Positions 1 through 64,000 of a DNA stretch of 64,000 nucleotides are shown here, one piece after another. Numbering within the stretch: the first letter of the stretch is position 1; each line of letters starts with the position of its first letter. Origin of the DNA: a virus. The notes beneath the pieces are model-generated. The model had not been told where the DNA came from. It saw only the letters and a list, made by a program, of their open reading frames with translations, and made no database searches. Location of the stretch: positions 1 through 64,000 of the IMG/VR virus record IMGVR_UViG_3300025018_001404; one strand, 5' to 3'. The translations under genes and the position numbers were made by a program.

Positions 1-112
1 GCGGCATAGGCGGCAGCATAGGCGGCAGCATAGGCGGCAGCATAGGCGGCATCGGCAGCACAGGCAGCATAGGCGGCATAGGCGGCATCGGCAGCACAGG
101 CAGCATAGGCGG
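1..112. repeat. Coding tandem repeat (GGCGGCAGCATA and variants)
   Basis: Visible 9-12 bp units that encode YAAA/YAA/CAADAA on the minus strand. Confidence 0.9.
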
Positions 113-506
113 AACCCGATCTAGTCGCCTCGATAGCCTGGCGCGGTCTTTTATCTCTCGGATATTTGGATTCGAAAAAGTGCAAAACGTGCTCGGCACA
201 ATCCGCAGCGAAGAGTACCAGGGCGCGGGTATTGATCGCCTCGACCTTGCGAACCAACCGGACCTTTCTCACACAAACTTTATCATCGGAGTCCAGGGTT
301 TCCCCTTCAACCTCGACTTCATAAAGATTGTTGAGCATGAACGATCCAACAAGTTGGGACTCAGTCAAAACATGGTAACCGTTCTCGCACATGGCGAGCG
401 CGCCGACAATCTCAGGCGACCATTCCCCGAGTCCATAGTCAGTCCAGCGAAAGCTAGAGTAACCGCCAGTTCCATTGTCGTTCAGGTACTTGTAATACTT
501 AGTCAC
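1..506 (-). CDS. Early protein with an Imm5-like helical segment and an Ala-rich (YAAA) repeat tail; runs off the window edge
   Basis: Not in the ORF track. Manual translation from GTG at 506 (RBS GGAGG) gives MTKYYKYLNDNGTGGYSSFRW...ALVLFAADCAEHVLHFFESKYPRDKRPRQAIEATRSGSAYAACAADAAYAA. The FAADCAEHVL..FE..YP.DKRPR.AIEA segment resembles Imm5-like phage proteins (recalled). Confidence 0.7.
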   Translation of the reverse strand, partial: MTKYYKYLNDNGTGGYSSFRWTDYGLGEWSPEIVGALAMCENGYHVLTESQLVGSFMLNNLYEVEVEGETLDSDDKVCVRKVRLVRKVEAINTRALVLFAADCAEHVLHFFESKYPRDKRPRQAIEATRSGSAYAACAADAAYAAYAACAADAAYAAAYAAAYAAAYA

Positions 507-507
507 T

Positions 508-1254
508 TTAGCCTCCGTACCCTTTAAGAGCAACTGACTTCTCCAAGAAATCCAGGATCAAGTCTGTCTCATCACCTAGGGGAGTCCCAGCGCGGTGCTT
601 CCAATGTTCCCTTGCCTCTTCAAAGGTGAAATACCGGCAACCGGCAATCACACGCACTTTTTCATCACTACAGTGCAAGGCGACAAAAGAGAATCCATCG
701 GATCGCATTACCCCGTACACCTGAGCATTCCCGTACACCAGAGCATTCCCGTACACCCGAGCATTCCCGTACACCCGAGCATTCCCGTACACCCGAGCAT
801 TCCCGTACACCCGATCATTCCCGTACACCCGAGCATCCCCGTACACCAGAGCATCCCCGTACACCAGAGCATCCCCGTACACCTGAGCATCCCCGTACAC
901 CTGAGCATTCCCGGACACCTGAGCATTCCCGGACACCTGAGCATTCCCGGACACCTGAGCATTCCCGGACACCCGAGCATTCCCGTACACCCGAGCATCC
1001 CCGTACACCAGAGCATTCCCGTACACCAGAGCATTCCCGTACACCAGAGCATTCCCGTACACCAGAGCATTCCCGTACACCAGAGCATTCCCGTACACCC
1101 AGGAGGAGTCATGCTGATTAAGGTTGCTTTCCTTTTCAATCCAGCCGCCCAAGTCTCCAGTATTGACGTTGCCAAAAGCACACAAAGCGCGGATACGGTG
1201 CAAGGTTACGCCGTAGTAGTCTTTCTTCTCCATGGTCAATTCAAATTTAGTCAT
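508..1254 (-). CDS. Hexapeptide-repeat (VYGNAR-type) beta-helix phage protein
   Basis: N-terminus LHRIRAL..FGNV..GDLGGWIEKE.NL, about 21 V(Y/S)G(N/D)Ax repeats, C-terminus AGCRYFTFEEAREHW. Start placed at MTKF behind RBS GAGG. Confidence 0.85.
   Translation of the reverse strand: MTKFELTMEKKDYYGVTLHRIRALCAFGNVNTGDLGGWIEKESNLNQHDSSWVYGNALVYGNALVYGNALVYGNALVYGNALVYGDARVYGNARVSGNAQVSGNAQVSGNAQVSGNAQVYGDAQVYGDALVYGDALVYGDARVYGNDRVYGNARVYGNARVYGNARVYGNALVYGNAQVYGVMRSDGFSFVALHCSDEKVRVIAGCRYFTFEEAREHWKHRAGTPLGDETDLILDFLEKSVALKGYGG
711..1098. repeat. 18-bp coding tandem repeat, about 21 copies
   Basis: Unit CCCGTACACC(A/C/T)GAGCAT(T/C) repeated head to tail with no spacers. Confidence 0.95.
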
Positions 1255-1331
1255 TGTTAAACCTCGTTTCGGGTTAGACTTTCCATGTTTGCCAGAAACC
1301 GAATATGCAATCCCTGGCAAATATCGAAGTT

Positions 1332-1481
1332 CTAAACCTTGGTTGAAATCGTCGTGAACACAGTAGTCAGGTCAGTCCCGATTGCCTGCAATGAAACAAC
1401 CACGACAACGGCAATCATCACAACAATGAGTCCGTATTCAACCAGAGTCACGCCAGAGTTATTCTTAATCATTCGCAACAT
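1332..1481 (-). CDS. flp: Flp/Fap (Tad-type) pilin, 49 aa
   Basis: Not in the ORF track. Translation MLRMIKNNSG|VTLVEYGLIVVMIAVVVVVSLQAIGTDLTTVFTTISTKV has a basic leader, the G|xxxxEY Flp cleavage motif and a hydrophobic helix. RBS GGAAGG. Confidence 0.88.
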   Translation of the reverse strand: MLRMIKNNSGVTLVEYGLIVVMIAVVVVVSLQAIGTDLTTVFTTISTKV

Positions 1482-1533
1482 TTTGTATACCTTCCGGCAC
1501 AGTTTAAAACGGTTTACTCAGTTATAAGCACAC

Positions 1534-2034
1534 CTATTCTTTGCCTTGCACCTCCGTTATCAATTTAAGATTTGTGTGCGCCGATTCCTCCGCTTCCGAA
1601 AGCAGTTCATTAGCAACTTCCTGCAGGTACGAATTACCAGAATCCGGATAGTTGCACTCAACACCCCATAGGGCGCACTGGAAACGCGGTATCAACTGGA
1701 CCTTGTGGACTCCGTTGTCGCCATGCATCGGGCTAGGCACCGTGACGTAAGCCGTTACAGCAACGCCGCAGTAAAACCATTCTCCCTGATTCCAGGATTC
1801 CATCACGGCTTGCGCCTTGGCCATTTCGGACTCGTAGTTCTCAGGCAGCACGTAACCCGCCGAGTGCGGATCATTGGACGGCCAAAAACCCTCATCACGT
1901 TGTTCCGGAGTGTCGCCGCTATCGTCGCGGTAAATGGTGGCAACGTAGTGAATCCCGTTCCGCTCGACTTCAACGGAGTTACCTTCATAGGCGTGCGAGT
2001 CGAACGGCGGGAAAACTGTTTCGGTCTCAGACAT
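1534..2034 (-). CDS. Hypothetical early phage protein
   Basis: Acidic ORF with W.YCGV.V and LWGVE motifs typical of phage early hypotheticals; overlaps the upstream stop. Confidence 0.7.
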   Translation of the reverse strand: MSETETVFPPFDSHAYEGNSVEVERNGIHYVATIYRDDSGDTPEQRDEGFWPSNDPHSAGYVLPENYESEMAKAQAVMESWNQGEWFYCGVAVTAYVTVPSPMHGDNGVHKVQLIPRFQCALWGVECNYPDSGNSYLQEVANELLSEAEESAHTNLKLITEVQGKE

Positions 2035-2290
2035 TGGAGTGCCCCCATTTTGCGTTGCACTCATTCATGAAGGCGATTGCCTCCTCTTCGGTTTTGGCAG
2101 GCACGTGGCCCATACCAATCGTGACGCTTCCACGGGAGTCCTGCACTTCCCAGGTCCAGCCGCGAGTCACAATCTCCCAATCCGCTTTCTCGGATTCCTG
2201 GTACCAAGGGCAAGCGCCATAGATCGACGCCTTGCGCCCGGTAGGAATGTGGTTCCAAACTCGACTCGGGGTAACTCGTGTGATTCTCAT
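2027..2290 (-). CDS. Hypothetical early protein
   Basis: ORF with RBS AGGAG, downstream of the promoter at 2381-2409. Confidence 0.7.
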   Translation of the reverse strand: MRITRVTPSRVWNHIPTGRKASIYGACPWYQESEKADWEIVTRGWTWEVQDSRGSVTIGMGHVPAKTEEEAIAFMNECNAKWGHSNV

Positions 2291-2380
2291 TTTCGACTCC
2301 TGTTTTAGATTCCCCCGCTAGGGGTACTGCTTTAGCTTCCTGGCACTTGTGCCGTTCATCTGATTCGTTTCCTAGCAACC

Positions 2381-2409
2381 AAACTAGGATATGTTGCAGC
2401 CTATGTCAA
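2381..2409 (-). promoter_or_regulatory. sigma70-like early promoter
   Basis: TTGACA-17bp-TAGTTT on the minus strand, with TGCAA in the spacer. Confidence 0.75.
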
Positions 2410-2423
2410 TTAGGCTTTTGGAT

Positions 2424-2612
2424 TTACCCACACAGCGCATATACGCGCAAATCTTCATAGAGAGTATATGACGCCAGAAACTCTGACTCTGTGATTTCCT
2501 CGCGCTCAAATTGTGGGCAAGCGGCGTTGTGGCGTTTCAGAGCATGAGGAACAAGGCGCGCAGCTTCCCTTTGAGTCAGAGAGTCCCAATTGAGTGTGTC
2601 CAGGCTGGCCAT
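2424..2612 (-). CDS. Hypothetical early protein
   Basis: 62-aa ORF with RBS AGGGAG. Confidence 0.6.
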   Translation of the reverse strand: MASLDTLNWDSLTQREAARLVPHALKRHNAACPQFEREEITESEFLASYTLYEDLRVYALCG

Positions 2613-2758
2613 TAGCGTGACTCCCTGTTCATGCGCCTAGCAAGCGACTCCGCTGCCTTGCGACCATAACGAGTAGGGAAATACCAGCAATTAGACTCGT
2701 GGCATAGTACCGCCCAACGATCCTGGCCATATCCTCGATAGATTCCCGCGCTATACAT
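2612..2758 (-). CDS. Hypothetical 48-aa early protein
   Basis: Manual translation MYSAGIYRGYGQDRWAVLCHESNCWYFPTRYGRKAAESLARRMNRESR fills the gap exactly, with a TAATG overlap. Confidence 0.6.
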   Translation of the reverse strand: MYSAGIYRGYGQDRWAVLCHESNCWYFPTRYGRKAAESLARRMNRESR

Positions 2759-2760
2759 GA

Positions 2761-2952
2761 TCAAAACCCACAAGCTTTGAGGAAACGCGCTCGATCAAAG
2801 CGCGGGTCTCCCGCAGCGAAATGGTCTGCCATGTCCTGAGCGATATCTTCTAATGCGCCGCGATACTCCACCTTATCGAGTGAATAATAAGCGCATTCCT
2901 CCGAACGGTTTTTAACCATAGCGGCGAACGCTTCATAATCTTTCTTAGACAT
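2761..2952 (-). CDS. Conserved small phage early protein
   Basis: MSKKDYEAFA...FAAGDPRFDRARFLKACG pattern, common in phage early regions; RBS AAGGAG. Confidence 0.75.
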   Translation of the reverse strand: MSKKDYEAFAAMVKNRSEECAYYSLDKVEYRGALEDIAQDMADHFAAGDPRFDRARFLKACGF

Positions 2953-3022
2953 ACTCCGACTCCTTCACTCTAGTTGACTTTCCATCACTGCACGCTTTCC
3001 AAAGGCGCGCAGGTAAAGAGAG

Positions 3023-3307
3023 TCAATCTTCCGATTCGAATTCCTCGCGCCAATTGTCTGCAATTTCGTCCCAATTCACGGCGGGATATCCGCTATTGCT
3101 CTTCGCTCCATAGAGCGTTGCGCTATCAGTCGAGTCCATATCCGGAGTCCCGTCCGGGAACCAGTCGCGCACAAAGAAAGCAACGGCAACGGCGGTATCA
3201 GGCTTGGAACGCCATTTGGCGCGGTAGATAACCTCTTCATTGTCGCACCATAGTGCAACGTTCCAGGTCTCCCAATTCGTCCAGCCGTTATATGTGTTAT
3301 CAGTCAT
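3023..3307 (-). CDS. Conserved phage early protein (YNGWTNWETWNVALW family)
   Basis: Characteristic TYNGWTN.ETWNVALW..N.E start and VNWDEIA end. Confidence 0.8.
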   Translation of the reverse strand: MTDNTYNGWTNWETWNVALWCDNEEVIYRAKWRSKPDTAVAVAFFVRDWFPDGTPDMDSTDSATLYGAKSNSGYPAVNWDEIADNWREEFESED

Positions 3308-3569
3308 TCTCGTTGCTCCAGGGTTCAGCTACCTCGGAATAAATATCCCATAGGCGCGCAAGGTTTTTGTCCAGGTTATCGTTTGGGAAAACGTTGCAGA
3401 TCGACTCCCATTCCGACTCAAACTGCAACGCATCGTCACCTTGCACGAAAACCTGCAAACCATCGTGCTGCAGATCATTGCTAGGCTTTTGGTTCAGGGC
3501 ATAGGCGGTACCTTTGCCATAACTGACAAGGGAAAACCGATTCGTATTCTCCATGATGAAACGGCGCAT
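3300..3569 (-). CDS. Hypothetical early protein
   Basis: ORF with RBS GAGGAG. Confidence 0.65.
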   Translation of the reverse strand: MRRFIMENTNRFSLVSYGKGTAYALNQKPSNDLQHDGLQVFVQGDDALQFESEWESICNVFPNDNLDKNLARLWDIYSEVAEPWSNEND

Positions 3570-3644
3570 TAATCCGACTCCTCTTTGGTTGTGACTTTCC
3601 GTAGCTGCCTACAGGTTCCTAGCCTATAGGCAGGTAAGGGAGTC

Positions 3645-3986
3645 TCAATCGCGCCAGATACCGTTGGCAACTTGCGTTTCCTGCCAATGAACAATGGCTG
3701 CAGTCCTTGTAGCTGGTGAGATACCTAGCAGCTTGCACGCCACATTAAGCGCGATAACGCATTTACTCAGGTCCGCGCAGATATCACCTACCGCGCCATA
3801 ATAGGCGTCATCGTAAATCGAGAGGCAGGCATTCTTTTGATAGATCGCGCTTTTGCGTGCCCGGTCATCCCGAGTCATCCTGGCAAAGTCATCATGCGTT
3901 TCCGCCTGCTTTATCAGTTCCCTACGGAACGACTCAACCGTGTTTGGCGTACACACCGCGCCTATAATTTCCTGCACCGTATTCAT
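3645..3986 (-). CDS. Hypothetical early protein
   Basis: Start reassigned to MNTVQE behind RBS GAGGAG. Confidence 0.65.
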   Translation of the reverse strand: MNTVQEIIGAVCTPNTVESFRRELIKQAETHDDFARMTRDDRARKSAIYQKNACLSIYDDAYYGAVGDICADLSKCVIALNVACKLLGISPATRTAAIVHWQETQVANGIWRD

Positions 3987-4054
3987 CTCTCGACTCCTCT
4001 TTTCCGTTTCCAACGAATCGGTCTTTCCCGTTCGTTCGCCATTCTTAGCATCCC

Positions 4055-4871
4055 ATGACATAGGCTGCAATACCTATTTTCATATTCCACATATGAATGA
4101 CATACGCTGCAACTCAATACCGGATTTACGTTTTGTCCCTTATGTCATAGTTGCAGCCACTGTCACTTGGTACCTGAGCGAGTCCCAGGAATCGCGCCAA
4201 AATGGCTCATATAAAACAAGTGTCTTACATGACACACGCTGCATTTTTGTATCTGTGTCATGGTCTAAAACGCCAGATTCCTTATTGAAAACAACAAGGT
4301 GCGGCTATGTCATCCGGTTTTTCGTTACGATACCGTGATGGTGGTTATAACGGGTACGGAACGGTTACCAAAAGCGGTCAAATGCAGCCTGTGTCAATAT
4401 TCCCGTATTTAACCGTTAATTATAACACATTGATTTCATTGAGCTATGACATAGGCTGCGGCGGGCATTGGGAACAGGCAAAATGACATAGCGGCAACGT
4501 ATTGAATCTAAACGACATTTTTGGTACAAAAACCCCTTCATACTTTTAGTATGTATAGCAGCCTGCGGTGCTGCTTACATCCTACTGAGTATGGTTATGC
4601 GAGTGAAAGACAGACACACCTAGAGACCCTGACACGTTGGCGATAACATATATCCTATATGTATCTTTAAGCCTCGGATCGAGTCCGCAGCCTTGCGTTC
4701 CGAATCTCTGGCCAGACTCGTCTACCTCTCGATTTGTTGTGAATTTCCCTACACGCCATTTCCCGACATTTTCGAGAATGCCAGACAATGCCTGCAGCGT
4801 TGACTCCCGTTCATCCTGGCGCGCAACAATCATAAACCCTGCCTGATTTATATCATTGCAGCCTATGTCAT
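4055..4871. promoter_or_regulatory. Non-coding control region at the strand switch, with clustered WTGACA-N5-TGC motifs and an IHF-consensus site
   Basis: Motif copies at 4055, 4097, 4151, 4229, 4382, 4446 and 4856 in both orientations. AATCAAtgtgTTA on the minus strand at 4423-4435 fits WATCARnnnnTTR. Confidence 0.7.
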
Positions 4872-4916
4872 GCCGTGTTAAGAATCGGCCAGAGACAATG
4901 ACAAGTGAGTCGAACA

Positions 4917-5273
4917 ATGAACGCCAGATATCTTGCATCCCGCACTCGCCTAGCATGGCGTCTAGCTCGTCATGGCGCTAACAGGTTCGGCGGTACCGCC
5001 CCGGATTACTTCATCGAGTTCATGCGTGAAGTGTGGGCCGACTATGACGGCGTGCTGGCCTACCTGAGCGGAACGCGCCCTAGCGGGATCATTCCAGCCC
5101 TTTTGGTACAGGTTGTTATTGCAGCCGTGCTTATCGCCATTGGCTACATGTTCCCTGGCCATGACTTCCATATCGTCTTTTTCGGAATGTTTGCCCAGAT
5201 GGCCGCCGCGCTGCCTTTCATCAATCGCGCTTTGAATGAGGAGTCGAACAATGAATACATTCTTGTTGAGTGA
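4917..5273 (+). CDS. Hypothetical membrane protein
   Basis: Two C-terminal hydrophobic segments; GAGTCGAAC-A-ATG start. Confidence 0.65.
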   Translation: MNARYLASRTRLAWRLARHGANRFGGTAPDYFIEFMREVWADYDGVLAYLSGTRPSGIIPALLVQVVIAAVLIAIGYMFPGHDFHIVFFGMFAQMAAALPFINRALNEESNNEYILVE

Positions 5274-5508
5274 AGAGACTGATCAGCGGGTTACGCGGTC
5301 ATATACCGCCGCTGCCGTCCTGCTACTGGCCACAGGTGGCCTAGTTGGTTTGCTGCCTACCGTTGCAGCCCTTATGGGACTCGGTGGCTTGGTAGCCCTT
5401 GGCTGCCTTGGGCTGACCCTGATATCTATCGCGGGCGCATTCACTGTTCGCGCCATCTCATACGAGGAGTCTGCTAACCTGCCTTTGTACCGACTGACAG
5501 GCTGCTGA
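5251..5508 (+). CDS. Hypothetical membrane protein
   Basis: Two hydrophobic helices; RBS GAGGAG. Confidence 0.65.
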   Translation: MNTFLLSEETDQRVTRSYTAAAVLLLATGGLVGLLPTVAALMGLGGLVALGCLGLTLISIAGAFTVRAISYEESANLPLYRLTGC

Positions 5509-5601
5509 TATGACAGCCTGGGCAGTCTGGATCACCTCTAGCCTGCTATTGCTGGCCTTGTGCTGGCTTGTAGACAAAGGTTCGGACTCGTAAACTACCT
5601 T

Positions 5602-5630
5602 AGCCCGCCTAGCGCGGGTTTCTCTTTGTT
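5602..5630 (+). terminator. Probable intrinsic terminator
   Basis: AGCCCGC-loop-GCGGGTT followed by TCTCTTTGTT. Confidence 0.45.
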
Positions 5631-6355
5631 ACCAATTCACACATTGATTGTGTTGTTTCCATTTATTACCCTTGCCTGCAGCGTTGTCATTGATTGCGTA
5701 TTAATGTTGCGCGCCAAGGCAGCCAGTGCAGGCGGGCTTATAGACGGCCCGCGTCGAGTCATTTTATTGCGTATTAATGTTGCTCGCCTGTTCGGATAGG
5801 GCGCTTTGTGCGCGTCCAGGTCCGGCGCGTGCTGGCCTATTCCTGATAAGGAATTCGGACCCCGGACCCCCAAATAAAGAAGGGGTGGGGCGGCCTTTAT
5901 CCACCGCTCTAGAGCCGTCTACGTTTGTCCGAAATATGTATACACTTTTCGGACTTTCACGCATCTCACATGCGCCATTTTCTGGTTTTCAGGAAAATCC
6001 CCGGAGAGTTATGACACAGACTGCAATGTCCCCTATTGCCTTCTCTGTCAACCATCCCTCCCGTCTCAGGGGTGATATCCATTTGCACAGGTCGCCACCT
6101 GTAAACCGCAGACTTCCGCCGCAAACAGGTGATTTCCTATGCTCCCGGTCACCACCCCTTGTTTCCTCTGTGTCAAAGGTCTCAGCCGTCCATTATTGGC
6201 GCATAAGTGCCTTTCAGGGCCTGTTAATGACGTTTGCATCCTATGTCATTTGTTAAAATTTCCGGGTTTTCCCGTCCTGCACATTCCCATATCACCCTTA
6301 CGACCTTTCACCAGGAAGCCTATGCTAATGGCATGTTCCCCACGGGGTGATAGCA

Positions 6356-6532
6356 ATGACCACTTTTGTCCTGATGATGTTCCTGATCCTGCCTGGTGAC
6401 CGTATCGAGGCTTTCACCCTGACCCAGGGCATGAACGAGAAGGCCTGCAGGATCATGGAAGAGAGCATGAATACCCGGATCGCTACGGCCAAGTACGCTC
6501 TGGTCAAATGCGTGCCCCAGACCACCCTGTAA
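6356..6532 (+). CDS. Small hypothetical protein with a hydrophobic N-terminus
   Basis: FVLMMFLIL followed by C...C, a pattern of small phage proteins. Confidence 0.55.
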   Translation: MTTFVLMMFLILPGDRIEAFTLTQGMNEKACRIMEESMNTRIATAKYALVKCVPQTTL

Positions 6533-6545
6533 TCGAAGGAATTTC

Positions 6546-6812
6546 ATGTCACACGCCATGTCCCTGATCAGCTTCGAGACCACCCTTGTTCGCAACAGCA
6601 ACCCTGTCAGTGCCGTATGCTCGGTCGCGGGTTGGGTCGTATCTGAGACCAGGGATGACCTGGTAGTGGTGTCCTGCGTCAGTCAAACAGCAGGAAAAGA
6701 GGATACAGTCTATGTATTTCTTGGCGAAAGCATCACGATTCCGAAGAAACAAGTGCTTTCGATGTGGACTCTGAAGGTGGATGAGCGTAAGAGTGGCCTA
6801 GTAATGAATTGA
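6546..6812 (+). CDS. Hypothetical phage protein
   Basis: RBS GAAGGA; C.VAGWVV.ET.D.VVV...ITIPK pattern. Confidence 0.65.
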   Translation: MSHAMSLISFETTLVRNSNPVSAVCSVAGWVVSETRDDLVVVSCVSQTAGKEDTVYVFLGESITIPKKQVLSMWTLKVDERKSGLVMN

Positions 6813-6857
6813 AGGGTGAGGGTAGAGTAGGACGTTCATCGTCTTGACTCCCCACCT

Positions 6858-6892
6858 TTGCTCGGCTCCAGTGATGGAGTCGGGCACTTTTT
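6858..6892 (+). terminator. Probable intrinsic terminator
   Basis: TGCTCGGCTCCA-GTGA-TGGAGTCGGGCA followed by a T run. Confidence 0.6.
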
Positions 6893-6917
6893 CGACCTGA
6901 TATTAAGGATTTCGACC

Positions 6918-7331
6918 ATGTCTGGACTTGAAGAGCGTGCGAATCAGTACATTGATCACTCGACTCGGACCCCCAAAACCGGGGATATTTACGAAAACGA
7001 AGATTGCCTGGTGTATTTCCTGAACAGTGAAGAACTGCTGAAAATCGACGGTGATCCGTGGACTACGTGGTCCGAGAAGGCAAAAAGCCTGTTCAAGGTC
7101 ACTTTTCTGAGCCTGTGCGAGGCTGGAATCGAGATTCTGGACGAAAATACCTGCCCGATGCCGCGATCCGAATTCCAAACTATGGCGTTTAACGCTGCGA
7201 TGATCGCCGCCGAAGCGTTGACACATATCGAGGTGGATACTCCGTCTCCCAAGTTGTGCGAGTGCCCGCAGGGGTTACGTCATAGACGATGGCCATGGTA
7301 TTTCTTGTCTATTCAGAACGAATGGGTTTGA
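6918..7331 (+). CDS. Hypothetical protein
   Basis: ORF from MSGLEER with RBS AAGGA. Confidence 0.6.
   Translation: MSGLEERANQYIDHSTRTPKTGDIYENEDCLVYFLNSEELLKIDGDPWTTWSEKAKSLFKVTFLSLCEAGIEILDENTCPMPRSEFQTMAFNAAMIAAEALTHIEVDTPSPKLCECPQGLRHRRWPWYFLSIQNEWV
7271..7304 (+). promoter_or_regulatory. Putative late promoter, copy 1
   Basis: GGGGTTAC-N20-TATTTC. Confidence 0.6.
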
Positions 7332-7334
7332 GCC

Positions 7335-7610
7335 ATGGCTGTTGATACCACCATTATTCCAGATATGAACTTCGGTTCAGGTCCGTCTTCCGCCATTAAT
7401 GGTGCCTACGACCTGGTTCCTTTTGCCGACGGCCCTATCGCCGGTAAACAGATCAGGGGCGTCTACTGCGGCACTGCCGGGACCGTAAGTATGGTGACGC
7501 AGACAGGCCGCGTACTTGTCAACTTCCCTGCTCTTGCCGGTTTTACAACCGCATTGCTCAAGGCTATCACTGCTGTAGGGACGGCTACCGGCGTCTACTT
7601 CGTCTACTAA
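7335..7610 (+). CDS. Head spike base protein (RcGTA rcc01079/GhsA-like)
   Basis: 91 aa; IRGVYCGTAGTVSMVT...AG...AITAVGTATG matches the recalled spike-base pattern R.LYVG.AG.V.V...GT.AT. Confidence 0.7.
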   Translation: MAVDTTIIPDMNFGSGPSSAINGAYDLVPFADGPIAGKQIRGVYCGTAGTVSMVTQTGRVLVNFPALAGFTTALLKAITAVGTATGVYFVY

Positions 7611-7621
7611 AGGATCAGTAG

Positions 7622-9139
7622 GTGCTTGGACTCTCCCTAGCTTTGCCACATGAGGCCTTGCTGACAGATATCGCTCAAATCAGCGCCATTGCTGCGGCGA
7701 TGTATGACTACCGTGAATCTATCGCCTACCAGACTGCTCTCGGCACCACGCCCTCAGGCACGGGTGACCCCGTAGGCTTTCTCCAGGACCTTAGCGGCAA
7801 CGCTCCTGCTGTCATGGGCACAGTCGGCTCCAGGCCATTGATGCAGGCGGGTGGGATCACCTTTGACGGCACCGATGACAGGCTCAACGGCTTCAATCGC
7901 TCCACAATCATGGCGTCGTCTCGTTACACCGTTCCTGATGTGTCCGACAGCGACACAGGTAAGGGTTACACCTGCACCGGCACGACTATCGACACCAGTG
8001 ACGACACATTGTGGGATTGTAACGACGGTCGGTCAAACTCCGCTGACGTGACACACCGGGGATCGGTGATCAACAAGACGAGGGTCGGGGGTTTCATACG
8101 TGAGATCGACCTTGCGGCGCTTTACCCGTCGTCAACGAGTTTTCAAGGGGTGCAGTTTGATCCCGACACTGACGGCGGCAACCTCCCTACCGGCAGTTTG
8201 TGGGTAGCCAGCAAGGGTGAAAACCTTATGCGGCGTATCTCCAAGGTGGACGGCTCGACCATTTCATCATTTGCCAGTACAGAGCCAAACGGCGTCGGCA
8301 TTGACACGGTGACCGGCTACGTCATCGTTACCCGAGATAGCGGCGACGTGGCGGTTTACACCCGCGCCGGTGTCCAGGTTGGCAGCACATTCAACCTGGG
8401 TGAGAGCTTCGACCAGATCGACTACGATAGCGCCACGGGCCTGCTTTACTACACCCGTGGGTCCGCGACGGATGGCAACTATATCGGCGTGTTCCACCTT
8501 CCAAGCCGCCAATTCGTAACCCGCCTGATGACGCCTGAAGCCGACCAGATCGAGGGCATTGCTGTCGATGGAACGACTGTATACGTCAACAACGACGGTT
8601 ATTTTCATGACGGCGCTGCCGATCTCAACGAGACGCTGGTTTACGAACTGGACTCTGCACCTGTCTATACGCCTCAAACAAAGGTGACGCTGTTCGCCAA
8701 GTTCAACTGTGCCGCGCCATCGGGAACACGGGCAGTCGTAAGCGCCAATAGCGGCGTATCCAATGCCGGTGCTGGTATCTGGCCTATTGGTTCCAGTTCC
8801 ACGTCCGTGAGGGTGTTCGTCAACTCCAATGCAGGCACTACGGAACGGGACAGTGTAGATTTTACTGGTCTTCCGGACATGACGATTTCGCGGGCTATCG
8901 TGCTTGAGATCGATACCGTAGCCAAGACCCTGGACCTTGAGGTTGATGGAGTTGCCTATGGTGGTACCAAGAGCCTGACCAACGTCGCCGGGGGTATTTC
9001 AACTGGTCAAATAGTCCTGTCGGCTGCCAAGGACAACACCAACGAACTGGCGAGCACGATACAAGTTGGTGGGGCGTTCAACCGGTTCCTGACGGCACCT
9101 GAGAAAGTTGCGCTCAATCGGTATCTGGCTGCTGCCTAG
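7622..9139 (+). CDS. Head fibre/spike protein with a beta-propeller-like middle and a lectin-like C-terminus
   Basis: MLGLSLAL N-terminal anchor directly after the spike base, as in RcGTA rcc01080. GDPVGFLQDLSGN...RP...FDGTDD...NRFLTAPEK..LNRYL fibre motifs and EGIAVD-type blades. Confidence 0.65.
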   Translation: MLGLSLALPHEALLTDIAQISAIAAAMYDYRESIAYQTALGTTPSGTGDPVGFLQDLSGNAPAVMGTVGSRPLMQAGGITFDGTDDRLNGFNRSTIMASSRYTVPDVSDSDTGKGYTCTGTTIDTSDDTLWDCNDGRSNSADVTHRGSVINKTRVGGFIREIDLAALYPSSTSFQGVQFDPDTDGGNLPTGSLWVASKGENLMRRISKVDGSTISSFASTEPNGVGIDTVTGYVIVTRDSGDVAVYTRAGVQVGSTFNLGESFDQIDYDSATGLLYYTRGSATDGNYIGVFHLPSRQFVTRLMTPEADQIEGIAVDGTTVYVNNDGYFHDGAADLNETLVYELDSAPVYTPQTKVTLFAKFNCAAPSGTRAVVSANSGVSNAGAGIWPIGSSSTSVRVFVNSNAGTTERDSVDFTGLPDMTISRAIVLEIDTVAKTLDLEVDGVAYGGTKSLTNVAGGISTGQIVLSAAKDNTNELASTIQVGGAFNRFLTAPEKVALNRYLAAA

Positions 9140-9145
9140 TACCAC

Positions 9146-9179
9146 GGGGTTACGCTTCGAATAACTGACGTGGTATTAC
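9146..9179 (+). promoter_or_regulatory. Putative late promoter, copy 2
   Basis: GGGGTTAC-N20-TATTAC. Confidence 0.7.
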
Positions 9180-9210
9180 TTTTGTGTAGATTTCGCGGAC
9201 TGGATTTCAC

Positions 9211-9633
9211 ATGGCATCGTATAATAAATTTCGTCAATTCACCGAAGATTTGGCCAAGGGTGTACATAACCTTGCAACCGATCAGATTGTAGTGGCCCTT
9301 TGTGCTGCGGCGAGTGCTCCTGTTAATACAAACTCCGTATTGGCAGACCTGACACAGGTTTCGTATACCAATCTTTCGAGTCGCAACGTAACGACTACCT
9401 CCTCAGAGCAGACATCTGGTGTTCTTAACTTCATCCTCGCTGATCTTGTCCTGACAGCGTCTGGTGGTCCAGTTGCTCCTTTCAGGTATATCGTTTTCTA
9501 CAATGATACGCCGACTTCACCCGCCGATCCTCTGATCTGCTGGTACGATTACGGGTCTGACCTGACTCTTGCTGATGGCGAATCCTTGACCATCAACCTT
9601 GATAACGTGAACGGTCTGTTCACTATTACCTGA
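9211..9633 (+). CDS. Virion structural protein
   Basis: MASYNKFRQFTEDLAKGVHNL..D...PFRYIVFYNDT.TSPADPLI.WYDYGS is a widespread phage structural family. Confidence 0.7.
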   Translation: MASYNKFRQFTEDLAKGVHNLATDQIVVALCAAASAPVNTNSVLADLTQVSYTNLSSRNVTTTSSEQTSGVLNFILADLVLTASGGPVAPFRYIVFYNDTPTSPADPLICWYDYGSDLTLADGESLTINLDNVNGLFTIT

Positions 9634-9645
9634 TAGCGAGGGTTC

Positions 9646-11142
9646 ATGTCCGTAGGAACTGGTATTAATCAGGTACTGGCACCTGTACGCGAAGTCACCA
9701 GCCTTGCCCCGACCGGCCCGGACAGCCTTGAGGCCGCGCTGACCGCCGATACGATGGGCGCTGGCGCTATCATTGATTTCGACGTGGCGGGCAACAACAA
9801 CGGCATCGGCCTGCCTGATATGGTCGTTACCCAGCCGGGTATTCAGATCCGGGGCGAGACTGCACCGGGTGATGGGTATAACGTCGTGGGCCGCGCCATC
9901 CGCCTGAAGGCCAGCGGCGGTGTGTTGAGCGGGCTGCGGTTTGCGGCGGGCGATGTGCCGGGTATTCCGAACCCTGAGAACCGGGACTGCGCGGGGCTTG
10001 AGGGCGAGGCGCAGCCGATCAGGGACATTCTGATCCGGGGAAACACGTTCGCCTATTCCCTCGACGGCCTGTTTGATTTCTGGTCCACCCAAATCGAGCG
10101 GGTGACGGTCGAGAACAACATCTTTGCCGAGCCGCTGGACGCCAGCATTCACCCCTCGGGGAGCCACGCAACGGCGCTTCTGATCGGCAAGGGCGGCACG
10201 GACATTCTCATCAAGGGTAACCTGTTCGCTCATGGCCGCTATCGCCACCCTGCCATTCGAGGCCCGGCGAACGTCGCGCTGGTGAACAACCTCTACTACA
10301 ACTGCGCTGACCAGCACTGGCAGCTGTACGGCGCTGACACCGGGGCGGCGGGCGGAACCATCCTGCTCGCCATTGTGGGTAACCACGCCATCGTCGGGCG
10401 CAACATGCCGTACTGGCGCGCAGCGGGGCATTACGAGCCGATCCATTCCGGCATGTCGGCGTTCCCCGACTCCCGCGTCTACATGGACGACAACATCACG
10501 ACCTGGCACGCCGATTTCGTGAACGGCAATGCCGGTCTGGGGATCACGGCACGGTCGCAGTACCTGACCACCAATGCGTTCCCGACCAATACGGCGGGTA
10601 TGCAGGCGCTGGGCTACGCGCTGATCTCAGGGTCGAACCCGGTGGACATGACCGGCCTGTCACCCATGGCGGCTTCTGCCGTGCAAGCCTATGTGCTGGC
10701 CAATGCGGGCCCGAGAGATTCAAGCGGGGCGCTGCGTGACAGCATCCTCGAAGCCCGCATCCGGGCCGAAGTATCGGACGGGCGGATTGGCACACTCAAA
10801 AACACGATCCCGGCAGCGGAGGCTGCCTATTTCGGTTTCCCTAGCCCGCCGCCCCTGACATACGGGGACATCGACGACACGGCGATATTGAACGCCATCG
10901 GCGATGAGGCGGAAACCCGGTACGCGGACAACGAGATCACGGACACAACCTTGCTGCCGAGCGTGACCCGGACGGCGATTCTGGCGCTTCTTGACGCGCT
11001 GAACGTCGGAGAGGGCCAGCCGCTTGTGACCGTGGAGGCTGTGCGGGCTGCGGCACTGTCGATCGGTGCGGAATCCGAGGCGCTGGTTGAGAGCATCGAC
11101 CGGCAGCGCGCCAACAACACCAAGCCGTACTGGCAGGGATGA
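9646..11142 (+). CDS. Pectate-lyase-like beta-helix protein (candidate depolymerase)
   Basis: V.SL..TGP.SL.AAL, I.GETAPGDG, FAYSLDG, NLFAH..YRHP, VNNLYYN and VLANAG motifs of PL1-type lyases. Confidence 0.8.
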   Translation: MSVGTGINQVLAPVREVTSLAPTGPDSLEAALTADTMGAGAIIDFDVAGNNNGIGLPDMVVTQPGIQIRGETAPGDGYNVVGRAIRLKASGGVLSGLRFAAGDVPGIPNPENRDCAGLEGEAQPIRDILIRGNTFAYSLDGLFDFWSTQIERVTVENNIFAEPLDASIHPSGSHATALLIGKGGTDILIKGNLFAHGRYRHPAIRGPANVALVNNLYYNCADQHWQLYGADTGAAGGTILLAIVGNHAIVGRNMPYWRAAGHYEPIHSGMSAFPDSRVYMDDNITTWHADFVNGNAGLGITARSQYLTTNAFPTNTAGMQALGYALISGSNPVDMTGLSPMAASAVQAYVLANAGPRDSSGALRDSILEARIRAEVSDGRIGTLKNTIPAAEAAYFGFPSPPPLTYGDIDDTAILNAIGDEAETRYADNEITDTTLLPSVTRTAILALLDALNVGEGQPLVTVEAVRAAALSIGAESEALVESIDRQRANNTKPYWQG

Positions 11143-12542
11143 CCACCGCCACCATTGAAGCCAGTATTGACGGCTATCAGCAGTCGGCAAGCGCGACCTA
11201 CTCGACTGCGGCAGGCGCTTACACAGCGGGCTTCAACAATTCCGGCAACACGACATGGATATCTGGACAGAATTGGGACGGTTCGCTCTATAGGCTGCGC
11301 CAGGCACAGATAAGGTGGTCCCTGTCGACCATCCCATCAGGGGCGGTCATCACCGCCGCGTCGATCCGGGTCACCAACAGTGGATCGCCTGCAGGCGGGG
11401 CATTGGACACATACTTTAAAGACCGCGACCCGGGCGGGTTCATTTCTTCGGCTGATTATGTCGATCAGTCCACACTCGCGGCGCTTGACACTTTCGCCAC
11501 CATGCCAACTGCCAACAGCGGCAGCAACACCACCTACACCCTGACTGGCACGGCGGCGCTGATCGCGGCGATACAAGCCAACATCGGCGGCACCATCGGT
11601 TGCTCGGTCGTCAGTGATGGACAGGTTACATCTACAGCGCCTACAGGCGATGAGCGGTGGAAGTTCAAGTCCTCTGAGGACGCGACGGCGGACAACCGCC
11701 CCGCGCTGATTGTCACATGGACGTACATGCTTGACGCCGATGTCGGGGCCTACTCCATCTCAGGTCAGGACTCTGCTACACTGACAAGCCGAGTACTCTC
11801 TGCTGATGCTGGGTATTACTCCCTAGACGGGCAAAACGTAGGTCTGCTCGCTGATAGGGCCTTGGATGCAGACCCAGGGTCATATAGTGTAAGTGGCCAG
11901 ATTAGTAGTTTACTGGTTGGCCGGGTTATAGAGGCTGATTCCGGGACCTACCTCCTGGATGGTCAAAACTCCTTACCGCTTGCTGACCGAGTCATTAATG
12001 TTGACTCGGGTTCCTACGCGATTGCAGGACAAGACTCGTATACACTGGCGGGAAGAGTTATAGGCGCAGAGTCCGGGCAGTACCTATTGTCTGGTACAGA
12101 CGCTTCTATACCAGTCTCAAGAGTATTAGTCGCTGACACTGGTGTATATGTTGTTTCCGGTAAAGATACCCAGACTTTAGTTGGTCGTACTATTACTGCA
12201 GAGTCTGGGAATTACTCGATATCAGGTACAGACAACTCTCTCACAGCGTCTCGTGTTCTTGTTGCTGAGGTTGGGTCATACTCTATATCTGGAGTGTCTG
12301 CTGCATTCATAGCTGCGCGTCGTATAGTAGCCGAGGCAGGTGCTTACGTTATCTCTGGCAACGATGCCGTCCTTACAGAGGGGGCTGTTGTTGCGATTCG
12401 TGCTGTCTATGCCAGAGTGACTGCCCAACCCGTTATACTTGCTTCTGCCAGTGCTGAACCCGCTATTCTTGCGTACACTGACGCAATGCCTGCTTATAAT
12501 GCTAGTATAGATGTTGAGCCAGCCGTGTCCGGAGAGATTTGA
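11139..12542 (+). CDS. Fibre-like virion protein: DNRLRE-like N-domain plus ~21-aa repeats
   Basis: WSLSTIPSGAVITAASI...F.SSE....RPALIVT, then about 10 repeats of (R)VL.A(D/E).G.Y..SG.D. Confidence 0.65.
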   Translation: MTTATIEASIDGYQQSASATYSTAAGAYTAGFNNSGNTTWISGQNWDGSLYRLRQAQIRWSLSTIPSGAVITAASIRVTNSGSPAGGALDTYFKDRDPGGFISSADYVDQSTLAALDTFATMPTANSGSNTTYTLTGTAALIAAIQANIGGTIGCSVVSDGQVTSTAPTGDERWKFKSSEDATADNRPALIVTWTYMLDADVGAYSISGQDSATLTSRVLSADAGYYSLDGQNVGLLADRALDADPGSYSVSGQISSLLVGRVIEADSGTYLLDGQNSLPLADRVINVDSGSYAIAGQDSYTLAGRVIGAESGQYLLSGTDASIPVSRVLVADTGVYVVSGKDTQTLVGRTITAESGNYSISGTDNSLTASRVLVAEVGSYSISGVSAAFIAARRIVAEAGAYVISGNDAVLTEGAVVAIRAVYARVTAQPVILASASAEPAILAYTDAMPAYNASIDVEPAVSGEI

Positions 12543-12877
12543 TGTCTGTTGTATTCATATCTAACATTAATTTGTTCAGGCTTGAGGGTCTGCAGGAGGT
12601 CGATGACACCGGTGTTGCTGGGGCTTACCTTAATTCCGAGACGGTGGCGATAACTATCAAGGACGACGACGGTGTAGAAGTTGCCGGGGTAGTGTGGCCC
12701 CAGACTATGGCATACGTTACTTCGTCCAACGGTGATTATGCCTACACGGCTCCTGCGGCTGCCGCACTTGAGGTAGGGCGTACACATTACGCCTTCATTG
12801 ACATCGACGCCATCGACTTCCACTGCGAGTTTCCGTTCGCTCCAGTTACTCGTACCGGCGTGACGACCACCAGTTAA
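12539..12877 (+). CDS. Hypothetical virion-associated protein
   Basis: Overlap-coupled ORF; WP.TM.YV.SSNGDY pattern. Confidence 0.6.
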   Translation: MMSVVFISNINLFRLEGLQEVDDTGVAGAYLNSETVAITIKDDDGVEVAGVVWPQTMAYVTSSNGDYAYTAPAAAALEVGRTHYAFIDIDAIDFHCEFPFAPVTRTGVTTTS

Positions 12878-14448
12878 TGGCCCCTCCGGTAATCCTGGAT
12901 AGAAAGGTCGTCGCAGAGAACGACCAGTACCGCATGGAGTGGCAACTTCATGAGGACAAGACGAATGATCTAGGCTCCATCTGGAAGCCGTTCATGGTGG
13001 ACTCTGAGTCCGATGCTATCCTTCATACACCTGAGTGGATGCCCCTACCTGGCTCTCAGACCGTGTTCCTGCAATGCCCTGTGTTCGAGGCGCTGTTCGA
13101 GGGGAACAGGGGGCCGGGAAAAAGTATTACCCTCCTGATGGATTTTGCCAAGGAGGTTGGCAAGGGTTACGGCAAAGCCTGGCGCGGCGTCCTGTTCCGC
13201 CGATCCTTCGGTGACCTTGAAGATATCGTTCGCAAGATCGAAGACACCTTTCCCCGGATGTTTCCAGGCTTCAAGTTCTTGAAGTCGAAATCCGAGTACG
13301 CCGCTGTGTGGCCTGGCGGTGAAACCCTGTTGCTGCGCCATCTACGTGGGCCTGATGACTACGCCGAATTCCACGGTCACGAGATTCCCTGGATCGGCTG
13401 GGAAGAGTTGACGCAGTGGGAAAACGACATCGCTTACAAGATGATGATGTCGTGCTCGCGGCCCCCTGCGCCCGGTGTCCCGTGTCGTGTAAGAGGTACA
13501 ACTAATCCACACGGTGTAGGCCACAGTTGGGTCAAAAAACGTTTTAATCTCGGTGACCTGAGTACCCGTGGCCAGGTCATCAAGGTTCCAGGTGAGATGC
13601 CTCGAGTCGCAATTCGCGGCGATCTCCGAGAGAACTTCCTGCTGCTGCATTCGCAGCCGACGTACCCGATGCAGATCAAGCAGGCTGCCAGGAACAACGC
13701 ACAAGCGGCGGCGTGGCTCGAAGGCGACTGGAACGTCACATCTGGTGGCATGTTCGATGACATCTGGGACTCCAATATCCATGTGATCCCCGACATCCCA
13801 TACGAACAAATTCCTCACGGCTGGATACTAAGTCGTGGGTATGACCATGGCCGCGCACACCCGTTCGCCTATCAACTGTGGGCCGAGTCAAATGGGGAAC
13901 CGCTGCAACTGAAGGATGGTCGCATCGTTGGTAATGTTCGCGGCGATAAAATCCTTCTGATGGAGTGGTACGGCACCAACGGCAATGTCAATGAAGGCCT
14001 GAACATGTCAGCGCGTCGGATCGCCCAAGGTATCCTTGACCGCGAATCTGATTACGGCGTGACAGGTAGGGTGTATCCAGGCCCCGCTGATACGGAAATA
14101 TGGACCATGGATAACCGTGGTACCGGGCGATGCCCTGCTAATGACATGGAAGATGTCGGTGTATATTGGGAGCGTGCGGATAAAGCATCAGGTTCTCGGA
14201 AGGCGGGTTTTGAAGTAGTTCGAAACTACATAGAGGGCGCAATCCCTGACGAGACAGGGTTCAGGGAGACATCTGGCTTGTTCGTTTGCTCAGGGTGCCG
14301 GTACTGGTTAGAACTGTGCCCTACTGTTCCACGTGATAAAGATGATCCGGACGAAATTCCCAAGGGGTATGAAGATCATCAGTTGGATTGCACCCGCTAT
14401 GTCCTCACGTATGACTTGCCACGGATGTGGAGGAAGTCAGGATTTTAG
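12877..14448 (+). CDS. terL: Terminase large subunit
   Basis: Walker A GNRGPGKS, Walker B IGWEELTQ, TTNP coupling motif, nuclease residues GYDHG and EDHQLDCTRY. Confidence 0.95.
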   Translation: MAPPVILDRKVVAENDQYRMEWQLHEDKTNDLGSIWKPFMVDSESDAILHTPEWMPLPGSQTVFLQCPVFEALFEGNRGPGKSITLLMDFAKEVGKGYGKAWRGVLFRRSFGDLEDIVRKIEDTFPRMFPGFKFLKSKSEYAAVWPGGETLLLRHLRGPDDYAEFHGHEIPWIGWEELTQWENDIAYKMMMSCSRPPAPGVPCRVRGTTNPHGVGHSWVKKRFNLGDLSTRGQVIKVPGEMPRVAIRGDLRENFLLLHSQPTYPMQIKQAARNNAQAAAWLEGDWNVTSGGMFDDIWDSNIHVIPDIPYEQIPHGWILSRGYDHGRAHPFAYQLWAESNGEPLQLKDGRIVGNVRGDKILLMEWYGTNGNVNEGLNMSARRIAQGILDRESDYGVTGRVYPGPADTEIWTMDNRGTGRCPANDMEDVGVYWERADKASGSRKAGFEVVRNYIEGAIPDETGFRETSGLFVCSGCRYWLELCPTVPRDKDDPDEIPKGYEDHQLDCTRYVLTYDLPRMWRKSGF

Positions 14449-14513
14449 GTACCGTAGACTTATTGCTATCAACTCTATATTCTTGAAACGCAGCATTATT
14501 CAGGTAGCGTCCA

Positions 14514-16016
14514 GTGGCCCATAAAGAAGATGATCCTAATGATCCTTCCGTCCGAAGCGAAGCATACAAGTTCATGCTGCCGCGTTGGATGCAGATCAAC
14601 GATTTGCTTGGCGGTACTCGCGCCATGCGTGAAGCCGGGTCAAAGCATCTTCCACGACACAGTCACGAGGCTGAGGACAGCTATCAGGAGCGCCTGAGTA
14701 CAGCGACCCTGTACAATATGACCAAGATCACCTTGGCGACATGGGTGGGTAAGCCGTTTTCCGATAAGGTCGGATTGAATCCCGATGTTCCTCCGCAGGT
14801 CAGGACCCTGTTGGACGACGTGGACCTGTGCGGCAACAATGTCGATGTGTTTGCTCGGGACTGGTTCTCGGACGCCATGGCTAAGGGTTTTTCACACGCC
14901 ATGGTCGACTTCCCGGCTATGGAAGAGGACAAGAAGACTCGAACCAAGGCCGACGATCTGGATGAGAATCGGCGTCCGTACTGGCTTCACGTGAAGCCCG
15001 AGAATCTTATCTCGGCATTTTCCGAGGTGGTCAACGGCAAAGAAACTCTGACTCAGGTTCGAATTCACCAGGTAATCACGGAGCGTATAGGGTTCATCGA
15101 ACGATTCACTCAGGAAATAAAGGTGATAGAGCCTGGTGTCTGGTATACCTACAGGTTGAAGAAAGACAAGAACCGCAAGGAAGTCTGGACGAAGGTTGCT
15201 GAGGGTACCTATGACCTAGACTTCATTCCTCTCGTTACCTTCTATGCCCATCGTACCGGCTTCATGCTGGCTGATCCACCGCTTGAGGACCTGGGATACC
15301 TGAACATCCGTCACTGGCAATCCACGGCTGATCAGGTAAACATCCTTACGGTTGCTCGCTTTCCGATGCTGGCGGTTGCCGGTGGTACCGATTTTGACGG
15401 CGAGACCATGGCTATCGGTCCCCGCCAACTGTTGGGTACAAAGAATGAGAACGGTAAATTCTACTATGTTGAGCATAGCGGAAAGGCCATTGCGTCAGGT
15501 TTGGCCGACCTGAAGGACATCGAGGAACTGATGGCAGCCTACGGTGCTGAGTTCCTGAAGAAGAAACCAACAAATCAGACAGCTACGGCGCGCACCCTGG
15601 ATTCGGCTGAGGCGATGTCACCGCTGCAGGATGCTGTTATCCGGTTCAACGACGCCATGAACATGATACTATACATCACGGCGCAGTGGATGGGCCTGGA
15701 GTCCGGGGGCACCGTTCTGATCCGCACGGATTGGGATGACGAGGACCTGGATGTTACTTTGCGCGCCTTGAACGACATGCGTGAGCGCGGTGATCTCAGT
15801 CTCGAAGATTTCTCCAACGAACTGATTCGCCGGAAGATTCTCCGCGAGGATTTCAGCATTGAAGAGAATGTATCCAGGATCAGCCGCGAGCTGGCTCTGC
15901 CTACTGAGGTGGCATTGAAACTCAAGCAGATGATCGCTGACACTCTCAAGGTGGCAGAGGAAACCAAGCATGTCGGTGATCCTACTGCTCCCGTAAAAGT
16001 ACCGGTGGCCGCGTAA
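14514..16016 (+). CDS. Portal protein (DUF4055-type)
   Basis: LLGGTRAMREAG..HLPR...E....YQERL, DVDLCGN, TATAR; follows TerL. Confidence 0.9.
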   Translation: MAHKEDDPNDPSVRSEAYKFMLPRWMQINDLLGGTRAMREAGSKHLPRHSHEAEDSYQERLSTATLYNMTKITLATWVGKPFSDKVGLNPDVPPQVRTLLDDVDLCGNNVDVFARDWFSDAMAKGFSHAMVDFPAMEEDKKTRTKADDLDENRRPYWLHVKPENLISAFSEVVNGKETLTQVRIHQVITERIGFIERFTQEIKVIEPGVWYTYRLKKDKNRKEVWTKVAEGTYDLDFIPLVTFYAHRTGFMLADPPLEDLGYLNIRHWQSTADQVNILTVARFPMLAVAGGTDFDGETMAIGPRQLLGTKNENGKFYYVEHSGKAIASGLADLKDIEELMAAYGAEFLKKKPTNQTATARTLDSAEAMSPLQDAVIRFNDAMNMILYITAQWMGLESGGTVLIRTDWDDEDLDVTLRALNDMRERGDLSLEDFSNELIRRKILREDFSIEENVSRISRELALPTEVALKLKQMIADTLKVAEETKHVGDPTAPVKVPVAA

Positions 16017-16018
16017 CA

Positions 16019-16609
16019 ATGGCTAAGGACGCGGACATTTTCAAGCGGCATCCTACCGGTATGGAACTTCTCCGTGCCGAGCAGAGACTGTCGGTAGATC
16101 GGAAAAAGAAGCTGATTCTGAAGATGGTTGCGCAGACAGGGTCGCCGATCATTGCGTGCCAGCGTCTCGGCATCAATACGCACAACTTCTACAACTACAA
16201 GAAAGACGACCCGGACTTCGCTCAAGCCGTGGCTGATGTCATGGAAGAAGTTGGAGACATGCTGGAAGCCGTCGCACTGGATCGCGCCGTTAACGGGGTA
16301 GCGGAGCCTGTATTCTATAAAGGTGAGCAGGTCAGCACGGTCACCAAGTACAGTGACAAACTTCTGGAGACGCTGTTGAAAGCCGCCAAACCTGAGAAGT
16401 ATCGTGAGAATGTCAATATCTCTGGCGGGGCGGGTACCAAGACGGGCGTTGTTCTCATCCCTGTAGTTGCGGTTTCTATGGAGGATTGGGAGAAATCAGC
16501 CCTAGATGTCCACAAGAAACAGCAGTTGATGAAATACGAAGAAGATAGTGGTATAGTAGACGCTGAATTTACGGAGGTGACTCCGTCAAAGACATTGGGA
16601 AGAGGTTGA
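16019..16609 (+). CDS. terS: Terminase small subunit
   Basis: HTH plus DPDFA, LE..A..RAVNGVAEPVFYKGE......KYSDKLL..LLKA..PEKY. Confidence 0.8.
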   Translation: MAKDADIFKRHPTGMELLRAEQRLSVDRKKKLILKMVAQTGSPIIACQRLGINTHNFYNYKKDDPDFAQAVADVMEEVGDMLEAVALDRAVNGVAEPVFYKGEQVSTVTKYSDKLLETLLKAAKPEKYRENVNISGGAGTKTGVVLIPVVAVSMEDWEKSALDVHKKQQLMKYEEDSGIVDAEFTEVTPSKTLGRG

Positions 16610-16610
16610 T

Positions 16611-16817
16611 ATGGTTGGTCAGTTTAAACCCGCTTGGGGAAAGAAATTGGTTCGCCTGATGCAGAACGGCTGGACACTGGATAACGCACTGAAGGCGTGC
16701 AATGTTGGCAAGGACAAGTACAATTACCAGGTACAGGCAGATGAACAGTTCCGAATGGACTGTGAACAGGCGATTGATTCGCGCTACGCCGCTGGCCCCA
16801 CCTGTCGATTCGGGTGA
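16611..16817 (+). CDS. Small HTH-like protein
   Basis: GWTLDNALKACNVG....Y......DEQF resembles a TerS-like HTH. Confidence 0.55.
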   Translation: MVGQFKPAWGKKLVRLMQNGWTLDNALKACNVGKDKYNYQVQADEQFRMDCEQAIDSRYAAGPTCRFG

Positions 16818-16894
16818 GCCTAGACAAGTCTTTTACTAACAGCGTATTGTAACGCTAACAACAGCAGTGTTAGTAACACTCCTATAAGGATCAG

Positions 16895-17689
16895 ATGATG
16901 AAGTTCGATTTTCCCGAAACCGTCGCGGACGGCTCGACTATTCCTGAAGAGTACAAAGGCCTCTACACTGAGGCTAATGGCTCGTTCACACTCTCCGAGA
17001 ATGTGCGCGGTCTGGCAAAGGCCTATGTCAGTACTGATACGGCCCTTGAGCGCGCTCGTGCCGACAAGACCACCGCCAGTAACGAGTCCGCCCAGCGCCG
17101 TCAGGCTCTGAAGGCCTTCGAGGATGCAGCGGCTGAACTCGGTATCGACCCCGGTGACGACCTTGTCACGGCCTACAAAACCCACTTCAGTGATCTCGCC
17201 GACCAGGTTAAAGGCGGTAAGGACATGAAGGTTAACCTTGACAAGATCAGGGAAGACCATCAGAAGGCGCTGGCCGAGGCCATCGGCAACAAGGACAAGG
17301 AAGTCAATATGATGCAGGGTACGCTTGAGCGCTACCTTGTAGACCGGGAAGCTGAGGAAGCGTTGAAGCAGGCGAAGGCCCGCAGCCTTGTGGTGATGCT
17401 CCCTCATGTGAAGCAGCACGTTAAGGTCGTCCGTGAAGGTGACGAGTACATCGCCCGCGTTGTTGACGCCCAGGGCGACTTCCGCTCGAACGGTAAGGGC
17501 GGCTTCATGGGGATCGGTGATCTCGTCACTGAACTGAAAGCCAACGCCGACTTCGCGCCGAACTTCGAAAGCGAGTCTCCCGGTGGCACCGGTACCAAAC
17601 CGGGAACCACGAACCGGACACCGCCGAAGCAGGGTGACGACCGCAACGCCGTAGACAAGATTGCCGCTGGTCTTGCGGGCCGCAAATAA
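16895..17689 (+). CDS. Capsid scaffolding protein
   Basis: Coiled-coil, V.VVD.QG..R.NGKG..M.I.DLV.ELK, C-terminal DKIAAGL; upstream of the MCP. Confidence 0.85.
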   Translation: MMKFDFPETVADGSTIPEEYKGLYTEANGSFTLSENVRGLAKAYVSTDTALERARADKTTASNESAQRRQALKAFEDAAAELGIDPGDDLVTAYKTHFSDLADQVKGGKDMKVNLDKIREDHQKALAEAIGNKDKEVNMMQGTLERYLVDREAEEALKQAKARSLVVMLPHVKQHVKVVREGDEYIARVVDAQGDFRSNGKGGFMGIGDLVTELKANADFAPNFESESPGGTGTKPGTTNRTPPKQGDDRNAVDKIAAGLAGRK

Positions 17690-17692
17690 CGG

Positions 17693-17721
17693 TTGACTCC
17701 GGGTGCAGGGTTAGCGATACT
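17693..17721 (+). promoter_or_regulatory. sigma70-like promoter upstream of the RNA cluster
   Basis: TTGACT-17bp-GATACT, with TGCA at the same offset as the other copies. Confidence 0.6.
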
Positions 17722-17724
17722 GCA

Positions 17725-17915
17725 CTCAGACCACAGCATCCGTGTAGTAGGCAGATCACCCCTAACGGGGACGCGCATAAGCCGAAACGGCAAAAGGTCT
17801 AGAGACGGAGGGGTCGGCGGGACTGCAAGTCGGCACCTTCACCTGAATACGAGAAGGGTACCAAGTGAAAAGGGATCACAGTGAGTGTGGTCGGCGCTTG
17901 GTACCCTTCTTCCTT
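17725..17915 (+). ncRNA. Candidate structured ncRNA or tRNA-operon leader
   Basis: Hairpins GCCG-AAA-CGGC and GAC-TGCAA-GTC; long stem GAAGGGTACCAAG/CTTGGTACCCTTC; GACCACA/TGTGGTC complementarity; no credible ORF. Confidence 0.4.
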
Positions 17916-17918
17916 CGT

Positions 17919-17995
17919 CAGCGAGTAGGGCAGTCTGGTAGCCCGTCAGGCTCATAATCTGAAGGTCGTTGGTTCAAATCCAACCTCGCTCACCA
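17919..17995 (+). tRNA. tRNA-Met(CAT), initiator-like
   Basis: Full cloverleaf with 1:72 mismatch, CTCATAA loop, GGTTCAAATCC T-arm and encoded CCA. Confidence 0.92.
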
Positions 17996-18004
17996 AGGAA
18001 GAAT

Positions 18005-18132
18005 GCCCACTTAGCCCAACGGTAGAGGCAGCGGTGTTAAGCTCCGTCAAGTGTCCGTTCGAATCGGACAGTGGTAGAGCAGTCGCCTTGTAAGCGTCAG
18101 GTCGCAGGTTCAAGTCCTTGCATTCGGCACCA
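18005..18132 (+). pseudogene. Fused tRNA-Leu(TAA)-like / tRNA-Thr(TGT) remnant
   Basis: The first tRNA lacks its 3' end. The second (CTTGTAA loop, ...ATTCGGCACCA) lacks its 5' end. They join at a shared CAGTGG. Confidence 0.7.
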
Positions 18133-18208
18133 GATCGATTAGGTTCTGAAAGCCTCTTTCGGAGAAATCAGAGGCTCACTGTGCATCAGCCTGGAAACGC
18201 CAGTATCC

Positions 18209-18664
18209 TTATCGGGTGCTGGCGTTTTCTCTTGCCCAGCGGACATCATCGATCCCAACCCTGGCCCTGTCACGCACTGCGTTAAAGGAAGGCCCGGAGT
18301 ACATCTGGAGCACCCTCCGGTAGACTTGGTCAGCCAGTTCTGGACAGTGCGCCACCATGGCGTCAGCCAACCTCAAGGTAAGGTCGGAGTGCCACATCCC
18401 GTACTGCTCCGCGACATTATGCGTTTGCGGACCCAGGTTTATCCGAGACCACCAGTAATTCAGCGGGTCTTCCAGCGAATCGATTCGGGTGCCTAGCGTA
18501 TGAAGCGTCGGGTCCTGACAGGTTGTTGACCTTGCCTGCCAGTGCTGGATGTCTGTCACTGTCTGCTCGTAAACGGCGTGGTCCACCTCTATAGCGGCAA
18601 ACCTTCCGTCCGTGTCCCTGGGCGTAAACAGCAGGCCTAGAATAAGACTGGCTGCTCCGATCAT
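18209..18664 (-). CDS. Moron-like hypothetical protein with a hydrophobic N-terminus
   Basis: Only counter-oriented gene in the virion block; RBS GAGG; promoter-like TTGTCA-17bp-TAAAGT upstream. Confidence 0.65.
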   Translation of the reverse strand: MIGAASLILGLLFTPRDTDGRFAAIEVDHAVYEQTVTDIQHWQARSTTCQDPTLHTLGTRIDSLEDPLNYWWSRINLGPQTHNVAEQYGMWHSDLTLRLADAMVAHCPELADQVYRRVLQMYSGPSFNAVRDRARVGIDDVRWARENASTR

Positions 18665-18780
18665 GGTAAACCTCGCTTTCCCTTAATCGTCATTTTGTAA
18701 ACTAACCTGGCCGAGTACTTTACACTAATCCCGTACCCTTGACAAAATCTTTATGAATTCACTACTATACGCAAATAACG

Positions 18781-18884
18781 GCGTAGTGATTCGCATAGGC
18801 GTGATGCCAAACGAATAATTACGAGGATGAAAGACCCTCTCTGGGTGATCCAGGCGGGCCGAAATGAAGGCGACGAGATGTCGC
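18781..18884 (+). promoter_or_regulatory. Four-hairpin G(T/A)GAT-loop element in the MCP leader
   Basis: GCGtA-GTGAT-TCGC, GGC-GTGAT-GCC, CTGG-GTGAT-CCAG and GCGAC-GAGAT-GTCGC. Confidence 0.7.
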
Positions 18885-18939
18885 GCCTCTTGCCGGTTCT
18901 TCTGTGTTTTGACCCAAATCCTTTTGAGAGGGTATTACA

Positions 18940-19860
18940 ATGGCTTCTGTTACTCTTGCTGAATCGGCCAAGTTGTCCCAGGATGACCTGGTTGCTGGCG
19001 TCATCGAGAACGTCATCACCGTCAATCCTTTTTTCGATATTCTGCCGTTCGATGGTATCGAGGGTAATGCCCTTGCTTACGACCGTGAGAACGTGCTGGG
19101 CGACGTGGACGTTGAAGGCGTAGGCGACACCATCGGTGCGACTGCTGCGGCGACCTTCACCCAGGTTACGTCGAGCCTGACCACGATCATCGGTACTGCC
19201 GAAGTGAACGGCCTGATCCAGGCGACTCGCTCGGACATCAACAACCAGACTGCGATCCAGGTTGCTTCGAAGGCGAAGTCGGCTGGCCGCAAGTACCAGG
19301 ACATGCTGATCAACGGTACGGGTGCTTCGAACCAGTTCAATGGCATGATCAATCTGTGCGTTGCCGGTCAGACTGTTGCGACCGCGACCAATGGTGAGAA
19401 TCTGTCGTTCGCTCGCATGGACGAAGTTTCCGATACGGTCACCGACAAGGATGGCCAGGTCGATTACTGGACCATGCACGCCCGTACCATCCGTTCGTTC
19501 AAGGCGCTGCTGCGCGCTCTGGGCGGTGCGTCGATTGGTGACGTGGTTCGCCTGCCTTCCGGTGTTGAGGTTCCGGCCTACTCTGGCGTCCCGATCTTCC
19601 GCAATGACTGGATTCCGATCACCCAGACACAGGCGGGTTCCGGCGCGGTCTGCACCACGATCTTCGCGGGTACTCTGGACGACGGTTCGCGCCAGCATGG
19701 TCTGGCTGGTCTGACCGCCGCGATGGACGCCGGTATCAGTGTGAACGATGTTGGTTGGGCCGAGAGCAAGGACGAGCACATCTACCATGTCAAGTGGTAC
19801 TGTGGCCTCGCGCTGTTCTCGGAAAAGGGCATCGCCTGTGCTCCGGGCATCCTGAACTAA
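18940..19860 (+). CDS. Major capsid protein
   Basis: MASVTLAESAKLSQDDLVAGVIE, LPF.GIEGNAL.Y.RE, VKWYCGLALFS; strong codon bias. Confidence 0.93.
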   Translation: MASVTLAESAKLSQDDLVAGVIENVITVNPFFDILPFDGIEGNALAYDRENVLGDVDVEGVGDTIGATAAATFTQVTSSLTTIIGTAEVNGLIQATRSDINNQTAIQVASKAKSAGRKYQDMLINGTGASNQFNGMINLCVAGQTVATATNGENLSFARMDEVSDTVTDKDGQVDYWTMHARTIRSFKALLRALGGASIGDVVRLPSGVEVPAYSGVPIFRNDWIPITQTQAGSGAVCTTIFAGTLDDGSRQHGLAGLTAAMDAGISVNDVGWAESKDEHIYHVKWYCGLALFSEKGIACAPGILN

Positions 19861-19871
19861 TCAGGTCTATG

Positions 19872-19905
19872 AGAGGGGGCTTTAACCGGCCTCCTCTTTC
19901 CTTTT
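19872..19905 (+). terminator. Terminator after the MCP
   Basis: AGAGGGGG...CCTCCTCT followed by a T-rich tail. Confidence 0.6.
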
Positions 19906-19919
19906 CCAGGAGAAACTAG

Positions 19920-20741
19920 ATGCCTGCTTATCGCGTAGAAATCCCCGAGTCGGCCCGCCATATGTCCATCGGTGGTGCGAACGGAGTTATTGTGTTCGCC
20001 GCTGACGCTACGGACGCCAAGGCCGCTGCCAAGGCCATACATCCCAACGATCCTGCGGCGATGTGGACCGCCGCGACCGCTACTGAAATTGTTGAAGATA
20101 CCGACTATGCGGACTTTGACCTGCATATTGTGATCCAGGATTCCGACCCTGTAGTGGACATCGCTGTGCAGAGTGACGGTGCTCTGGGTGTCAGTGCGGC
20201 TGTCGTCTCTGGTGGTGGTACCGGGTATACGGTAAATGATGTGGTCACAGTAACAGGTGGCACAGCTACTCGTGCCGCGACCCTGCGTATTCTGACCGTC
20301 AATACCGGTGTAGCCCTGACTGCGGAAGTAATTGATCCGGGTGTCTACTCCGTCATGCCCTCCAATCCTGTAGCGGTCACAGGCGACGGTAACGATGACG
20401 CTACGTTCACCCTGACTGCGGCTGCCAATAACTTCAGTTCACTCCTGGCGGCTGCTGTGGGTTCGCTGAACGCCGAGTCGATCATTGCCGGTGCTGCTCT
20501 GGACATGGGCGATGGTTCTGCTCCTAAGCTGACCATTGCTGACGGCGCTGGTGGTGACGATCTTGGTGACAAGGTTGTTACCGTCGAAATCCGGCGCGTA
20601 AACGGTGATGACAAGACGGCTATTCCTAGCCTGGTAGGCACTGTCACGGATGAGGGTGCGGCTACCGATGTTCTGTCCGTCACTTTCGATGCTACCCCGA
20701 TTGCTGCCAACCCTATTCGTGCCTACAAGATTGTCGAGTAA
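19920..20741 (+). CDS. Capsid decoration/structural protein
   Basis: Ala/Thr/Gly-rich, GGTGYTVND motif; directly after the MCP. Confidence 0.65.
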   Translation: MPAYRVEIPESARHMSIGGANGVIVFAADATDAKAAAKAIHPNDPAAMWTAATATEIVEDTDYADFDLHIVIQDSDPVVDIAVQSDGALGVSAAVVSGGGTGYTVNDVVTVTGGTATRAATLRILTVNTGVALTAEVIDPGVYSVMPSNPVAVTGDGNDDATFTLTAAANNFSSLLAAAVGSLNAESIIAGAALDMGDGSAPKLTIADGAGGDDLGDKVVTVEIRRVNGDDKTAIPSLVGTVTDEGAATDVLSVTFDATPIAANPIRAYKIVE

Positions 20742-20764
20742 GAAGTAATTTCAGCATTTGAGAT

Positions 20765-20797
20765 AGGGTGAGAGGGCGACTTCTCACCCTTTCCTTT
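20765..20797 (+). terminator. Intrinsic terminator
   Basis: AGGGTGAGAG-GGCGA-CTTCTCACCCT followed by TTCCTTT. Confidence 0.7.
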
Positions 20798-20800
20798 GCC

Positions 20801-20834
20801 GGGGTTACCTAATACAGGTTCCCCGGAGTATGAT
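20801..20834 (+). promoter_or_regulatory. Putative late promoter, copy 3
   Basis: GGGGTTAC-N20-TATGAT. Confidence 0.75.
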
Positions 20835-20866
20835 TACCTCAACAAAATCAAGGATGGTGTCAAGAG

Positions 20867-21520
20867 ATGGCTGCTCCGAAGACTTATAAACTGATTCTTA
20901 CTGGCTGGTACACTGGCAAGAACGCCAAGTTGAACGGCTACGACTTCATCAACGGTGCGTGCACGCTGATTGGTACCTCTGAGGGTATCCAAGGTGCGGT
21001 GACGTATTTCGGCAAGACTTACCAGGCTTTCCTGGAAGGCTCCGATGAACTGGCGGTAGCGCAGGCGCGTGATGCCGCTAACAAGGCAGGAAACAATGGC
21101 AAGCGTGATCTTTCGGAAGGACCCGGAGACGGGGTCGTACAAGGCGAGGTTCAGCCGGATGGGCGAGGGCCTACCGAGACTCCCGCAGAAATCGACTCAG
21201 GAGATGACGACGTTGAGGGAGGGGATACCGTGGATATTCCCGCAGGGGACGGACACGAGGACACCGGGGTACCAGGGCCGCAGGAGAGTGGGCCGCATGG
21301 TGGACAGACGGACACGCTGAGTGGGTCCGACCACAAGTTGCAGCAGGTTATCTATAGTCTCGATGCGGATGAGGATGACCACTGGACCGCGCTAGGCCTG
21401 CCGAAAATGGCCGTGATTGAACTCGCTATGGGTTCTACAGGCTTTACCCGTAAAGACATCGAACGGTGTGCTCCGGGTTACGACCGTGACGCTGCCAGAG
21501 AGATCAAAGACCTTTCATAA
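20867..21520 (+). CDS. Head-associated hypothetical protein
   Basis: Acidic linker and a C-terminal LD....HWT..GLP...TRKDI...PGY.R domain common after capsid genes. Confidence 0.7.
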   Translation: MAAPKTYKLILTGWYTGKNAKLNGYDFINGACTLIGTSEGIQGAVTYFGKTYQAFLEGSDELAVAQARDAANKAGNNGKRDLSEGPGDGVVQGEVQPDGRGPTETPAEIDSGDDDVEGGDTVDIPAGDGHEDTGVPGPQESGPHGGQTDTLSGSDHKLQQVIYSLDADEDDHWTALGLPKMAVIELAMGSTGFTRKDIERCAPGYDRDAAREIKDLS

Positions 21521-21521
21521 C

Positions 21522-21555
21522 GGGGTTACATGAACTCATAGTGTTCGTGTAGTCT
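21522..21555 (+). promoter_or_regulatory. Putative late promoter, copy 4
   Basis: GGGGTTAC-N20-TAGTCT. Confidence 0.7.
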
Positions 21556-21592
21556 ACGATCATTATACCGGCTGCCTATACAGGAGATATTC

Positions 21593-21877
21593 ATGGCTGA
21601 AGCGGTTTGGATGGCCTACAAGACTACGGGTGCTCAGGGTGGTCAGTCGTATATCGATGACATCCTTATGGTGCTTGTCAATGCGGATGACGCCCAGACG
21701 GAGGCTCAGGTGAAGACCACGGCTGATGGTCTACTGGAGACTGCCGGGTATGATCTTCCGAACACGTACTTCGACTCGGCGGTGATTATCAGCGACCTGA
21801 CTGCTGGCCCGCTGAAGGACGCTGGCGATCACTACATCGTCCGTCCGCGCAGCATCGTGAAGGTCGAAGGCGCTTAA
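21593..21877 (+). CDS. Small virion/decoration protein
   Basis: RBS AGGAG; own promoter and downstream hairpin. Confidence 0.6.
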   Translation: MAEAVWMAYKTTGAQGGQSYIDDILMVLVNADDAQTEAQVKTTADGLLETAGYDLPNTYFDSAVIISDLTAGPLKDAGDHYIVRPRSIVKVEGA

Positions 21878-21952
21878 TAGCGTCCTCTGAGGGTGGCCGA
21901 GAGGGGCGGGGCTGAGACATGCCTTCGCCCCTCATTTCTTTGAGGTGATGTC

Positions 21953-22564
21953 GTGACTCTTATTGTAGAAGATGGAACGGGGCTGACGACGGCGAACGGG
22001 TACATCGCCGCGTCGTATTTCACGACCCACTTCACAGATCGTGGGATCGATGTGTCGGCGTATAATACCGCTGCTGTCGAGGCGGCTATCGTCCGCGCCA
22101 CAGACTATGTGGATAAAAGATTCGGCCCGAAGTTTCGTGGTTTCCGGAAGACCCGTCTACAGGCGCTGGAATGGCCGCGACTCGATGCCTTCGACAACGA
22201 TGACTACCTGTACTATTCGGAAGACGCCGTACCGCGTCCGCTGGAGAAGGCTGTCGCTGAGTACGCCCTTCTTGCGGCGCAGTTGACCAATCTTCTCCCG
22301 ACCCCCGCCCGCCCATTCCCGGTCCTTGACCCCGTGACCGGGACAGTGACTTCCTCCGCGTCTGGTGCCCTGGACTTCGAGTCCAAGAAGGTTGGGCCTA
22401 TCGAGGTCAAGAAGTCCTACGTGGACATGTCCCAGATATCCAACACCTACAAACCGCAGGGGTCATCCGTCACGTCGTCGTTCAACCTGCCAGAGTATCC
22501 AGTAGCGGATGAGTGGATTCGTGAACTGATCAGAACCGGCTCCACCAAGCTTGCGAGGGCCTAG
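21953..22564 (+). CDS. Head-tail adaptor
   Basis: LIVEDGTGL..AN.Y, AIVRATDY.D, QALEWPR, KKVGPIEV. Confidence 0.85.
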   Translation: MTLIVEDGTGLTTANGYIAASYFTTHFTDRGIDVSAYNTAAVEAAIVRATDYVDKRFGPKFRGFRKTRLQALEWPRLDAFDNDDYLYYSEDAVPRPLEKAVAEYALLAAQLTNLLPTPARPFPVLDPVTGTVTSSASGALDFESKKVGPIEVKKSYVDMSQISNTYKPQGSSVTSSFNLPEYPVADEWIRELIRTGSTKLARA

Positions 22565-22950
22565 TGGCGTTCGACTATACCGATCTTGCGGCCACGGCAA
22601 AGGAACTGATCGAGGACTTCGGCAGGACGATCACGATTCGCAAACTGGATACTGCTCCCACGGATGTGACGAAACCTTGGCGTGGACAGGGGACTGCGCA
22701 CACTTCCATCACGCCTATCGGTGTCGTCCTGGATTATGACGCTAAAGACATTGATGGTGAGATCATCCGGGCGCGGGATAAAAGGGCCTATATCGCCGCA
22801 ACTTCTGCGGTGGTTAGCGGGAATGACTTGTCTACATTCGATGAAGTCGTAGACGATTCGATCACTTACCGAATCATCAAGGCAGAGCGCCTGAAACCAG
22901 GCAGCACTGATCTTCTGTACACACTGCAACTTCGAACGATGGGGACCTGA
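22564..22950 (+). CDS. Head closure protein
   Basis: YTDLAATAKELI..FG, IDG..I...DK, P...LLY.LQLR. Confidence 0.8.
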   Translation: MAFDYTDLAATAKELIEDFGRTITIRKLDTAPTDVTKPWRGQGTAHTSITPIGVVLDYDAKDIDGEIIRARDKRAYIAATSAVVSGNDLSTFDEVVDDSITYRIIKAERLKPGSTDLLYTLQLRTMGT

Positions 22951-22951
22951 T

Positions 22952-23383
22952 ATGCCCATCACTTCTACCACTGAAGCGCGTGATGCAATCCTCACATTGT
23001 TCAAGACAGGTTGGGATGCCCAGGGAGGCTCTGTGCCTGTCGTTGTATACGATGATGACCCCGTGCCCGATCCCAATCTGTCATCCGAATGGATCAGGGT
23101 AATGGTCCAGCACATGGACGGTGAGCAGGCGACCATGGGGAGTGTCGGGAATCGCAAGTTCTCGCGCTACGGCCAGGTATTCATGGCTATTCATACGAAG
23201 GTTGGAACAGGCCGAGTCCGTGCCGATGTTCTTGCTGAGGTAGCTAACAATATTTTCGAAGGTGCGGCCACTGGACTTGATGATGTTTGGTTCAGGAATG
23301 TCCGTATTCGTGAAGGCGGTAAGGACGGTATTTACGCCATCACCAATGTGATCGCAGACTTCGAATACGACAGACACCGATAG
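22952..23383 (+). CDS. Tail terminator protein
   Basis: WIRV.V.H..G.Q.TMG..G.R.F.R.G, F.YD; position in the neck module. Confidence 0.75.
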   Translation: MPITSTTEARDAILTLFKTGWDAQGGSVPVVVYDDDPVPDPNLSSEWIRVMVQHMDGEQATMGSVGNRKFSRYGQVFMAIHTKVGTGRVRADVLAEVANNIFEGAATGLDDVWFRNVRIREGGKDGIYAITNVIADFEYDRHR

Positions 23384-23390
23384 TCCCACG

Positions 23391-23424
23391 GGGGTTACGA
23401 AGTCTGGTTTTAATATTGTAAAGT
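23391..23424 (+). promoter_or_regulatory. Putative late promoter, copy 5
   Basis: GGGGTTAC-N20-TAAAGT. Confidence 0.7.
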
Positions 23425-23457
23425 ATTTTATCCGCTAGATACGAGGAAGTTATTTCC

Positions 23458-25389
23458 ATGGCTGCTGTTCTTAAAATTGATTCGAACGTAACTGGTGGGC
23501 GATACGCCGAGGAGACCTCTATTGGTACTCTTCCTGGTTCGCCCGTTTGGTATCCGATTGAGCCTAACAGCTATGACAACTTCGGTGGCAGCTATAGCAC
23601 TGTAGCGCGAAACCCTATCAATCAGTCACGCCAGAATCAGAAGGGCGTTCTGGTTGATCTTGATTCGAGCGGCGGCTTCAACACCGATGTGACCCACACC
23701 AACCTGCTTCGTCTTTTGCAGGGCTTCTTCTTCGCGGATATTCGTGAGCCTTTCGACACTTCTTCCTACGCTGCTACGGCTCTTACCGATGTCGCCGTGG
23801 ATGGTACTGCCAATGACTACACGGCAGCGGCGCTGGGTATCTCCAGTAATGTGTTCGCCGGTTCTCTGCTGTATGCTTCGGGCGCTTCGACTGCCGCGAA
23901 CAATGGCCTGAAGGTGGTTGATGGCACGACTGCGGATACTGCGATCAGTGTGACTGACACTGGCCTGGTGACCGAAGCTGCTAATGGTGCTCTCCGTATC
24001 CAGGTTGTTGGGTTCCAGTTTGAGACTGCGGACCTGACAGTCAATGCGACTGTGTCTGACCTTCCGGCGCTTGAGCAGGTGCTTGCAGCGGCTACCAGCG
24101 ACCTGACAATGTCTGTTGGCGCGGCTGCTGACGGTGAGACGGTTACTATTGGAAGCCGTGTTTATACGTTCAAGGACCCCTTTGTTGACGCTGCGAACAA
24201 TGTCTACTCCGGTGCAGACCAGTCGGCGTCAGCTACCAACCTTATCGCCGCGATCAATGGGGCCGCAGGCGCTGGCACTCTGTACGGTACCGGCACTGTA
24301 GCCCATGCCGACGTAAGCGCGGCTACGGGCGGTGCTGGTGTTGTGACCGCGACAGCACGTGTCGGTGGTGATCCTGGCAACCTGATTGCTATCGCCGAGA
24401 CCATGTCAAACGGCGTGTGGTCTCCGACTGGCTTCCTTGCCGGTGGCGGGGGTGGTACGTCCTTCATCTCCATGGGTTTGATCCCCGGTCAGTTCATTTA
24501 CATCGGCGGTGATACGGCAGCCACTCTGTTCGCTACCGCCGCGAACAATGGTTGGGCGCGTGTTCATGCCGTGGCGCATGATGTCCTTACTCTGGACAAG
24601 ACCACTGGTACTATGGTTGACGACACCGGTACCGGCAAGACCATCCAGATTTTCTTCGGAAAGGTGCTGAAGAATGAGTCTGATTCAGACCTGATCGTTC
24701 GCCGTACCTATAACTTCGAGCGTACCCTTGGTGCCCCGGATAGCGCCCTTCCGACTGAAGTGCAGGCCGAGTATCTGACGGGTGCGGTGGCCAATGAACT
24801 GACTCTGAATTTCAGCCAGGCTGACAAGATCACGGCTGATATCTCGTTCATGGCGACTGACTATGAGACCCGTACCGGTGCTGTCGGTGTGAAGTCTGGT
24901 ACTCGTCCCGCCATCGTCTCCGAGGATGCGTACAACACTTCGAACGACTTTGCGCGCCTCAAGATGACGCTGCTGAACCCGACCGACTCGAACCCGTCCG
25001 CGCTGTTCGCCTACGTGACCGACTTCTCGATTGGCATCAACAACAATGCCTCTCCGAACAAGGCCATCTCGGTTCTCGGTGCGTTCGATGTCAGCGTTGG
25101 TAACTTCGTGGTTGAAGGTAACACCGAAGCGTATTTCTCGACCGTAGAAGCCACGGCTGCGATCCGCAACAACAGCGACGTGACCATGGATTGGGTCCTG
25201 GTAAAGGCCAACAAGGGTATGTTCTTCGACGTGCCTCTGATCACTCTCGGTGAAGGTCGTCTGAACGTCGAGCAGGATAACCCGATCAAACTGCCGCTGT
25301 CCCTGATGGCTGCCGCCGATCTGACCTTTGACCACACAATGATGTGTGGATCGTATAGCTACCTACCAGATGTAGCAGACCCGTCGTAA
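23458..25389 (+). CDS. Major tail tube protein with inserted accessory domains
   Basis: KIDSNVTG.RYAEE, EPNSY.NFGG...VARNPIN.SRQ..KG, RRTYNFERTLG, NVEQDNPIKLP. Confidence 0.88.
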   Translation: MAAVLKIDSNVTGGRYAEETSIGTLPGSPVWYPIEPNSYDNFGGSYSTVARNPINQSRQNQKGVLVDLDSSGGFNTDVTHTNLLRLLQGFFFADIREPFDTSSYAATALTDVAVDGTANDYTAAALGISSNVFAGSLLYASGASTAANNGLKVVDGTTADTAISVTDTGLVTEAANGALRIQVVGFQFETADLTVNATVSDLPALEQVLAAATSDLTMSVGAAADGETVTIGSRVYTFKDPFVDAANNVYSGADQSASATNLIAAINGAAGAGTLYGTGTVAHADVSAATGGAGVVTATARVGGDPGNLIAIAETMSNGVWSPTGFLAGGGGGTSFISMGLIPGQFIYIGGDTAATLFATAANNGWARVHAVAHDVLTLDKTTGTMVDDTGTGKTIQIFFGKVLKNESDSDLIVRRTYNFERTLGAPDSALPTEVQAEYLTGAVANELTLNFSQADKITADISFMATDYETRTGAVGVKSGTRPAIVSEDAYNTSNDFARLKMTLLNPTDSNPSALFAYVTDFSIGINNNASPNKAISVLGAFDVSVGNFVVEGNTEAYFSTVEATAAIRNNSDVTMDWVLVKANKGMFFDVPLITLGEGRLNVEQDNPIKLPLSLMAAADLTFDHTMMCGSYSYLPDVADPS

Positions 25390-25673
25390 GACTATATAAG
25401 AAGGAGAAAGACAATGCATTATCGCGATGGTCGCGAGGCCAAAAACGGTGACAAAATTGTGAAGTTGGAGGGCGGAAAGATCGTTGCTTTTGGCGTGCTC
25501 CACAGCGCAACACCGGGTAATGACTACTGCAACGGAAACATTGCAGTCATTCAAACGCAGAACGACTACGCATGCATGGTAGACTGTCTGCATATTGATA
25601 CCGTAGAAGATATGCTTGCCTCCACCCATCTCGATACTCGTCCGGTGGGTAGGTAGCAGACCCGTCGTAAGAC
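25372..25673 (+). mobile_element. Single-gene insertion flanked by 21-bp direct repeats
   Basis: GTAGCAGACCCGTCGTAAGAC at 25372-25392 and 25653-25673. Confidence 0.75.
25414..25656 (+). CDS. Hypothetical 80-aa protein (MHYRDGREAKNGD...)
   Basis: RBS AAGGAG; lies between the direct repeats. Confidence 0.75.
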   Translation: MHYRDGREAKNGDKIVKLEGGKIVAFGVLHSATPGNDYCNGNIAVIQTQNDYACMVDCLHIDTVEDMLASTHLDTRPVGR

Positions 25674-25733
25674 GATTTGATTTGCAAGAATTAGCGAGGG
25701 GCGTAAAGCCCCCGCATTTTACCGGAGACTAAG

Positions 25734-26189
25734 ATGACGAAGACTGTTTCTGTCGCTGATGAAGACGGCCTGGACGATTTTGCGGGCCTGTTCAATACCT
25801 ACGAGACTGACCCGGCTGCGGAGAAGGGTGGTATTACTCTCCGCTTCGAAGATATTGACCTTGTGATTGCTCGTGCTGGTGGTGCGAACCGCCGTTACGA
25901 GAAGACCCTTGAGGCAAAGTTTCGTCCCTACCGCCGCCAGATCGATACCGGCACCATCGACCCTGAAGTGATGATGGGTATCCTGCGCGAGGTGTTCGCG
26001 GATACCGTCGTGCTGGGTTGGAAGCGTCCTGATGACCGTTCTGACTTGGCTCCCCTGCCTCCGTACAGCCGTGAGAAGTGCATCGCGCTGTTCAAGCGCC
26101 TGCCTGACCTGTTCAAGGAAGTGCAGGAGCAGTCTGCCCGCATGGCGAATTACCGTGCCGCGCAGTTGAAGGAAGACGCAAAAAACTAG
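25734..26189 (+). CDS. Tail assembly chaperone (gpG-like)
   Basis: YETD...E..G, IARAGGAN..Y, VLGW, LF..LPDLF; ends in a slippery site. Confidence 0.88.
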   Translation: MTKTVSVADEDGLDDFAGLFNTYETDPAAEKGGITLRFEDIDLVIARAGGANRRYEKTLEAKFRPYRRQIDTGTIDPEVMMGILREVFADTVVLGWKRPDDRSDLAPLPPYSREKCIALFKRLPDLFKEVQEQSARMANYRAAQLKEDAKN

Positions 26190-26521
26190 TTGCGGTCCTG
26201 CTCTACGATCTGGAGCAGGGTGACAACGAAGAAAAGATCATTCAGCAGGCGCGTCAGAACAAGACGCCTCTGCCTGACAAGATTCTGAATGCACCTGTCC
26301 TGCTTCCGGGACTGGCGTTGTACTACCAGGCATTCATAGAACTCTCGACTTGCAGGAGTACGGGTTTCGGCATCGGGCCGATTCCTGTACCTGCGATTCG
26401 CCAGTATGGACGAGAGGAATATTCGTTCAAAGGCGAGGAACTGGAAGGGTTCGTTACCCTAGTAAAAGAACTGGACGTAGCGTATCTTAAACAGAGGAAT
26501 TCTAGTACACCAAGAAAATAG
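26180..26521 (+). CDS. -1 frameshift extension of the tail chaperone (gpGT-like)
   Basis: A AAA AAC at 26180-26186; the -1 frame reads KLVAVLLYDLEQG...NAPVLLPGLALYYQAFIELSTCRSTGFGIGPIP. Confidence 0.85.
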   Translation, partial: KKLVAVLLYDLEQGDNEEKIIQQARQNKTPLPDKILNAPVLLPGLALYYQAFIELSTCRSTGFGIGPIPVPAIRQYGREEYSFKGEELEGFVTLVKELDVAYLKQRNSSTPRK

Positions 26522-26528
26522 CAGGCTT

Positions 26529-27014
26529 ATGGCGCGGCCCTTTAGTGATCTTCCGAAAGTTATTAACGGGTTGGGTACGGCACTTGGTCAGGCTGTCAAC
26601 GAAGTGATTCCGACTACTGCCCTGCGCCTGCACTCCGATCTTGTGGATAGTACGCCTGTTGATACAGGGCGGGCGCGTTCGAACTGGCGCGTGTCCTTTA
26701 ACACTCCCGACCATTGGGTCATCGATCCCTATTATGAGGGGTACAAGTTGGGTCGCGGTGAGACTCGCAATGCCGCGCCTACCAAGGCACTCGCCAAAGC
26801 TGTCATCCAGAATATCCGAGGGAATAACGGTGCCTTCCCCAAGAATTTCAAAGTCTACATCTATAACAACGTAGATTACCTGGGCCTGCTGAATAACACC
26901 AGCCATTCGATGCAGAACGTCCCCGGATGGGTGCAGCGCGATATCGCCCACAATGTTCACAAGATGGCCTTCCGCCTGGTTGAGCGGTTCAAGGCGCGGA
27001 TCAGGAGTCTGTAA
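26529..27014 (+). CDS. Tail completion/neck protein (HK97 gp10-like)
   Basis: TPVDTGRARSNW, IYNNVDY...LN, S.Q..PGWV. Confidence 0.8.
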   Translation: MARPFSDLPKVINGLGTALGQAVNEVIPTTALRLHSDLVDSTPVDTGRARSNWRVSFNTPDHWVIDPYYEGYKLGRGETRNAAPTKALAKAVIQNIRGNNGAFPKNFKVYIYNNVDYLGLLNNTSHSMQNVPGWVQRDIAHNVHKMAFRLVERFKARIRSL

Positions 27015-30000
27015 TGGCAACTGAACGCTTTGAAATTGTCATCGATGTCCGAGGCCTTAATCAGGCCAACCAGCAGTTCCGTCAGTTTGGGCAGCAGACC
27101 AAGCAGGCACAGCGCCATGTCCAGGAGTTTCAGAGTACCCTTCGGTTCCTGCGGGCGTCCCTTGTAGCGTTCGCATCGGTCAAGATCGCCAGCAGTTTTC
27201 TGGAGTTCGCTGACTCTCTGACCGCCGTGCGTAACCGCCTTTCTCAGGTAACGGTAACTACAGGCGGTGTAAATGAGAAACAGAAACAGCTATTCGACAT
27301 TGCGAGGCGGTCCAGGTCTGCACTCGAATCAGTTGCAATTCTTTATACCAGAATGGCGTTGTCTGCAGATAACCTGACTCAGTCACAGGCAGAACTTCTG
27401 AAGTTCACTGAGTTGACGACGAAAGCTACAGCAGCGTCGGGTGCGACTGCATCTGAAGCTAGGAACGGTTTGATCCAGTTGGCCCAGGGCATCGCGTCCA
27501 ACCGTCTCGGGGGCGACGAACTGCGGTCTGTGTTGGAAAACCTGACGGGCGTGTCCCTGGCGTTGGCATCAGGTCTCGGTGTTACCAGAGGTGAACTTCG
27601 TAAACTCGCAGAGCAGGGTGGCCTGACTTCTGACGTGATTGTGAAGGCGATCCTGTCTCAGGAAGAGATGATCGAGAAGTTGTTCGCCAAGACAACGCCA
27701 ACGGTCGGTCAAGCGTTCGAGGTACTGCAGAACAGCGTCATTCAGTCTCTCGGTGCGTTTGACAGCGCCACGGGTGCTTTGCGCGGTATGGCGGGCGCAA
27801 TCCTGTTTATCGCTGACAACATGAATGCTTTGGTCAGCGTAATCATATTCTTCGCGGCCCGGATGCTGATCGTGGCGAAGAACTCACATTTCGTTGCTAT
27901 GGCTCTTGCGTCGATCCGTACAGCGGCTGCAGGTGCGACGGGCGGGTTCGCTGCTCTATCGGCCACGTTCGTTGCAACCCGCGCAACCTCTGGGCTACTC
28001 GCGGCTTCACTGGTCACCTTGAGGACGGTTGTACGCTCCCTGTTCGGTCCAGTGGGTATCGCTCTGGCGATCTTCGGCTTGATGGAGTTTCAGGGCGGGG
28101 CTACCGATGCTGAGAAGGCCATCGAGAAGCTGGCCGAGCAGATGGACTCACTCAAGAAGAATTTTGACATCACTACTAAAAGTGTTGTCGGGTTTAATGA
28201 TGAAACTCGTAAGCAGGCAGTAACAGACCTAAGCAAGCAGATCGCCACTCTTACCCAGAACTTGGCGGACCTACGCTCCGAAAACTCGAATAGTACCGCT
28301 GTGCTAGGAGGTCTGGACCTTCTAGGTATTTCGTCTTTTGCGACTCAAGTCCAGAAGATGGAAAACGAGATTACTAAGGGGATCACCGGTGCCCTGTTCA
28401 GTGACGTTGACGCTGGTGCGTTCGGACAGGCGGGTGACATCACCAGGCAGTTTAAGGAAGGGGCACTGTCGGCCACTGATTTGATTGAAAAGTTGGAGGA
28501 GGTGGCAAACCAGGCGAGTGGTCCTACGAGAGACGCTATGCTTCGCCTTACAGTGTCGTTCGAGGGCCTGTTGCAACCACAGTTGCAGGCGGAGAAGGGC
28601 CTTCGTGATGCTGCCTTCCAGATGAAAGTTCTGACTGGCGCAGCGACTGAGGCTGACTACGCTTTGGCTGGTTTCATCAATACCGCCAAGAATATGTCAG
28701 ATACCGAAATTCTAGCGTCTCTGAATAAAACTGATCCTCTGATGAAGGCGCGAACTACTCAGGCGACGGAGAACCCTATTCTTCAGTCGGCTGTGGATAG
28801 AGGCCTGCTTCCCGCCGCTTATGGCAGGGCGCAGATGGCTCAGAACGACTCGGCGGTAGAGAGACTCGCTGACCCTGGCGGGTTCAAGGTCAAGCAGGAA
28901 ACGGAACAACTTGAAGCTATGCGGGCGTCTACTCCGGCGGCCAAGGCGTTGCTGGACATCCAGCGTATGGGCCTGCCCCTCATGGAGAAGACCACTCAGG
29001 AACGCCTGAAACAGTTGACGGCTATTTACGCCCAGCAGGATGCCCTTCAGAAAGGTCGCCGCGAGGCTGAGTCCGACGCAAGCCGCATGGAGAAGCAGTA
29101 CAAAAAGACTCGCGGGGCACTGACCTTTGAACTGGCATCCTTGCAAGGCATCACGGGTGAAGCCGCTGCCATTGCTCGCGCCAAGTCCAAGATTGCTGAC
29201 TTCGATAGCCTCAGTGCGGGCAAGCAGAAGGAAATCCTTGGGATAGCCCTGGAGATCGACCGCCTGGAGTCCCGTCGTGCCTTGAACCCTATCGAGGGTG
29301 CCAAAGCCGAATTCCAGAAAGTTCAAGACCAGATCAGTGATCTGAGAGACTCCGGGACTATCGAAGGTCCTGAGGCGGCGAACATGCTGGCGGCTCAGAC
29401 CGAGCAGTACCGCCAGGCTCTCGATCCGTTGAAGTATTTCAACGATGAAATGGATCGGGAACTTGCTCTCATGGGTTTGACCGATAGGGAGCGTCAGGTC
29501 GAGATCGCTACTCGTTCCACGTTGCTCGATCTGCAGTCCAAGGGTGTCGATATCGGAAGCCTGGAGAACGGTGTTATCCATGATCAGGTGAAGGCCACCT
29601 TGGAACGGAACAGGCACGCCGAAGAGTACAAGGACATCGTCAAAGACATTAATGGCCCCCTGGAAGAACTGGCTGAGAAGCAAAAGCTGATCAACGAGGC
29701 TATGGAGGCAGGGGCAGTTAGTTACGAGAAAGGTACTCGGGCACTGATGGACCTTCGTCTTGAGGCTCTACGGTTCAACACCGATACAGCCTCTGGATTC
29801 GAGCGCGGTTCTATCCAGGTTCTCAAAGAGTTCACCGATACCTCTCAGTTGGCAGCAGACACTGTTGTCAACGGATTTCGCCGTGCTGAGGACGCCTTGG
29901 TTCAGTTCGCTACAACCGGCAAGACGGCGGGCTTCAAGGAGATGATCAACGGTATTAACGAGGACCTGATCAGGTTGTCGGTGCGAGAGGGTATAATGAA

Positions 30001-30871
30001 GCCACTAGCGCAGCTATTCTTCGGAGACATGGCTGCTGACATGGTCGGTGGGAAGCCTGATGGAACCAGGTCGAACCCTATAAACGTCCGGAACGTGGAC
30101 GGGGTGTCGTCAGTAAGTCCTACCGGCAGCCAAGGTCTTTTTGGTGGACTCCTATCCTCTATATTCGGAGGCGGCGGTAATCCTGAGAGTGGATTAGACG
30201 GCGTCGTAACGGCTGTCACTCAAACCCCAGAGAACGTCTCTGACGCATTTATTGTGGGAAACTCTGTAACCTCTGATGGCATCGTTAATTCTTTTGCATC
30301 AGGTACAGACGATTTCACCAATGGTTTTACTCAGGCGGGAGACAGGTTTAACTCAAATCTTGCCTTGACCCTAGCCATGGGCGGCGGTGGGAGTAGCAGT
30401 GGCGGTGGTATGAACTTCGGTGCCCTTGGGAAACTCCTTGGGCAGTCCGATGCCGTGGGAGGCATGTTCGGAGGTGGGGGATTCGGTGGTGGGTTCAGTC
30501 TTGCCGATGGTGGTGGGATGCCTTCTGGAGGATGGGACCTCTCCGGTCTGCCCGTGAACAACGACTTCAGCAGCGTGCTGGACAGTGATCTAGCTGGGTA
30601 CGGGTACGCTTCAGGAGGCTCCTTTACTGTCGGTAGCCGCAATAGTGCCATGGCTCTACCCGGCATGGATAACCGTCTGGTGCAATTCCGCGCCCGTGAC
30701 GGAGAGACCGTGCACGTGTCTACCCCAGGTCAAGGGCCAGGGGGCGGCGGGGGAACCTATATCACCATGAATGTTAACACCCCAGACGCGGAGAGTTTTC
30801 AAGTCAACATGCAGCAGATTATGGCTGGCATGTACGCCGAGATGAATAGGCAGAATATGAGAAATAATTAA
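27014..30871 (+). CDS. Tape measure protein
   Basis: 1285 aa, helical; LIQLAQGIASNRLGGDELRSVLE tape-measure domain; follows the chaperone. Confidence 0.93.
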   Translation: MATERFEIVIDVRGLNQANQQFRQFGQQTKQAQRHVQEFQSTLRFLRASLVAFASVKIASSFLEFADSLTAVRNRLSQVTVTTGGVNEKQKQLFDIARRSRSALESVAILYTRMALSADNLTQSQAELLKFTELTTKATAASGATASEARNGLIQLAQGIASNRLGGDELRSVLENLTGVSLALASGLGVTRGELRKLAEQGGLTSDVIVKAILSQEEMIEKLFAKTTPTVGQAFEVLQNSVIQSLGAFDSATGALRGMAGAILFIADNMNALVSVIIFFAARMLIVAKNSHFVAMALASIRTAAAGATGGFAALSATFVATRATSGLLAASLVTLRTVVRSLFGPVGIALAIFGLMEFQGGATDAEKAIEKLAEQMDSLKKNFDITTKSVVGFNDETRKQAVTDLSKQIATLTQNLADLRSENSNSTAVLGGLDLLGISSFATQVQKMENEITKGITGALFSDVDAGAFGQAGDITRQFKEGALSATDLIEKLEEVANQASGPTRDAMLRLTVSFEGLLQPQLQAEKGLRDAAFQMKVLTGAATEADYALAGFINTAKNMSDTEILASLNKTDPLMKARTTQATENPILQSAVDRGLLPAAYGRAQMAQNDSAVERLADPGGFKVKQETEQLEAMRASTPAAKALLDIQRMGLPLMEKTTQERLKQLTAIYAQQDALQKGRREAESDASRMEKQYKKTRGALTFELASLQGITGEAAAIARAKSKIADFDSLSAGKQKEILGIALEIDRLESRRALNPIEGAKAEFQKVQDQISDLRDSGTIEGPEAANMLAAQTEQYRQALDPLKYFNDEMDRELALMGLTDRERQVEIATRSTLLDLQSKGVDIGSLENGVIHDQVKATLERNRHAEEYKDIVKDINGPLEELAEKQKLINEAMEAGAVSYEKGTRALMDLRLEALRFNTDTASGFERGSIQVLKEFTDTSQLAADTVVNGFRRAEDALVQFATTGKTAGFKEMINGINEDLIRLSVREGIMKPLAQLFFGDMAADMVGGKPDGTRSNPINVRNVDGVSSVSPTGSQGLFGGLLSSIFGGGGNPESGLDGVVTAVTQTPENVSDAFIVGNSVTSDGIVNSFASGTDDFTNGFTQAGDRFNSNLALTLAMGGGGSSSGGGMNFGALGKLLGQSDAVGGMFGGGGFGGGFSLADGGGMPSGGWDLSGLPVNNDFSSVLDSDLAGYGYASGGSFTVGSRNSAMALPGMDNRLVQFRARDGETVHVSTPGQGPGGGGGTYITMNVNTPDAESFQVNMQQIMAGMYAEMNRQNMRNN

Positions 30872-31509
30872 TGGCTTTCAGAGATGCCAGACTCCCGGAG
30901 AATATTGAACGCGGCGCAACAGGTGGCCCCGGATTCAGCACGACTGTGCTTGAGCGGAAATCAGGCCATGAGAACCGTAATGTGAACTGGTCTCAGACCC
31001 GCGCCAGGTACGATATTGGGTATGGCCTGATGAAGAAGGGGGCTGGTTCTACCCGCGACTTCTCGACTGTCCTTGCGTTCTTCTACGCCATGAAGGGCAA
31101 AGGCTACTCATTTCGATTCAAGGACTGGTCTGATTTTGAACTGGACCGGCAAAAGATAGGAGAGACAGACGGGGCTACCGCGACGTTCCAGGCGTACAAA
31201 AGATATTCTGCCGGGGCTTACAATCATGACAGGACCCTGACGAAGATAGTATCCGGCTCGTATAGTGTGTGGGTAGACAATGTTCTGATTACTGAAGGTG
31301 TAGGAGGCAGCCAGTTCAGTATCAACCTATTGACCGGGGTTGTTACCCTTGGCGGGACTTTAGCGGCTCAGACTGGCACAGACATTGATTTCGAATGCGA
31401 GTTCGATACACCAGTTCGGTTTGATATCGATGACTTCAAAGTAGCCATGACGACCTACGAGGCTGGCTCCATTCCGACGATTCCCCTGATTGAAGTAAAA
31501 GTTGATTAA
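30871..31509 (+). CDS. Distal tail protein (DUF2460/GTA-like)
   Basis: GGPGFST......SGHE.RN..WS, FRFKDWSD, EFDTPVRFD.D. Confidence 0.9.
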   Translation: MAFRDARLPENIERGATGGPGFSTTVLERKSGHENRNVNWSQTRARYDIGYGLMKKGAGSTRDFSTVLAFFYAMKGKGYSFRFKDWSDFELDRQKIGETDGATATFQAYKRYSAGAYNHDRTLTKIVSGSYSVWVDNVLITEGVGGSQFSINLLTGVVTLGGTLAAQTGTDIDFECEFDTPVRFDIDDFKVAMTTYEAGSIPTIPLIEVKVD

Positions 31510-32624
31510 TGAAGACTATTTCAGCCAACATGAGGACTCATCTGGACCAGACTACTACGACTCTGGCCACCTGTTGGTATATGCTACGTACGGATGGACA
31601 GGAGTTCTTTTTTACAGACCACGATACGGATATCGTGTTTGGAGGTGATACCTACTTGTCTGCAATAGGGTACTCGCCGTCTAGTATTTCTAATAGTAGC
31701 GATCTCAGCGTGGACAACCTTAACGTCGAGGGTTTCATTGATTCATCGGTGATTCTTCTCGAAGACCTGATAGCGGGCCTGTTCAACTACGCTGAGTACC
31801 GAATCTTCATGGTTAACTACGAAGACCCTGATGGTACTGGTCAGATCAAGTTGAAGCGTGGACGGCTGGGCGAGACACAGTACACGACTGACAACACATT
31901 CACCGTTGAACTTCGCAGCCTTACCCAGAACCTCGCTCAAAGCATCGTCAATCAGTATAGCCCCGACTGCCAGGCTGATCTTGGTGACACAAAATGTGGG
32001 TTTCCCATCGACCCCACCTTGCGTGCGAACAGCACCGCGCTGACACTCGGAGAATACATAAAGGTTCCCACTGGTGTCGGTCTTGGATACGCTGCCTATG
32101 AAAATCGTATTTATGAAGTGACGACCGCAGGTACTACGGCAGGATCGCAACCAACCTACGACGAGACGATAGGTAACACCACTACAGATGGCACAGCCGT
32201 CCTCACGGCCCGTGATGCATTTACGCGCCATGCTGTTGTAGCCACCGTGACCGACCGCAAGAACTTCACACTTACTGTCGATGAGGCCAGAGCAGTCGAT
32301 GGTTGGTTCGACCTTGGCGTTATCGTATGGGAATCCGGGGACAATACAGGTCGCACCTGCGAAGTAAAATCATGGGTGGATGCTACGAATCTGGCCACAC
32401 TATATCTGTCGTTGCCGTATGCCGTGCAAGTCGGTGATCGCCTTCGCATTTACCCTGGATGCAATAAGTCCGGGCATATGACCACGGGTCACTGCGCCAA
32501 CAAGTTCTTCATCACTGACTCGCTGAAGTTCCCCGCCACTCGCGGCAATATATGGAACTTTCGTGGCCATAACAAAATCCCAGGCCCGTCCATTGTCGGT
32601 CAAACCCCAGCGGTTCAGGGATAA
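31509..32624 (+). CDS. Baseplate hub protein (DUF2163/GTA-like)
   Basis: TTLATCW...RTDG....FTDHD, CQADLGD.KC, PGCNK...C.NKF...NFRG. Confidence 0.9.
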   Translation: MKTISANMRTHLDQTTTTLATCWYMLRTDGQEFFFTDHDTDIVFGGDTYLSAIGYSPSSISNSSDLSVDNLNVEGFIDSSVILLEDLIAGLFNYAEYRIFMVNYEDPDGTGQIKLKRGRLGETQYTTDNTFTVELRSLTQNLAQSIVNQYSPDCQADLGDTKCGFPIDPTLRANSTALTLGEYIKVPTGVGLGYAAYENRIYEVTTAGTTAGSQPTYDETIGNTTTDGTAVLTARDAFTRHAVVATVTDRKNFTLTVDEARAVDGWFDLGVIVWESGDNTGRTCEVKSWVDATNLATLYLSLPYAVQVGDRLRIYPGCNKSGHMTTGHCANKFFITDSLKFPATRGNIWNFRGHNKIPGPSIVGQTPAVQG

Positions 32625-33073
32625 TGGTAACTCGGGCTGATATCGTAGCAGAGGCGTTGACCTGGGAAGGGACTCCGTTTCGGCATCAAGGACGCTCCCG
32701 ATCAGGAGTCGACTGTGTCGGCTTGGGCATCTGTGTGGGTCGGTCGCTAGGCTTGCTCGGCGATTACGACATTCTGAACTACCGCAGGAACGCTGATGGC
32801 GCTGATCTCATGCGCGAGTTCAAAAGCCAGATGGGCCGGAAGAAACCGATCAATCAGGCCATGCCTGGTGACACCTTTCTGTTCCGAGATGGGCAGTTCG
32901 TCATCCATGTTGGTATCGTACTAGCGGTTTCCCCACGGCTTGAGATTATCCACGCATACGCCTTGAACCGTAAGGTTATTCGGTGTTTTCCCGATTTGAC
33001 AAGGGACAACCAGGGCCTGCTTTCAGACCGCATCCAGTACTGCTTCGAGTATCCAGGGATGTCCGATGGGTAA
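32624..33073 (+). CDS. NlpC/P60 tail-associated peptidase
   Basis: W.GTPFRHQGR...GVDCVGL, HVGI, IIHAY. Confidence 0.92.
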   Translation: MVTRADIVAEALTWEGTPFRHQGRSRSGVDCVGLGICVGRSLGLLGDYDILNYRRNADGADLMREFKSQMGRKKPINQAMPGDTFLFRDGQFVIHVGIVLAVSPRLEIIHAYALNRKVIRCFPDLTRDNQGLLSDRIQYCFEYPGMSDG

Positions 33074-36000
33074 GTCTATTGGACGGATGCTCTTTACGTC
33101 GGTGGGTAGGTGGGCGTTTGGCCCGCTCGGTGGGGTTGCCTTCGGCGCACTGGGTAACTCCCTTTTCCCGACAACTCTTCCTGAAAAGATCGGTCCCCGC
33201 CTTACCGATCTCATGGCCACGTCTTCAACCGAAGGTGCCCCACGTATGCGTGGGTTTGGCACAGTGAGGATGGCTGGCAATGTTCTATGGGCACCCGGTC
33301 TTACTGAGATAAAAACTACTGAAAAATTAGGCGGCAAGGGCGGGGTGTTCCAGCCTACTACTGCTACGAGTCAAAAAGTCACGACGTACAACTACTATTC
33401 AGACCTGGCTATTGGTTTTGGCGAAGGACTGGCTGAAGATGTCCTGCGTATATGGATAGATGAGAAACTGGTCTACGACAAGACTGGTAGCGGTGATGTC
33501 ATCGCCATCGATGGCCTGACGTTCAGGTTCTATACCGGCGCTGAGGACCAGGAACCCGACCCGCTTATTGTCTCCCGTGAGAATGTCAAGGACACGTCTG
33601 CCTATCGGGGGGAGTGCTATATCGTGTTCGAGCAGCTTCCCGTGCTGGAGTTTGGTAACCGCCCGACACCTAACATCAACGCTGAGATCGTCTGGTCAGG
33701 TGCGGTCGCTAACCCATCGGTAGACACTGTAAGCGCCCTGGTAGGTGGTATATCCGCAGGCATCGCTGTCCAGCAGATCAGGGACTGGACTAGAGAGTAT
33801 GCCTACGAGTTCAGCGTCAGTACCCCCGCGATTCGCCGGATCAATACCCGAGACCTGGTAGAGGATCGCCAGGCTCTGTTCTCAGATATAATGGCGGGGT
33901 CTTCGTGGCCCACTAATTACCCCGCGTACGGGGGTGCTGTGACCCCCGGTGGCAAACTGATAATGTCTGTTGCGTCGTATAACGACACGCCGATGATCCT
34001 GATTGACCCGGTGACGATGACGAGGTTGTCGATATGGGGTCAGCAGGATATCGCAGGGGATTGGACGCCTGTACGTGCCCCTCCTATCACAAAGTGGGCG
34101 TCCGTCCTCATATTGTACACATCGGTCGAGGTCGAGCGCAACGAGTACATGGTAGGTTCCGGGTTCTTCGCGGACGGCCACTGCGTTGTTGTCCGAGTCG
34201 ATCAGGCCCCCGAGGTTTTAGGTACCCCTAACACGATAGGGTATGTATGGGATAGTCAGACGTACCTGGGTGCTGGGGGCCTGGGTATCGGTGCACGCAT
34301 ATTCCCTGTCACGCTGTACGCAAGTCGTGAGCGCAGTAACATTTGTATGCTTTTCGGTGGCTCCGATAGCGGAGGCGGAACAGAAGTCGGTGTAGGTGAA
34401 CTAGAAATTTTCCTTAGCGCCCAGCACAACGCTACTAACCTTAACAGCAACATGACCAGTTATAAGGTCAAAAACCCTATCGACATCGCTGACATCGTCA
34501 CTGGCGCGACGGAATACTACGACATTCAGACAGTGTTTAAAGACGACGCTGACGATACCTTCATCTTCGTCATTCGTATGACGATTACGACGTACCAGAT
34601 GTTCAAATGGGACCACACCACTGAGGAGGTTATGTGGTCTACGGATATTACAGCTACCTACAATTCAACCTTTGCTCTTAATCAGTCCGTGGTCAAGGAC
34701 AACACTCTTGGTTGGGTAAAGGACAACGGCCACGGTGCCTGGATCGACACCCGTACCGGCGTGCTAAAGGACGCTGATATAGACTTCGGCGTTACATATT
34801 CGGGCGGGGCTAACCAGGGAGTCTGGAACAGCCGTAGCCAATCGTTCAGTGTTACGACCAGCGACAGTTACATTATGAAGAAATACAACTTCGGGCGGGG
34901 TACGTCTGAGGAAGTGTCCCTGGCAACAATCGTTGCCCAGATTTGTGAGTGGGATAGATTGGAGGCGTCGGATATTGACGTAACCGATCTCGCAAACGAG
35001 TACATCCCCGGCTATGCAGTCACTCAACCTGGCGCTACCGGACGTGCCGCCATTGAGCCGTTGCAGATGCTTAGACTGTTCGATGGCGTTGAAAGTGACG
35101 ACGTTTTGAAGTTCAGGATGCGTGGTCAATCATCTGTTCGGACAATCAGTGAAGATGACCTGATTGTAGTCGACTCATCCAATGACGACACCTGGGTTAC
35201 CACGGATCAGCAGGAAATCGAACTTCCTGAGCGAGTTACCTTCGCTTATCAGTCGCGGGAAAACGACTACCAGATCGCCACGTCGTCCGCGAAACGTGTA
35301 CTTGCACCTGTCCCTGTCATGCGGTCGGTATCCAGAGTATCGCAGGACTTCACGGCTGCGCTCGATAATGACGACGCCAGGCAGTCCGCTGAGAAATATA
35401 TGTATGCGCTGTGGATTGGGCGTACCACTTACAAGCACAAGTTGCCATGGTCACACATTGACCTTGAGCCTTCGGATGTCTATACCGTGCAACCGAGCGC
35501 GAATCAGTCGTACCTGGTTCGGTTGGAGAGCAGTAATCTCGGTACAGACATGGCGCTCGACAACTCCGCTATGGCAGAGGACACCGGGCAGTACGTGTCC
35601 ACCATCGTGAGTGCCGGTGGAACTGGTGTACCTGTCCAGACAATCCCTGGTCAAGTGCCCGTACAACTGTTCCTTCTGGACGTGCCCTTACTCCGTAACT
35701 TTGATGAATTGCCAAACCGTATTGGAGCACCACTGTACTACGGCATCGGTGCCTACCACGATGGCGATAGCGCCCGAGCAAATATTTATAAATCTTCAGG
35801 CGATTCTGTAAACGAGATAATTGGTCGCAGGATCGAGGGCGTAGCCTGGGGTGGCACTGCTAATGCCATGCCCGACCCTCCAGTGTCCCCATTTATGACT
35901 GACAATACGTCGGAACTGCGTGTGTACATGCAGGACGGTGGGGCTACATTAGCGTCTATCACCGAACTGCAGATGCTGAACGGTGGCAACGCGGCGGCGC

Positions 36001-36635
36001 TTCTCAAGGCTAATGGAGAAGTAGAACTTATAAATTTCCGTGATGTCTCTGACAACTCAGATGGGTCTTACATTCTGTCTGGGTTTCTTCGTGGTCGCCG
36101 TGGCACGGATACCATGACTAACAGTCATACTGTTGGAGAGACATTTGTTGTTCTGAACAATTTAACCTGGGATACGACTAACCTATCTCTTGAGGAATTG
36201 AATACCGCCAGGTACTACAAGGCTGTGCCTGACGGTCAGCAGATTGAAGAGTCACTTACATACCCGTTGACCAGTGAGTTGCGCCCTCTCATGCCCTACG
36301 CCGTTCGTAACGTCGAAGCAGAGCGTGAGATGGACGACGATATCCTGTTGACCTGGTACCGCAGAGACAGGTTGGGTACAGACCTTGTGGACTCATTCGA
36401 AGACCAGCCGCTGTCTGAAGACTCCGAACTGTACAAGGTTTACATCTATGACGGTCCTGCCGGGACACTGGTGCGCACGGTTACGGGTCTGACGAGCGCG
36501 ACGTATACTTACACTGCGGCTAACCAAGGGACAGACGGTCTGTCTCTTACGGCCCCGGCTATTACGGTGAAGGTCGTTCAGGTCAGCGGCCAAGTCGGTG
36601 AAGGCTTTTCACAAGAAATTACGATTGAAATCTAA
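33066..36635 (+). CDS. Tail tip/central fibre protein (GTA megatron-like)
   Basis: GPRLTDL..TSS.EG..PR..FGTVRM.GN..W, AYRG.CYIVFE.L, ELPERV, LSGFLRGRRGT, W.RRDR. Confidence 0.88.
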   Translation: MGKSIGRMLFTSVGRWAFGPLGGVAFGALGNSLFPTTLPEKIGPRLTDLMATSSTEGAPRMRGFGTVRMAGNVLWAPGLTEIKTTEKLGGKGGVFQPTTATSQKVTTYNYYSDLAIGFGEGLAEDVLRIWIDEKLVYDKTGSGDVIAIDGLTFRFYTGAEDQEPDPLIVSRENVKDTSAYRGECYIVFEQLPVLEFGNRPTPNINAEIVWSGAVANPSVDTVSALVGGISAGIAVQQIRDWTREYAYEFSVSTPAIRRINTRDLVEDRQALFSDIMAGSSWPTNYPAYGGAVTPGGKLIMSVASYNDTPMILIDPVTMTRLSIWGQQDIAGDWTPVRAPPITKWASVLILYTSVEVERNEYMVGSGFFADGHCVVVRVDQAPEVLGTPNTIGYVWDSQTYLGAGGLGIGARIFPVTLYASRERSNICMLFGGSDSGGGTEVGVGELEIFLSAQHNATNLNSNMTSYKVKNPIDIADIVTGATEYYDIQTVFKDDADDTFIFVIRMTITTYQMFKWDHTTEEVMWSTDITATYNSTFALNQSVVKDNTLGWVKDNGHGAWIDTRTGVLKDADIDFGVTYSGGANQGVWNSRSQSFSVTTSDSYIMKKYNFGRGTSEEVSLATIVAQICEWDRLEASDIDVTDLANEYIPGYAVTQPGATGRAAIEPLQMLRLFDGVESDDVLKFRMRGQSSVRTISEDDLIVVDSSNDDTWVTTDQQEIELPERVTFAYQSRENDYQIATSSAKRVLAPVPVMRSVSRVSQDFTAALDNDDARQSAEKYMYALWIGRTTYKHKLPWSHIDLEPSDVYTVQPSANQSYLVRLESSNLGTDMALDNSAMAEDTGQYVSTIVSAGGTGVPVQTIPGQVPVQLFLLDVPLLRNFDELPNRIGAPLYYGIGAYHDGDSARANIYKSSGDSVNEIIGRRIEGVAWGGTANAMPDPPVSPFMTDNTSELRVYMQDGGATLASITELQMLNGGNAAALLKANGEVELINFRDVSDNSDGSYILSGFLRGRRGTDTMTNSHTVGETFVVLNNLTWDTTNLSLEELNTARYYKAVPDGQQIEESLTYPLTSELRPLMPYAVRNVEAEREMDDDILLTWYRRDRLGTDLVDSFEDQPLSEDSELYKVYIYDGPAGTLVRTVTGLTSATYTYTAANQGTDGLSLTAPAITVKVVQVSGQVGEGFSQEITIEI

Positions 36636-36647
36636 GGGTTAATAGAT

Positions 36648-37490
36648 ATGGCTGGCGAGACGAATAACCTTGATCGGTCGATTATGACCGACACCCAACT
36701 GAGCAAGTATCAGACCAGCAACGATGCTGATGGTCAGGTAGACGCAGCTATCACGGCTTCCAAGACTGTGTTGGTGGATGACACTAATGCAGCGTCGATA
36801 GCTGCGACTGACTTCCGTCGCGGTGTAGAGTTTGTTCTTACAGATGGGTCTCCAGTACCGACTGCCGCCATCACGATCACGATCCCAGCCGTTGTCAGGG
36901 GGTTGCTCGTGGTCCGGAACACTACGTCCTTCACAGCGACCATAGGTATCTCAGGCCAACCTGTCACCGCTCCGACTCTTGCTACACTAGAGCACGCGAT
37001 TTTCCATTGTGATGGCACGAATGTCAGAGTCGTTAGTGGCTCGGGAGTTAGTGAATTCATCGACTTATCTGACGCGCCGAGTTCCTACTCTGGCGAGGCG
37101 GGACAAATGCTTCGCGTCAACAGTGGTGAGACTGCCATTGAGTTTGAGGATGCGCCTTACGATCCGACTTTCTATATGCCAGGGTCGCCTACCAGTAGCA
37201 TGATCGTATACTTCCTTGAGGCCATCCGGGCATTCGGTTTCCCGGCTGGTATGACGGGCAGCCGGTGCCGCGCCTTATCGGCTGCTACCGCTCAGACTGA
37301 TTTCGATGTGCAAAAGAACGGCGTCAGCATCGGCACTATTCGGTTTGCTGCCGCTGGTACGCTGGCCACATATGTCAGTTTTAGTGCCTCGTCTTTCGCG
37401 GTTGGAGACACGTTGAAGATCATCGCCCCCGCCACGCCGGACGCCACACTCGGAAGCGTGTCCTTCGGCCTGATGGGTCGCCGTGCATGA
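36648..37490 (+). CDS. Tail fibre/adaptor protein
   Basis: DUF2793-like N-terminus (TNNL....Q..K....N), F.DLSDAPSSYSG.AG..LRVN knot. Confidence 0.65.
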   Translation: MAGETNNLDRSIMTDTQLSKYQTSNDADGQVDAAITASKTVLVDDTNAASIAATDFRRGVEFVLTDGSPVPTAAITITIPAVVRGLLVVRNTTSFTATIGISGQPVTAPTLATLEHAIFHCDGTNVRVVSGSGVSEFIDLSDAPSSYSGEAGQMLRVNSGETAIEFEDAPYDPTFYMPGSPTSSMIVYFLEAIRAFGFPAGMTGSRCRALSAATAQTDFDVQKNGVSIGTIRFAAAGTLATYVSFSASSFAVGDTLKIIAPATPDATLGSVSFGLMGRRA

Positions 37491-38713
37491 CGACGTGGAA
37501 CTCATCTGACCGTTACGGCAATCCGTCGCGTATGACGTTCTCTAACGGAGACCCCACCGTTGCGGCCACGAGCGGCTACTGGACTGGAGGGCTATGGCAA
37601 TCGGTGCGAGGCACCACGTCCAAGAGTGGAGGCAAGGTGGTGTTCCAGACCAGCCCTGACGTACTGACTAACGACATGCGCACGGTTACAGGGCTGATGA
37701 CATCAGGTCCCAATATTCAGGACGACCCTGGTGTCTATCCGGGCCAAACGCCCACCGGGATAGGATACTATGGGAATGACGGCAGCGTGTATCTGAACGC
37801 CGTGAGCATCGCCACACTCCGGAGGCAGGGCAACTCACCAATCATGGTGGCCGCCGACTTCGACGCGGCTCTAGCCTGGTTCGCGGTCAGCGAGGCGCTT
37901 GGATCATGCTTCGAGCCGCAAGCAACTCCGATCATCATATCTAACAACCGAATGACCGTGAACATTGAGGGGTACGCGGTGGGCGAGTGGCGCGGCTCGC
38001 GCAGCATAACAGAGCGGTCATCTGGGTTACTTTACTGCGAGTGCACGCCGTCCGCGTCGTCTACTACGGTATTCGGGCTGTGCAACAGCGCGCAGAGCAT
38101 GACGGCCAACAACACGATTGGCCAGGGCGGCACCGAAGGTGTCAGCTACAAGTCAGACGGGACCACCGTTAATTGCGGCGGCGTTTCCATGTCGGCTTGG
38201 GGGACCAACACAATCGGCATGGCCGTCAACCTGACCACCGGCAACGTGTGGTTCTACGATCCGGCGACCGGATACTGGAACGGCAACGCCAGTTATGACC
38301 CTGCGGCAGGTACGGGCGGGATCAACTTGGCGACACAGACTGTAAGCGGCCCTTACTACGCCGCCGTCAAATGCTACAGCGCCGACGCGCAAACCATGAA
38401 TTTTGGTGCGTCGGCGTTCGTACACACGGTACCTTCAGGGTTCATGGCCTGGGACAACCCATCGGTGCCTACCCTGTGGAACGGTGACGTATTAGCGAAT
38501 CAGAATCCTGCCACGGGTGTCGGTGGTCTGGATATCTCTGGCTTCGGCGCGGCGGCGTTCCCAGCCTGGTCTACGTTCGACCTTAATACCAGCACCGCGA
38601 ACTTTAGTGGAGCACCGCTGTTCGGGGTAGATGTACCGTTCGGCTTCGGATCGTGGGACCCCCAACCGTCCAGGTGGGCGGGATACAGACCTGGTGGCAT
38701 GGTGATGACATAG
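37487..38713 (+). CDS. SPRY/concanavalin-like receptor-binding protein with two domains
   Basis: Two copies of SN...T...W.S.R.....SG...(F/Y), MAV.L..G..WF, NFG...F...VP.GF..WD. Confidence 0.7.
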   Translation: MTTWNSSDRYGNPSRMTFSNGDPTVAATSGYWTGGLWQSVRGTTSKSGGKVVFQTSPDVLTNDMRTVTGLMTSGPNIQDDPGVYPGQTPTGIGYYGNDGSVYLNAVSIATLRRQGNSPIMVAADFDAALAWFAVSEALGSCFEPQATPIIISNNRMTVNIEGYAVGEWRGSRSITERSSGLLYCECTPSASSTTVFGLCNSAQSMTANNTIGQGGTEGVSYKSDGTTVNCGGVSMSAWGTNTIGMAVNLTTGNVWFYDPATGYWNGNASYDPAAGTGGINLATQTVSGPYYAAVKCYSADAQTMNFGASAFVHTVPSGFMAWDNPSVPTLWNGDVLANQNPATGVGGLDISGFGAAAFPAWSTFDLNTSTANFSGAPLFGVDVPFGFGSWDPQPSRWAGYRPGGMVMT

Positions 38714-38783
38714 TAGCCATAGCCTAGACACGGTACCTCTTTCCGAAGTAGTGTATACTGTATTACAGAGAAGGAATTTTGCC

Positions 38784-39035
38784 GTGACAGAGATTAGCGA
38801 GGACTACGTCAATAAAGTGGCTGATGAAGTGGCCAAGAGGATAGTCAATCAGTTGATGACCACCCTTGGTGTAGACGCTTCCAACCCTCTGGAAATGCAG
38901 AAAGACTTCCAGCACCTCCGGGCATGGCGCACTTCTATGGAGAGTGTCCGTAGCAAGAGTATCTTAACCATTGTGAGCACTGCGGTTCTTGGAATCGCGA
39001 CTCTGGTATGGATGGCCCTGACACGGACGTACTAA
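38784..39035 (+). CDS. Holin/antiholin-like single-TM protein
   Basis: LGVD...PLEMQKDFQHLR.WR plus a C-terminal TM helix; start of the lysis cassette. Confidence 0.65.
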   Translation: MTEISEDYVNKVADEVAKRIVNQLMTTLGVDASNPLEMQKDFQHLRAWRTSMESVRSKSILTIVSTAVLGIATLVWMALTRTY

Positions 39036-39077
39036 TAGGCGTATGATTCGCCCAAATAAGACTCTAAGGATAAAGAC

Positions 39078-39302
39078 ATGGATTTCACTTTTCTCGGTCT
39101 GACGACCGCCATGAACATGCTTTGGTTGCTTGTTGGCTTTGTTGGCGTGATCTTCGGGCTTCGCTACTTCGACAAGTCTCTCGGCATCAGTTTCAAATCT
39201 CAGGTGTGGGATGTCATTGCTACGAACTCTATGGCTCTCGCTGTTTATCATGGTCTCAGGCTCATTGCTGTCGCCATGCTTCTCAGCGCCGCTATTAAAT
39301 AA
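39078..39302 (+). CDS. Holin
   Basis: 74 aa with two TM helices, overlapping the endolysin start. Confidence 0.7.
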   Translation: MDFTFLGLTTAMNMLWLLVGFVGVIFGLRYFDKSLGISFKSQVWDVIATNSMALAVYHGLRLIAVAMLLSAAIK

Positions 39303-39795
39303 CCACCAATACGACGAGTCTATCCAGTCCTCCGTAAAGCGGTATTGGGCCGGTTATCCCGACTGGAAGTGGTGGAAGGCGCAACTTTACCAGGAGAGCC
39401 TGCTGGAGCCTACAGCCCGTTCCCACGTCGGTGCTGAGGGCATCGCTCAGTTCATGCCTGCCACCTGGCGTCAAGTATCGAAGCAGATGGGCTATCGGAG
39501 CATATCACCGCGTGATGCAAAGTATGCCATCGCAGCCGGTGCGTTCTACATGGCGCAATTGAAGCGTAGCTGGAAAGCAAAGCGACCCGAGATGGATCGC
39601 CATTTCCTCGCAGCGGCTTCGTACAATGCTGGGATGGGGAATATCCTGCACGCTCAGGACAGATGCGGCAATAAATCTCTCTACAAGGAAATTATTGCTT
39701 GCCTTCCGCAGGTAACTGGCAGACACTCTCGTGAAACGATTACATACGTCGAACGTATTCAAAAATGGTACCACATTCTGGAGACTGAACGATGA
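39211..39795 (+). CDS. Endolysin, SLT lytic transglycosylase with an N-terminal signal-like segment
   Basis: QES, A.S.VGA.GIAQFMPATW, ASYNAG.G, ETITYV.RI. Confidence 0.93.
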   Translation: MSLLRTLWLSLFIMVSGSLLSPCFSAPLLNNHQYDESIQSSVKRYWAGYPDWKWWKAQLYQESLLEPTARSHVGAEGIAQFMPATWRQVSKQMGYRSISPRDAKYAIAAGAFYMAQLKRSWKAKRPEMDRHFLAAASYNAGMGNILHAQDRCGNKSLYKEIIACLPQVTGRHSRETITYVERIQKWYHILETER

Positions 39796-40382
39796 GAATT
39801 TCCTGCTTGGCGCATGACGCCGGTTACGAGGAATGGACCAGCCTGCTCAGCCAGGGCAAGAACGTCAAGGTGTTCTTGAACGGTGTCCTGATGGACAACG
39901 TCGTCATTGCTGACGACCAGAAGGACGAGATCGTCTGCCACGCTTCTCCGATCCGAGTCGATAATGCGACCGGTGAATGCGCTGTCGAATCCTATTATGG
40001 CCGCGTGAGTATCGAAGTCTGCGATCCTGAGCCTGTGCCTGATACGTTTCAGGTGAGCCTGGTCGAAAACTCAGTTGACATTACCGGCGACGGCGATCTT
40101 CCGTCCGATGTGTTCTGCTTCAAGACGGATTTCTTTGTGCCTCTCGGCGCTGACCTTGCCGTGTTGAACGGGGTACGCAACGTCTGGCTTCGGGACGCTC
40201 TTGAACTGGATTTAGCACCGAACTCTGGGTTCGAGGTAGACTACGGCTCCGAGCCGTCTGCCAGTGTTGGCGTAGACGAGTTCGGCCACACCTACTTCGA
40301 AGAACCGGATGACTTTGTTATCTTCGATGAGTTTTCCGACATCGAGGACTCACTGAGTCGCATGTTAAGTGAACGCCTGTAG
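39792..40382 (+). CDS. Acidic hypothetical protein inside the lysis cassette
   Basis: ATGA overlap with the endolysin; 196-aa ORF. Confidence 0.65.
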   Translation: MRISCLAHDAGYEEWTSLLSQGKNVKVFLNGVLMDNVVIADDQKDEIVCHASPIRVDNATGECAVESYYGRVSIEVCDPEPVPDTFQVSLVENSVDITGDGDLPSDVFCFKTDFFVPLGADLAVLNGVRNVWLRDALELDLAPNSGFEVDYGSEPSASVGVDEFGHTYFEEPDDFVIFDEFSDIEDSLSRMLSERL

Positions 40383-40450
40383 AAATCTGTTTCTGGTGCT
40401 GAACGTCGTCTTCTTGGCGGCGTTCTTCTACTTTGCTAGAGAGTGGTAAC

Positions 40451-41008
40451 ATGTTCGCAGCCGCAGGCGCGTGGATCGCAGGCAAAGGCCTGAAGTACAT
40501 CCTCAGTGGTCTCGTGATCGCTGCCATCGTTGGTGGACTGGCGTGGAAGTGGAGTGACTTCAAATCCGGTCTCATCGAGCAGGGCCGCGTCGAAGGCCGC
40601 GCTGAAATCCAGGCTCTGTGGGATGAGGACACTCAGGCCAGGGAAAAAGAGTTTGCAGCCTTACTGGCCCACTACCACGCCAAGGAACAGGCGTACAACG
40701 CCAGGATCGTTAAACTCCAACAGGACAAAGCACATGAAGTGGCTCGTATTAACACTAGCCTCCAGCTTGCTCTTGACAGCTTGCGCGACCGCCCGTACAA
40801 GCGCGCCGCTCCCCCCGACCCCGCCACGTTTACATCCGATTCAGAGGGAAGTACCGGCGCGGGACTGGCAAGGCCAGATGCAGAATTTCTTGCAGGGTAC
40901 GCTGCCGACGCAGCCCAACTCGACTCCGAACTGAACTTCTGTATAGAGTCCCACAACGCTGCAGTGGAGGCGATCAACTCTCTGTCGTCCCCTAGCGGCC
41001 CACCATAA
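40451..41008 (+). CDS. i-spanin (Rz-like)
   Basis: N-terminal TM, coiled coil, L...DAEFL...AADA..L...L..C. Confidence 0.85.
   Translation: MFAAAGAWIAGKGLKYILSGLVIAAIVGGLAWKWSDFKSGLIEQGRVEGRAEIQALWDEDTQAREKEFAALLAHYHAKEQAYNARIVKLQQDKAHEVARINTSLQLALDSLRDRPYKRAAPPDPATFTSDSEGSTGAGLARPDAEFLAGYAADAAQLDSELNFCIESHNAAVEAINSLSSPSGPP
40734..40934 (+). CDS. o-spanin (Rz1-like lipoprotein), embedded
   Basis: MKWLVLTLASSLLLTA|C lipobox and Pro-rich body, in a shifted frame inside Rz; RBS AGGA. Confidence 0.88.
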   Translation: MKWLVLTLASSLLLTACATARTSAPLPPTPPRLHPIQREVPARDWQGQMQNFLQGTLPTQPNSTPN

Positions 41009-41056
41009 CCGGGCGTATACTACCTACATTCGCAATTTCTTTCCAAGAGGTCTATT

Positions 41057-41143
41057 ATGGATAAGTTTCGTGCATGGCTCAAGGACTGGCGTGTGTGGGC
41101 GGGTGCTACTGGCTTCCTGCTTATGGTTTGCCTGTTCTTCTAG
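41057..41143 (+). CDS. 28-aa membrane peptide
   Basis: MDKFRAWLKDWRVWAGATGFLLMVCLFF; RBS AAGAGG. Confidence 0.55.
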   Translation: MDKFRAWLKDWRVWAGATGFLLMVCLFF

Positions 41144-41333
41144 GTCGATATGTCCTGGTTTATGGAAATGTTTCCCCATAGCCCGATAACCAGGACAGTC
41201 ACCTACTTTCAGCGGAAACCTAAACGATGCTGGCTCTCAGTAGGTATCATCATAGGCGTGATCGCCTGCGCCATATTCAGGCGCGGATAAAACTCTTCTT
41301 CATCTCAGTAGTAATAGGCGCTTCGACGTATGC

Positions 41334-41582
41334 CTAACGCCTTAGCGGTAAGGCAGTGATAATTCGGTCGATAGTGCTATCCCAGACTACTCGCACGGTA
41401 CGGCCAAGGTATGGAACGTAGTACTGCGCCCTGGTAGCATCAGTTCTGGTTATAAGAATCGCGTTACCTGTCTTGACCTTGCTGCAAAGAGAATCGTAGT
41501 CATTCTCATCGCAATTAACTCTGTACCGTTCTTCGAGTCTTTGAATCGTATGCTCGACCAGAGCCGGGTATGGGTTAGTCAT
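41334..41582 (-). CDS. Hypothetical protein (H...R..ERY...IITALP, RelE-like pattern)
   Basis: HTIQRLEERY, VRVVWD, IITALP. Confidence 0.6.
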   Translation of the reverse strand: MTNPYPALVEHTIQRLEERYRVNCDENDYDSLCSKVKTGNAILITRTDATRAQYYVPYLGRTVRVVWDSTIDRIITALPLRR

Positions 41583-41760
41583 AGCTATACCAGCGACTGA
41601 TTTTCGAAAGACGTGCGATCTCTTCTCGCGCCTCCTCCATCAGTCTGTAGTGACAGAGTTCGCGGTGATACTGGATTACAGGTGTGTGAGCACCACAGTT
41701 GCAGGCGGCTACACTAGCAGCCTGAAGGCGGCTTAGAAGATTATGAGTGTTTCTGTTCAT
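41575..41760 (-). CDS. Small Cys/His-containing hypothetical protein
   Basis: CNC...P....H...CHYR. Confidence 0.6.
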   Translation of the reverse strand: MNRNTHNLLSRLQAASVAACNCGAHTPVIQYHRELCHYRLMEEAREEIARLSKISRWYSYD

Positions 41761-41882
41761 GGGAAATCCTTGAAGGTATCTTTCCAAAGCCAGTACATCT
41801 GATCGTCACCGACCCAATCCATGAAGAATGAGAAGGCCAGTAGCGCCAGAAGAAACAGTGTCCATCGTATCGCTACGAGCAT
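41757..41882 (-). CDS. 41-aa membrane peptide
   Basis: MLVAIRWTLFLLALLAFSFFMDW...; overlaps both neighbours. Confidence 0.5.
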   Translation of the reverse strand: MLVAIRWTLFLLALLAFSFFMDWVGDDQMYWLWKDTFKDFP

Positions 41883-44197
41883 TTAGAGTAACCGCAGGAC
41901 ATGCAGGACTCGCAGCCTTCCTGCATCTTCAGTCCAGGCATCGAGCATTTGGGACACGACTTGCCGACGTATTTCTTCTCTATCGCTTCAACGTGCTGAT
42001 CCAATGGGATAGTACCACCCGTTAAACTCGGCATATTCGCGTCGTAGACCGTGTCCATGTGCTCAAGGATGACACTACCGATAGCCGCCAGCAGAGACGG
42101 CACGTAGCCTTTTCCCGGCATCCACTGACCGCCCCTGGGGTCGAACACGGCCATCAGTTCCTCGACAACGAAGTGGATATTGCCGCCTCGACGGAAGATC
42201 GCAGAGATCATCCTGGTCAGAGCAATGGTCCAGGCGTAGTGCTCCATATTCTTGGAGTTGATGAAGATTTCAAAAGGCCTGCGGACGCCGTTCTCGACGA
42301 TATCCGAGATCGTGATATACATGGCGTGATCGCTGTCAGGCCACTTCAACTTGTAAGTCTTGCTGTCGAGTGTTTCGGGCCTTGGCGTTATCCCGTCAGG
42401 GATATTATCCGCAGGTTTCGCGGCGATTACGGCCTCTTTTTCCCGCACGGGATCGGGCGAAACGGTTGTAACTCCGCTGTCACCTCCATCGGCGGCACGT
42501 ACTTCGGGTTGGCCGACACTGAGAACCGAACCGGTGATGTCATTCGGGCGGTAGGTTGTGCAACCCTTGCAACCTGTGTCATAGGCAAGCTGATAGACAC
42601 TCTTGAATTCCTCAAAATCGATATCCTCGGGAACATTGATCGTCTTGGAAATCGAGTTATCGACAAACTCCTGTGCCGCTGCCTGCATAAGAACATGCTG
42701 GCTAGGTGTCAGGTCCTGAGCCGTGGTGAAGTAGTCAGGCAACTCTTGGCCAGGAAACATCTGGCGAAACAGCGCCACAGCATAATCTTCAACCTTCTCT
42801 TCGGTCTTGCTACCATCAGGCTGGGTGACCTTGCGGTTGAATTCGTAGGCAAAGATCGGTTCGATACCAGATGACACGTTTTCAGCGAACAGTGAAATGG
42901 TGCCCGTTGGCGCAATCGATGTCAGCAGGGCGTTCCTGATACCTACATCATTGATCGCTTTTTTCAGTCCGTCAGACAGTCCTGCCGCGTGTCCGCTATG
43001 GGCAAACTTGCCCCGTTCGAATAGAGGGAAAGGGCCTTTCTCTCGCGCCAGATCGATTGACTCGGAGCAGGCAAACCCCTCTATATAACGCATGACCTCG
43101 CGGGTGATCTGGATAGCATCTTCGGAGCCGTAGCGGCTGCACAGCATGGCGAGGGCGTCAGCAAGGCCCGTAACCCCGAGACCGATCCTGCGCTTCGCCT
43201 TGGCCTCCGCATCCTGTTCAGGAAGTGGAAACCTGGAGACATCCACGACGTTATCCATCATTCGAATAGCCACACGGACAGTTTCGTCCAATGCGTCTAC
43301 ATTCAGGCGAGCCTGCTCAGTGAAAGGATCAAGGACGAACTTCACCAAATTAATGGAGCCAAGCAAGCAGCAGCCATATGGAGGCAGAGCCTGCTCGCCA
43401 CAAGGATTGGTGGCTGATATGTGCTCCGCATACCATAGGTTGTTTCTTTTATTGATCTGATCGATAAAGATAACGCCGGGTTCTGCAAAGGCGTAGGTGG
43501 ACTCCATAATCTTGTCCCACAGATCACGCGCCTGCACCCAACGGTAGACCTCACCGTTGAACCGTAGTGGCCACTTCCAGCCTTCCTTAACCGCTTCCAT
43601 GAAGTCGTCAGTGACCAGGACAGACATGTTGAACATCCGGAGCCTCAGAGGGTCTCTCTTGGCCGCGATAAAGTCTTCGATGTCGGGATGGTCGCAACGG
43701 AGAGTCGCCATCATAGCGCCACGGCGGGTGCCAGCAGACATGATCGTGCGGCACATGGAATCCCATACATCCATGAAGGACAGAGGACCACTGGCGTCTG
43801 CATCAACGCCCTTTACCCGCGCCCCCTTGGGCCGTAGCGTGGAGAAGTCGTATCCGATACCACCACCCTGCTGCATAGTGAGAGCAGCTTCCTTGAGCGC
43901 CTGGAAGATACCGGGGAGGGAGTCAGGGATGGTGCCCATGACGAAGCAGTTCATCAGGGTGACATTCCGGCCTGTACCTGCCCCCGCAATGATCCGGCCA
44001 GCCGGTAGGAACTTGAAGTCAGACAGAGCGTCGAAGAACTTCAATGACCAGTGTTCCCGCATTTCAGGCTTCTCAGCCTGCGCCAGAGCGTTGGCGATCC
44101 TGAACCATGTCCCGTCTATGCTCTCCCCCTCGTACCGATACTTCATGTTCCAGATTTGGTCCGAAATGGCGGGGTAGGGGAGGACGGCTGCGGTCAT
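41873..44197 (-). CDS. nrdJ: Class II (B12-dependent) ribonucleotide reductase
   Basis: FLPAGRI, NCFV, TNPCGEQ, APTGTIS, C-terminal TSCPD-like domain with a Zn ribbon; no NrdB nearby. Confidence 0.95.
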   Translation of the reverse strand: MTAAVLPYPAISDQIWNMKYRYEGESIDGTWFRIANALAQAEKPEMREHWSLKFFDALSDFKFLPAGRIIAGAGTGRNVTLMNCFVMGTIPDSLPGIFQALKEAALTMQQGGGIGYDFSTLRPKGARVKGVDADASGPLSFMDVWDSMCRTIMSAGTRRGAMMATLRCDHPDIEDFIAAKRDPLRLRMFNMSVLVTDDFMEAVKEGWKWPLRFNGEVYRWVQARDLWDKIMESTYAFAEPGVIFIDQINKRNNLWYAEHISATNPCGEQALPPYGCCLLGSINLVKFVLDPFTEQARLNVDALDETVRVAIRMMDNVVDVSRFPLPEQDAEAKAKRRIGLGVTGLADALAMLCSRYGSEDAIQITREVMRYIEGFACSESIDLAREKGPFPLFERGKFAHSGHAAGLSDGLKKAINDVGIRNALLTSIAPTGTISLFAENVSSGIEPIFAYEFNRKVTQPDGSKTEEKVEDYAVALFRQMFPGQELPDYFTTAQDLTPSQHVLMQAAAQEFVDNSISKTINVPEDIDFEEFKSVYQLAYDTGCKGCTTYRPNDITGSVLSVGQPEVRAADGGDSGVTTVSPDPVREKEAVIAAKPADNIPDGITPRPETLDSKTYKLKWPDSDHAMYITISDIVENGVRRPFEIFINSKNMEHYAWTIALTRMISAIFRRGGNIHFVVEELMAVFDPRGGQWMPGKGYVPSLLAAIGSVILEHMDTVYDANMPSLTGGTIPLDQHVEAIEKKYVGKSCPKCSMPGLKMQEGCESCMSCGYSKCS

Positions 44198-44267
44198 CGT
44201 TTTATTGCCTTCTATGTCAACTGAGTCGGAAACATTAGTCTACGTGTCAGCGGGTTATCCGTCTACA

Positions 44268-44699
44268 TCAAAGGTGTATAATCTGCACGGTGTCGTCGGT
44301 GTAGATGTCCAGGGTTGCCGCCAGTATGACGGCCATCTCGGCGGAAACACCCGCAGCCATAGCCCCTTCCGCGTACTTACCACCAGAACCGATAGAAAAG
44401 AAGTCCCTATCAGAGTAGTCGTTCCACCACCAATCACTGTCCTCAGAAGTTGATAATATCCGTCCAGACATATCAACGTGAATTATACCGACATTCTCTA
44501 CTAATTTATTGTTTTCTTTCAACCAAACTCTATTGTGCGACAGGACGTTTTCTACAATGTCTGGGTTTATAGAGCCAGATATCCCAAACAATCCTTTATC
44601 CGTCTTGAAAATCTTCCTCACTACCCCGTAGTTACCCCACGCATTGGTGTACCTGCTGTCCGCAGCCATAATCCCGTCTCGGTATGCAATCGTAGTCAT
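44268..44699 (-). CDS. HslV/proteasome-like Ntn-hydrolase protein
   Basis: MTTIAY..G.MAADS, IGSG..YA.GAM.AG, D.YT. Confidence 0.8.
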   Translation of the reverse strand: MTTIAYRDGIMAADSRYTNAWGNYGVVRKIFKTDKGLFGISGSINPDIVENVLSHNRVWLKENNKLVENVGIIHVDMSGRILSTSEDSDWWWNDYSDRDFFSIGSGGKYAEGAMAAGVSAEMAVILAATLDIYTDDTVQIIHL

Positions 44700-44875
44700 C
44701 AGACCCTGTCCATCTTGTGCAATTCGCATTTCGACTTCACAGCCTTGGGATTGAATTCGTACATGCACTTCTGCTGCTCCATGGCCATACGGCTCCCGTC
44801 TAGGAAAGCCCCGCACTGCGAGCAGACGTTAATGGTGTCAGCGAAATCCGCTTCAGAAACCTTGTTCATTTTCAT
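44699..44875 (-). CDS. 58-aa Cys-rich hypothetical protein
   Basis: Manual translation MKMNKVSEADFADTINVCSQCGAF...KCELHKMDRV; overlaps at both ends. Confidence 0.5.
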   Translation of the reverse strand: MKMNKVSEADFADTINVCSQCGAFLDGSRMAMEQQKCMYEFNPKAVKSKCELHKMDRV

Positions 44876-45369
44876 TCCTTCACAAATGCTGGGACAGCGT
44901 CAGGGTAGGTCTCAATGATCTGCAGGGCCTTGGTGTTCGCGCCAGACATGAATTCAGACCAATCCTTTACAGATGGTGCCCGGTCATCGACAAAGTTGCC
45001 TTCGTACATGCCGTCCCTGAGGACAACAAGGGAAGCGATAGCCTTGTCGATATGAGAAATCCCGGAGTCAGGATCGATATCCTCGCCTTCGAACCAGGAC
45101 ATCATGTGCCCTGCGGCGGCATCGACGTACACTGAGGCTCTGACCCCGGCGACTCGGTAGTTATGGCGTCCATATTTGCGGGCACCCTCGAACATCGCCA
45201 ATCCGACACCCACAAGCACCCGCAAGGGGACATAGCTGAACCAGCGGGCTTTCTTGCTGCCTACAGCGTCCTTGGGATTCGTATCCTTGGTAGCGGGGGC
45301 ATCGAAAGGAATACCGCGATTCTTCATATGTTGCCTGGCCAGATCAGCAGTCGGACTTCCCATATTCAA
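44872..45369 (-). CDS. dATP/dGTP diphosphohydrolase-domain protein (DUF5664-like)
   Basis: TNPKDAVG.KK, EGARKYGRHNYR, W.EGEDIDPDSG..H. Confidence 0.8.
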   Translation of the reverse strand: MNMGSPTADLARQHMKNRGIPFDAPATKDTNPKDAVGSKKARWFSYVPLRVLVGVGLAMFEGARKYGRHNYRVAGVRASVYVDAAAGHMMSWFEGEDIDPDSGISHIDKAIASLVVLRDGMYEGNFVDDRAPSVKDWSEFMSGANTKALQIIETYPDAVPAFVKE

Positions 45370-45842
45370 ACTCCAGGCGTCAAAATAGATGTCACGATAT
45401 GTGCGGCTTCTTCCAGAGTCGGGACCACGTACCCTGCGATCTCCGTCATCATGGCGTGGTCATGAATCGACCCTCGTTCCGCGATCATTACGACTGGTTT
45501 ACGGTAGGCATTAGCCCAGCCGAACTCGATAGCCGTTCCCAGACTGGCCCTGTTTACACCGAGAAAGCACGCAACCATGGCATCACAGGTCATCACGTCA
45601 TTGTGGTCGCGGGTGACGATCCCGGATGCTGACGCCAGCATGTTTCCTATACTGGCACAATCCAGTTCAGAACTGCCGTGACACTTTACGTGCGCCAGAA
45701 ACTCTTTTGCCCTCATAGGGCTTACAGGAAGGATATGCTCCGGTAGCATCGAGGCGAATTCTTCACGCCAACCATGCCGTGCATCACCATACGACAGACC
45801 AGCTATGGGACCCGCCAGGTAAATAGTACGGGTAGGGTTCAT
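45366..45842 (-). CDS. Nucleoside 2-deoxyribosyltransferase family protein
   Basis: IYLAGPI, RD..DV..CD, SLGTAIEFGWA...RKPVV. Confidence 0.85.
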   Translation of the reverse strand: MNPTRTIYLAGPIAGLSYGDARHGWREEFASMLPEHILPVSPMRAKEFLAHVKCHGSSELDCASIGNMLASASGIVTRDHNDVMTCDAMVACFLGVNRASLGTAIEFGWANAYRKPVVMIAERGSIHDHAMMTEIAGYVVPTLEEAAHIVTSILTPGV

Positions 45843-46210
45843 CTGTCGTCTCCGCTGCCCCGCACGGTGCCTCGGGAGTCTCGCTCAGTTACCTTATCCA
45901 GGTTGATCTGGGCGACGTGGCGAAGGTCGGACTGCAGTTCCTGGGCGGCTGCGGTGAGGTACCACATGACATCGCCAAGTTCTTTCAGCATGGCGACCCG
46001 AGCCTCGCTTGAAATCTGGCCGTTGCTATCCCGCAGAATCTTCTTGACCTTGTCAGCGAATTCTCCAGCCTCTCCCGCGATTCCAAGAGCCGCGTATGAA
46101 AGACCTGAAATGCTCCCACGACCAGGATATCCTGGGCCAATGCCCTCCGCCATACGATAGGTTAAAGCGTGAAATTCATAATCTCCAAATGTCATTATAT
46201 TTACTGTCAT
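45839..46210 (-). CDS. MazG-like NTP pyrophosphohydrolase
   Basis: ALGIAGEAGEFADKVKK..RD, ELGDVMWY, GSGDDR. Confidence 0.9.
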   Translation of the reverse strand: MTVNIMTFGDYEFHALTYRMAEGIGPGYPGRGSISGLSYAALGIAGEAGEFADKVKKILRDSNGQISSEARVAMLKELGDVMWYLTAAAQELQSDLRHVAQINLDKVTERDSRGTVRGSGDDR

Positions 46211-46221
46211 CGTCTCTATCC

Positions 46222-46503
46222 TTAAAAAGTTAACTTCTCAAGTTCTCGTATCTGCTGCTTCCAGATAGCAATCTTCTTCATCTTGCAGTGTTCGGCGTAT
46301 CTTCTTGCCAATGACTTGCTCGGCTGCCAATCAGGCTGAACATACGTCTTTGTTTCCATACCTCGTTTGGTCCACGTCCTTATCTTTATTTCGTCCGGTT
46401 TAGCGGAGGTGAACCATGCGTCCACCTCCCTAATCCCCTTGGTCAATACGTGGTTCGTCAGGTACGCCTTGATCCTGCGCCTGACGATTCCATCACGTGG
46501 CAT
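46222..46503 (-). CDS. Hypothetical basic protein
   Basis: YLT..VLTKGI.EV pattern; overlapping ORF. Confidence 0.6.
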   Translation of the reverse strand: MPRDGIVRRRIKAYLTNHVLTKGIREVDAWFTSAKPDEIKIRTWTKRGMETKTYVQPDWQPSKSLARRYAEHCKMKKIAIWKQQIRELEKLTF

Positions 46504-47269
46504 CCGCCATTTCTTTCGGTGCTTCGACCGGGAATCCTCGTGACCAGTCCCTCAGGAAGTGGGTGTCGTAGATCACATGCATACCCTCTTTGCGGGCTTC
46601 ATGGATCGTCTTTGTAAGCGGGCCGTCCGTAGGTCCAAACCAGTTATCGGTCCTGACCACGGCGATATCCTTACGATCCTTGATCGCCTTCACCTGGTCG
46701 GGATGGGACAGGCAGATAACTTTTACCGGCGAACCCATTCTCTCGAATTTCACGGATACCTCACCCATGTCCACATGCTGGCTCAGAATCTCACCGGGGA
46801 GTTTGGCGACGGCATTAGGGAAGTTCTTCTTGTTCTGGCAGATGATATAGAAGTCGAAGAAACCGTTCAGGGGGTCGCTATCTTGTGTCACGGGTTTCGG
46901 CTTCCGACCACGTCTAGGCCGGTCAATCTTGTTCTCGCGGATCAATTTGATCACGCTGGCCATTTCATCAACGTCTCCCGGCGTATCCGGTACCCTGGAG
47001 GGAGGAGCATAGTGAAGCACTTTCTCGTTATCGTCATCATGAGCCACCTCAGGCTCTGGTACAGCGCCACTGATGCGAACAGGCTGCGGTACCACGGGGT
47101 TAGCGGATACTCTTTGGATATAGGTTTGAACCTGACTACAGATTTCTGACCAACTGGTTCTGAAATCATCTAGTGAACCAGATTCCAGACTCACCTGCAC
47201 GGTATGCGCCACTGCTCGTTCCGGGCTGAAGTCCAGCAACAGGCTTTGATTTATTTTGTTCACCTTCAA
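46493..47269 (-). CDS. Hypothetical protein (paralogue A, ...FLRDWSRGFP)
   Basis: Own promoter; RBS AAGGAG; RRGRKPK AT-hook-like motif. Confidence 0.7.
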   Translation of the reverse strand: MKVNKINQSLLLDFSPERAVAHTVQVSLESGSLDDFRTSWSEICSQVQTYIQRVSANPVVPQPVRISGAVPEPEVAHDDDNEKVLHYAPPSRVPDTPGDVDEMASVIKLIRENKIDRPRRGRKPKPVTQDSDPLNGFFDFYIICQNKKNFPNAVAKLPGEILSQHVDMGEVSVKFERMGSPVKVICLSHPDQVKAIKDRKDIAVVRTDNWFGPTDGPLTKTIHEARKEGMHVIYDTHFLRDWSRGFPVEAPKEMADAT

Positions 47270-47301
47270 CTCCTTGGGGTTGGGTCTGCATTAACCCTGG
47301 A

Positions 47302-47330
47302 ATTTTACAAAGAGTTGCAACGAGTGTCAA
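47302..47330 (-). promoter_or_regulatory. sigma70-like promoter
   Basis: TTGACA-17bp-TAAAAT with TGCAA in the spacer. Confidence 0.75.
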
Positions 47331-47338
47331 TCAAAAAG

Positions 47339-47731
47339 TTACCTGTAAGGGAACCCTCTCGACCAGTCGCGGATAAAAGTGTCATCGTCCACGACTGGAA
47401 CGTCCAGCATCGCCAGAGCATAAGTGATTTCCTGCTTCTTCTCGTCGGTGAGGTGTCGCATCCCGGCATAAGTCAGGACAACCATGTCACGGTCACGCAG
47501 GGAGTCGTAGTCTTGCATCAGCTTGAAGTTGATCGTTCTGCCGCGTCGATTGAATCGGAACCAACCTTGATGGCGGTCGAAGTCGTAGCACTCGCCTGAC
47601 AGGGCGCATATCCATGTCTCCATACTCTGGGGATCAGGGCAGAAGACGTGGACGGTGTCGGTGTCAGCTAGTGGATCGGATAAGGTAACCTTGCTCATTT
47701 CTGTCGGCCCCGTAAAAGTCACATTTGCCAT
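47339..47731 (-). CDS. Hypothetical protein (paralogue B, ...FIRDWSRGFP)
   Basis: Start MANVTF behind RBS AAGGGGA; promoter TTGACT-17bp-CATTTT at 47778-47806. Confidence 0.7.
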   Translation of the reverse strand: MANVTFTGPTEMSKVTLSDPLADTDTVHVFCPDPQSMETWICALSGECYDFDRHQGWFRFNRRGRTINFKLMQDYDSLRDRDMVVLTYAGMRHLTDEKKQEITYALAMLDVPVVDDDTFIRDWSRGFPYR

Positions 47732-47892
47732 GTCGTAGTCCCCTTGTGCGTCTATCTGCCCTCTAAGTAGTAACCCAAAAATGCCAGTCTTTGCAGCGAG
47801 AGTCAACGAAAAGTTGTCATAAAGACGATAAATAGGGCTATTTCTAGAATACCTTGCATCTACAATCACATTAATTCAAATTCGATAGGTAT

Positions 47893-49767
47893 TCAGGCCG
47901 CTGTTGCATGTTTGTGCAACAAAGGGTCTGCCCGCCATTTTCCCGACGTTATGGTCCCGATGAACCTGGCACCAGAAGTGTAGGTGCAAATGTAGGAATG
48001 AGACCAAGAACTTGGCCCACGGGTGTAGTCCGGATTGAGGATCGAGAATGTGCCTGCCTGATAGATTCCGTCCACGATATTGGCGCTGTGGCTGTGCCCG
48101 ATGTTGGCCTTGCGCCCGGAGCGGGAGAGGTTCCTGGAACTGCCACGGGAGCCGTTCGGTCCAAGGTCGCCATGGAGTCCACACTCGATTCCTCCCTCGC
48201 CATCCCGTGAACATATGACGAACGACTCATCTTCATCAAGGAATCGGATGTTTTCAACATCTGCGCCAACGACTTGCAAGCCCTCATGGAGATAATTGCA
48301 ATCGGGTTTTCCAGTGGTGCGGATCAGTTCGAGAACGCGAGTCTGCATACGCATCCAGAACTCGGCGTTGACCGGGTCCTTCAGGCCGTTCTGTTCCTTG
48401 AGCCAGCGACCGAGATGGTTGTGATGGTTCGAATCGACCACGACCGTCTGACACCAGGGCCTGCGGGTATCCGAGAGGAACAGACCGGTGTCGACAAGCT
48501 CCTGCTCGACATCCGCCAGACCCCATACATGCTTGTGGAAAACGTAGTGCGGGTCCTTGATGTCATGGTGCGAGCGTGACCTGAAATCCAGCACGTCACC
48601 CATGAACTGGTATTTCGGCCTCAGCGTATCGAGAATGCCACCGGGACCAAAGGCGACATCGCTGACCATGGTGTCCAGGTTAGCCACATGGATATCCCCC
48701 CACAGAACGGCTTCAACCCAATCGCCTTTCTCTACGATACCGTTCTTTACCCTTAGGTCAAGGTCATGGATCGTACCGTCGTTGCTGCCCTTCAACTGGC
48801 GGCAAAACCAGTCACCATCCGAGTCAACCTCGACCAGCAGCGCACCATATACGTGGTGGAACTCAGCCTTCAGGCCTGCCGTCCGCTGGATGTAGTTCCG
48901 GAGCGTGATGCAGCCTGTCGTGTAATTGAACTTCGTCGGCTCGTGTTTTGCCGATGCGACGGACTCCATGGCGATTTTAGGGTGAGGGAAGATACCTGAT
49001 GCGCGGCCTGTATAGGTCTCGAAGCCTGATAGCGGACGAGCCTTTGTCGGCAGGATGTTCTGTTCACCGCACCACTCCAAGCCGGTCGCAACCCTGGTAC
49101 GTTCATCCAGGATGTAATTGTTCAGAGCCGGGTCCCAGGTGAGGGAGTCACCACCGTACAGCGTCTCGCCTTTCTTGGTGAACTGCGCCTTGTCACCGCG
49201 AGCACCTAGTCCAGCCTTCATATAGGTGAAGCGGGAGACGAAAACCTCAGCGCCATAGTGCTCGGCCAGCGCCAGTATGTTTTCCCAGAGGCGAGTGTGA
49301 ATCTTCGTATCGTTCTGGGCACAGGTGAAGATGTAGCGGTTGACCTGGCCAGGGAGGGGACGACTGAACTGCCTGACCTTTGGTGGGATTACACGGCCTT
49401 CCGTCAGTTTGACCATCTTCTCTTCAGTTGTCTTCGTTGTGGCCCTAGAGGGAGCCTTTGAGAAATGCCCACCAGCGATGGCATCGTCAAGCATTCTACC
49501 CGCTAAGGTATTACCAATCCCCAGAGCGCGCATGACGGCCCGCATGGACTTGCCGTTCTCGTCGTAGAGTTTGGCGAAGTGTTCCAAAGAGCAGGGGAAA
49601 TTCTCAAACTCATGCCCCACCTTGAGCGGGTTCGCTACGCCCGTCTCTACGGCCTGTCGGTACAACATTTGGACCTTCTTCCGGCTCGTGCCTGTCGCCG
49701 CAGCAGCCTTATTCAAACTACCGTACTGTACGCGGCACGCGACCGCCTGCTCAGGTGTTGAGATCAT
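47893..49767 (-). CDS. T5 A1-like metallophosphoesterase/nuclease with N-terminal HTH-like segments
   Basis: FTCAQN.T, NILPT..RPLSG, FHHVYGALLVE, GDIH, SNH, HGD.GPNGSRGS, GHSHS. Confidence 0.75.
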   Translation of the reverse strand: MISTPEQAVACRVQYGSLNKAAAATGTSRKKVQMLYRQAVETGVANPLKVGHEFENFPCSLEHFAKLYDENGKSMRAVMRALGIGNTLAGRMLDDAIAGGHFSKAPSRATTKTTEEKMVKLTEGRVIPPKVRQFSRPLPGQVNRYIFTCAQNDTKIHTRLWENILALAEHYGAEVFVSRFTYMKAGLGARGDKAQFTKKGETLYGGDSLTWDPALNNYILDERTRVATGLEWCGEQNILPTKARPLSGFETYTGRASGIFPHPKIAMESVASAKHEPTKFNYTTGCITLRNYIQRTAGLKAEFHHVYGALLVEVDSDGDWFCRQLKGSNDGTIHDLDLRVKNGIVEKGDWVEAVLWGDIHVANLDTMVSDVAFGPGGILDTLRPKYQFMGDVLDFRSRSHHDIKDPHYVFHKHVWGLADVEQELVDTGLFLSDTRRPWCQTVVVDSNHHNHLGRWLKEQNGLKDPVNAEFWMRMQTRVLELIRTTGKPDCNYLHEGLQVVGADVENIRFLDEDESFVICSRDGEGGIECGLHGDLGPNGSRGSSRNLSRSGRKANIGHSHSANIVDGIYQAGTFSILNPDYTRGPSSWSHSYICTYTSGARFIGTITSGKWRADPLLHKHATAA

Positions 49768-50255
49768 TTAACTACTCCTAATGACTTGAGTCCCCACCAA
49801 GCGATCAATGCTGCCTCAGCAGGACCATCATCTTTGACTCGCTTGAATTCGTGCGCGTAGTCTGGAAACAACTCAGCGGCTCTGAACCTAGCGTGGTCCT
49901 TGGCGGCACCCAATCCTAGATCACCCTTCCATTTGGCAGGTGTGACGTAGGTTACTGGAATCCCGTATACAGCGAGCAGGCCGCGAGGGACTCCACAGAC
50001 ATACCCGAACTTGTAGGCGCTGCTGATTCCCTGACCTGGCATGACTCCTACCTTTTCAAGGAAGGCATGTTCAGCGCCGTAGTACATGAGATTGAAGTCC
50101 TGCGCCAATTCCGCGACGTTCAAATCCCGGCCCTTAGCCTTGGCGGGTACGGCTGGCATCCTGAGAATCATCAGCGACAACTTGCCCGTATCCGGCTCTT
50201 TCTCCAGAAAGGCTAGTGCGCCGTCCAAGCCAGGGTCTAAGCCAATAACTTTCAT
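49764..50255 (-). CDS. RuvC-like Holliday junction resolvase
   Basis: IGLDPGLDGALA, LEKV, V.PAKWK, DG.AEAALIA. Confidence 0.88.
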   Translation of the reverse strand: MKVIGLDPGLDGALAFLEKEPDTGKLSLMILRMPAVPAKAKGRDLNVAELAQDFNLMYYGAEHAFLEKVGVMPGQGISSAYKFGYVCGVPRGLLAVYGIPVTYVTPAKWKGDLGLGAAKDHARFRAAELFPDYAHEFKRVKDDGPAEAALIAWWGLKSLGVVK

Positions 50256-50404
50256 CCTAGTACAGCTATGATAAGCGATATAACCGCAAGGCTAATAGCG
50301 TGGCCCGGTTTGATGAAATCGCCAGTAAGCGCCTTTATCCCAATGCCAACCACAGCAGCAGCCAACAAAACTCCAAAGAATGAAACCGGAGTAGAATGGA
50401 TCAT
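50252..50404 (-). CDS. 50-aa two-TM membrane peptide
   Basis: MIHSTPVSFFGVLLAAAVVGIG...AISLAVISLIIAVLG; ATGA overlaps at both ends. Confidence 0.55.
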   Translation of the reverse strand: MIHSTPVSFFGVLLAAAVVGIGIKALTGDFIKPGHAISLAVISLIIAVLG

Positions 50405-53379
50405 TTCCTATACCTATACATGGCTTCTCCAGCCGCGCCTACGGGACAACCTTCAGCCCATGGCGGGATCGGGTTTATCATCAGGTCCAAGAACTCTTCC
50501 TGGTTGCCGTGGTCTTCATCGACTTCACAGACCAGTTCGTCATGGACCGTCAGAACAATGGGGTAGCCTGCGGCTTCAACCCTGACCATGGCTTCCACCA
50601 TCAGATCACGAGAGATCGCCTGGACAGCGTTCTCTGTCCAGATACCGGCGTAGCCTCTGCAGATGCCCCAAGCACCGCCACGTTTGTTGTCTCGCCCTTC
50701 ATAAAGGACCTGGGCAGATAATTTACCATTGCCCCACTTATCAATCATTTCGATCTGAGGGTTAAAGTACCATAGAATTCGGCCATTTGGAAGAATCATT
50801 TGCAGCCACTGTCCAGCCTTATCGCTAATGCAGCGGAATGCGAGGTTGCGGTATGAGAATGTTTGCCCTTTGTGTCTTATGGCTTTGACGGCGGCATCAT
50901 CGAGCGCCCACCATAGCGACGTAATAGAAGGGTGCTTCTCTCTCCAAGATTTCTTGAAGTGTTCAACCTGTTCATCGTTGTATGTATCTGATCGGTCGAA
51001 GTTACGCCAAGCACCTATACCTCCAACGTAGCCGAAAGCCAGAGTGCAGGTTTTGCCAACTTGTCTGTCTGTCTTATCTTTCTTGGTAACAAAACGTCCT
51101 AGTACCATCGACGCAGTAGCGCAGTACATGTCATCGAAGCCATTATACTTCTCACCTCTAGCGATAGCACTAAACGCTTCTATAAGCCAGTCTTCACCAG
51201 CTAACCACGCCAGTACCACCGCCTCAATGGCGCTAAAATCCGCAACCCTGAGAATCTTTCCAGGCGCGGCTATAATCATGCCACGAAGAGATGACGCGAT
51301 AGCCTCCATCGGGTCACCAGCCAGAAGGGTAAGGCACTCCAGGTCGCGGTTCTTGATCGCCTCTATCAGGACATCTATGTCTAGTTCTTCGATACCGCGA
51401 GGAAAATTTTGCGGCTGGATTCCCCTACCACTGTTTCCCGTCACCCAAACCTTGCCGTTGCGACGGACCAGGAAGAACCCTGTCTTAGTCTCCGCGCAGT
51501 ACACCCATCCATCGAACTCCTCGGTGGTACGCTCTTTGTCCGGTCGGTACTCGTTACGGTTGCTAGGATTCAACCAGACATTCAGGATGTGGGAATCGTT
51601 CCAGTTCTCTTCGTCGTGGGTCTTAACGGTTACACAGGCAGCAAGTCCAGAAGTGTGCGCCAGGGCTTGAAGGACATCGACGTTCTGCTTAACGACGCTG
51701 CTGTACTGTACTGAGTTAGGTCCAGCGCGATAGCCGTCCCACTGCTCAAGTTCTTCGAATACGATTGTTGGATCACAGTCAAGGAGCCACCAGCCAAATA
51801 CCTTCTCCCTAAACATCCTCAAGAACATCGGTAGGTGACGATACCGTATAGTTAGGGTCGTTGACCCGTCGCTGTACTCTGCAACAGAGAACACTATTCC
51901 GGCTCGACGCAACAGCATCTTACACCGTTGGACCTTACGGTCCTTCTTGAACCGGAATCGAAGTTGCCCGTCCTGAGCGTAGTGACCATCCGCTTGGGTC
52001 ATTACCAGTATACGCAACTGGTCGTTGTCTATACTCGGTGTAAAAGTACGAGTTCCCGTGTACGGCAATTTCACACGCCGATTCAGGTCTTTAACTTCCT
52101 TCACATCAAACTTGGTTGTTTTAACGTCCCAAGTCGGCATTTTATGCTCGGGCGTCGAAAGTTGGTCAACTCGCTTATTAGACAAGTGGATAAGTTCACC
52201 CGTGTACGGAAAGCTAAGAGCCTCGGACTCCTGAAAAGACACCTGCTCATTCTCATTCCAGCAGGCGATATCCCCACCTTGCCACTCATCCAATCTAACC
52301 CAACCATTTGGCGTAAGGACTTCGTGATCGCCAGTAAGGCACCATCGACCGGTTCCTGCTCCGTAGTATTGTAGCGTACCCCTGATGCGGCCATCGTCGT
52401 TTACCGTCGCCAGGAACTTGGACAACTTGGATACGGAACTGCTGGAAAGTTGCTGCCTGATCTCAAGGACTCGGCGGCACGGGCCTTCAACCCACTTGAG
52501 TTTCAGAAAGTCATCTACGGTGTCTGCCTTGAGATCAGGGATGAAGACGTTGTTTGCCTCAAGCCACTCCCGCATGGCGGCTACTTGCTTGCCGGTCTGT
52601 ACCGCGCCTCCGGTGATTTCCTGTAGTTCAGCCGCCAGTCTCTCGACAGTAGTCTCCACGACCCACTGAGCCGCATGTACGGCCTCAAGATCGATCTGCA
52701 CCCCTCGCTGGTTGATGACCTGATCCAGCACCCATATCCTGTACTCAGGGTCAGGGAGATCACCAATCATCTCTGACAGCGCCTCTTCTGTCCTGACATC
52801 CTGGGCGCAGTAGTCGTAGGTTTCCTGGTACAGTTCCGGGAACTCTTCCTTCGTGCGCCACAGCACCGGCCACTGGTCTGGTGTCAGGCCTTCGGCTTCG
52901 AACCGCTTCTTGTCGGCCTTCAGCGGTCTCCTGGGCTTGGACAACTGATCCAGCAGATAGGAGCCGCGCTTGTCCTTCTTCGTCGAGAGGCTGACAACGT
53001 CACCGACTTTATCAAGTGCGAGGGGGAGGGAGCGATAGGCGCACGATGCCAGGGTGTCTACCCATCTTGACGGCATCGGAATGTGGCGGCGCTTGAGTAG
53101 AACATGGTACCAGATGGCCCGCTCGAACTGAGCGTTGTGAGCCTCAAGCGTCCCGCCGTTGGTGTAGAAATCTATGAGTTCCTGGGTAAACCGCTGATCC
53201 GGTGTCCATACTTTTACGTCTTCACCCGGTAGCCTGTACCCAAGACAAATAATTTCAGTAGAATGATGCTCTGCATATCGCCATGCACCGACACCATCTT
53301 TTCCCTTGATCGGGAGTTCAGACCTGGTCTCGAAGTCTACAACTGCTCGCGGTGCAATAAGGGCGGCTGGTCTGGCCAT
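50401..53379 (-). CDS. polA: DNA polymerase family A, intein-containing
   Basis: Exonuclease motifs DFET, AHNAQFE, YCAQD; polymerase motifs ADFSAIE, R..GK...LA.GY, VHDE. Confidence 0.95.
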   Translation of the reverse strand: MARPAALIAPRAVVDFETRSELPIKGKDGVGAWRYAEHHSTEIICLGYRLPGEDVKVWTPDQRFTQELIDFYTNGGTLEAHNAQFERAIWYHVLLKRRHIPMPSRWVDTLASCAYRSLPLALDKVGDVVSLSTKKDKRGSYLLDQLSKPRRPLKADKKRFEAEGLTPDQWPVLWRTKEEFPELYQETYDYCAQDVRTEEALSEMIGDLPDPEYRIWVLDQVINQRGVQIDLEAVHAAQWVVETTVERLAAELQEITGGAVQTGKQVAAMREWLEANNVFIPDLKADTVDDFLKLKWVEGPCRRVLEIRQQLSSSSVSKLSKFLATVNDDGRIRGTLQYYGAGTGRWCLTGDHEVLTPNGWVRLDEWQGGDIACWNENEQVSFQESEALSFPYTGELIHLSNKRVDQLSTPEHKMPTWDVKTTKFDVKEVKDLNRRVKLPYTGTRTFTPSIDNDQLRILVMTQADGHYAQDGQLRFRFKKDRKVQRCKMLLRRAGIVFSVAEYSDGSTTLTIRYRHLPMFLRMFREKVFGWWLLDCDPTIVFEELEQWDGYRAGPNSVQYSSVVKQNVDVLQALAHTSGLAACVTVKTHDEENWNDSHILNVWLNPSNRNEYRPDKERTTEEFDGWVYCAETKTGFFLVRRNGKVWVTGNSGRGIQPQNFPRGIEELDIDVLIEAIKNRDLECLTLLAGDPMEAIASSLRGMIIAAPGKILRVADFSAIEAVVLAWLAGEDWLIEAFSAIARGEKYNGFDDMYCATASMVLGRFVTKKDKTDRQVGKTCTLAFGYVGGIGAWRNFDRSDTYNDEQVEHFKKSWREKHPSITSLWWALDDAAVKAIRHKGQTFSYRNLAFRCISDKAGQWLQMILPNGRILWYFNPQIEMIDKWGNGKLSAQVLYEGRDNKRGGAWGICRGYAGIWTENAVQAISRDLMVEAMVRVEAAGYPIVLTVHDELVCEVDEDHGNQEEFLDLMINPIPPWAEGCPVGAAGEAMYRYRK
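51433..52341 (-). mobile_element. Intein (303 aa) with a LAGLIDADG-type endonuclease
   Basis: Starts CLTGDHEVLTPNGW, block B TPEH, MTQADG and LEQWDG motifs, ends VRRNGKVWVTGN|S. Removing it restores TGRW|SG..IQPQN. Confidence 0.92.
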
Positions 53380-53396
53380 TTTTCCGTCCTGTAAAT

Positions 53397-53497
53397 TTCT
53401 CTTTTCAGAGAACAGGCCCTGGGTCAGGGGGAGGGAACCGACAGACTGCGGAGGAGTCGAAGCTACGCAGTAAGGGGCCTGTTCTCAGAGAAGAGAG
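53397..53497. ncRNA. Branched stem-loop with SD/anti-SD-like loops between ssb and polA
   Basis: Outer stem GAGAACAGGCCC/GGGCCTGTTCTC encloses GTCaGG-GGGAGGGAA-CCGAC and ACTGCG-GAGGAGTCGAAGCTA-CGCAGT. Confidence 0.6.
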
Positions 53498-53586
53498 TGG
53501 TTGGAACCGTTTGTGGAACTAAGCGAACTCGGTATCGCCGTCCCAACCACAATCTTCAATTCACGTCCTAAGCGAATGGAGAACTC

Positions 53587-54288
53587 TTAGAACGGAATCT
53601 CGTCGTCCATGTCCTTGGTCGGGTCGTAGTCGGTTTCGCCGCCATCGATACCGTCGAAACGGTCCATCAGGGAGCCACCGCCGCCGATCCTGTCACCCTG
53701 CTTCACGAACCGGACCTGGTTCAGGTAGAAGGTGATGTGCTTCTCGCCGTCCACTTCAATGGCGCGGAGAGACACTTCGGCGTAACCATAGTTGCCGCCG
53801 ACAAACAGGCCCTTCGCCTTGGACATGCTGGTGTCCAGTTCCCGCGCCACCGTGACCCAGGTGTTCTTGTCCTTGTACTTCAGGGTCGGCGGGTAGTCCT
53901 GCCCGGTCTTGGCGTTGAGGACTTCCATGCCCTCGTAATACTCGGTGCCCTTCTTGCCTGCCTTCAGTTTCTTGGCATGGATATCCGATCCCTTCTTGAT
54001 CGGCCAGCGAAGGTCCTTGGCGGCGACAGCTTCCTTGACGTTGATGCCGTCCCACTTTTCCTTGGCCACGTCCACGAGCACCTTGCGGATGTCAACTTCA
54101 GCCAATTCACCGCTCTCTTCGTCATAGAGGCGGAATTTTGTCAGGTCATCTGGTTCGAACAGCATTTCGGTATTGTAGGTGGGATCGCCCTTCGGCTTGC
54201 CGTTCTGCATGTAAGGACGAGGCTCCAGCAGATTGGGGAACGACATACGAAAGGTCGGGGTAATCAGAACACGCGAGCCACTGGCCAT
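53587..54288 (-). CDS. Single-stranded DNA-binding protein (DUF2815-like)
   Basis: TP.FRMSFPNL.EPR, YLNQVRF...GDRIGGG, acidic tail DDEIPF. Confidence 0.85.
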   Translation of the reverse strand: MASGSRVLITPTFRMSFPNLLEPRPYMQNGKPKGDPTYNTEMLFEPDDLTKFRLYDEESGELAEVDIRKVLVDVAKEKWDGINVKEAVAAKDLRWPIKKGSDIHAKKLKAGKKGTEYYEGMEVLNAKTGQDYPPTLKYKDKNTWVTVARELDTSMSKAKGLFVGGNYGYAEVSLRAIEVDGEKHITFYLNQVRFVKQGDRIGGGGSLMDRFDGIDGGETDYDPTKDMDDEIPF

Positions 54289-54321
54289 CTGTTTATTCCT
54301 GTTTACTAGGGTTACTACTGC

Positions 54322-55476
54322 TTACTCTGAGTCAGTATCCGCCATGTCCATGAGCGGTCTTACTGCTTCTCTTTTATCACTGGTTGCAGCGAGAGTCAAG
54401 TCAGTCTGGGGTTTATATGCAAACTTTGTCACGAATGTCTTACCACCATCCAATTTCTCAATAGCTGGCGGCGTCTTCAGCGACGGTTCTGAATAGGCGT
54501 CGTCACCGAATGTCTCAATGAGGGCTTTGTCCGCACCTTCCTTCCAGACTCTATTCGCTTTTCCATAGACCAGTTTACGACCAGGAATGCTCTCGCCGTT
54601 ACGCGCACGGGTCAGCGCCAGCCTCTCGACGGCCTGAAAGAACTTCACAACCGGGTCCTTCTTATCCAGGATCGCGCCGATTTCCTCAGCGGTCATGTGG
54701 ACAGGGTCAACCGACGTGTCGAACTCCAGGGCTTCTTTCTTCAAGGCAGGGCATGTCCCCGCTTCCTTGGCGGCACAGAACCGGCACCATTCACCGATCT
54801 GCAGCATGGGATCGTCTTCACGTGTCGCTGCCATCGCAGGCAAGGATACTTCGAACCACCAGGCATTCAGTTCCTTGGGGCTTGTCACGTACTTGCGGAT
54901 CGGCCCCTTGGGATGTGGGATTCGCGGCTGGACGATATAGCACTCGACCACCTGGACGTCGTCACCGATGGATTCCAGTCCGAGATAGCCGTAATACTTG
55001 TTCTGGCTGCTGTCAGGTTCGACAACGACGCCTTCACCGTGCTTGTAGTCCACGACAATCAGCCGGTCGCCAGGTACATGGATGATCGTGTCACCAGTAC
55101 CGAAAGCATCCTCATCATAGATGCTGGCCATGCCGTGCTCAATCAGCAGACGAGCGCCGGGAAACTGATCCATCTTTTCACGGATGAACGAGACGTAGAG
55201 CGAGACCGCATCCGCCATGTCAGGATCGACTTCGAAGGTGAAATCCTCGACAGCAATGGACTGGCCGATGAACTCCCAGGTTTCCTTACCCTGCTCCAGA
55301 GCCATCGAGCCTACCAGATGAGCGGCAGTACCCTGAGCAGCGGCTTCATTGGTCTTGTGGGCGCTGTCACCGAGAGCAACCGTCTGCTTCACGGAGCCGG
55401 GACAGTTCGACCAGCGAGACATGCTGGAAGCGCCTAGCCTGCTGTGGCGTACCTCTTCAGTCTGGATAGCGTTCAC
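54322..55476 (-). CDS. Cas4-like PD-(D/E)XK exonuclease (DUF2800-like)
   Basis: HSRLGASS..RW..CPGS, GTAAH, FGTGD, DYKHG.G, IVQPR, WCRFC.A...C. Confidence 0.88.
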   Translation of the reverse strand: MNAIQTEEVRHSRLGASSMSRWSNCPGSVKQTVALGDSAHKTNEAAAQGTAAHLVGSMALEQGKETWEFIGQSIAVEDFTFEVDPDMADAVSLYVSFIREKMDQFPGARLLIEHGMASIYDEDAFGTGDTIIHVPGDRLIVVDYKHGEGVVVEPDSSQNKYYGYLGLESIGDDVQVVECYIVQPRIPHPKGPIRKYVTSPKELNAWWFEVSLPAMAATREDDPMLQIGEWCRFCAAKEAGTCPALKKEALEFDTSVDPVHMTAEEIGAILDKKDPVVKFFQAVERLALTRARNGESIPGRKLVYGKANRVWKEGADKALIETFGDDAYSEPSLKTPPAIEKLDGGKTFVTKFAYKPQTDLTLAATSDKREAVRPLMDMADTDSE

Positions 55477-55667
55477 GGTTCGACTCCGTCAAATACTGGT
55501 AACTGGTTTCATATTCTCGATCAGCCTCATAATGTCACCGGCCTTGTTCAGAGACTGATTCCGAAGGTGTTCCTCGTAAGGGGATGCACGCTCAGACCAA
55601 GTCCCGTTCCACGCAGACGGGTCTATGACTTTGGCGATCTCGATCATGATGTCGAAAGGTTCGCTCA

Positions 55668-56462
55668 TTACGCGACCTTCTTGGCCTTGTTTCGCTCGAC
55701 TTCATCCGCCAGCATGATGCTGAACTTGCCGATGTCAGCCTGCTTCAGATCGGAGATGCGGGCCACATTGAAGTGGCGAAGGAACTCATGCACCTTCGCG
55801 GCCTGGATAACCTTGTCATGCAGGTTCTTGGTCACCGACGCCTGAATATCGCGGGCAGTCAGTTCTTCAGAATCAGCAGACTTGGCCTTTGTATCGGCAA
55901 CCTGGGTGCCGCTATCGGGGATATCATCCAGACCAGTGACTACCGGCTTCGAAGCAGTAGTGGTACCGCTGTCAGGGATGTCGTCATCCGGAATATCCGC
56001 CACGGGGTTCGCCGGGTCCTGACGATCCTCTGGATTGGCGCTGATGTTGGACGCCTCTTCCTCGACGGCAGGCTTTTCCTTGGCAGGACGGCCACGCTTG
56101 CGATCACTGGTAGCGGCCTCAGCCTTTGCAGCAGCCTGCTCGATCAGCTTGTCAGAGAGCGGCTTTTCATCTGCCTTGGCAGCCTGGTCGGCCTTAACGG
56201 CGTCCGCGATCTTCTGAACGCTGGTGCGCTCTACCGTGAAGTCACCAACGACCAACTTGAGGTTGACGTTCTCAGGAAGGTCGAAACCGAGAGCCGCATA
56301 TGCCGTGGTGCAGGCCATCCGCATCAGAGTGTTGGCAGCGACCTGAACATCATCACCCGGCTCCAGGGCAGCAGACAGTTCTACGGTCGGAGCGGCCTTC
56401 TCGTAATCCTTCGGCTGCTTCTCACGGGTATATACGACTCTCAGTCCGTGTACTTCCATCAT
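55668..56462 (-). CDS. Hypothetical replication-module protein
   Basis: Acidic linker, RGRP motif, C-terminal L..FNV.RISDL; own promoter. Confidence 0.7.
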   Translation of the reverse strand: MMEVHGLRVVYTREKQPKDYEKAAPTVELSAALEPGDDVQVAANTLMRMACTTAYAALGFDLPENVNLKLVVGDFTVERTSVQKIADAVKADQAAKADEKPLSDKLIEQAAAKAEAATSDRKRGRPAKEKPAVEEEASNISANPEDRQDPANPVADIPDDDIPDSGTTTASKPVVTGLDDIPDSGTQVADTKAKSADSEELTARDIQASVTKNLHDKVIQAAKVHEFLRHFNVARISDLKQADIGKFSIMLADEVERNKAKKVA

Positions 56463-56511
56463 CTTGCTCCATGTGTCCCGCTCTTGCGGCGGTAGCGAAT
56501 CATTAATTGAG

Positions 56512-56540
56512 ATTTTAGGTATCTTTGCCGTCTATGTCAA
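56512..56540 (-). promoter_or_regulatory. sigma70-like promoter
   Basis: TTGACA-17bp-TAAAAT with GGCAA in the spacer. Confidence 0.7.
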
Positions 56541-56685
56541 ACACTAAATTGGCAGTCTCTGTCTTTTCGCGTGACCGCTTATATGTCCGCTTCGAAATGA
56601 TCACTCGATGGCGGAAAGCCTTGTTCTCCAGCGATTTGGCGATGTTATCTCGCCGCTTCAATGTCCGCTTCTCAGGCGTGGGCAT
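56515..56685 (-). CDS. 56-aa basic ArfA-like peptide
   Basis: Not in the ORF track: MPTPEKRTLKRRDNIAKSLENKAFRHRVIISKRTYKRSREKTETANLVFDIDGKDT. Confidence 0.55.
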   Translation of the reverse strand: MPTPEKRTLKRRDNIAKSLENKAFRHRVIISKRTYKRSREKTETANLVFDIDGKDT

Positions 56686-58261
56686 CGAGCGTTTCGTGGA
56701 TCGTATGAGTCTTATCCAGCACTACCGCCAGAATACGCTCGCTCAAACTGCCCTCTACGAGCATGAACTGCGCGACGACGTTATCATGCTGGCCGTGTCT
56801 ATGAAGGCGATCCAATGCCTGGGCGTTTGTCCCTGGCGACCACGCAGGCTCTGCCACAACAACGTGCGAGGCTACTGACTGCAGGCCATCGATACCGAAA
56901 CCGGCTGCGTCCAACTGACCTTGGAAAACTCTGACTTTCGGATTCTTGACAAAGGAATCCACGGCGAATTGCCTGGCGTTAATAGACATGCCACCACGGA
57001 CTGAGACGATTCCGTAGTCTTTCAAGGCGTCCTGGATCATGTCCATCACTTCCTTGTGGTGAGCGAACACAACCAGTTTCTCAATTTCCATAACGTCCAG
57101 CAGTGTTATCAGGTGATCGATGACGCGAGGGGCCATGGCGATCCCCATCTCTTTGCGGTACGTGCTGATCTGGCCTTCGATACCCGCTTCGAGGGGGTTC
57201 AACAGGTCCTCGATCTTGAAATCCAGCATCTTCTCCCGCGCCAGTACCTCTTTGATCGCGCCGTTCTGCTCGACGTAAACCATCTCGACTTGCATGTCAG
57301 GAAGGTCCTTGAGCACGTCAGCTTTGAGTCGGCGCACCATGAAGTTGCAGCGAAGCCTGGCACCGAGTTCTGGGAGTCGTCCCCTCAATTCCAGTGCGTG
57401 ACCATTCGACATCATTCCAGACGGGTTGAACCTGTACTGGAACTTCTCCTCGGATAGCCAGTCTACTGCCTCCCAAGCGAGTCCTCGCGCTATCGTGTAG
57501 CACTCTCTCGGGCGGTTCAGGAGGGGCGTACCCGTCAGGGCGATAAACCTCTCTACATGATTAGAGACATAGTCGGTGAATTTACCGCCGCCAAAAATAG
57601 CCCTGCACCGAAGGCTCTCCGGAGACTTCAGCATGTGGGCCTCATCCGCGATCACCAGGTCCCACTTCTCAGCGGTCAGGATCGAATGCAACCCTACATG
57701 GCGCACAAGGTCGTAGCTAATGACGACGAAATTGGAATACGGATTGATCCCATCCTTGGACTTGCCGACGACGTAGGTGGAGACCTTCCGAAGAGTGGAC
57801 CACTCTCTGATCTGGCGCTGCCATTGCAGGCGGATGCTACCGGGGACGATCACAAGGACTCGTTGAGCCTCGATCAAGTTTGCGAAGCTGATCGCCTGCG
57901 GCGTCTTGCCCAGACCCATGGAGTCACCAAACAGGGTGTGCTGGCGCTTGCTCGCGTACTCCACCCCGGCGCGCTGAAAAGGCATAAGAACCTTGCCGTT
58001 TGGAACAGGTACGTCGAAGTCTGAGTCGATAGCGGATGACGCCTTGAAGTCCCGGTACAGAGGTTCCAGTTGCTCTCTGGCGTAAGCATCGGCCTGGTCG
58101 TAGAACTGCAGTACCGCATAGGGGACATCCGTCACCCATGTCAGTTCACCATTCGGACCCCGCGCTGTCGTAGACTTCGTCAGGCCTGCGGCTTGGCAAA
58201 CCTTTTCATCATTGGAGAATAGCGCAAAGGTATTGGTTTTGCTGATGTACCGTAGGCTCAT
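56672..58261 (-). CDS. SNF2-family (HARP-like) helicase
   Basis: DSMGLGKT, DEAH, LTGTP, QALDRLHRHGQ. Confidence 0.93.
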   Translation of the reverse strand: MSLRYISKTNTFALFSNDEKVCQAAGLTKSTTARGPNGELTWVTDVPYAVLQFYDQADAYAREQLEPLYRDFKASSAIDSDFDVPVPNGKVLMPFQRAGVEYASKRQHTLFGDSMGLGKTPQAISFANLIEAQRVLVIVPGSIRLQWQRQIREWSTLRKVSTYVVGKSKDGINPYSNFVVISYDLVRHVGLHSILTAEKWDLVIADEAHMLKSPESLRCRAIFGGGKFTDYVSNHVERFIALTGTPLLNRPRECYTIARGLAWEAVDWLSEEKFQYRFNPSGMMSNGHALELRGRLPELGARLRCNFMVRRLKADVLKDLPDMQVEMVYVEQNGAIKEVLAREKMLDFKIEDLLNPLEAGIEGQISTYRKEMGIAMAPRVIDHLITLLDVMEIEKLVVFAHHKEVMDMIQDALKDYGIVSVRGGMSINARQFAVDSFVKNPKVRVFQGQLDAAGFGIDGLQSVASHVVVAEPAWSPGTNAQALDRLHRHGQHDNVVAQFMLVEGSLSERILAVVLDKTHTIHETLDAHA

Positions 58262-58833
58262 GCATTAACCGGATTTTCAGGCGTGTTATCGTTGATCAGC
58301 CTCAGCAGCGGCGTACCAACCTTCTTCGGAGTCGCATCCGTAGGGATGGTTGCAGTCTGCGGGACCTTCCCCATAGGAGTCGGTGCAGGCTTTGGCGAAA
58401 AACTCAGGATGTCGAACTGGACACCAGATTCCTTGGACAATGAAATCGCCAGGTCCTGCTCTTTCTCCCACCCCGCAAGCATCTGGTCGGTTACTACTTT
58501 CCTGATCCCTGAGGCGATCACAGTCTTGAAGCAGTTCATGCACGGAGCGTGGGTGACGTAGAGCGTACTACCTTGAAGGCTGATTCCCTTGCTGGCCGCA
58601 TGAGCAATGGCGTTTATCTCAGCGTGGATGACGTAGTCGTACTTGACCGGGCGTTCCCAGCGAGCAGCCGTCTCCGCGATTCCAGGCGCAAAGCCATTGT
58701 AACCCGTGGAGAGAATACGGTTCTCCGATTCTACAATGACCGCGCCAACTTGAGTATTCGGGTCCTTCGACCTGTCGGCCACTAGGTAAGCAAGAGACAT
58801 GAAATACCTGTCCCATGGAACAACATCACGCAT
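58258..58833 (-). CDS. dCMP deaminase
   Basis: RSKDP.TQVGAVI, TGYNG, HAEINA, PCMNC. Confidence 0.93.
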   Translation of the reverse strand: MRDVVPWDRYFMSLAYLVADRSKDPNTQVGAVIVESENRILSTGYNGFAPGIAETAARWERPVKYDYVIHAEINAIAHAASKGISLQGSTLYVTHAPCMNCFKTVIASGIRKVVTDQMLAGWEKEQDLAISLSKESGVQFDILSFSPKPAPTPMGKVPQTATIPTDATPKKVGTPLLRLINDNTPENPVNA

Positions 58834-58981
58834 GGTAGCCCGCCTCTTTTAGAATAACGTCGCCTTCTTCATCATACTCAACTGCGGTTACATGAAGTAA
58901 CGCTATCTGATCATCATCGTAATAAACGTCGCTGTCTAGGTCCATTTCGGACAGTGCTGCAATCAATTCACGAACAGTCAC
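58826..58981 (-). CDS. Small hypothetical protein (MTVRELIAALS...)
   Basis: GTG start behind AGGAG; common phage peptide pattern. Confidence 0.6.
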   Translation of the reverse strand: MTVRELIAALSEMDLDSDVYYDDDQIALLHVTAVEYDEEGDVILKEAGYHA

Positions 58982-59229
58982 AGCACACTCCTGTAATAAT
59001 CGCTTCTCAACTGGCGGTCTTCTTCCCTCTGCTCGATGCACCGGTCGCAAACATCCGCATCCGGGTCGATGGTGAAAAACTTGTCAGGCTCCAGGAACCG
59101 TTCCTCGCAGATAAGGCACATAACCGTATGGTCGAAGGGTTGGAGACCGGCGTCTACCGTGGTGACCAGGTCCAGATCGTATCCGTCCTCATCCTCGTCA
59201 ACCTGGATGTCAAACTGGAAGTCGGTCAT
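58978..59229 (-). CDS. Small acidic Zn-finger protein
   Basis: CLIC...CDRC. Confidence 0.6.
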   Translation of the reverse strand: MTDFQFDIQVDEDEDGYDLDLVTTVDAGLQPFDHTVMCLICEERFLEPDKFFTIDPDADVCDRCIEQREEDRQLRSDYYRSVL

Positions 59230-59545
59230 TCTTCTCTCCATACTTAGACAGGGCTTTAGCCGCCATACGGTCAGCAATATCTGCTCGCGACCGATGGATA
59301 TCCGCCTGCTTTTCCTTGCGAGCGATAAACGATTCCAGCGCCTCTGCTAGGGTGGGGCAGGCAAACTTCCGGTATGCATCCTTTAGGACGAACCGCTTTC
59401 CGCCAAAACTGCCACGCTTCAGCCAGACACCTCTTGGGGTATGTTTGATAACGTCGTAGACGGTATAGTAAGTGTCATCGTCCCAGCCGCTTGACTGCGA
59501 GAATGCGCGGTCGTCCAGGCGGTACCAAATTTCCGGTTCGTCCAT
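59210..59545 (-). CDS. Hypothetical phage protein
   Basis: VIKHTP.GVW, FACPT..EALESFIARK..Q. Confidence 0.7.
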   Translation of the reverse strand: MDEPEIWYRLDDRAFSQSSGWDDDTYYTVYDVIKHTPRGVWLKRGSFGGKRFVLKDAYRKFACPTLAEALESFIARKEKQADIHRSRADIADRMAAKALSKYGEKNDRLPV

Positions 59546-59600
59546 CGACTCCTCATATCCTTGCTACACCGGTCACCTCGCGGGCGACTCAAGAGGCATA

Positions 59601-59659
59601 ATCATACTAAGATTGCAGCCAATGTCAATATTGACTTTCGTGACATACATAGGTAGACT
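59601..59659. promoter_or_regulatory. Back-to-back divergent promoters
   Basis: Minus strand TTGACA-16bp-TATGAT (59601-59628); plus strand TTGACT-17bp-TAGACT (59631-59659). Confidence 0.75.
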
Positions 59660-59685
59660 CGCTTCAAATGTGACCGGAGCAAGAT

Positions 59686-60021
59686 ATGAAAATCGCGTTG
59701 AGCGACGTAGCCCTCATTTTGAGTGTGCATCCCCGCACTGTTGTTCGTGCGTTCAAGGAACATGGGATGGAAGTAGGGTACGACTCTGTCGTACAGGTTG
59801 ACGATGTTGGTAAAGTCTTTGATTTCGATCCGGAATATCTCCGTCGAGTCGTGTCTCACCAGGACACCCTGTTGAAACCTGCCGACGCCGCAGCCGAACT
59901 GTCGCTGGCCTTGAGAACCTTCCGCTACCGGGACTACCCTGTGCTGATCAGCAAGAATCGGGTGGTTCGGTACTCCCGCAATGACATCGTCAAATCGCAC
60001 CTCGCTAACTACCTCCTCTAA
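59686..60021 (+). CDS. Tandem-HTH DNA-binding protein
   Basis: LSDVALILSVHPRTVVR and LLKPADAAAELSLALRTF...VRY...DI (excisionase/MerR-like). Confidence 0.75.
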   Translation: MKIALSDVALILSVHPRTVVRAFKEHGMEVGYDSVVQVDDVGKVFDFDPEYLRRVVSHQDTLLKPADAAAELSLALRTFRYRDYPVLISKNRVVRYSRNDIVKSHLANYLL

Positions 60022-60038
60022 GCGAAGGAACCTCGGTA

Positions 60039-62117
60039 GTGAGGAGCGAAGATTGGTCCAGAAAGCAGTGGGCCATTCATCTGGCGTCCATGGGGTTTGG
60101 AATCATTCCACTTTCGGCAGGGGCCAAGGAACCCATAGCCGGTAGCTGGCTGGAATCCAAGACCACTGATACGGGCACCATCGAGGAATGGTTCGAAAAC
60201 GATCCACTGATGAATTATGGCGTTGTCCCTGATAAACGCCACTGCATCATCGATGTCGATGTCAAAGGCGGTAAGCCTGGATTCGAAAATCTCAGCAGCA
60301 TCGAAACCGATCAGCAGATGAAAGACTGGCTGACAGGGGACACCCTCACAGTCGTGTCGCCATCCAAGGGCCTGCACTTCTATCTCGAATCGCCGTTCGA
60401 AGTCGGCAACTCCAATTCGAAGTTCCCTGAGGGAATTGATATCCGTGGCTCTGGCGGGTATGTCGTCGGTCCTGGTTCCACGCTAGTCAAAGGCCGGTGC
60501 AAACCTACGGACGTTCCAGGCTCCTATCGAGTCGTCAACGATGACAAGATCAAGCGTGCTCCCCAATGGGTTGTCTCTAGACTGAGACCTCCCGGCGCAC
60601 GGGATGAACACCGCACCGAGCCGATGTTCGAACTCGACCTTCCCTTCGCCGTCGAACGCGCCAGAGAATTCCTGAAGCGCCGGTCTCCCGCTATCGAGGG
60701 CATGGGCGGCGACGATCACACCTACGCGACCATTGTCCAGGTCAAAGACCTTGGCGTCAGCGAAGACATGTGCGTCGAGTTGCTGCTTGAGCCTGGCGGC
60801 TGGAATGACAAATGCGATCCGCCGTGGTCTATCGAAGAACTGAAGATCAAGTCCTACAACGCCTACCAGTACGGCAACCAGCGCCCCGGCTCCAAGGGCG
60901 GCATCATGGACTTGATGGATGGCGTCGATGTTCAGGACGTGTCCGAACTGCAGGATGAGCGGTACAAGGCTCTCCAGGAAATCGCTTTCCCCGGATTTGA
61001 TATCACCAGGCGCAACAAGCGCCGTGAATCTATTATTCCGTACTGGTTGCCTGCTCACGGCATGGTTATCAACCTGGCGCGTCGAAGCTGGGGTAAGTCA
61101 GTCACCATGGTAGACATGGCTCTCAGGATCGCATGTGACATGGACTGGCATGGCTTGCCGGTGCAGGAAGGCCGTAAGGTCATATACATCTGCGGCGAAG
61201 ACGATGAAGGCCTGGAGGAACAGATCAGGGCTTGGTGCCAATACCATGGTCGGGTTCCGACAAAGGACAGGTTCATCACCTTCGCCGGTACGGTCAATCT
61301 ACTATCCGGAAACGATGTCGAGTTGTGGACCAGGTTCCTGCTCGATACGTGGGTTGACCACGCTAACTGCATCGTGTTTGTCGATACCTGGCAGCGTGCG
61401 ACATCGCGGGGTAAGCAGAACGACGATTCCGAGATGCAGACCGCTGTCTCGAATATCGAAGCCATGGCCAAGAGCCTAAGGGGACCGGCTGTCGTGGCGT
61501 TCCATCCGCCCAAGCACGACACGACCGTCGTCATGGGGTCCAGCGTGATCGAAAACTCGTCAGTCGCCATCTGGCAGGGATCGGATTCCACTGTCGGCAA
61601 GAAACTGGAAGTCACCCGTATAAAGGGCAAGGGATTCGGGAACTACAAGACCTTCAGGTTCGATGAAGTCGAACTTGGTGAAGAGGATGAGTTCGGTAAC
61701 GAACGTACCGGCGTCGTACCTACGATGGTGGCGGGATCAGGGCTGACCAAGGAAGTCGATATGAACGTGGTGGAGAAAGCGAGGGATGCCTATGCCTCTG
61801 TTCTGAAGGACATGCTCATCGAGATCGGGGACATGGATAGCGCCGTAGAGCGCGGCAGGGCTTGCTATATGCACAACATAGCCGACAGGATCGCCCAGGC
61901 TGACGGGACAGACGCAGCCAAGATATTGAATGACGCTGGGGAGATCGGTTTGAACCCGAAGAATGTTCAGCGCAGGCTCAAGGAACTGTTCGTGGACTAC
62001 AGCCTGCCATATGAGTACCCCGATGGTAAAGCCATGCTAGTTGTTACCAAGGGGACAAAGAATGGTAGCAGGAAGTTTGAGTTGAAGAAGATAGTAAGCA
62101 AGGAAAAGGCCGCGTGA
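60039..62117 (+). CDS. Bifunctional primase-polymerase fused to a RepA-like AAA helicase
   Basis: IIDVDVK, GLHFY, IDIRGSGGYVVGPGS, C.PPWS..EL, Walker-like WGKS and VFVDT. Confidence 0.9.
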   Translation: MRSEDWSRKQWAIHLASMGFGIIPLSAGAKEPIAGSWLESKTTDTGTIEEWFENDPLMNYGVVPDKRHCIIDVDVKGGKPGFENLSSIETDQQMKDWLTGDTLTVVSPSKGLHFYLESPFEVGNSNSKFPEGIDIRGSGGYVVGPGSTLVKGRCKPTDVPGSYRVVNDDKIKRAPQWVVSRLRPPGARDEHRTEPMFELDLPFAVERAREFLKRRSPAIEGMGGDDHTYATIVQVKDLGVSEDMCVELLLEPGGWNDKCDPPWSIEELKIKSYNAYQYGNQRPGSKGGIMDLMDGVDVQDVSELQDERYKALQEIAFPGFDITRRNKRRESIIPYWLPAHGMVINLARRSWGKSVTMVDMALRIACDMDWHGLPVQEGRKVIYICGEDDEGLEEQIRAWCQYHGRVPTKDRFITFAGTVNLLSGNDVELWTRFLLDTWVDHANCIVFVDTWQRATSRGKQNDDSEMQTAVSNIEAMAKSLRGPAVVAFHPPKHDTTVVMGSSVIENSSVAIWQGSDSTVGKKLEVTRIKGKGFGNYKTFRFDEVELGEEDEFGNERTGVVPTMVAGSGLTKEVDMNVVEKARDAYASVLKDMLIEIGDMDSAVERGRACYMHNIADRIAQADGTDAAKILNDAGEIGLNPKNVQRRLKELFVDYSLPYEYPDGKAMLVVTKGTKNGSRKFELKKIVSKEKAA

Positions 62118-62134
62118 GCGGCCCTATATAAGTA

Positions 62135-62470
62135 TCAAGAGTATTCTTTTGGTTTAGGCGTTATCAGCAGAGGACTCCCTTCATCCCTCATTACTTGTGT
62201 GTACTGGTCAAATATTTTACCAGCAGCCTTGGCCACCTGATCCGGATCGTGGCTATCCAGATAATCTTCATTCTGCTTCTCAGCCAGAGCACCGCCCAGA
62301 ATCATCAACTTCGACCGTAGGCCCGGTTCATTGGCGTTGACATCGCCGTAGCTAATCAGACCGCCACCGACGGCCAGCTTGCTTTTCGAGTGAAGGCGTA
62401 TGCGAAAGAACCGAACCGGGCGCATCATTTCGTCCTGATCATCCAGGACGTGAATCTCAATGTAGCTCAT
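62135..62470 (-). CDS. Hypothetical protein
   Basis: ORF from MSYIEI; converges on the primase gene. Confidence 0.6.
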   Translation of the reverse strand: MSYIEIHVLDDQDEMMRPVRFFRIRLHSKSKLAVGGGLISYGDVNANEPGLRSKLMILGGALAEKQNEDYLDSHDPDQVAKAAGKIFDQYTQVMRDEGSPLLITPKPKEYS

Positions 62471-62583
62471 CGTCGTTCCAATTTCTTGCAAAGAATGAAG
62501 TTTTCTTGAACTCTTCCAAACCCATAGAGGATATGGCGTATCGGACTGCCTTAGCAATCGCGTCTTCCTGCCCCTTCGTCATA

Positions 62584-63399
62584 TCAAACCGCCACTTCAG
62601 CCTTGATTGCGGGATACGGATCGTAGCCGTAGAAACAGATGTCATCATACGTGAAGGAATCGATGTCCGTAACCGCAGGATTCAGCCACAACCTGGGACG
62701 ACGAGTCGCATCCGGCCTCCTGGACAGCAGTTCAGTCGCCTGCAGCATATGGTTCTTGTAGAGATGGACATCGCCAAAGTTAATGATCAGTTCCTTGGCG
62801 ATCAGTCCAGTGACCTGGGCGACCATATGGGTCAGCAGGGCATAGGAGGCAATGTTGAAAGGCACACCCAAGAACACATCGGCTGACCGCTGCGTCATCA
62901 TGCACGAGAGTTCACCGTTCCTGACGTAGAACTGGAACATCATGTGACAGGGTGGAAGCGCCATATCATTGATCTGCCCGACGTTCCAGGCATTGACGAT
63001 CAGGCGACGGGAGTTTGGGTTTACCTTGATCTGCTCAATGACCTCTGCAATCTGGTCAACCTCGACGGCTTGGCCTAACCCCGCACCGTGCCACATAGCG
63101 TTGCGCCATTGTTCAGGATAGACCGGCCCAAGGTCACCATTCCTATCGGCCCACTCATCCCAAATAGTGACGCCGTTATCCTGGAGGTACCGGATGTTTG
63201 TGGAGCCGCTGATCATCCAGAGCAGTTCATGGACCACGGATTTGATGTGGACCTTCTTGGTCTCCAGCAGCGGGAACTCGTCCTTCAGGTCGAACCAAAT
63301 CTGCTTGCCGAAAAGGGAGTAGGTGCCGACACCTGTGCGATCATCGCTCTCGATGCCGTTCTGAATGATGTCTTCGATCAATGCATGGTACTGTTTCAT
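62584..63399 (-). CDS. thyA: Thymidylate synthase
   Basis: [40 protein letters not shown]. Confidence 0.97.
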
Positions 63400-63400
63400 A

Positions 63401-63703
63401 TCAATACTCTCCTATTATAATCAGGTGGGCACTATCCCTTGTCGTTTCAGATTCGAAAGTCCTTTCGACGCTCCAGTAGCACCAATCAAGTCTTTGACCA
63501 GCTACTGAACTTAAGATATCAGCCCAAGTGCTAAATGGTACAGTAATTTTTGCATTCGGGTCTGTGTCCATCACCATAGATGTTACCTCTATACCGTGGT
63601 GCCGAAAGACTATTGGACCGCGTGTAAGGTACTCTTGGTAGATACCCCAAGCGAGTTCTTCTATCTTGTTTTCAATGTCTGCAATGGCTTCAGGCGTCAC
63701 CAT
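63401..63703 (-). CDS. Hypothetical protein
   Basis: ORF packed between its neighbours. Confidence 0.55.
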
Positions 63704-63951
63704 AAGTCCTCCGAGTAAAGTTCAGGTGGCCAGTTCAACCAGTCAATCTGCCCGCAGGCCATGGCGTGCTCTGCAGCCTCAGTGCGATTGTAGAATTTGC
63801 CGTCCTGGTCCACGAATCCTTGCTGAACGTCGTGTGCGTGCATAACACTTGGATAGACCATATTCAGGTTGTGGATCAGATCGTGGTGCCGACGCGGCTT
63901 TGACGCGATGAAAAATTCAGTGGCTGTCTTGATGGCGACTCCAGTGATCAC
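63697..63951 (-). CDS. Conserved phage hypothetical protein (QGFVDQ.G.F.NR.EA...LYSEDL)
   Basis: Recognisable family motif; RBS AGGAG. Confidence 0.8.
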   Translation of the reverse strand: MITGVAIKTATEFFIASKPRRHHDLIHNLNMVYPSVMHAHDVQQGFVDQDGKFYNRTEAAEHAMACGQIDWLNWPPELYSEDLW

Positions 63952-64000
63952 AGAACCTCTCCTGCTTCAGCCGCCTCGATATCCTCTATAGACGGGTACG

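Follow-up and report, generated by a model that had tools for sequence, protein, structure and literature searches.

The closest described counterparts of the gene analyzed here are pilus-subunit homologues that phages carry for the type IVa system. F10-like/JBD68 Pseudomonas prophages encode P-FimU, a version of the minor pilin FimU; it becomes part of the type IVa pilus, and phages that use the pilus tip for binding are blocked (Sztanko et al., Cell Rep 2026, PMC12952977). In the same article, prophages of Xylella and virulent phages of Pseudomonas are described as carrying PilA-like genes, one family of which consists of the N-terminal 60 residues only, and the authors propose that the PilA-like proteins are either incorporated into the pilus or block its assembly, resulting in superinfection exclusion (PMC12952977). 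Neither Flp nor Tad occurs in the main text of that article; its supplementary tables may list further pilin types. Flp pilins themselves have appeared in print as prophage genes on two occasions. One was reported in Vibrio harveyi phi345-like prophages and read as an adhesion virulence factor (PMC12482185), and another is tabulated with the accessory genes that Sinorhizobium meliloti phiLM21-like prophages carry (PMC12429752). In neither article was the function of the prophage Flp put to a test.

On the cellular side, the relevant reference is PilA of Caulobacter. In the Tad filament the N-terminus of the pilin is buried in the core while the C-terminus is exposed, and two natural substitutions of exposed PilA residues affect hydrogen bonds with the phiCb5 maturation protein (PMC11067988). 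PilA has also been described as a signal. The first 17 residues of the mature protein ('CIP') were found to be sufficient for binding to PleC TM1, for a rise in c-di-GMP, for a shorter G1, and for reduced pilus function; the peptide triggered PleC-PleD signalling and the G1-S transition in Caulobacter, and its addition lowered phiCbK susceptibility by 77% and attachment by 71% (PMC7196804).

The gene reported here, flp, lies near the left end of the window, by which we mean the whole stretch of 64,000 nucleotides that was analyzed and which represents bases 1-64000 of a 77,643-bp IMG/VR record. The gene and the features around it are as follows.

1332..1481, minus strand: flp, coding for a 49-aa Flp/Fap-family prepilin (from the ORF, Pfam Flp_Fap, HMMER relatives and solved Tad pilins)
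1452-1481, minus strand: leader of flp, codons 1-10 (MLRMIKNNSG)
1335-1451, minus strand: mature 39-aa pilin of flp
1332-1334, minus strand: stop codon of flp
1490-1495, minus strand: Shine-Dalgarno-like GGAAGG, 8 nt 5' of the flp ATG (direct sequence reading)
1534..2064, minus strand: upstream neighbor, a 176-aa protein with no Pfam or PHROG family, ending 52 nt before the flp start
508..1254, minus strand: downstream neighbor, a YdcK-type beta-solenoid repeat protein (Pfam B_solenoid_ydck, 8.2e-32)
1288..1321, minus strand: RNA hairpin with a 14-bp stem and a 6-nt loop, beginning 11 nt past the flp stop (RNA folding)

A first-pass annotation of this DNA had drawn attention to the 49-aa frame, which it described as preceded by a ribosome-binding site and as carrying an intact prepilin leader and G/xxxxEY motif (the slash marks the cleavage position) of the Caulobacter PilA type. 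Each part of this description was borne out. The translation of the minus-strand frame is the sequence that was quoted, its ATG at 1481 is the earliest possible start downstream of the preceding in-frame stop, and the ribosome-binding site is the GGAAGG listed above. The motif reads G10/VTLVEY16 and continues as GLIVVMIAVVVVV, so that the cleavage site is followed by a hydrophobic helix as in other Flp proteins. A search with the Flp family profile, which the annotation had suggested as a check, matched Pfam Flp_Fap (PF04964) at E 3e-15 and 56.2 bits, well above the curated cut-off of 32.2 bits, with residues 5-48 aligned to profile positions 2-45 of 46. When the same profile was run against all six frames of the whole 77,643-bp genome, flp was the single match (54.7 bits). 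Among 1.84 billion representative proteins, HMMER returned 1,828 relatives of the phage Flp at E≤1e-3; the best non-self matches in this library are 37-64% identical, and at the 50% identity level the protein is in a cluster of its own.

Flp maturation needs G-1, E+5, and Y+6, as is known from Aggregatibacter Flp1 and TadV. In an alignment of the phage Flp with 18 of its best database relatives, no row departs from G10, T12, Y16, L18, A24, or G35, and 17 of the 19 rows have E15. Relatives with a single motif most often have a mature length of 39 aa, like the phage Flp (40 of 135; median 41), and this length corresponds to a very small subunit without a globular domain, as in the solved Tad pilins (about 40-60 aa). 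The 10-residue leader is short, with leaders of 10 residues or fewer in only 3 of the 135 relatives, a count that depends on database start calls, which are unreliable. The GC content of flp (44.7%; 56% at third positions) lies below that of the genome (54.0%), and much of this difference is explained by amino-acid composition. Judged by these criteria, flp is a genuine, intact prepilin gene of the Flp (Tad, or type IVc) kind and an ordinary member of the Flp/Fap family, and every determinant of cleavage and assembly that the family conserves is retained in its predicted product.

The assignment to the PilA type was supported by structure entries as well as by Pfam. The phage Flp aligns with PilA of Caulobacter NA1000 (8U1K) at E 1.9e-6, residues 12-46 to residues 2-36, and also matches the bNY30a pilin (8U2B); mature PilA in both entries, whose identity is confirmed in PMC11067988, is 45 aa long. 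The two proteins have in common the Pfam family, the G/xTxxEY site, the hydrophobic core helix, and a short exposed C-terminus. On the other hand, PilA is a chromosomally encoded protein of 59 aa with a 14-residue leader that serves as the receptor of phiCbK and phiCb5, whereas the phage Flp has 49 aa and a 10-residue leader and is encoded without any Tad genes. They also differ in the C-terminal, surface-exposed third.

The viral nature of the genome that carries this lone pilin is clear from its terminase, portal, major capsid, and tape measure genes and from a CheckV completeness of 100%. A siphovirus structural module occupies the plus strand from 7.6 to 41 kb (large terminase, portal, tail tube, tape measure); its major capsid protein is 72-75% identical to those of Pseudomonas YuA/Ab18-type phages, and it includes a GTA-like distal tail module. 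Replication and nucleotide genes on the minus strand code for DNA polymerase A, an SNF2 helicase, RNR, ThyA, dCMP deaminase, and MazG, and a primase-polymerase is encoded on the plus strand. The minus strand of the region from 63 to 77.6 kb contains genes for an N6/N4 DNA methylase, a GapR-like protein, and a PrkA-DUF444-SpoVR triad. GenBank phages contain no relative of the DNA polymerase above 36% identity, and the left 12 kb are without a meaningful DNA match; we regard the phage as new. The final ~125 bases of the record repeat positions 17-141, which lie within a tandem-repeat gene, indicating that the assembly closes on itself, with a repeat number that is somewhat ambiguous. Six-frame searches of the whole genome gave no match to tyrosine or serine recombinases. 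Together with the phage's own DNA polymerase A, RNR, ThyA, dCMP deaminase, and primase, this suggests that the carrier is probably virulent, which makes a role for flp in lysogenic conversion unlikely.

Two further assemblies argue against flp being a chimeric insertion. An independent assembly of a run that is possibly from the source sample (X1) contains a 1,179-nt contig that spans 1071-2249, shows 0 differences, and has a depth of 67 against about 62 for the flanks, and a run from another sample (X4) contains a 151-nt contig covering 1389-1539, again with 0 differences. Given these identical contigs and the flank-like depth, flp lies in uninterrupted phage DNA and is no artifact of assembly. 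The runs that contain the phage are aquifer (groundwater) metagenomes, and no variation in flp was found across the contigs of the four runs (X1-X4), which cover 1071-2249 or parts of it.

The first-pass annotation had also stated that the window contains no other tad genes, and this proved to be true of the entire phage genome. Six-frame profile searches of all 77,643 bp found no match at E≤1 for any of Peptidase_A24, T2SSE, TadE, and T2SSF, and no domain of the Tad machinery came up when the called ORFs were scanned against Pfam. With no prepilin peptidase, Tad ATPase, platform protein, or pseudopilin encoded beside it, flp is an orphan. The phage Flp would thus depend on host machinery, and since the phage supplies the subunit only, any pilus-related effect must go via that machinery. 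Canonical loci have a TadV/CpaA peptidase or Tad assembly genes alongside flp, but the protein family is not defined by such neighbors, and their absence from this genome does not take the phage Flp out of the family. Extra, scattered flp copies are common in bacterial chromosomes, with up to 13 matches in one genome, and orphan status by itself is therefore not special.

The annotation had recommended a tBLASTn search for orphan flp genes in other phages, and the outcome of such searches depended on the collection. A single degenerate pattern taken from the alignment was run over 2.9 million IMG/VR contigs and gave 70 matches, of which 33 were confirmed by tblastn, representing 30 distinct loci; given the use of one pattern, this number is a lower bound. 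All 30 Flp ORFs score above the Flp_Fap cut-off (51-80 bits), and none of the 269 flanking ORFs (≥85 aa, within 4 kb on either side, E≤1e-5) has a domain of the Tad machinery. Terminase, portal, or phage lysozyme genes lie within 4 kb at 17 of the 30 loci, and some of the other 13 may be host flanks of prophages. Many of the viral loci have flp directly upstream of the small terminase gene. A grouping based on the flanking proteins that loci have in common yields 19 unrelated groups, and the flanks of the present phage (G000) share nothing with any of these loci beyond a weak TerL match. In the GenBank phage collection (50,697 records), by contrast, there was no match by tblastn with either the phage Flp or a prophage-type Flp, or by blastn with the DNA, although a more distant Flp could escape these queries; as a positive control, the tblastn query finds 12 plasmid records. 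None of six viral Flp queries matched a PHROG family better than E 0.04, and searches of the full-text literature for phage-encoded Flp pilins or for Flp in viral contigs found nothing relevant. Carriage of Flp by phages is thus less unprecedented than the first-pass annotation assumed, but it is poorly recognized. What was already known is the presence of flp in prophages, as an annotation; its presence in a virulent-type phage and the breadth of independent acquisitions are new, as are the selection pattern of the viral genes and the connection to the literature on PilA signalling. The V. harveyi and S. meliloti prophages resemble the present phage in having an Flp-family gene within a tailed-phage genome, and differ from it in being temperate, the present phage being integrase-less and replication-autonomous.

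The selection pattern was seen in the largest of the 19 groups, which comprises 10 prophage-like loci with 7 distinct alleles. Here dN/dS is ~0.08 in the leader and core helix and ~0.33 in the exposed C-terminal half, which is also variable in length; dS is near saturation in this comparison, and the alignment of the last codons was assumed to be gapless. The low ratios indicate that the flp genes of this lineage are maintained by selection, with a surface part that evolves fast. For the phage described here, a single-sequence search of IMG/VR with its Flp returned no close relatives that could show conservation of the gene within its lineage.

The gene is about the tenth in a leftward, minus-strand block of small ORFs without known families that begins near 4956, diverges from the plus-strand genes leading into the structural module, and runs across the record ends into the PrkA, methylase, and replication genes. 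From this gene order it is plausible that the block is an early region or operon. The 176-aa upstream neighbor has five distant relatives in IMG/VR (L002-L006, 31-49% identity), none of which has an adjoining flp. Downstream, the beta-solenoid gene probably starts at the ATG at 1254, which follows a GAGG, and not at the TTG at 1320; PHROG alignments to its product start at residues 22-24 of the 270-aa ORF. The hairpin between the two genes is well supported by folding: the minus-strand segment 1255-1335 has an energy of -26.8 kcal/mol versus -14.4 ± 2.9 for shuffled sequences (z -4.25), and none of 200 shuffles was as stable. The stem is not followed by a run of U residues, so it is not a canonical terminator, and a consensus terminator scan made no call after flp. 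It could act as a stabilizer of the mRNA 3' end or as a partial transcription stop, raising flp expression over that of the downstream genes.

Two candidate control elements upstream of flp did not stand up to comparison with shuffled sequence. A promoter-like TTGATA-16-AAGAAT is present on the minus strand at 1563-1536; such sites number 6 in positions 1-8000 versus 8.4 ± 3.3 in shuffles, and a promoter of its own for flp was therefore not retained. The two CtrA-like boxes that the first-pass annotation had offered as a hint are present as written, each with 2 mismatches, but their frequency is at chance level: if up to 2 mismatches are allowed, the window contains 118 TTAA-N7-TTAA sites versus 134 ± 12.7 in shuffles, and the boxes lend no support to a CtrA-controlled promoter.

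The host is probably an alphaproteobacterium, as the annotation had suggested, although no genus can be named from these data. GapR homologues were found in 104 GenBank phage records, most of them of phages with alphaproteobacterial hosts and led by phages of Rhizobium (29), Ruegeria (11), Caulobacter (11), Brevundimonas (7), and Agrobacterium (6), and in control genomes the family was similarly restricted, as described below. Bacterial PrkA proteins are 59-64% identical to that of the phage, and ~73 of its best 80 loci are alphaproteobacterial judging by record titles and, for some genera, by general taxonomy; 3 others are gammaproteobacterial loci, 1 is an actinobacterial record, and 3 are unclassified. 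The proposal to predict the host from the best bacterial Flp was less productive. The phage Flp matched in 187 of 401 sampled alphaproteobacterial genomes, with best matches only 46-55% identical. The sample of 401 includes one genome flagged as unpublished (G245), on which no conclusion rests.

Taken together, these results lead us to favor, tentatively and at a little less than an even chance, the view that the phage Flp would serve as a pilin mimic directed against host Tad pili, from which the phage would gain by keeping out pilus-dependent phages. The view builds on observations, namely family membership, the intact motif, orphan status, phage carriage, and recurrence. What we infer is when flp is expressed, that its product is cleaved and joins the pilin pool, and how pili and other phages are affected. 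During infection, the 49-aa prepilin would insert into the inner membrane of the host, where a host prepilin peptidase of the TadV/CpaA type would cut off the 10-residue leader after G10. The resulting 39-residue helix would then enter the host's own pilin pool and could co-polymerize into Tad pili, altering their exposed C-terminal surface; alternatively, it could overload or poison assembly such that pili are lost. Either way, pilus-binding phages, be they competitors or the phage's own progeny, would no longer adsorb productively to the infected cell, and the outcome would be superinfection exclusion, a Tad-pilus counterpart of what the prophage P-FimU and the phage PilA-like proteins do or are proposed to do. 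On present evidence, the phage Flp may work like this class of pilin mimics, with which it shares the arrangement of a lone pilus-subunit homologue in a phage genome that lacks assembly machinery. The P-FimU class is made up of type IVa proteins (the minor pilin FimU and PilA with its globular domain) from phages of gammaproteobacterial hosts, whereas the phage Flp is a Tad (type IVc) major pilin, a bare 39-residue helix with a probable alphaproteobacterial host. The first-pass annotation had suggested that the phage Flp could be processed by the host peptidase, be incorporated into pili or jam them, titrate the peptidase, or disturb cell-cycle signalling, and these possibilities are made more credible by the precedents of P-FimU (PMC12952977) and of the PilA 'CIP' peptide (PMC7196804). 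A pectate-lyase-like protein encoded at 9646-11142 (phrog_27797, E 7.5e-7) hints that the phage itself uses a polysaccharide receptor. Such a receptor would weaken the benefit of self-exclusion and leave that of excluding competitors unaffected.

Of the other explanations, the one that survives best is that the phage pilin acts as a membrane signal, although we consider it unlikely. The phage Flp would in this case be a viral copy of the 'cell-cycle initiating pilin': made early, it would enlarge the inner-membrane pilin pool and thereby activate a PleC-PleD-type pathway and raise c-di-GMP, pushing a G1-arrested swarmer cell into S phase, which would suit phage DNA replication. Tad pili would retract as a side effect, and pilus-dependent phages would again be excluded. 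PleC signalling in Caulobacter needs no more of mature PilA than its first 17 residues (PMC7196804), and residues 12-27 of the phage Flp are identical to PilA at 11 of 16 aligned positions across residues 2-17 of this assembly and signalling helix. The similarity does not discriminate, however, because the N-terminal helix is conserved for assembly in all Flp pilins. The phage also encodes the GapR homologue mentioned above, a family that matched only 1 of 14 control genomes, that of Caulobacter; GcrA-like genes are present in some of the flp-bearing prophages; and the host is probably an alphaproteobacterium. Against this, PilA-PleC signalling has been demonstrated in Caulobacter alone, and some viral Flp genes are found in contigs of 41-46% GC. 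If this explanation were true, orphan flp genes in many unrelated phages would amount to a general viral tool acting on surface sensing and c-di-GMP.

The phage Flp might instead be an extra functional pilin that is built into working Tad pili and gives infected cells more, or altered, adhesion and biofilm formation. This is how the V. harveyi phi345-like prophage Flp was read (PMC12482185), Flp is listed as an accessory gene of the S. meliloti phiLM21-like prophages (PMC12429752), and the assembly determinants of the phage Flp are all intact. However, a phage with no integrase and a full replication module probably kills its host in one cycle, leaving little time for any benefit from adhesion. 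We therefore think this quite unlikely.

A pilus-independent function is very unlikely in our estimation. As a small single-pass inner-membrane protein, the phage Flp could block DNA injection by other phages, adjust the timing of lysis, or act as a decoy for the prepilin peptidase, and a hydrophobic helix of 39-49 aa would be suited to this. Three viral Flp variants (L110, L112, L113) have Ala in place of the usual Gly at -1, which could mean that cleavage is altered or absent in some phage copies. A generic membrane peptide would nevertheless have no need for G-1, E+5, and Y+6, all of which are conserved in the phage Flp, and the lysis-like genes (SLT domain at 39211-39795) lie a long way from flp. 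Most improbable of all is that flp is a hitchhiker acquired from a host and without a role for the phage: the absence of a close phage relative in which conservation could be seen would fit this, as would the identical sequence in all four metagenome runs, which leaves selection on flp not measurable here, but the reading frame, ribosome-binding site, and motif are intact, no sampled bacterial Flp is more than 64% identical, such that capture was not recent, the Flp genes of another phage lineage are under purifying selection, and carriage has arisen independently in 19 contexts.

Pilin mimicry on Tad pili thus remains the explanation that we prefer, and it bears on a widespread class of organelles. 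Tad/Flp pili function in adhesion and surface sensing and are receptors for several phages, and pilin mimicry as a phage weapon has until now been shown for type IVa pili only, in the case of P-FimU. The gene has escaped the resources used for phage annotation, having no PHROG family and no match among GenBank phages with two queries. The 49-aa protein should be easily testable in Caulobacter, where read-outs exist for cleavage, piliation, plating of phiCbK and phiCb5, c-di-GMP, and the G1-S transition. Given an intact Flp in a phage of virulent type and no fewer than 30 further orphan copies in 19 unrelated viral contexts, pilin mimicry seems to reach Tad pili and to be common.

Beyond the window, the phage genome carries a GapR-like gene and a PrkA-type triad, listed here with the tRNA genes of the phage (L007 is the stretch of the same genome from about 63 kb to its end):

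L007 3341–3661 (genome 66341–66661), minus strand: GapR-like nucleoid-protein gene (PF10073, E 6.6e-35)
L007 5722–10630 (genome 68722–73630), minus strand: PrkA, DUF444/YeaH and SpoVR/YcgB triad (Pfam E-values 1e-130 to 1e-160)
Window 17919–18078: adjoining tRNA-Met(cat) and tRNA-Leu(taa) genes, within the head-gene region

By Pfam assignment the triad is complete, with proteins of 654 aa (PrkA), 432 aa (DUF444/YeaH) and 502 aa (SpoVR/YcgB), and it is a predicted stress module of the bacterial yeaG-yeaH-ycgB type. Only 17 GenBank phage records were found to carry PrkA homologues, most of them from jumbo and Thermus phages. The phage PrkA is 59–64% identical to its nearest bacterial copies, and approximately 73 of the best 80 loci are alphaproteobacterial by record title. 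GapR homologues were detected in 104 GenBank phage records, the hosts of which are mostly alphaproteobacterial, and among 14 control genomes the family was matched in Caulobacter only. The GapR-like gene is a useful marker of the host.

Downstream of flp, the orphan Flp prepilin gene of the phage, lie two repeat-rich genes:

Window 1–1320 and genome end 77400–77643: two repeat-rich genes

The first encodes a YdcK-type beta-solenoid protein built from YGNA(L/Q/R)V repeats. The second crosses both record ends; its product is an Imm5-like/DUF7666 protein that contains tandem repeats of the AYAA type. In run X1, an independent aquifer metagenome assembly covering the phage, summed contig depth was raised approximately 7-fold at window 634–1134 and several variants were observed at 751–787, as expected if the repeats were collapsed or common to other genomes. 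The end of Aeromonas phage PS shares 90% DNA identity with these repeats.

Some alphaproteobacterial genomes contain many scattered Flp matches (6 in G201 and 13 in G134). Several of those in G201 lie at distant places with equal identity and nearly equal score, which suggests that its flp copies ride on repeated or mobile elements. Among viral loci, 10 prophage-like ones from IMG/VR (L091–L102) form one family, in which flp is flanked on one side by a regulator of NusG-like or GcrA-like type and on the other by the small terminase. The N-terminal half of Flp is nearly invariant in this family (dN/dS 0.08); the C-terminal tail is variable, both in sequence and in length (dN/dS 0.33), and includes Gly-rich extensions. 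Among the flp-bearing loci, the portal protein of L100 (1341–3167) carries a fused Acb1 anti-CBASS domain (PF23474, E 7.5e-31), and an intein with a LAGLIDADG domain splits the large terminase (L109, 1384–4062).

Three further viral contigs encode Flp variants:

L110 6001–6147: Flp variant
L112 6001–6135: Flp variant
L113 6001–6141: Flp variant

All three share a nearly identical core, AVTAIEYALIAALIAVVII.AVT.LGHGVS.TF, and carry Ala at cleavage position -1, where Gly is usual. The contigs have GC contents of 46%, 55% and 64% and no flanking genes in common. These variants may form an Flp lineage specific to phages, in which processing is altered.

What the first reader, a model, noticed from the sequence alone, without database searches (positions are those of the whole stretch)
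18781..18884. Four hairpins with G(T/A)GAT pentaloops in the capsid leader
Seen: four stems of different sequence keep the same loop (18781-18794, 18798-18808, 18841-18853, 18870-18884). They sit between a TTGACA-N18-TACTAT promoter-like site and the MCP RBS. Different stems with a fixed loop suggest selection on structure. Inference: a multivalent protein-binding RNA element controlling capsid translation or antitermination, for example sensing free scaffold or capsid.
Basis: partly seen in the sequence, partly recalled or inferred. Interest (0 to 1): 0.7.

Follow-up and report, generated by a model that had tools for sequence, protein, structure and literature searches.

The report
Conserved GYGAY-loop hairpins in capsid leader
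Small RNA hairpins that all end in the same five-base tip sit in the untranslated leader of this phage's major capsid gene and of dozens of related phages, marking an undescribed control signal for head-protein production whose reader is still unknown.

Summary
The hairpins are in the sequence as described. Three are clean (18798-18808, 18840-18854, 18870-18884); 18781-18794 needs a bulged U. They lie between a sigma-70-like site and the capsid RBS. The window alone does not beat chance (P about 0.14). Relatives decide it: 68 of 78 distinct capsid-gene leaders carry at least one G-N-G-A-N pentaloop hairpin. 58% of GYGAY pentamers in leaders are flanked by 3 or more pairs, against 7% elsewhere in the same loci. 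Stems covary while the loop and a G-C second pair stay fixed. In Pseudomonas phage YuA both capsid-leader copies lie downstream of the published transcription start, inside a reported 124-nt 5'UTR RNA. Relatives carry the same hairpins before scaffold genes, and YuA before its small terminase gene. No Rfam family matches and no paper was found. Best reading: RNA operator hairpins read by an unidentified factor that tunes head-protein mRNA translation or stability. In this window an anti-SD segment abutting hairpin 3 pairs with the capsid RBS. Antitermination is not supported. This scan has noted the same motif before on other genomes.

The parts
18739..18768 (+). Sigma-70-like promoter site, TTGACA-N18-TACTAT. 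The predicted start is near 18775 and is not mapped.
   Evidence: 10 of 12 matches, the best in 17500-20500. Relatives have (GGGG)TTGACA at a similar distance.
18781..18794 (+). Hairpin 1: GCG[U]A-GUGAU-UCGC. Imperfect (bulged U), the weakest copy.
   Evidence: the isolated fold uses only the 3 G-C pairs with an 8-nt loop, -3.3 kcal/mol.
18798..18808 (+). Hairpin 2: GGC-GUGAU-GCC. It contains the family 9-mer GCGTGATGC.
   Evidence: -4.0 kcal/mol. Loop P(unpaired) 0.85.
18823..18839 (+). Local GAGG/CCUC helix just 5' of the anti-SD segment. The GAGG word is conserved in 12 aligned leaders.
   Evidence: -4.3 kcal/mol.
18834..18841 (+). Anti-SD segment ACCCUCUC. It makes 8 Watson-Crick pairs with the RBS at 18926-18933 in the predicted MFE, and overlaps the 5' arm of hairpin 3 by 2 nt.
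   Evidence: pair list; duplex z = -1.94 for the window.
18840..18854 (+). Hairpin 3: UCUGG-GUGAU-CCAGG. Its core GGGUGAUCC (18843-18851) is the most conserved unit of the family. CCC 18835-37 with GGG 18857-59 can extend it.
18868..18888 (+). Hairpin 4 (core 18870-18884, GCGAC-GAGAU-GUCGC). It is the equivalent of the variable helix that shows compensatory changes in relatives.
   Evidence: columns 74-77 with 85-88, pairs kept through changes on both sides; alternative register.
18894..18916 (+). U-rich 3' strand. In the MFE it pairs back onto 18842-18861 and so competes with hairpin 3.
   Evidence: pair list.
18926..18933 (+). RBS, GAGAGGGU, 7 nt before the ATG.
   Evidence: P(unpaired) 0.01 for 18775-18960; 0.18 for a -150..+5 construct.
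18940..19860 (+). Major capsid protein gene (306 aa).
   Evidence: PF05065, 24.1 bits; about 72% nucleotide identity to YuA/Ab18-type capsid genes..
19871..19898 (+). Intrinsic-terminator-like hairpin directly after the capsid gene.
   Evidence: 11 pairs followed by a T-rich tail.

Best explanation
The four hairpins are copies of a conserved cis-acting RNA unit. The unit is a short stem whose second pair is almost always G-C, capped by the pentaloop G-Y-G-A-Y. It sits in the 5' untranslated leader of the major capsid mRNA.

Shown: the unit is under selection as an RNA hairpin on the sense strand. It is a family trait of YuA-type head modules. In relatives it also precedes scaffold genes, and in YuA the small terminase gene.

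Inferred: the fixed loop and clamp pair are read by one trans-acting factor, most likely a phage-encoded protein that binds as a dimer or multimer. Its occupancy would set translation and/or stability of head-protein messages.

Inferred for this window: the leader can fold in two ways. In the closed form, 18834-18841 pairs with the RBS and the helix runs on through the 5' arm and loop of hairpin 3. In the open form, hairpins 3 and 4 stand and the RBS is freer. A factor holding hairpin 3 would therefore favour capsid translation.
For: 1. 70 of 78 distinct leaders carry the 9-mer G[GC]GNGAN[GC]C within 230 nt of the capsid ATG. 68 of 78 carry at least one GNGAN hairpin of 3 or more pairs.
2. GNGAN caps 85 of 490 pentaloop hairpins (stem 4 or more) in leaders, against 200 of 6782 in the rest of the same loci.
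3. 92 of 158 GYGAY pentamers in leaders are flanked by 3 or more pairs, against 134 of 1822 in controls.
4. An unselected set of 146 sites (94 distinct) gives 68.3% paired cells against 42.6 +/- 1.8 in shuffles. The covariation score is 0.583 against 0.195 (0 of 500 shuffles reach it) and 0.09-0.27 when the partner is slid.
5. The second pair is G-C in 92 of 114 hairpins. The loops are GUGAU 42, GCGAU 32, GUGAC 13.
6. Strand: internal G-U 12 against A-C 3. On the antisense strand GNGAN caps 4 of 462 hairpins.
7. In YuA the published start is 39396 and the published short RNA is 39396-39519 (passages). The hairpin loops start at 39434 and 39464.
8. In YuA 20001-58663, 4 of 17 GNGAY hairpins are intergenic. 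These are exactly the 4 with GUGAU loops: before TerS, before scaffold, and two before the MCP.
9. 36 of 52 distinct scaffold leaders have such a hairpin, mostly ending next to the RBS.
10. In the window the MFE is -60.1 kcal/mol with the RBS paired. Forcing hairpin 3 gives -52.1.
11. RBS-to-leader complementarity exceeds shuffles across the family: mean z -1.11, and z below -2 in 17 of 78.
12. The hairpins are thermodynamically marginal. 22 of 108 appear in the MFE, and forcing them costs a median 4.1 kcal/mol. Selection must therefore act through something the energy model lacks, such as a special loop fold or a bound factor.
Against: No reader has been identified. ANTAR, CsrA, Com and ProQ domains are absent from the 77.6-kb genome at E <= 1.

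The RBS-switch idea is not general in silico. Forcing the hairpins raises RBS accessibility by more than 0.2 in only 6 of 68 leaders.

Capsid-leader hairpins mostly lie about 50-90 nt from the ATG, and 56-140 nt in the window. That is too far for simple steric block.

This phage's own scaffold, portal and terminase leaders lack the hairpin, so no regulon is visible in this genome.

The in-window statistics are not significant.

The loop of hairpin 4 is replaced by 4-nt G-N-R-A or other loops in the nearest relatives (by eye). That copy may be only a stable cap.

No expression data exist for this phage.
Confidence: 0.5

Rival explanations
1. Structure-only element. The pentaloop folds like a G-N-R-A tetraloop with one extra base, and serves as a stable cap or tertiary contact. 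It would organise leader folding and protect the message against RNase E or 3' exonucleases, with no dedicated reader.
For: G1 and A4 are fixed and position 2 is free, as in G-N-R-A loops (recalled rule). In the helix equivalent to hairpin 4, relatives interchange GNGAN pentaloops with GAAA, GCAA and GAGA tetraloops (by eye). The YuA short RNA ends 4 nt after the last base of the predicted closing helix, as a 3'-trimmed stable leader would.
Against: Position 3 is G and not A. Position 5 is a pyrimidine in 98 of 114 hairpins, and the second stem pair is G-C in 92 of 114. That is more specificity than a stable cap needs. Standard tetraloops would be the simpler solution. The loop complement is not enriched near the start (7 of 60, against 2-4 for control words).
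Confidence: 0.2
2. Ribosome docking. GGUGAUCC is complementary to the 16S rRNA 3' tail just 5' of the anti-SD (GGAUCACC, recalled). The loops would act as standby or enhancer sites for 30S subunits on very highly expressed messages.
For: GGGTGATCC is the commonest 9-mer. GUGAU is the commonest loop, 42 of 114. The motif marks the most abundant virion proteins.
Against: Positions 2 and 5 vary U to C (GCGAU 32, GUGAC 13). Both would face A in the rRNA, so these changes break pairs instead of preserving them. Closing pairs C-G (32) and A-U (28) remove the flanking complementarity. The pairing partner is recalled and was not tested.
Confidence: 0.08
3. Processive antitermination. This would be either boxB-like (loops read by an N-like arginine-rich protein) or put-like (RNA acting directly on RNA polymerase), allowing read-through of the terminator after the capsid gene.
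For: The pentaloop hairpins lie just downstream of a promoter. A terminator-like hairpin follows the capsid gene at 19871-19898. Twin stem-loops resemble put in outline (passages of PMC9378689).
Against: No boxA-like word lies in the leader. No terminator lies within the leader. In relatives each of scaffold and capsid has its own promoter and terminator. Scaffold copies abut the RBS, which fits translation better. put has two long stems with a triplex, not stems of 3-8 pairs.
Confidence: 0.07
4. 5'UTR-derived small RNA. The leader is released and acts in trans on other messages.
For: The authors list the YuA leader as an abundant short RNA species and ncRNA candidate.
Against: No target complementarity was found for the loops. 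The same hairpins occur singly right next to scaffold RBSs, which argues for cis action. The 3' end in YuA lies at the start codon, with no terminator seen by eye.
Confidence: 0.07
5. DNA-level site or chance. The hairpins would be inverted repeats bound by a dimeric DNA-binding protein or sigma-54, or a coincidence in this window.
For: The window alone is compatible with chance. The YuA scaffold hairpin overlaps a fragment annotated as a -24/-12 promoter.
Against: The half-sites differ between copies while the asymmetric spacer is fixed. That is the reverse of a dimer operator. There are G-U pairs on the sense strand. The copies lie downstream of the mapped YuA start. Conservation holds across 78 leaders.
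Confidence: 0.04

Closest known systems
YuA 5'UTR-derived ncRNA candidate 39396-39519, upstream of major head gene gp56 (Putzeys et al. 2024, PMC10914365; passages read, supplements closed)
   Same: It holds the same position, between a promoter and a homologous capsid gene. It contains two GUGAU pentaloop hairpins (gga-GUGAU-ucc and ccgg-GUGAU-ccgg). It gives experimental evidence that such a leader is transcribed and accumulates.
   Different: The paper reports only the RNA species and its conservation within Yuavirus. In the passages I read it names no motif, hairpins or function. The window's leader has no BLAST-detectable similarity to it. The window has 3-4 copies and a longer leader of about 165 nt, by prediction.
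boxB hairpins of lambdoid nut sites, read by N protein (recalled)
   Same: A short stem carrying a purine-rich pentaloop that begins with G and probably folds like G-N-R-A. A sequence-specific loop sits on variable stems. The site is in a phage leader RNA downstream of a promoter.
   Different: There is no boxA. The loop consensus is different, with a fixed G3 and a pyrimidine at position 5. It sits at late head genes, not early operons. Copies lie next to RBSs in scaffold leaders. No N-like protein is known here.
ANTAR dual-hairpin RNA targets (recalled)
   Same: Two small adjacent hairpins with conserved loop positions and free stems, which suggests a dimeric reader.
   Different: These are pentaloops, not hexaloops. 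No terminator overlaps the second hairpin. There is no ANTAR domain in the genome, and no Rfam hit.
Translational operators of phage proteins, such as the MS2/PP7 coat operator and T4 RegA or gp32 sites; P22 scaffold autoregulation (all recalled)
   Same: The concept is the same: a structural or regulatory phage protein reads an mRNA hairpin to balance protein output. The scaffold-leader copies in relatives abut the RBS like an operator.
   Different: Capsid-leader copies lie 50-140 nt upstream of the start. There are several copies per leader. No binding protein is known. For P22 I know of no defined RNA site (recalled).
HK022 put RNA (PMC9378689, passages read)
   Same: Two stem-loops in a nascent leader directly downstream of a promoter.
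   Different: put is about 70 nt, with long stems and a base triple, and binds RNA polymerase. Here the stems have 3-8 pairs and the conserved part is the loop.

Membership tests
GYGAY-hairpin leaders of YuA-type head genes (undescribed motif; YuA 5'UTR RNA as reference) | Lies upstream of a homologous major capsid gene, downstream of its promoter | tested here: met
   MCP homology is shown. The start site itself is mapped only in YuA, not in this phage.
GYGAY-hairpin leaders of YuA-type head genes (undescribed motif; YuA 5'UTR RNA as reference) | At least one hairpin with loop G-Y-G-A-Y on a stem of 3 or more pairs, with a G-C second pair | tested here: met
   Hairpins 2 and 3 fit fully. Hairpin 4 has A at loop position 2. 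Hairpin 1 is bulged.
GYGAY-hairpin leaders of YuA-type head genes (undescribed motif; YuA 5'UTR RNA as reference) | Leader sequence similarity beyond the motif | tested here: not met
   blastn matches cover only the coding part. The intergenic query gives no relevant hit. The core aligns only with the nearest IMG/VR relatives.
Lambdoid nut site (boxA + boxB) | boxA word next to the hairpin | tested here: not met
   None of the 27 window matches (up to 3 mismatches) to the recalled 12-mer lies in 18665-18939.
Lambdoid nut site (boxA + boxB) | G-N-R-A-like pentaloop fold read by an arginine-rich N protein | not testable with these tools
   The loop composition (G1, G3, A4) is compatible. The fold and any partner protein are unknown.
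ANTAR target RNA | Two hexaloop hairpins, the second overlapping a terminator, and an ANTAR protein present | tested here: not met
   The loops are 5 nt. There is no + strand terminator in the leader. PF03861 is absent. The family definition is recalled.
CsrA/RsmA binding sites | GGA in the hairpin loop | tested here: not met
   The loops are GUGAU and GAGAU. There is no CsrA domain in the phage. The family definition is recalled.
ssRNA-phage-type coat operator | A single hairpin containing the RBS or start codon of the regulated gene | tested here: not met
   The nearest hairpin ends at 18884, 56 nt before the ATG.
Any Rfam 15 family | Covariance-model match | tested here: not met
   No match at E <= 10 lies in the hairpin-bearing part of the leader on the + strand of the window. 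None of the 5 matches at E <= 5 in 17 related loci covers the GYGAY hairpins of a capsid leader.
HK022 put RNA | About 70 nt, two long stem-loops, the first with a base triple | tested here: not met
   The stems have 3-5 pairs. Features of put were taken from passages of PMC9378689.

The most novel reading that the evidence does not exclude
The GYGAY hairpins are the RNA side of an assembly-feedback circuit shared by a very wide range of tailed phages. A head-module protein (scaffold, capsid or a small unannotated partner) would bind as a multimer to the loops on terminase, scaffold and capsid messages. Translation of head proteins would then follow the pool of unassembled subunits. In this window the same factor would open an RBS-sequestering helix in the capsid leader.
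Probability: 0.25. Interest if true: 0.85.

Novelty: new variant of a known kind. Interest (0 to 1): 0.6.

Why it matters
How tailed phages keep scaffold, capsid and packaging proteins in proportion is largely unknown outside a few model phages. Here a short, easily mutated RNA signal marks those messages in a culturable model (YuA on PAO1) and in many uncultured relatives. That makes the question directly testable with pull-downs, reporters and loop mutants. The motif would also add a phage cis-regulatory RNA class to the catalogues. It could serve as an annotation marker for head-gene starts and as a compact part for tuning expression.

Tried and rejected
1. Rfam. An evalue-mode scan of window 17500-20500 found nothing at the hairpins on the + strand. 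The only overlap is a weak CRISPR-DR30 hit on the minus strand at 18826-18855 (20.5 bits, E 1.5, gathering score 50), taken as chance. In 17 related loci the 5 weak hits do not cover the GYGAY hairpins of a capsid leader.

2. Leader similarity. blastn of 18600-18960 against phages gave only 27-28-nt chance-level hits.

3. In-window enrichment. Not significant.

4. Motif before this phage's own scaffold, portal or TerL genes. None found.

5. General RBS switch. Modelling does not support it as a family rule (6 of 68). Anti-SD words are more frequent in the 5' arm than in the 3' arm (34 against 11 of 174). SD-like words, however, occur on both arms (37 and 34).

6. Loop kissing with the start region. 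Not enriched.

7. 16S pairing. Rejected as the general rule from the pattern of loop variation. The rRNA tail is recalled.

8. DNA operator or sigma-54 reading. Rejected (see rivals). The sigma-54 consensus is recalled.

9. Known RNA-binding domains in the genome (ANTAR, CsrA, Com, ProQ). None found. Only these four were tried.

10. Expression. No RNA holder is listed. Contigs of four DNA runs are identical to the window where they cover it, so they give no natural variation to exploit.

11. Host assignment from genome contigs. The MAG labels span many phyla and include Yuavirus-like contigs, so they were not used.

12. RNAalifold on 12 leaders gave only a partial consensus. I did not build a covariance model.

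13. Literature. The terms 'GUGAU' + 'hairpin' + 'phage' returned 2 unrelated papers. The YuA search and the scaffold-autoregulation search found no description of the motif. Supplementary tables S3-S7 of PMC10914365, which hold the TSS and TTS lists, are closed and may carry details on the YuA leader that I could not see.

Full report
WHAT IS IN THE WINDOW

The window belongs to a 77.6-kb viral record. The head module reads as follows:
- TerL, 12877-14448.
- Portal, 14514-16016 (DUF4055).
- A 196-aa ORF, 16019-16609, that matches a PHROG named small terminase.
- A scaffold gene, 16895-17689 (phrog_206).
- tRNA-Met and tRNA-Leu, 17919-18078.
- A minus-strand ORF, 18209-18664, with no family match.
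- The major capsid gene, 18940-19860.
- A terminator-like hairpin, 19871-19898.
The capsid gene is about 72% identical at the nucleotide level to those of Pseudomonas phages of the YuA and Ab18 types.

The 275-nt gap before the capsid gene holds the best sigma-70-like site of the region, TTGACA-N18-TACTAT at 18739-18768. Hairpins 2, 3 and 4 are clean. Hairpin 1 needs a bulged U. Hairpin 4 has a competing register.

IS IT MORE THAN CHANCE?

Not from this window alone. Three same-loop pentaloop hairpins appear in 406 of 3000 shuffles of the gap, and in 87 of 466 real 275-nt windows of the genome. The 9-mer consensus is not enriched in the window, 15 against 12.1 +/- 3.7. The other 26 of the 29 GNGAY hairpins on the + strand are scattered, mostly inside ORFs.

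The case rests on relatives. Two scans of IMG/VR with the capsid protein and with an 11-sequence alignment gave 117 loci. Of these, 114 had a leader of at least 150 nt, which collapse to 78 distinct leaders including the window. The counts on these leaders are:
- 70 of 78 hold the 9-mer G[GC]GNGAN[GC]C within 230 nt of the ATG.
- 68 of 78 hold at least one GNGAN hairpin with 3 or more pairs, and 42 hold two or more.
- GNGAN caps 85 of 490 pentaloop hairpins in leaders, against 200 of 6782 elsewhere in the same loci.
- 92 of 158 GYGAY pentamers in leaders are flanked by 3 or more pairs, against 134 of 1822 in the control. The control still contains the scaffold leaders, so it is conservative.
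- All 146 GYGAY pentamers between -125 and -35 were taken regardless of pairing (94 distinct 19-mers). The six flanking pairs are standard in 68.3% of cells, against 42.6 +/- 1.8 in shuffles. The covariation score is 0.583 against 0.195 (0 of 500), and 0.09-0.27 when the partner is slid by 1-3 columns.
- 18 of 20 loci from bacterial and MAG assemblies show the same hairpins.

ANATOMY OF THE UNIT

The loops are GUGAU 42, GCGAU 32, GUGAC 13 and others 27, out of 114. The closing pair is free: G-C 43, C-G 32, A-U 28. The second pair is G-C in 92 of 114. Stems run from 3 to 13 pairs and differ completely in sequence.

Among internal non-Watson-Crick pairs flanked by Watson-Crick pairs, G-U outnumbers A-C by 12 to 3. 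On the antisense strand GNGAN is rare, 4 of 462. The RNA of the gene's own strand is therefore the selected molecule.

Two copies per leader is the commonest state, in 38 of 78 leaders. Loop-to-loop spacing is 26-32 nt in 27 of 43 neighbouring pairs. The proximal copy usually sits 50-60 nt and the distal copy 80-90 nt before the ATG.

THE WINDOW AND ITS NEAREST RELATIVES

An alignment of 12 leaders shows a shared core. It consists of GAGG, then G(A/G)CC, then a pyrimidine run, then GGG(U/A)GA(U/G)CC, which is hairpin 3. A GG(U/C)C word and a GAAA-rich spacer follow. Then comes a variable helix that keeps its pairs through changes on both sides (columns 74-77 with 85-88); this is hairpin 4. The core ends with GCCUC. 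In that last helix the loop is not conserved. By eye, relatives show GAAA, GCAA, GAGA and other loops there. Hairpins 1 and 2 have no positional counterpart in these relatives. Hairpin 3 is therefore the family's core site, and the other three are extra or lineage-specific copies.

EXPERIMENTAL ANCHOR

Putzeys et al. 2024 (PMC10914365; I read passages by term search, not the supplements) mapped transcription starts in YuA. They list an ncRNA candidate at 39396-39519 in the 5'UTR of major head gene gp56, conserved in M6 and LKO4. In the YuA record the two hairpins gga-GUGAU-ucc and ccgg-GUGAU-ccgg have loops starting at 39434 and 39464, inside that RNA.

In YuA 20001-58663, 17 GNGAY hairpins exist. 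Four are intergenic, and these are exactly the four with GUGAU loops. They lie 42 nt before the small terminase gene, 28 nt before the scaffold gene, and 86 and 56 nt before the capsid gene. The first 20 kb of YuA were not scanned.

In the IMG/VR loci, 47 of the 95 control GYGAY hairpins with 4 or more pairs lie 801-1200 nt upstream of the capsid start. After locating scaffold starts by tblastn, 36 of 52 distinct scaffold leaders carry a GNGAN hairpin and 18 carry two. The proximal copy mostly has its loop 19-35 nt before the ATG, so it abuts the RBS. This window's own scaffold leader has none.

HOW IT MAY WORK

A fixed loop and clamp pair on free stems is the signature of recognition by a trans-acting factor. 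The twin layout suggests a dimer or a cooperative binder. The restriction to head and packaging messages suggests a factor tied to the head module.

The hairpins are weak by the nearest-neighbour model. Only 22 of 108 appear in the MFE of their leader, and forcing them costs a median 4.1 kcal/mol. Something outside the model, such as a special loop fold or a bound factor, must favour them.

In this window the predicted ground state (-60.1 kcal/mol, 18775-18960) pairs 18834-18841 with the RBS 18926-18933 in eight Watson-Crick pairs. The helix continues through the 5' arm and loop of hairpin 3. RBS P(unpaired) is 0.01. Forcing hairpin 3 gives -52.1, and forcing hairpins 3 and 4 gives -49.5. A shorter construct gives an RBS accessibility of 0.18, rising to 0.39 when the hairpins are forced. 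A factor that holds hairpin 3 would thus open the capsid RBS.

Across the family, RBS-to-leader complementarity is stronger than in shuffles: mean z -1.11, and z below -2 in 17 of 78. The partner is often the 5' arm of a hairpin. But the switch does not generalise in modelling (6 of 68). I therefore hold it as an inference for this window and some relatives, not as the family mechanism. For scaffold leaders the geometry suggests plain occlusion of the RBS.

RIVALS

- A reader-free stable cap is possible, because G1 and A4 are compatible with a G-N-R-A-like fold and tetraloops interchange at hairpin 4's position. It does not explain the fixed G3, the pyrimidine at position 5 or the G-C second pair.
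- Pairing of GGUGAUCC with the 16S 3' tail (recalled) is contradicted by the U-to-C variation at positions that would face A.
- Antitermination lacks a boxA and a leader terminator.
- A DNA operator is contradicted by variable half-sites around a fixed asymmetric spacer.
- No ANTAR, CsrA, Com or ProQ domain is encoded in the genome.

COMPARISON AND NOVELTY

No Rfam 15 family matches. My literature searches found no description of the motif. The only published trace I found is the YuA ncRNA candidate, for which the passages I read give no motif or function. The element works like a phage RNA operator (boxB, coat operators, ANTAR targets), but it fails each of their defining features that could be tested. 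This scan has already noted the same loop on other genomes, including cyanophage-like viruses and YuA relatives. Those notes agree with what I measured here. I checked their claims about YuA, scaffold and terminase leaders myself. I did not check the claims about cyanophages.

VERDICT

This is a real, conserved, sense-strand RNA hairpin motif. The window is a multi-copy member that carries it in the capsid leader only. Its function is most likely post-transcriptional control of head-protein output by an unidentified reader (confidence about 0.5). The direction and the sensing logic are unproven.

Noticed in passing
window 17919-17995 and 18004-18078: tRNA-Met (CAT) and tRNA-Leu (TAA) genes sit between the scaffold and capsid genes. 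Relatives have only a terminator and promoter there.
   Followed up: no
window 18209-18664 (minus strand): A 151-aa ORF on the opposite strand is inserted between scaffold and capsid. It has no Pfam or PHROG match. A promoter-like site at 18745-18717 faces away from the capsid promoter. By eye the N-terminus looks hydrophobic.
   Followed up: no
window 16019-16609: The ORF directly after the portal matches a PHROG annotated as small terminase (phrog_4044, 4.3e-36). That is an unusual position for such a gene.
   Followed up: no
window 18819-18830: UUACGAGGAUGA, in the 5' arm of the GAGG/CCUC helix, resembles the CsrA/RsmA high-affinity consensus as I recall it. It may be coincidence. The consensus comes from no call.
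   Followed up: no
L119 201-243 (YuA 38500-38542): The YuA scaffold-leader hairpin tggcgg-GTGAT-ccgccg lies inside the fragment annotated as a -24/-12 promoter. By eye it has GG and GC at the sigma-54 spacing (consensus recalled). A TTGACC-N17-TACAAT site lies just upstream, followed by a second hairpin, gtgc-GTGAG-gcac. The sigma-54 call may partly reflect the RNA hairpin.
   Followed up: partly
L027, L029, L030, L031, about 3640-3830 nt after the capsid start: Another twin pair of GYGAC hairpins (ggcc-GTGAC-ggcc, and 47 nt later gggcaa-GCGAC-ttgctc) recurs downstream of the head genes in one clade. It may lie before a tail gene.
   Followed up: no
L122, L126, L140 (genome contigs): Contigs binned as Microbacteriaceae and Anaerolinea MAGs carry leaders with the same hairpins as YuA. 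They are probably Pseudomonas-phage contigs placed in the wrong bins.
   Followed up: no
L066, L099, L101, L104, about 912-960 nt after the capsid start: The terminator hairpins directly after the capsid gene in some relatives are themselves capped by GCGAC or GUGAU loops.
   Followed up: no

Follow-up and report, generated by a model that had tools for sequence, protein, structure and literature searches.

What does a strongly folded stretch do between two replication genes of a phage, and is the likeness of its loops to the ribosome-binding sites (RBSs) of the same genome functional? The element in question belongs to an uncultured groundwater phage with a genome of 77.6 kb, of which the first 64 kb (64,000 nt, here called the window) were analysed as one stretch. 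It occurs once in the genome and occupies the largest gap between genes of the same strand (207 nt). Here we propose, with a probability of roughly one in three, that an intercistronic RNA from the replication operon, perhaps cut at a 22-bp helix, pairs with RBSs in the manner of the CcsR/cuckoo small RNAs.

A three-way junction between SSB and polA

The gap separates the gene of an Enc34-type ssDNA-binding protein (SSB) from that of a 992-aa family A DNA polymerase (polA), whose product carries an insertion of about 303 aa when aligned to a 697-aa relative. The genes and the parts of the element are as follows.

53587–54288, minus strand: upstream gene, SSB (PF10991, E = 4.7e-13)
50401–53379, minus strand: downstream gene, polA (PF00476, E = 6.4e-16)
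53377–53392, minus strand: polA start codon (53379–53377) with its weak Shine–Dalgarno (SD) sequence AGGACGG, predicted to be unpaired and to lie outside the structure
53397–53497, minus strand (mRNA strand): the whole three-way-junction RNA element, an outer helix with two inner hairpins
53475–53496, minus strand: outer helix, 5' arm on the mRNA (inverted repeat I1, 22 nt, 91% complementary)
53398–53419, minus strand: outer helix, 3' arm on the mRNA, ending about 18 nt ahead of the polA AUG
53445–53471, minus strand: hairpin B, a 6-bp stem with a 15-nt loop (53451–53465), UAGCUUCGACUCCUC on the mRNA strand
53423–53442, minus strand: hairpin A, a 5-bp stem including one G-U pair on the minus strand; mRNA-strand loop UUCCCUCCCC(CU), with CCUCC
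53490–53557, minus strand: upstream hairpin of the same gap (inverted repeat I2)

A branched hairpin with two loops had been described at this place in an earlier note on the sequence, and it is present: the 101 nt fold into a three-way junction on both strands (z about -5.5), at -43.2 kcal/mol on the minus strand (z -5.8) and -50.3 kcal/mol on the plus strand (z -5.4), and none of 300 dinucleotide shuffles was as stable on either strand. As written in the window, the loop at 53451–53465 is GAGGAGTCGAAGCTA and the second loop, at 53426–53438, is AGGGGGAGGGAAC, which includes GGGAGGGAA; the unpaired probability of loop bases in the ensemble is mostly 0.8–1.0. The outer helix comprises 20 pairs and two mismatches on the minus strand and 21 pairs and one mismatch on the plus strand, and its 22-nt arms provide the roughly two turns (about 22 bp) of double helix that characterize an RNase III signal. 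In a 331-nt fold, the base of the I2 hairpin (GAAGA/UCUUC) competes with the lowest 6–7 pairs of this helix as an alternative pairing. In a stability scan with 110-nt windows moved in 15-nt steps, the element did not stand out, because the grid skipped it and GC-rich coding windows have similar energies.

Comparison of positions 52800–54200 with all 4227 Rfam families (cmscan, E up to 10) returned five unrelated hits at chance level, and a scan of the whole window at Rfam gathering scores returned one tRNA and nothing else. A tRNA-like element was rejected, as ARAGORN reports no tRNAs other than tRNA-Met and tRNA-Leu, both near 18 kb. A small ORF in the gap was likewise rejected, the frames there being of 24–55 aa and without a convincing start.

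I1 is the longest of the ten inverted-repeat pairs reported for the window and lies inside the replication module, and the spacer ahead of polA varies among relatives, one of which (L002) has an HNH-like ORF there, judging by translation. The palindrome might accordingly act as DNA, near the replication genes, by starting replication, binding a protein or attracting recombination as a hotspot. We regard this as very improbable: the content of the loops would be left unexplained, and cruciform extrusion is unlikely with 55 nt between the arms. An origin at the element was rejected, as GC skew passes 53.4 kb without inflection, within a uniformly minus-transcribed block, and there are no iterons, the short repeats being 9-mers only.

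Which strand is transcribed

All genes across 41–60 kb, including both neighbours of the element, lie on the minus strand. Of the minus-strand sigma-70-like sites, the best three match at 11 of 12 positions (59628, 56540 and 47330), and none that good lies between 56540 and 47330. Because every neighbouring gene is on the minus strand, with minus-strand promoter-like sites, we expect this to be the strand transcribed across the element. Consensus scans found neither a promoter nor an intrinsic terminator at the element itself, and the stem is not followed by the U-run of an intrinsic terminator (tails AAAUUUACAGG on the minus strand and GUGGUUGG on the plus strand). Gene order and these scans would fit a place between cistrons of one transcript, itself predicted from the consensus matches.

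The opposite strand would give an antisense RNA displaying GGAGG and GGAGUCGAA, a decoy for ribosomes or for readers of early RBSs, and the earlier note had thought it favoured by three G-U wobbles in the outer stem. The predicted plus-strand fold has two (53404–53490 and 53420–53474), which become mismatches on the minus strand. This reading draws on about 7 kcal/mol of extra stability and one more G-U pair, together with a loop that would reproduce the RBS consensus very closely, only with no start codon behind it. Hairpin A, however, is better on the minus strand, where it holds the single G-U pair of the predicted fold (53426–53439). No plus-strand promoter-like site occurs within 2 kb upstream of the element, the closest ones being those at 51053 (9 of 12 matches) and 51248 (10 of 12); no terminator was found after it on that strand, and the genes from 41 to 60 kb all run the other way. 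A plus-strand decoy is thus the reading in which we place least belief, and we continue with the minus-strand RNA.

An extended motif at the ribosome-binding sites

The earlier note had reported an extended motif, (GAG)GAGTCG(A/G)A, directly before eight start codons. All eight sites are confirmed, and each is followed by ATG or GTG.

2294–2300, minus strand: GGAGTCG RBS of the gene starting at 2290 (GAGTCGRA at 2292)
2957–2963, minus strand: GGAGTCG RBS of the gene starting at 2952 (GAGTCGRA at 2955)
3575–3581, minus strand: GGAGTCG RBS of the gene starting at 3569 (GAGTCGRA at 3573)
3991–3997, minus strand: GGAGTCG RBS of the gene starting at 3986
4907–4914, plus strand: GAGTCGAA, without GG, ahead of the ATG at 4917 (GAGTCGRA site at 4907)
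5238–5248, plus strand: GAGGAGTCGAA RBS of the gene starting at 5251 (GAGTCGRA at 5241)
55481–55487, minus strand: GGAGTCG RBS of a DUF2800 gene (GTG at 55476; GAGTCGRA at 55479)
59546–59552, minus strand: GGAGTCG directly next to the ATG at 59545; GGAG and the start codon are only 3 nt apart

The DUF2800 gene belongs to the same operon as the hairpin, and three further motif-bearing starts (76116, 77343 and 77051) lie past the end of the window. Counted post hoc, since the motif had been chosen after the loop was viewed, GGAGTCG occurs 19 times in the genome against 11.1 expected (3 of 100 shuffles reach 19) and GAGTCGRA 12 times against 5.5 (0 of 100 reach 12). TCG follows GGAG at 8 of 45 RBS positions and at 16 of 462 places elsewhere (p = 1.4e-4), a count that the earlier note had suggested and that came out in favour of enrichment at starts. 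In the two nearest relatives, RBS-positioned GGAG is never followed by TCG (0 of 9 and 0 of 46 cases). The extension is a genuine feature, specific to this lineage. Methylation by CcrM at GANTC was rejected as the cause of GAGTC: GANTC, with 378 sites, shows no depletion, and 97 occurrences of GAGTC against 80 expected amount to no signal.

The motif had also been described as confined to early and replication-side genes and missing from virion gene starts. It is indeed absent from the latter (0 of 9 versus 8 of 36), a difference that falls short of significance (Fisher p = 0.14), so that a restriction to early or replication genes, themselves 'early' by prediction, is not statistically established.

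An extension of 7–9 nt common to about ten RBSs calls for a specific reader, and the phage's UCG(A/G)A presumably does not match the usual 16S tail. That reader might be a protein, and T4 gp43 and gp32 are precedents for protein-regulated synthesis through a translational operator. By analogy, the element, which sits directly upstream of the polA start region, would be an operator for the polymerase or SSB acting on polymerase synthesis, or for a repressor that also reads GGAGUCGRA at the other starts, and its loop would be incidental. According to PMC3014915, the T4 polymerase acts as a repressor of its own mRNA at a hairpin lying upstream together with the RBS, and the gene 43 operator of T4 and RB69 resembles our element in being an RNA hairpin just upstream of the RBS of a phage DNA polymerase; RegA and RegB, for their part, act on sets of early start regions (PMC3014915, PMC1702504). 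The gene 43 hairpin, however, has 16–18 bases and its operator overlaps the RBS (PMC3014915), whereas the phage element is 101 nt long and stops 18 nt short of the AUG, with the polA SD unpaired and outside the structure. A protein that reads GGAGUCGRA would moreover not read the mRNA-strand loop, which is the motif's complement, and a RegB-like nuclease was rejected (PF10715, 0 matches). We therefore hold a protein operator to be improbable.

Fit of the loops to start regions

Both minus-strand loops, UAGCUUCGACUCCUC(C) in hairpin B and (G)UUCCCUCCCCCU in hairpin A, have a CCUCC core (GGAGG on the plus strand), which in hairpin B is read into the closing pair; from the genome's GGAGG frequency, the chance of this is roughly 9e-5. 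Across the 40 gaps of the genome (4,077 nt), plus-strand GGAGG is found only at the element's two loops. Loop B also contains the complement of GGAGUCGAA and continues into the exact complement of GGAGUCG(A/G)A, with a U opposite the A/G position. An 11-mer of this loop is identical to the RBS at 5238–5248, and the loop site ranks third among non-RBS matches to an RBS-motif matrix (about 155,000 positions).

Duplex energies were computed for loop B against 135 start regions, a list drawn up with a home-made ORF caller, three hand corrections and three additions that includes spurious ORFs, and controls were 200 flank-shuffled versions of the loop in which the CUCCUC core was kept. At -14 kcal/mol or below, loop B pairs with 16 of the 135 regions; the controls average 5.9 regions, and none of the 200 gets beyond 15. 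The excess fades at looser thresholds, with 28 start regions against 16.5 in controls at -12 kcal/mol (7 of 200 controls as high) and 43 against 38.3 at -10 kcal/mol (55 of 200). The nine best motif-bearing targets range from -15.6 to -20.9 kcal/mol. Both flanking genes have weak AGGA-type SDs in their start regions, and the energies of loop B there are -6.2 kcal/mol for polA and -4.9 kcal/mol for SSB. Sequestration of the polA SD in cis was rejected, as the SD is unpaired in the centroid fold and forms poor duplexes with the two loops, at only -6.2 and -8.3 kcal/mol.

The proposal of the earlier note that the minus-strand loop is an antisense seed thus gains support that is statistical rather than direct, from the CCUCC of both loops and from a loop B that exceeds 200 of 200 controls. 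Overall, its interpretation of the locus is partly supported.

Relatives and the plainer reading

Where they cover the stretch, contigs from four other metagenome runs (X2, X3, X4 and X6) are identical to it, parts being uncovered in some runs. Among the 18 sequencing runs listed, none was an RNA run holding the stretch. A covariance model of the element matched only the element itself among 63 sources (523,550 bases), searches of IMG/VR by hairpin pattern and by SSB each gave 0 matches, and the phage GenBank records gave none by DNA or by SSB protein. The best non-self SSB relative (P0003) is 63% identical and lies on a 2.7-kb contig; other SSB hits reach at most 52%. Related loci found through polA (19 viral, 35 metagenomic and 1 genomic) are all at most 55% identical and have unrelated spacers, and this includes the closest polA relatives, at 54–55%, whose spacers are different. 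The polA start was found at 37 of 49 loci of relatives, and the spacer ahead of it is at least 50 nt long in 14 of the 37 and at most 13 nt in 23. Among 12 non-duplicate spacers that were folded, four are strongly structured (z <= -2.6; L010, L015, L032 and L047), and that of L001 forms a 10-bp GC hairpin. Relatives that have a spacer often have just a simple GC hairpin there, which fits a plainer function.

These data bear on whether the element is a functionless remnant, left when the variable spacer was rearranged or received an insertion, its loop matches being coincidental. The element is unique, with no homologue in the sequences searched; the spacer varies among relatives; and the motif match was picked post hoc. 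Phage genomes are compact, however, and no other same-strand gap of this one is as large; the gap holds a fold far outside that of shuffles, a sequence identical in contigs of four other runs where covered, and two independent, improbable loop features. A leftover seems to us as doubtful as the protein operator.

A plain cis-acting hairpin is almost as likely as an RNA that pairs with RBSs. As an intercistronic site for processing by RNase III or otherwise, a stabiliser of the SSB 3' end or a leaky transcription barrier, it would set the ratio of SSB to polymerase, and the likeness of its loops would have no function. It sits between SSB, which is needed in bulk, and the polymerase, which is needed in small amounts, in an operon without a promoter or terminator of its own at that point. 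Its 22-nt arms equal the idealised two-turn substrate of E. coli RNase III, given as 22 bp in passages of PMC3867540, and a hairpin ahead of polA recurs in relatives without conservation of its sequence. Yet a simple hairpin would suffice for such a role, which leaves the three-way junction unexplained, as it does the CCUCC in both loops (about 9e-5, and the only two in 40 gaps) and the fit of loop B beyond its core (0 of 200 controls). A spacer of at most 13 nt suffices in 23 of 37 relatives, a small ORF seems to lie within the structured spacer of L032, and a canonical terminator would have a U-run.

Comparison with known systems

As described in passages of PMC8034643 and PMC10746234, the CcsR/cuckoo RNAs of Alphaproteobacteria (alpha-r14, NfeR1) have no gene of their own and are made from a longer mRNA, being cut from a 3' or 5' UTR; they consist of two hairpins, each with an anti-SD loop, and many RBSs are predicted as their partners. 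Unpaired anti-SD loops on several hairpins are common to these RNAs and the phage element (PMC8034643, PMC10746234). RNase E-type processing releases members of the family, and the phage element lies inside a predicted operon. The phage element differs in that the exact cuckoo 9-mer, CCUCCUCCC, is in neither of its loops, which read CUCCUCC and CCCUCCCCC, in that no Rfam family matches it (E up to 10), and in its position between SSB and polA rather than beside a DUF1127 gene. Its hairpins are furthermore closed by a 22-bp helix, and one loop is extended towards the phage's private RBS extension. The cuckoo-like loops of the earlier note therefore stand as far as the CCUCC in both is concerned, and the likeness does not extend to the exact motif, an Rfam match or a DUF1127 neighbour.

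The RNase III signals of T7 are single irregular hairpins, in contrast to a three-way junction with anti-SD loops, whose cleavage is a prediction. The likeness lies in stable hairpins of about two turns placed between cistrons of a phage operon, and the T7 polycistronic early precursor carries five such processing signals (passages of PMC3867540).

In T4, RegB targets GGAG with a 3' extension, 11 nt in total, according to PMC1702504 and PMC3014915. A class of genes with a common sequence at or near the SD is jointly turned down after infection by RegB/RegA, as is proposed here (PMC1702504, PMC3014915). There the reader is a protein, a nuclease or a repressor, whereas an RNA loop is proposed here; the phage's extension is UCG(A/G)A and not A-rich, and a RegB homologue is absent. 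If real, the predicted RNA-based timer discussed below would be an RNA counterpart of T4 RegB/RegA.

UTR-derived and intergenic ncRNA candidates have also been reported from the virulent Pseudomonas phages PAK_P3, YuA and phiKZ, among them short structured UTR RNAs, some located immediately ahead of replication genes, for instance that for the PAK_P3 primase/helicase (passages of PMC10914365). Those candidates were detected as transcripts and show conservation within genera, whereas the present element is predicted and has no relative in our searches; the passages concerned do not describe anti-SD loops (PMC10914365).

Proposed mechanism and its meaning

In the RBS-pairing model, the element would reside in the polycistronic minus-strand mRNA of the replication operon, in the spacer between SSB and polymerase. 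Its two-turn outer helix may signal processing by a double-strand-specific (RNase III-type) enzyme, or stabilisation, and processing there would uncouple expression of the polymerase from that of SSB and leave a stable two-hairpin RNA. The loops of the released RNA would then pair with RBSs, and translation from these would fall while the operon is being transcribed. Predicted to be hit most strongly are about ten small genes with GGAGUCG(A/G)A, at 2.3–5.3, 55.5, 59.5 and 76–77 kb; the flanking SSB and polA starts would escape, having weak AGGA-type SDs. It is unlikely, in our estimate, that the model holds in its most specific form, that of a translational timer in which a spacer-derived two-loop anti-SD RNA, its seed co-evolved with the private RBS extension, silences a dozen small early genes while the neighbouring replication genes escape through atypical SDs.

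A lytic-phage RNA with anti-SD loops against its own early RBSs has no description among the papers listed in a limited literature search. If the plain reading is true, the element joins the intercistronic hairpins that serve processing or stability, and its interest is purely local. To our knowledge, early-gene shut-off in lytic phages is known mainly through proteins, for example T4 RegA, RegB and Alc. If the RBS-pairing reading is true, an operon-embedded RNA that mirrors the start signals of its own phage would time expression by another and very economical route, and it would account for the retention, in a subset of genes, of an RBS extension that seemingly does not pair with the usual 16S tail.

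Locus and fold of the element

The virus record is a single sequence of 77,643 bp, of which the window covers the initial 64 kb, and identical sequence occurs in metagenome runs of aquifer-type and other environmental origin. The element, a predicted three-way junction at 53397-53497, occupies part of a 207-nt gap (53380-53586) that separates two genes of the minus strand; a DUF2800 gene is found farther upstream of SSB. By a simple longest-ORF map of the whole genome, this is the largest same-strand intergenic gap.

Features of the gap and its neighbours
53587-54288, minus strand: Enc34-type ssDNA-binding protein gene (SSB), upstream of the gap (PF10991, E = 4.7e-13)
53445-53471: hairpin B, within the outer arms, with its loop at 53451-53465
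53423-53442: hairpin A, within the outer arms
50401-53379, minus strand: family A DNA polymerase gene (polA), downstream of the gap (PF00476, E = 6.4e-16)

The two outer arms, at 53398-53419 and 53475-53496, make up an inverted repeat of 22 nt with 91% complementarity, the longest among 10 inverted-repeat pairs reported in the window; a role for it at the DNA level is quite improbable. The predicted 101-nt fold has a free energy of -50.3 kcal/mol on the plus strand (z -5.4) and -43.2 kcal/mol on the minus strand (z -5.8), no shuffle among 300 was as stable on either strand, and both loops are predicted to be open. The sequence agrees with its description in the earlier note. In the mRNA, a second hairpin lies upstream (53490-53557) and competes with the outer helix for the lowest pairs of that helix. 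The element is single-copy in the genome, has no Rfam family match in searches of the region and the whole window, and was ruled out as a tRNA by a tRNA search.

The 9-mer TTCGCTTAG occurs without mismatch exactly three times in the window, each time on the minus strand (53519-53527, 53568-53576 and 60018-60026), and two of the copies are in the gap. These two lie 49 nt apart and the third is in the gap heading the leftward operon; TACCGAG stands just upstream of the copies at 53527 and 60026, with spacings that differ by 5 nt. The neighbouring polA carries an insertion of about 303 aa (window 51433-52341, minus), absent from a 697-aa relative, that begins between TGRW and CLTGDHEVL and ends between VWVTGN and SGR. 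It had no match in Pfam and a sole, chance-level match in NCBIfam; it resembles an intein whose middle part is endonuclease-like. Elsewhere, a scan of the genome in segments of 110 nt found the greatest stability at a second compound hairpin, 17852-17910 (plus), with perfect 14-nt arms around an inner hairpin and then a T/C-rich tail, which lies between a small gene and a tRNA-Met and may be a terminator or tRNA processing signal.

Transcribed strand

All genes from about 41 to 60 kb are on the minus strand. A consensus scan found three minus-strand sites with 11/12 matches, located in gaps at 59628, 56540 and 47330; between the last two there was no site of equal quality. On the plus strand, the 2 kb upstream of the element contained no promoter-like site, and the element lacks an intrinsic terminator tail on both strands. 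From the gene strands and these scans we infer a polycistronic mRNA on the minus strand that starts near 56.5 kb, contains SSB and the element, and continues into polA. The polA SD (AGGACGG) lies 3' of the structure on this strand and is unpaired in the predicted fold.

G-U wobbles had been taken to favour the plus strand. The minimum-energy fold has two on the plus strand, both in the outer stem rather than the three claimed there, and one on the minus strand, in hairpin A, so the count leans slightly to plus and cannot settle the strand. A decoy RNA from the plus strand, the product that this lean would suit and for which the scan offers no promoter-like site within 2 kb upstream, is the least probable of the readings considered here.

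A promoter-like box, TTGACATAGA, was also seen at 44211-44220 (minus), only some 17 nt ahead of the ATG of a gene that neighbours a 774-aa gene on its downstream side (start in the 44197 region); this position suggests that the message is leaderless or has a very short leader.

Loops and the extended RBS motif

Read as mRNA, loop B is UAGCUUCGACUCCUC and loop A is GUUCCCUCCCCCU. Both contain CCUCC (in loop B when the closing pair is included), with a rough chance of 9e-5 of both carrying it on one strand, given the genome's GGAGG frequency (105, both strands); across 40 gaps (4,077 nt), plus-strand GGAGG occurs only at the two loops. An 11-mer of loop B recurs in the RBS at 5238-5248, and 9-10-mers of it recur in four other RBSs; the loop is also the third-best non-training match to the RBS-motif matrix among about 155,000 positions, statistics to be read with the motif having been picked after the loop was known.

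In RNAduplex, loop B reached -14 kcal/mol or lower with 16 of 135 start regions, from a list made with a home-made caller plus three corrections and three additions that includes spurious ORFs. In 200 controls that retained the CUCCUC core between shuffled flanks, the mean was 5.9 and the maximum 15, so that none reached 16. At -12 kcal/mol the count was 28 against a control mean of 16.5 (7/200 as high), and at -10 kcal/mol 43 against 38.3 (55/200). Because a U of the loop stands opposite the motif's A/G position, both variants are able to pair. The flanking polA and SSB start regions pair poorly (-4.9 to -8.3 kcal/mol). A protein-bound operator is an unlikely reading of the element.

For GGAGTCG the window has 19 occurrences where 11.1 are expected (3/100 shuffles reach 19) and the whole genome 24; for GAGTCGRA there are 12 where 5.5 are expected (0/100 reach 12). 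Under a fixed rule, which asks for ATG or GTG 4-9 nt past GGAG, an ORF no shorter than 50 codons and no more than 40 upstream open codons, 45 of 507 GGAG are RBS-positioned, and TCG follows 8 of these 45 as against 16 of the 462 others (p = 1.4e-4); the comparison of starts with the rest of the genome proposed in the earlier note thus yields an enrichment. All eight starts to which that note assigned the motif have it, with three more beyond the window; the genes are mostly small and of unknown function. Sites at 59545 (spacer 3), 4917 (GAGTCGAA without GG) and 77051 fall outside the rule. The motif's reported absence from virion gene starts holds as a count (0/9 in the virion block), while the contrast with 8/36 elsewhere is not significant (p = 0.14).

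TC follows GGAG at 14/45 start sites in the whole genome, and many virion gene starts have GGAGA instead, so two types of RBS seem to coexist in the phage. The extension probably adds no pairing with the usual 16S 3' tail. The two nearest relatives with fully readable records have 0/9 (G001) and 0/46 (G002), and against these two records the extension is, by sequence, private to the studied phage.

Comparison with relatives

Phage GenBank records gave no match, and IMG/VR gave none to the hairpin pattern or to SSB, for which the nearest protein in a large collection is 63% identical. A search with the N-terminal part of polA gave 19 loci from viruses, 35 from metagenomes and 1 from a genome (best 54-55% identity). 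Where the polA start was identified (37 of 49 loci examined), the upstream gene ends within 13 nt in 23 and the spacer is at least 50 nt in 14. Four of 12 non-duplicate spacers folded were strongly structured and that of locus L001 has a 10-bp GC hairpin; none of the 12 resembles the element, and a covariance model built from it matched only the element itself in 63 sources (523,550 bases). Contigs from four other runs are letter-identical wherever the stretch is covered. A leftover without function, as a structure found in one phage might be, is no likelier than the protein-bound operator.

In locus L002 (polA 52% identical), an ORF directly upstream of polA (409-834) has what we take, from reading its translation, to be HNH-endonuclease-like motifs; the spacer before polA therefore appears to be a variable insertion place in the group. 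In the distant locus L010 (3935-3991; polA 38% identity; also L011 and L038), CCCTCCTCC precedes the polA SD GGAGG and pairs with it in a predicted small hairpin that directly follows a strong GC one, an arrangement that is, as modelled, a cis anti-SD before polA. The polA SD of L015 likewise lies within a small hairpin.

A candidate anti-SD RNA

We tentatively favour, at a probability of about 0.35, an operon-embedded RNA whose outer helix would be a processing or stabilising signal and whose loops would pair with RBSs. This reading ranks first because, on the strand expected to be transcribed, each of the open loops has an anti-SD core and loop B fits the phage-private extension, two features that exceed what a generic intercistronic hairpin would show. 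The CcsR/cuckoo sRNAs are the closest known RNAs. In length the outer helix equals an idealised RNase III substrate, and T7 offers the classic case of RNase III signals between phage cistrons (PMC3867540). Ranked second, and itself doubtful, is a plain processing or stability hairpin.

According to PMC8034643 and PMC10746234, both hairpins of the CcsR/cuckoo sRNAs bear an anti-SD loop, and these RNAs are excised from a UTR, either 3' or 5'. The element likewise has two hairpins with an anti-SD core in each loop, but it is phage-borne and enclosed in a two-turn helix. It does not belong to the cuckoo family, because it lacks the 9-mer motif, matches no family model and stands in a different genomic context. 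Among the literature matches listed, we found no description of such an RNA in a lytic phage. If the favoured reading is true, the element would be a phage-borne regulatory RNA with anti-SD loops, enclosed in a two-turn helix, its seed matched to the phage's own RBSs.
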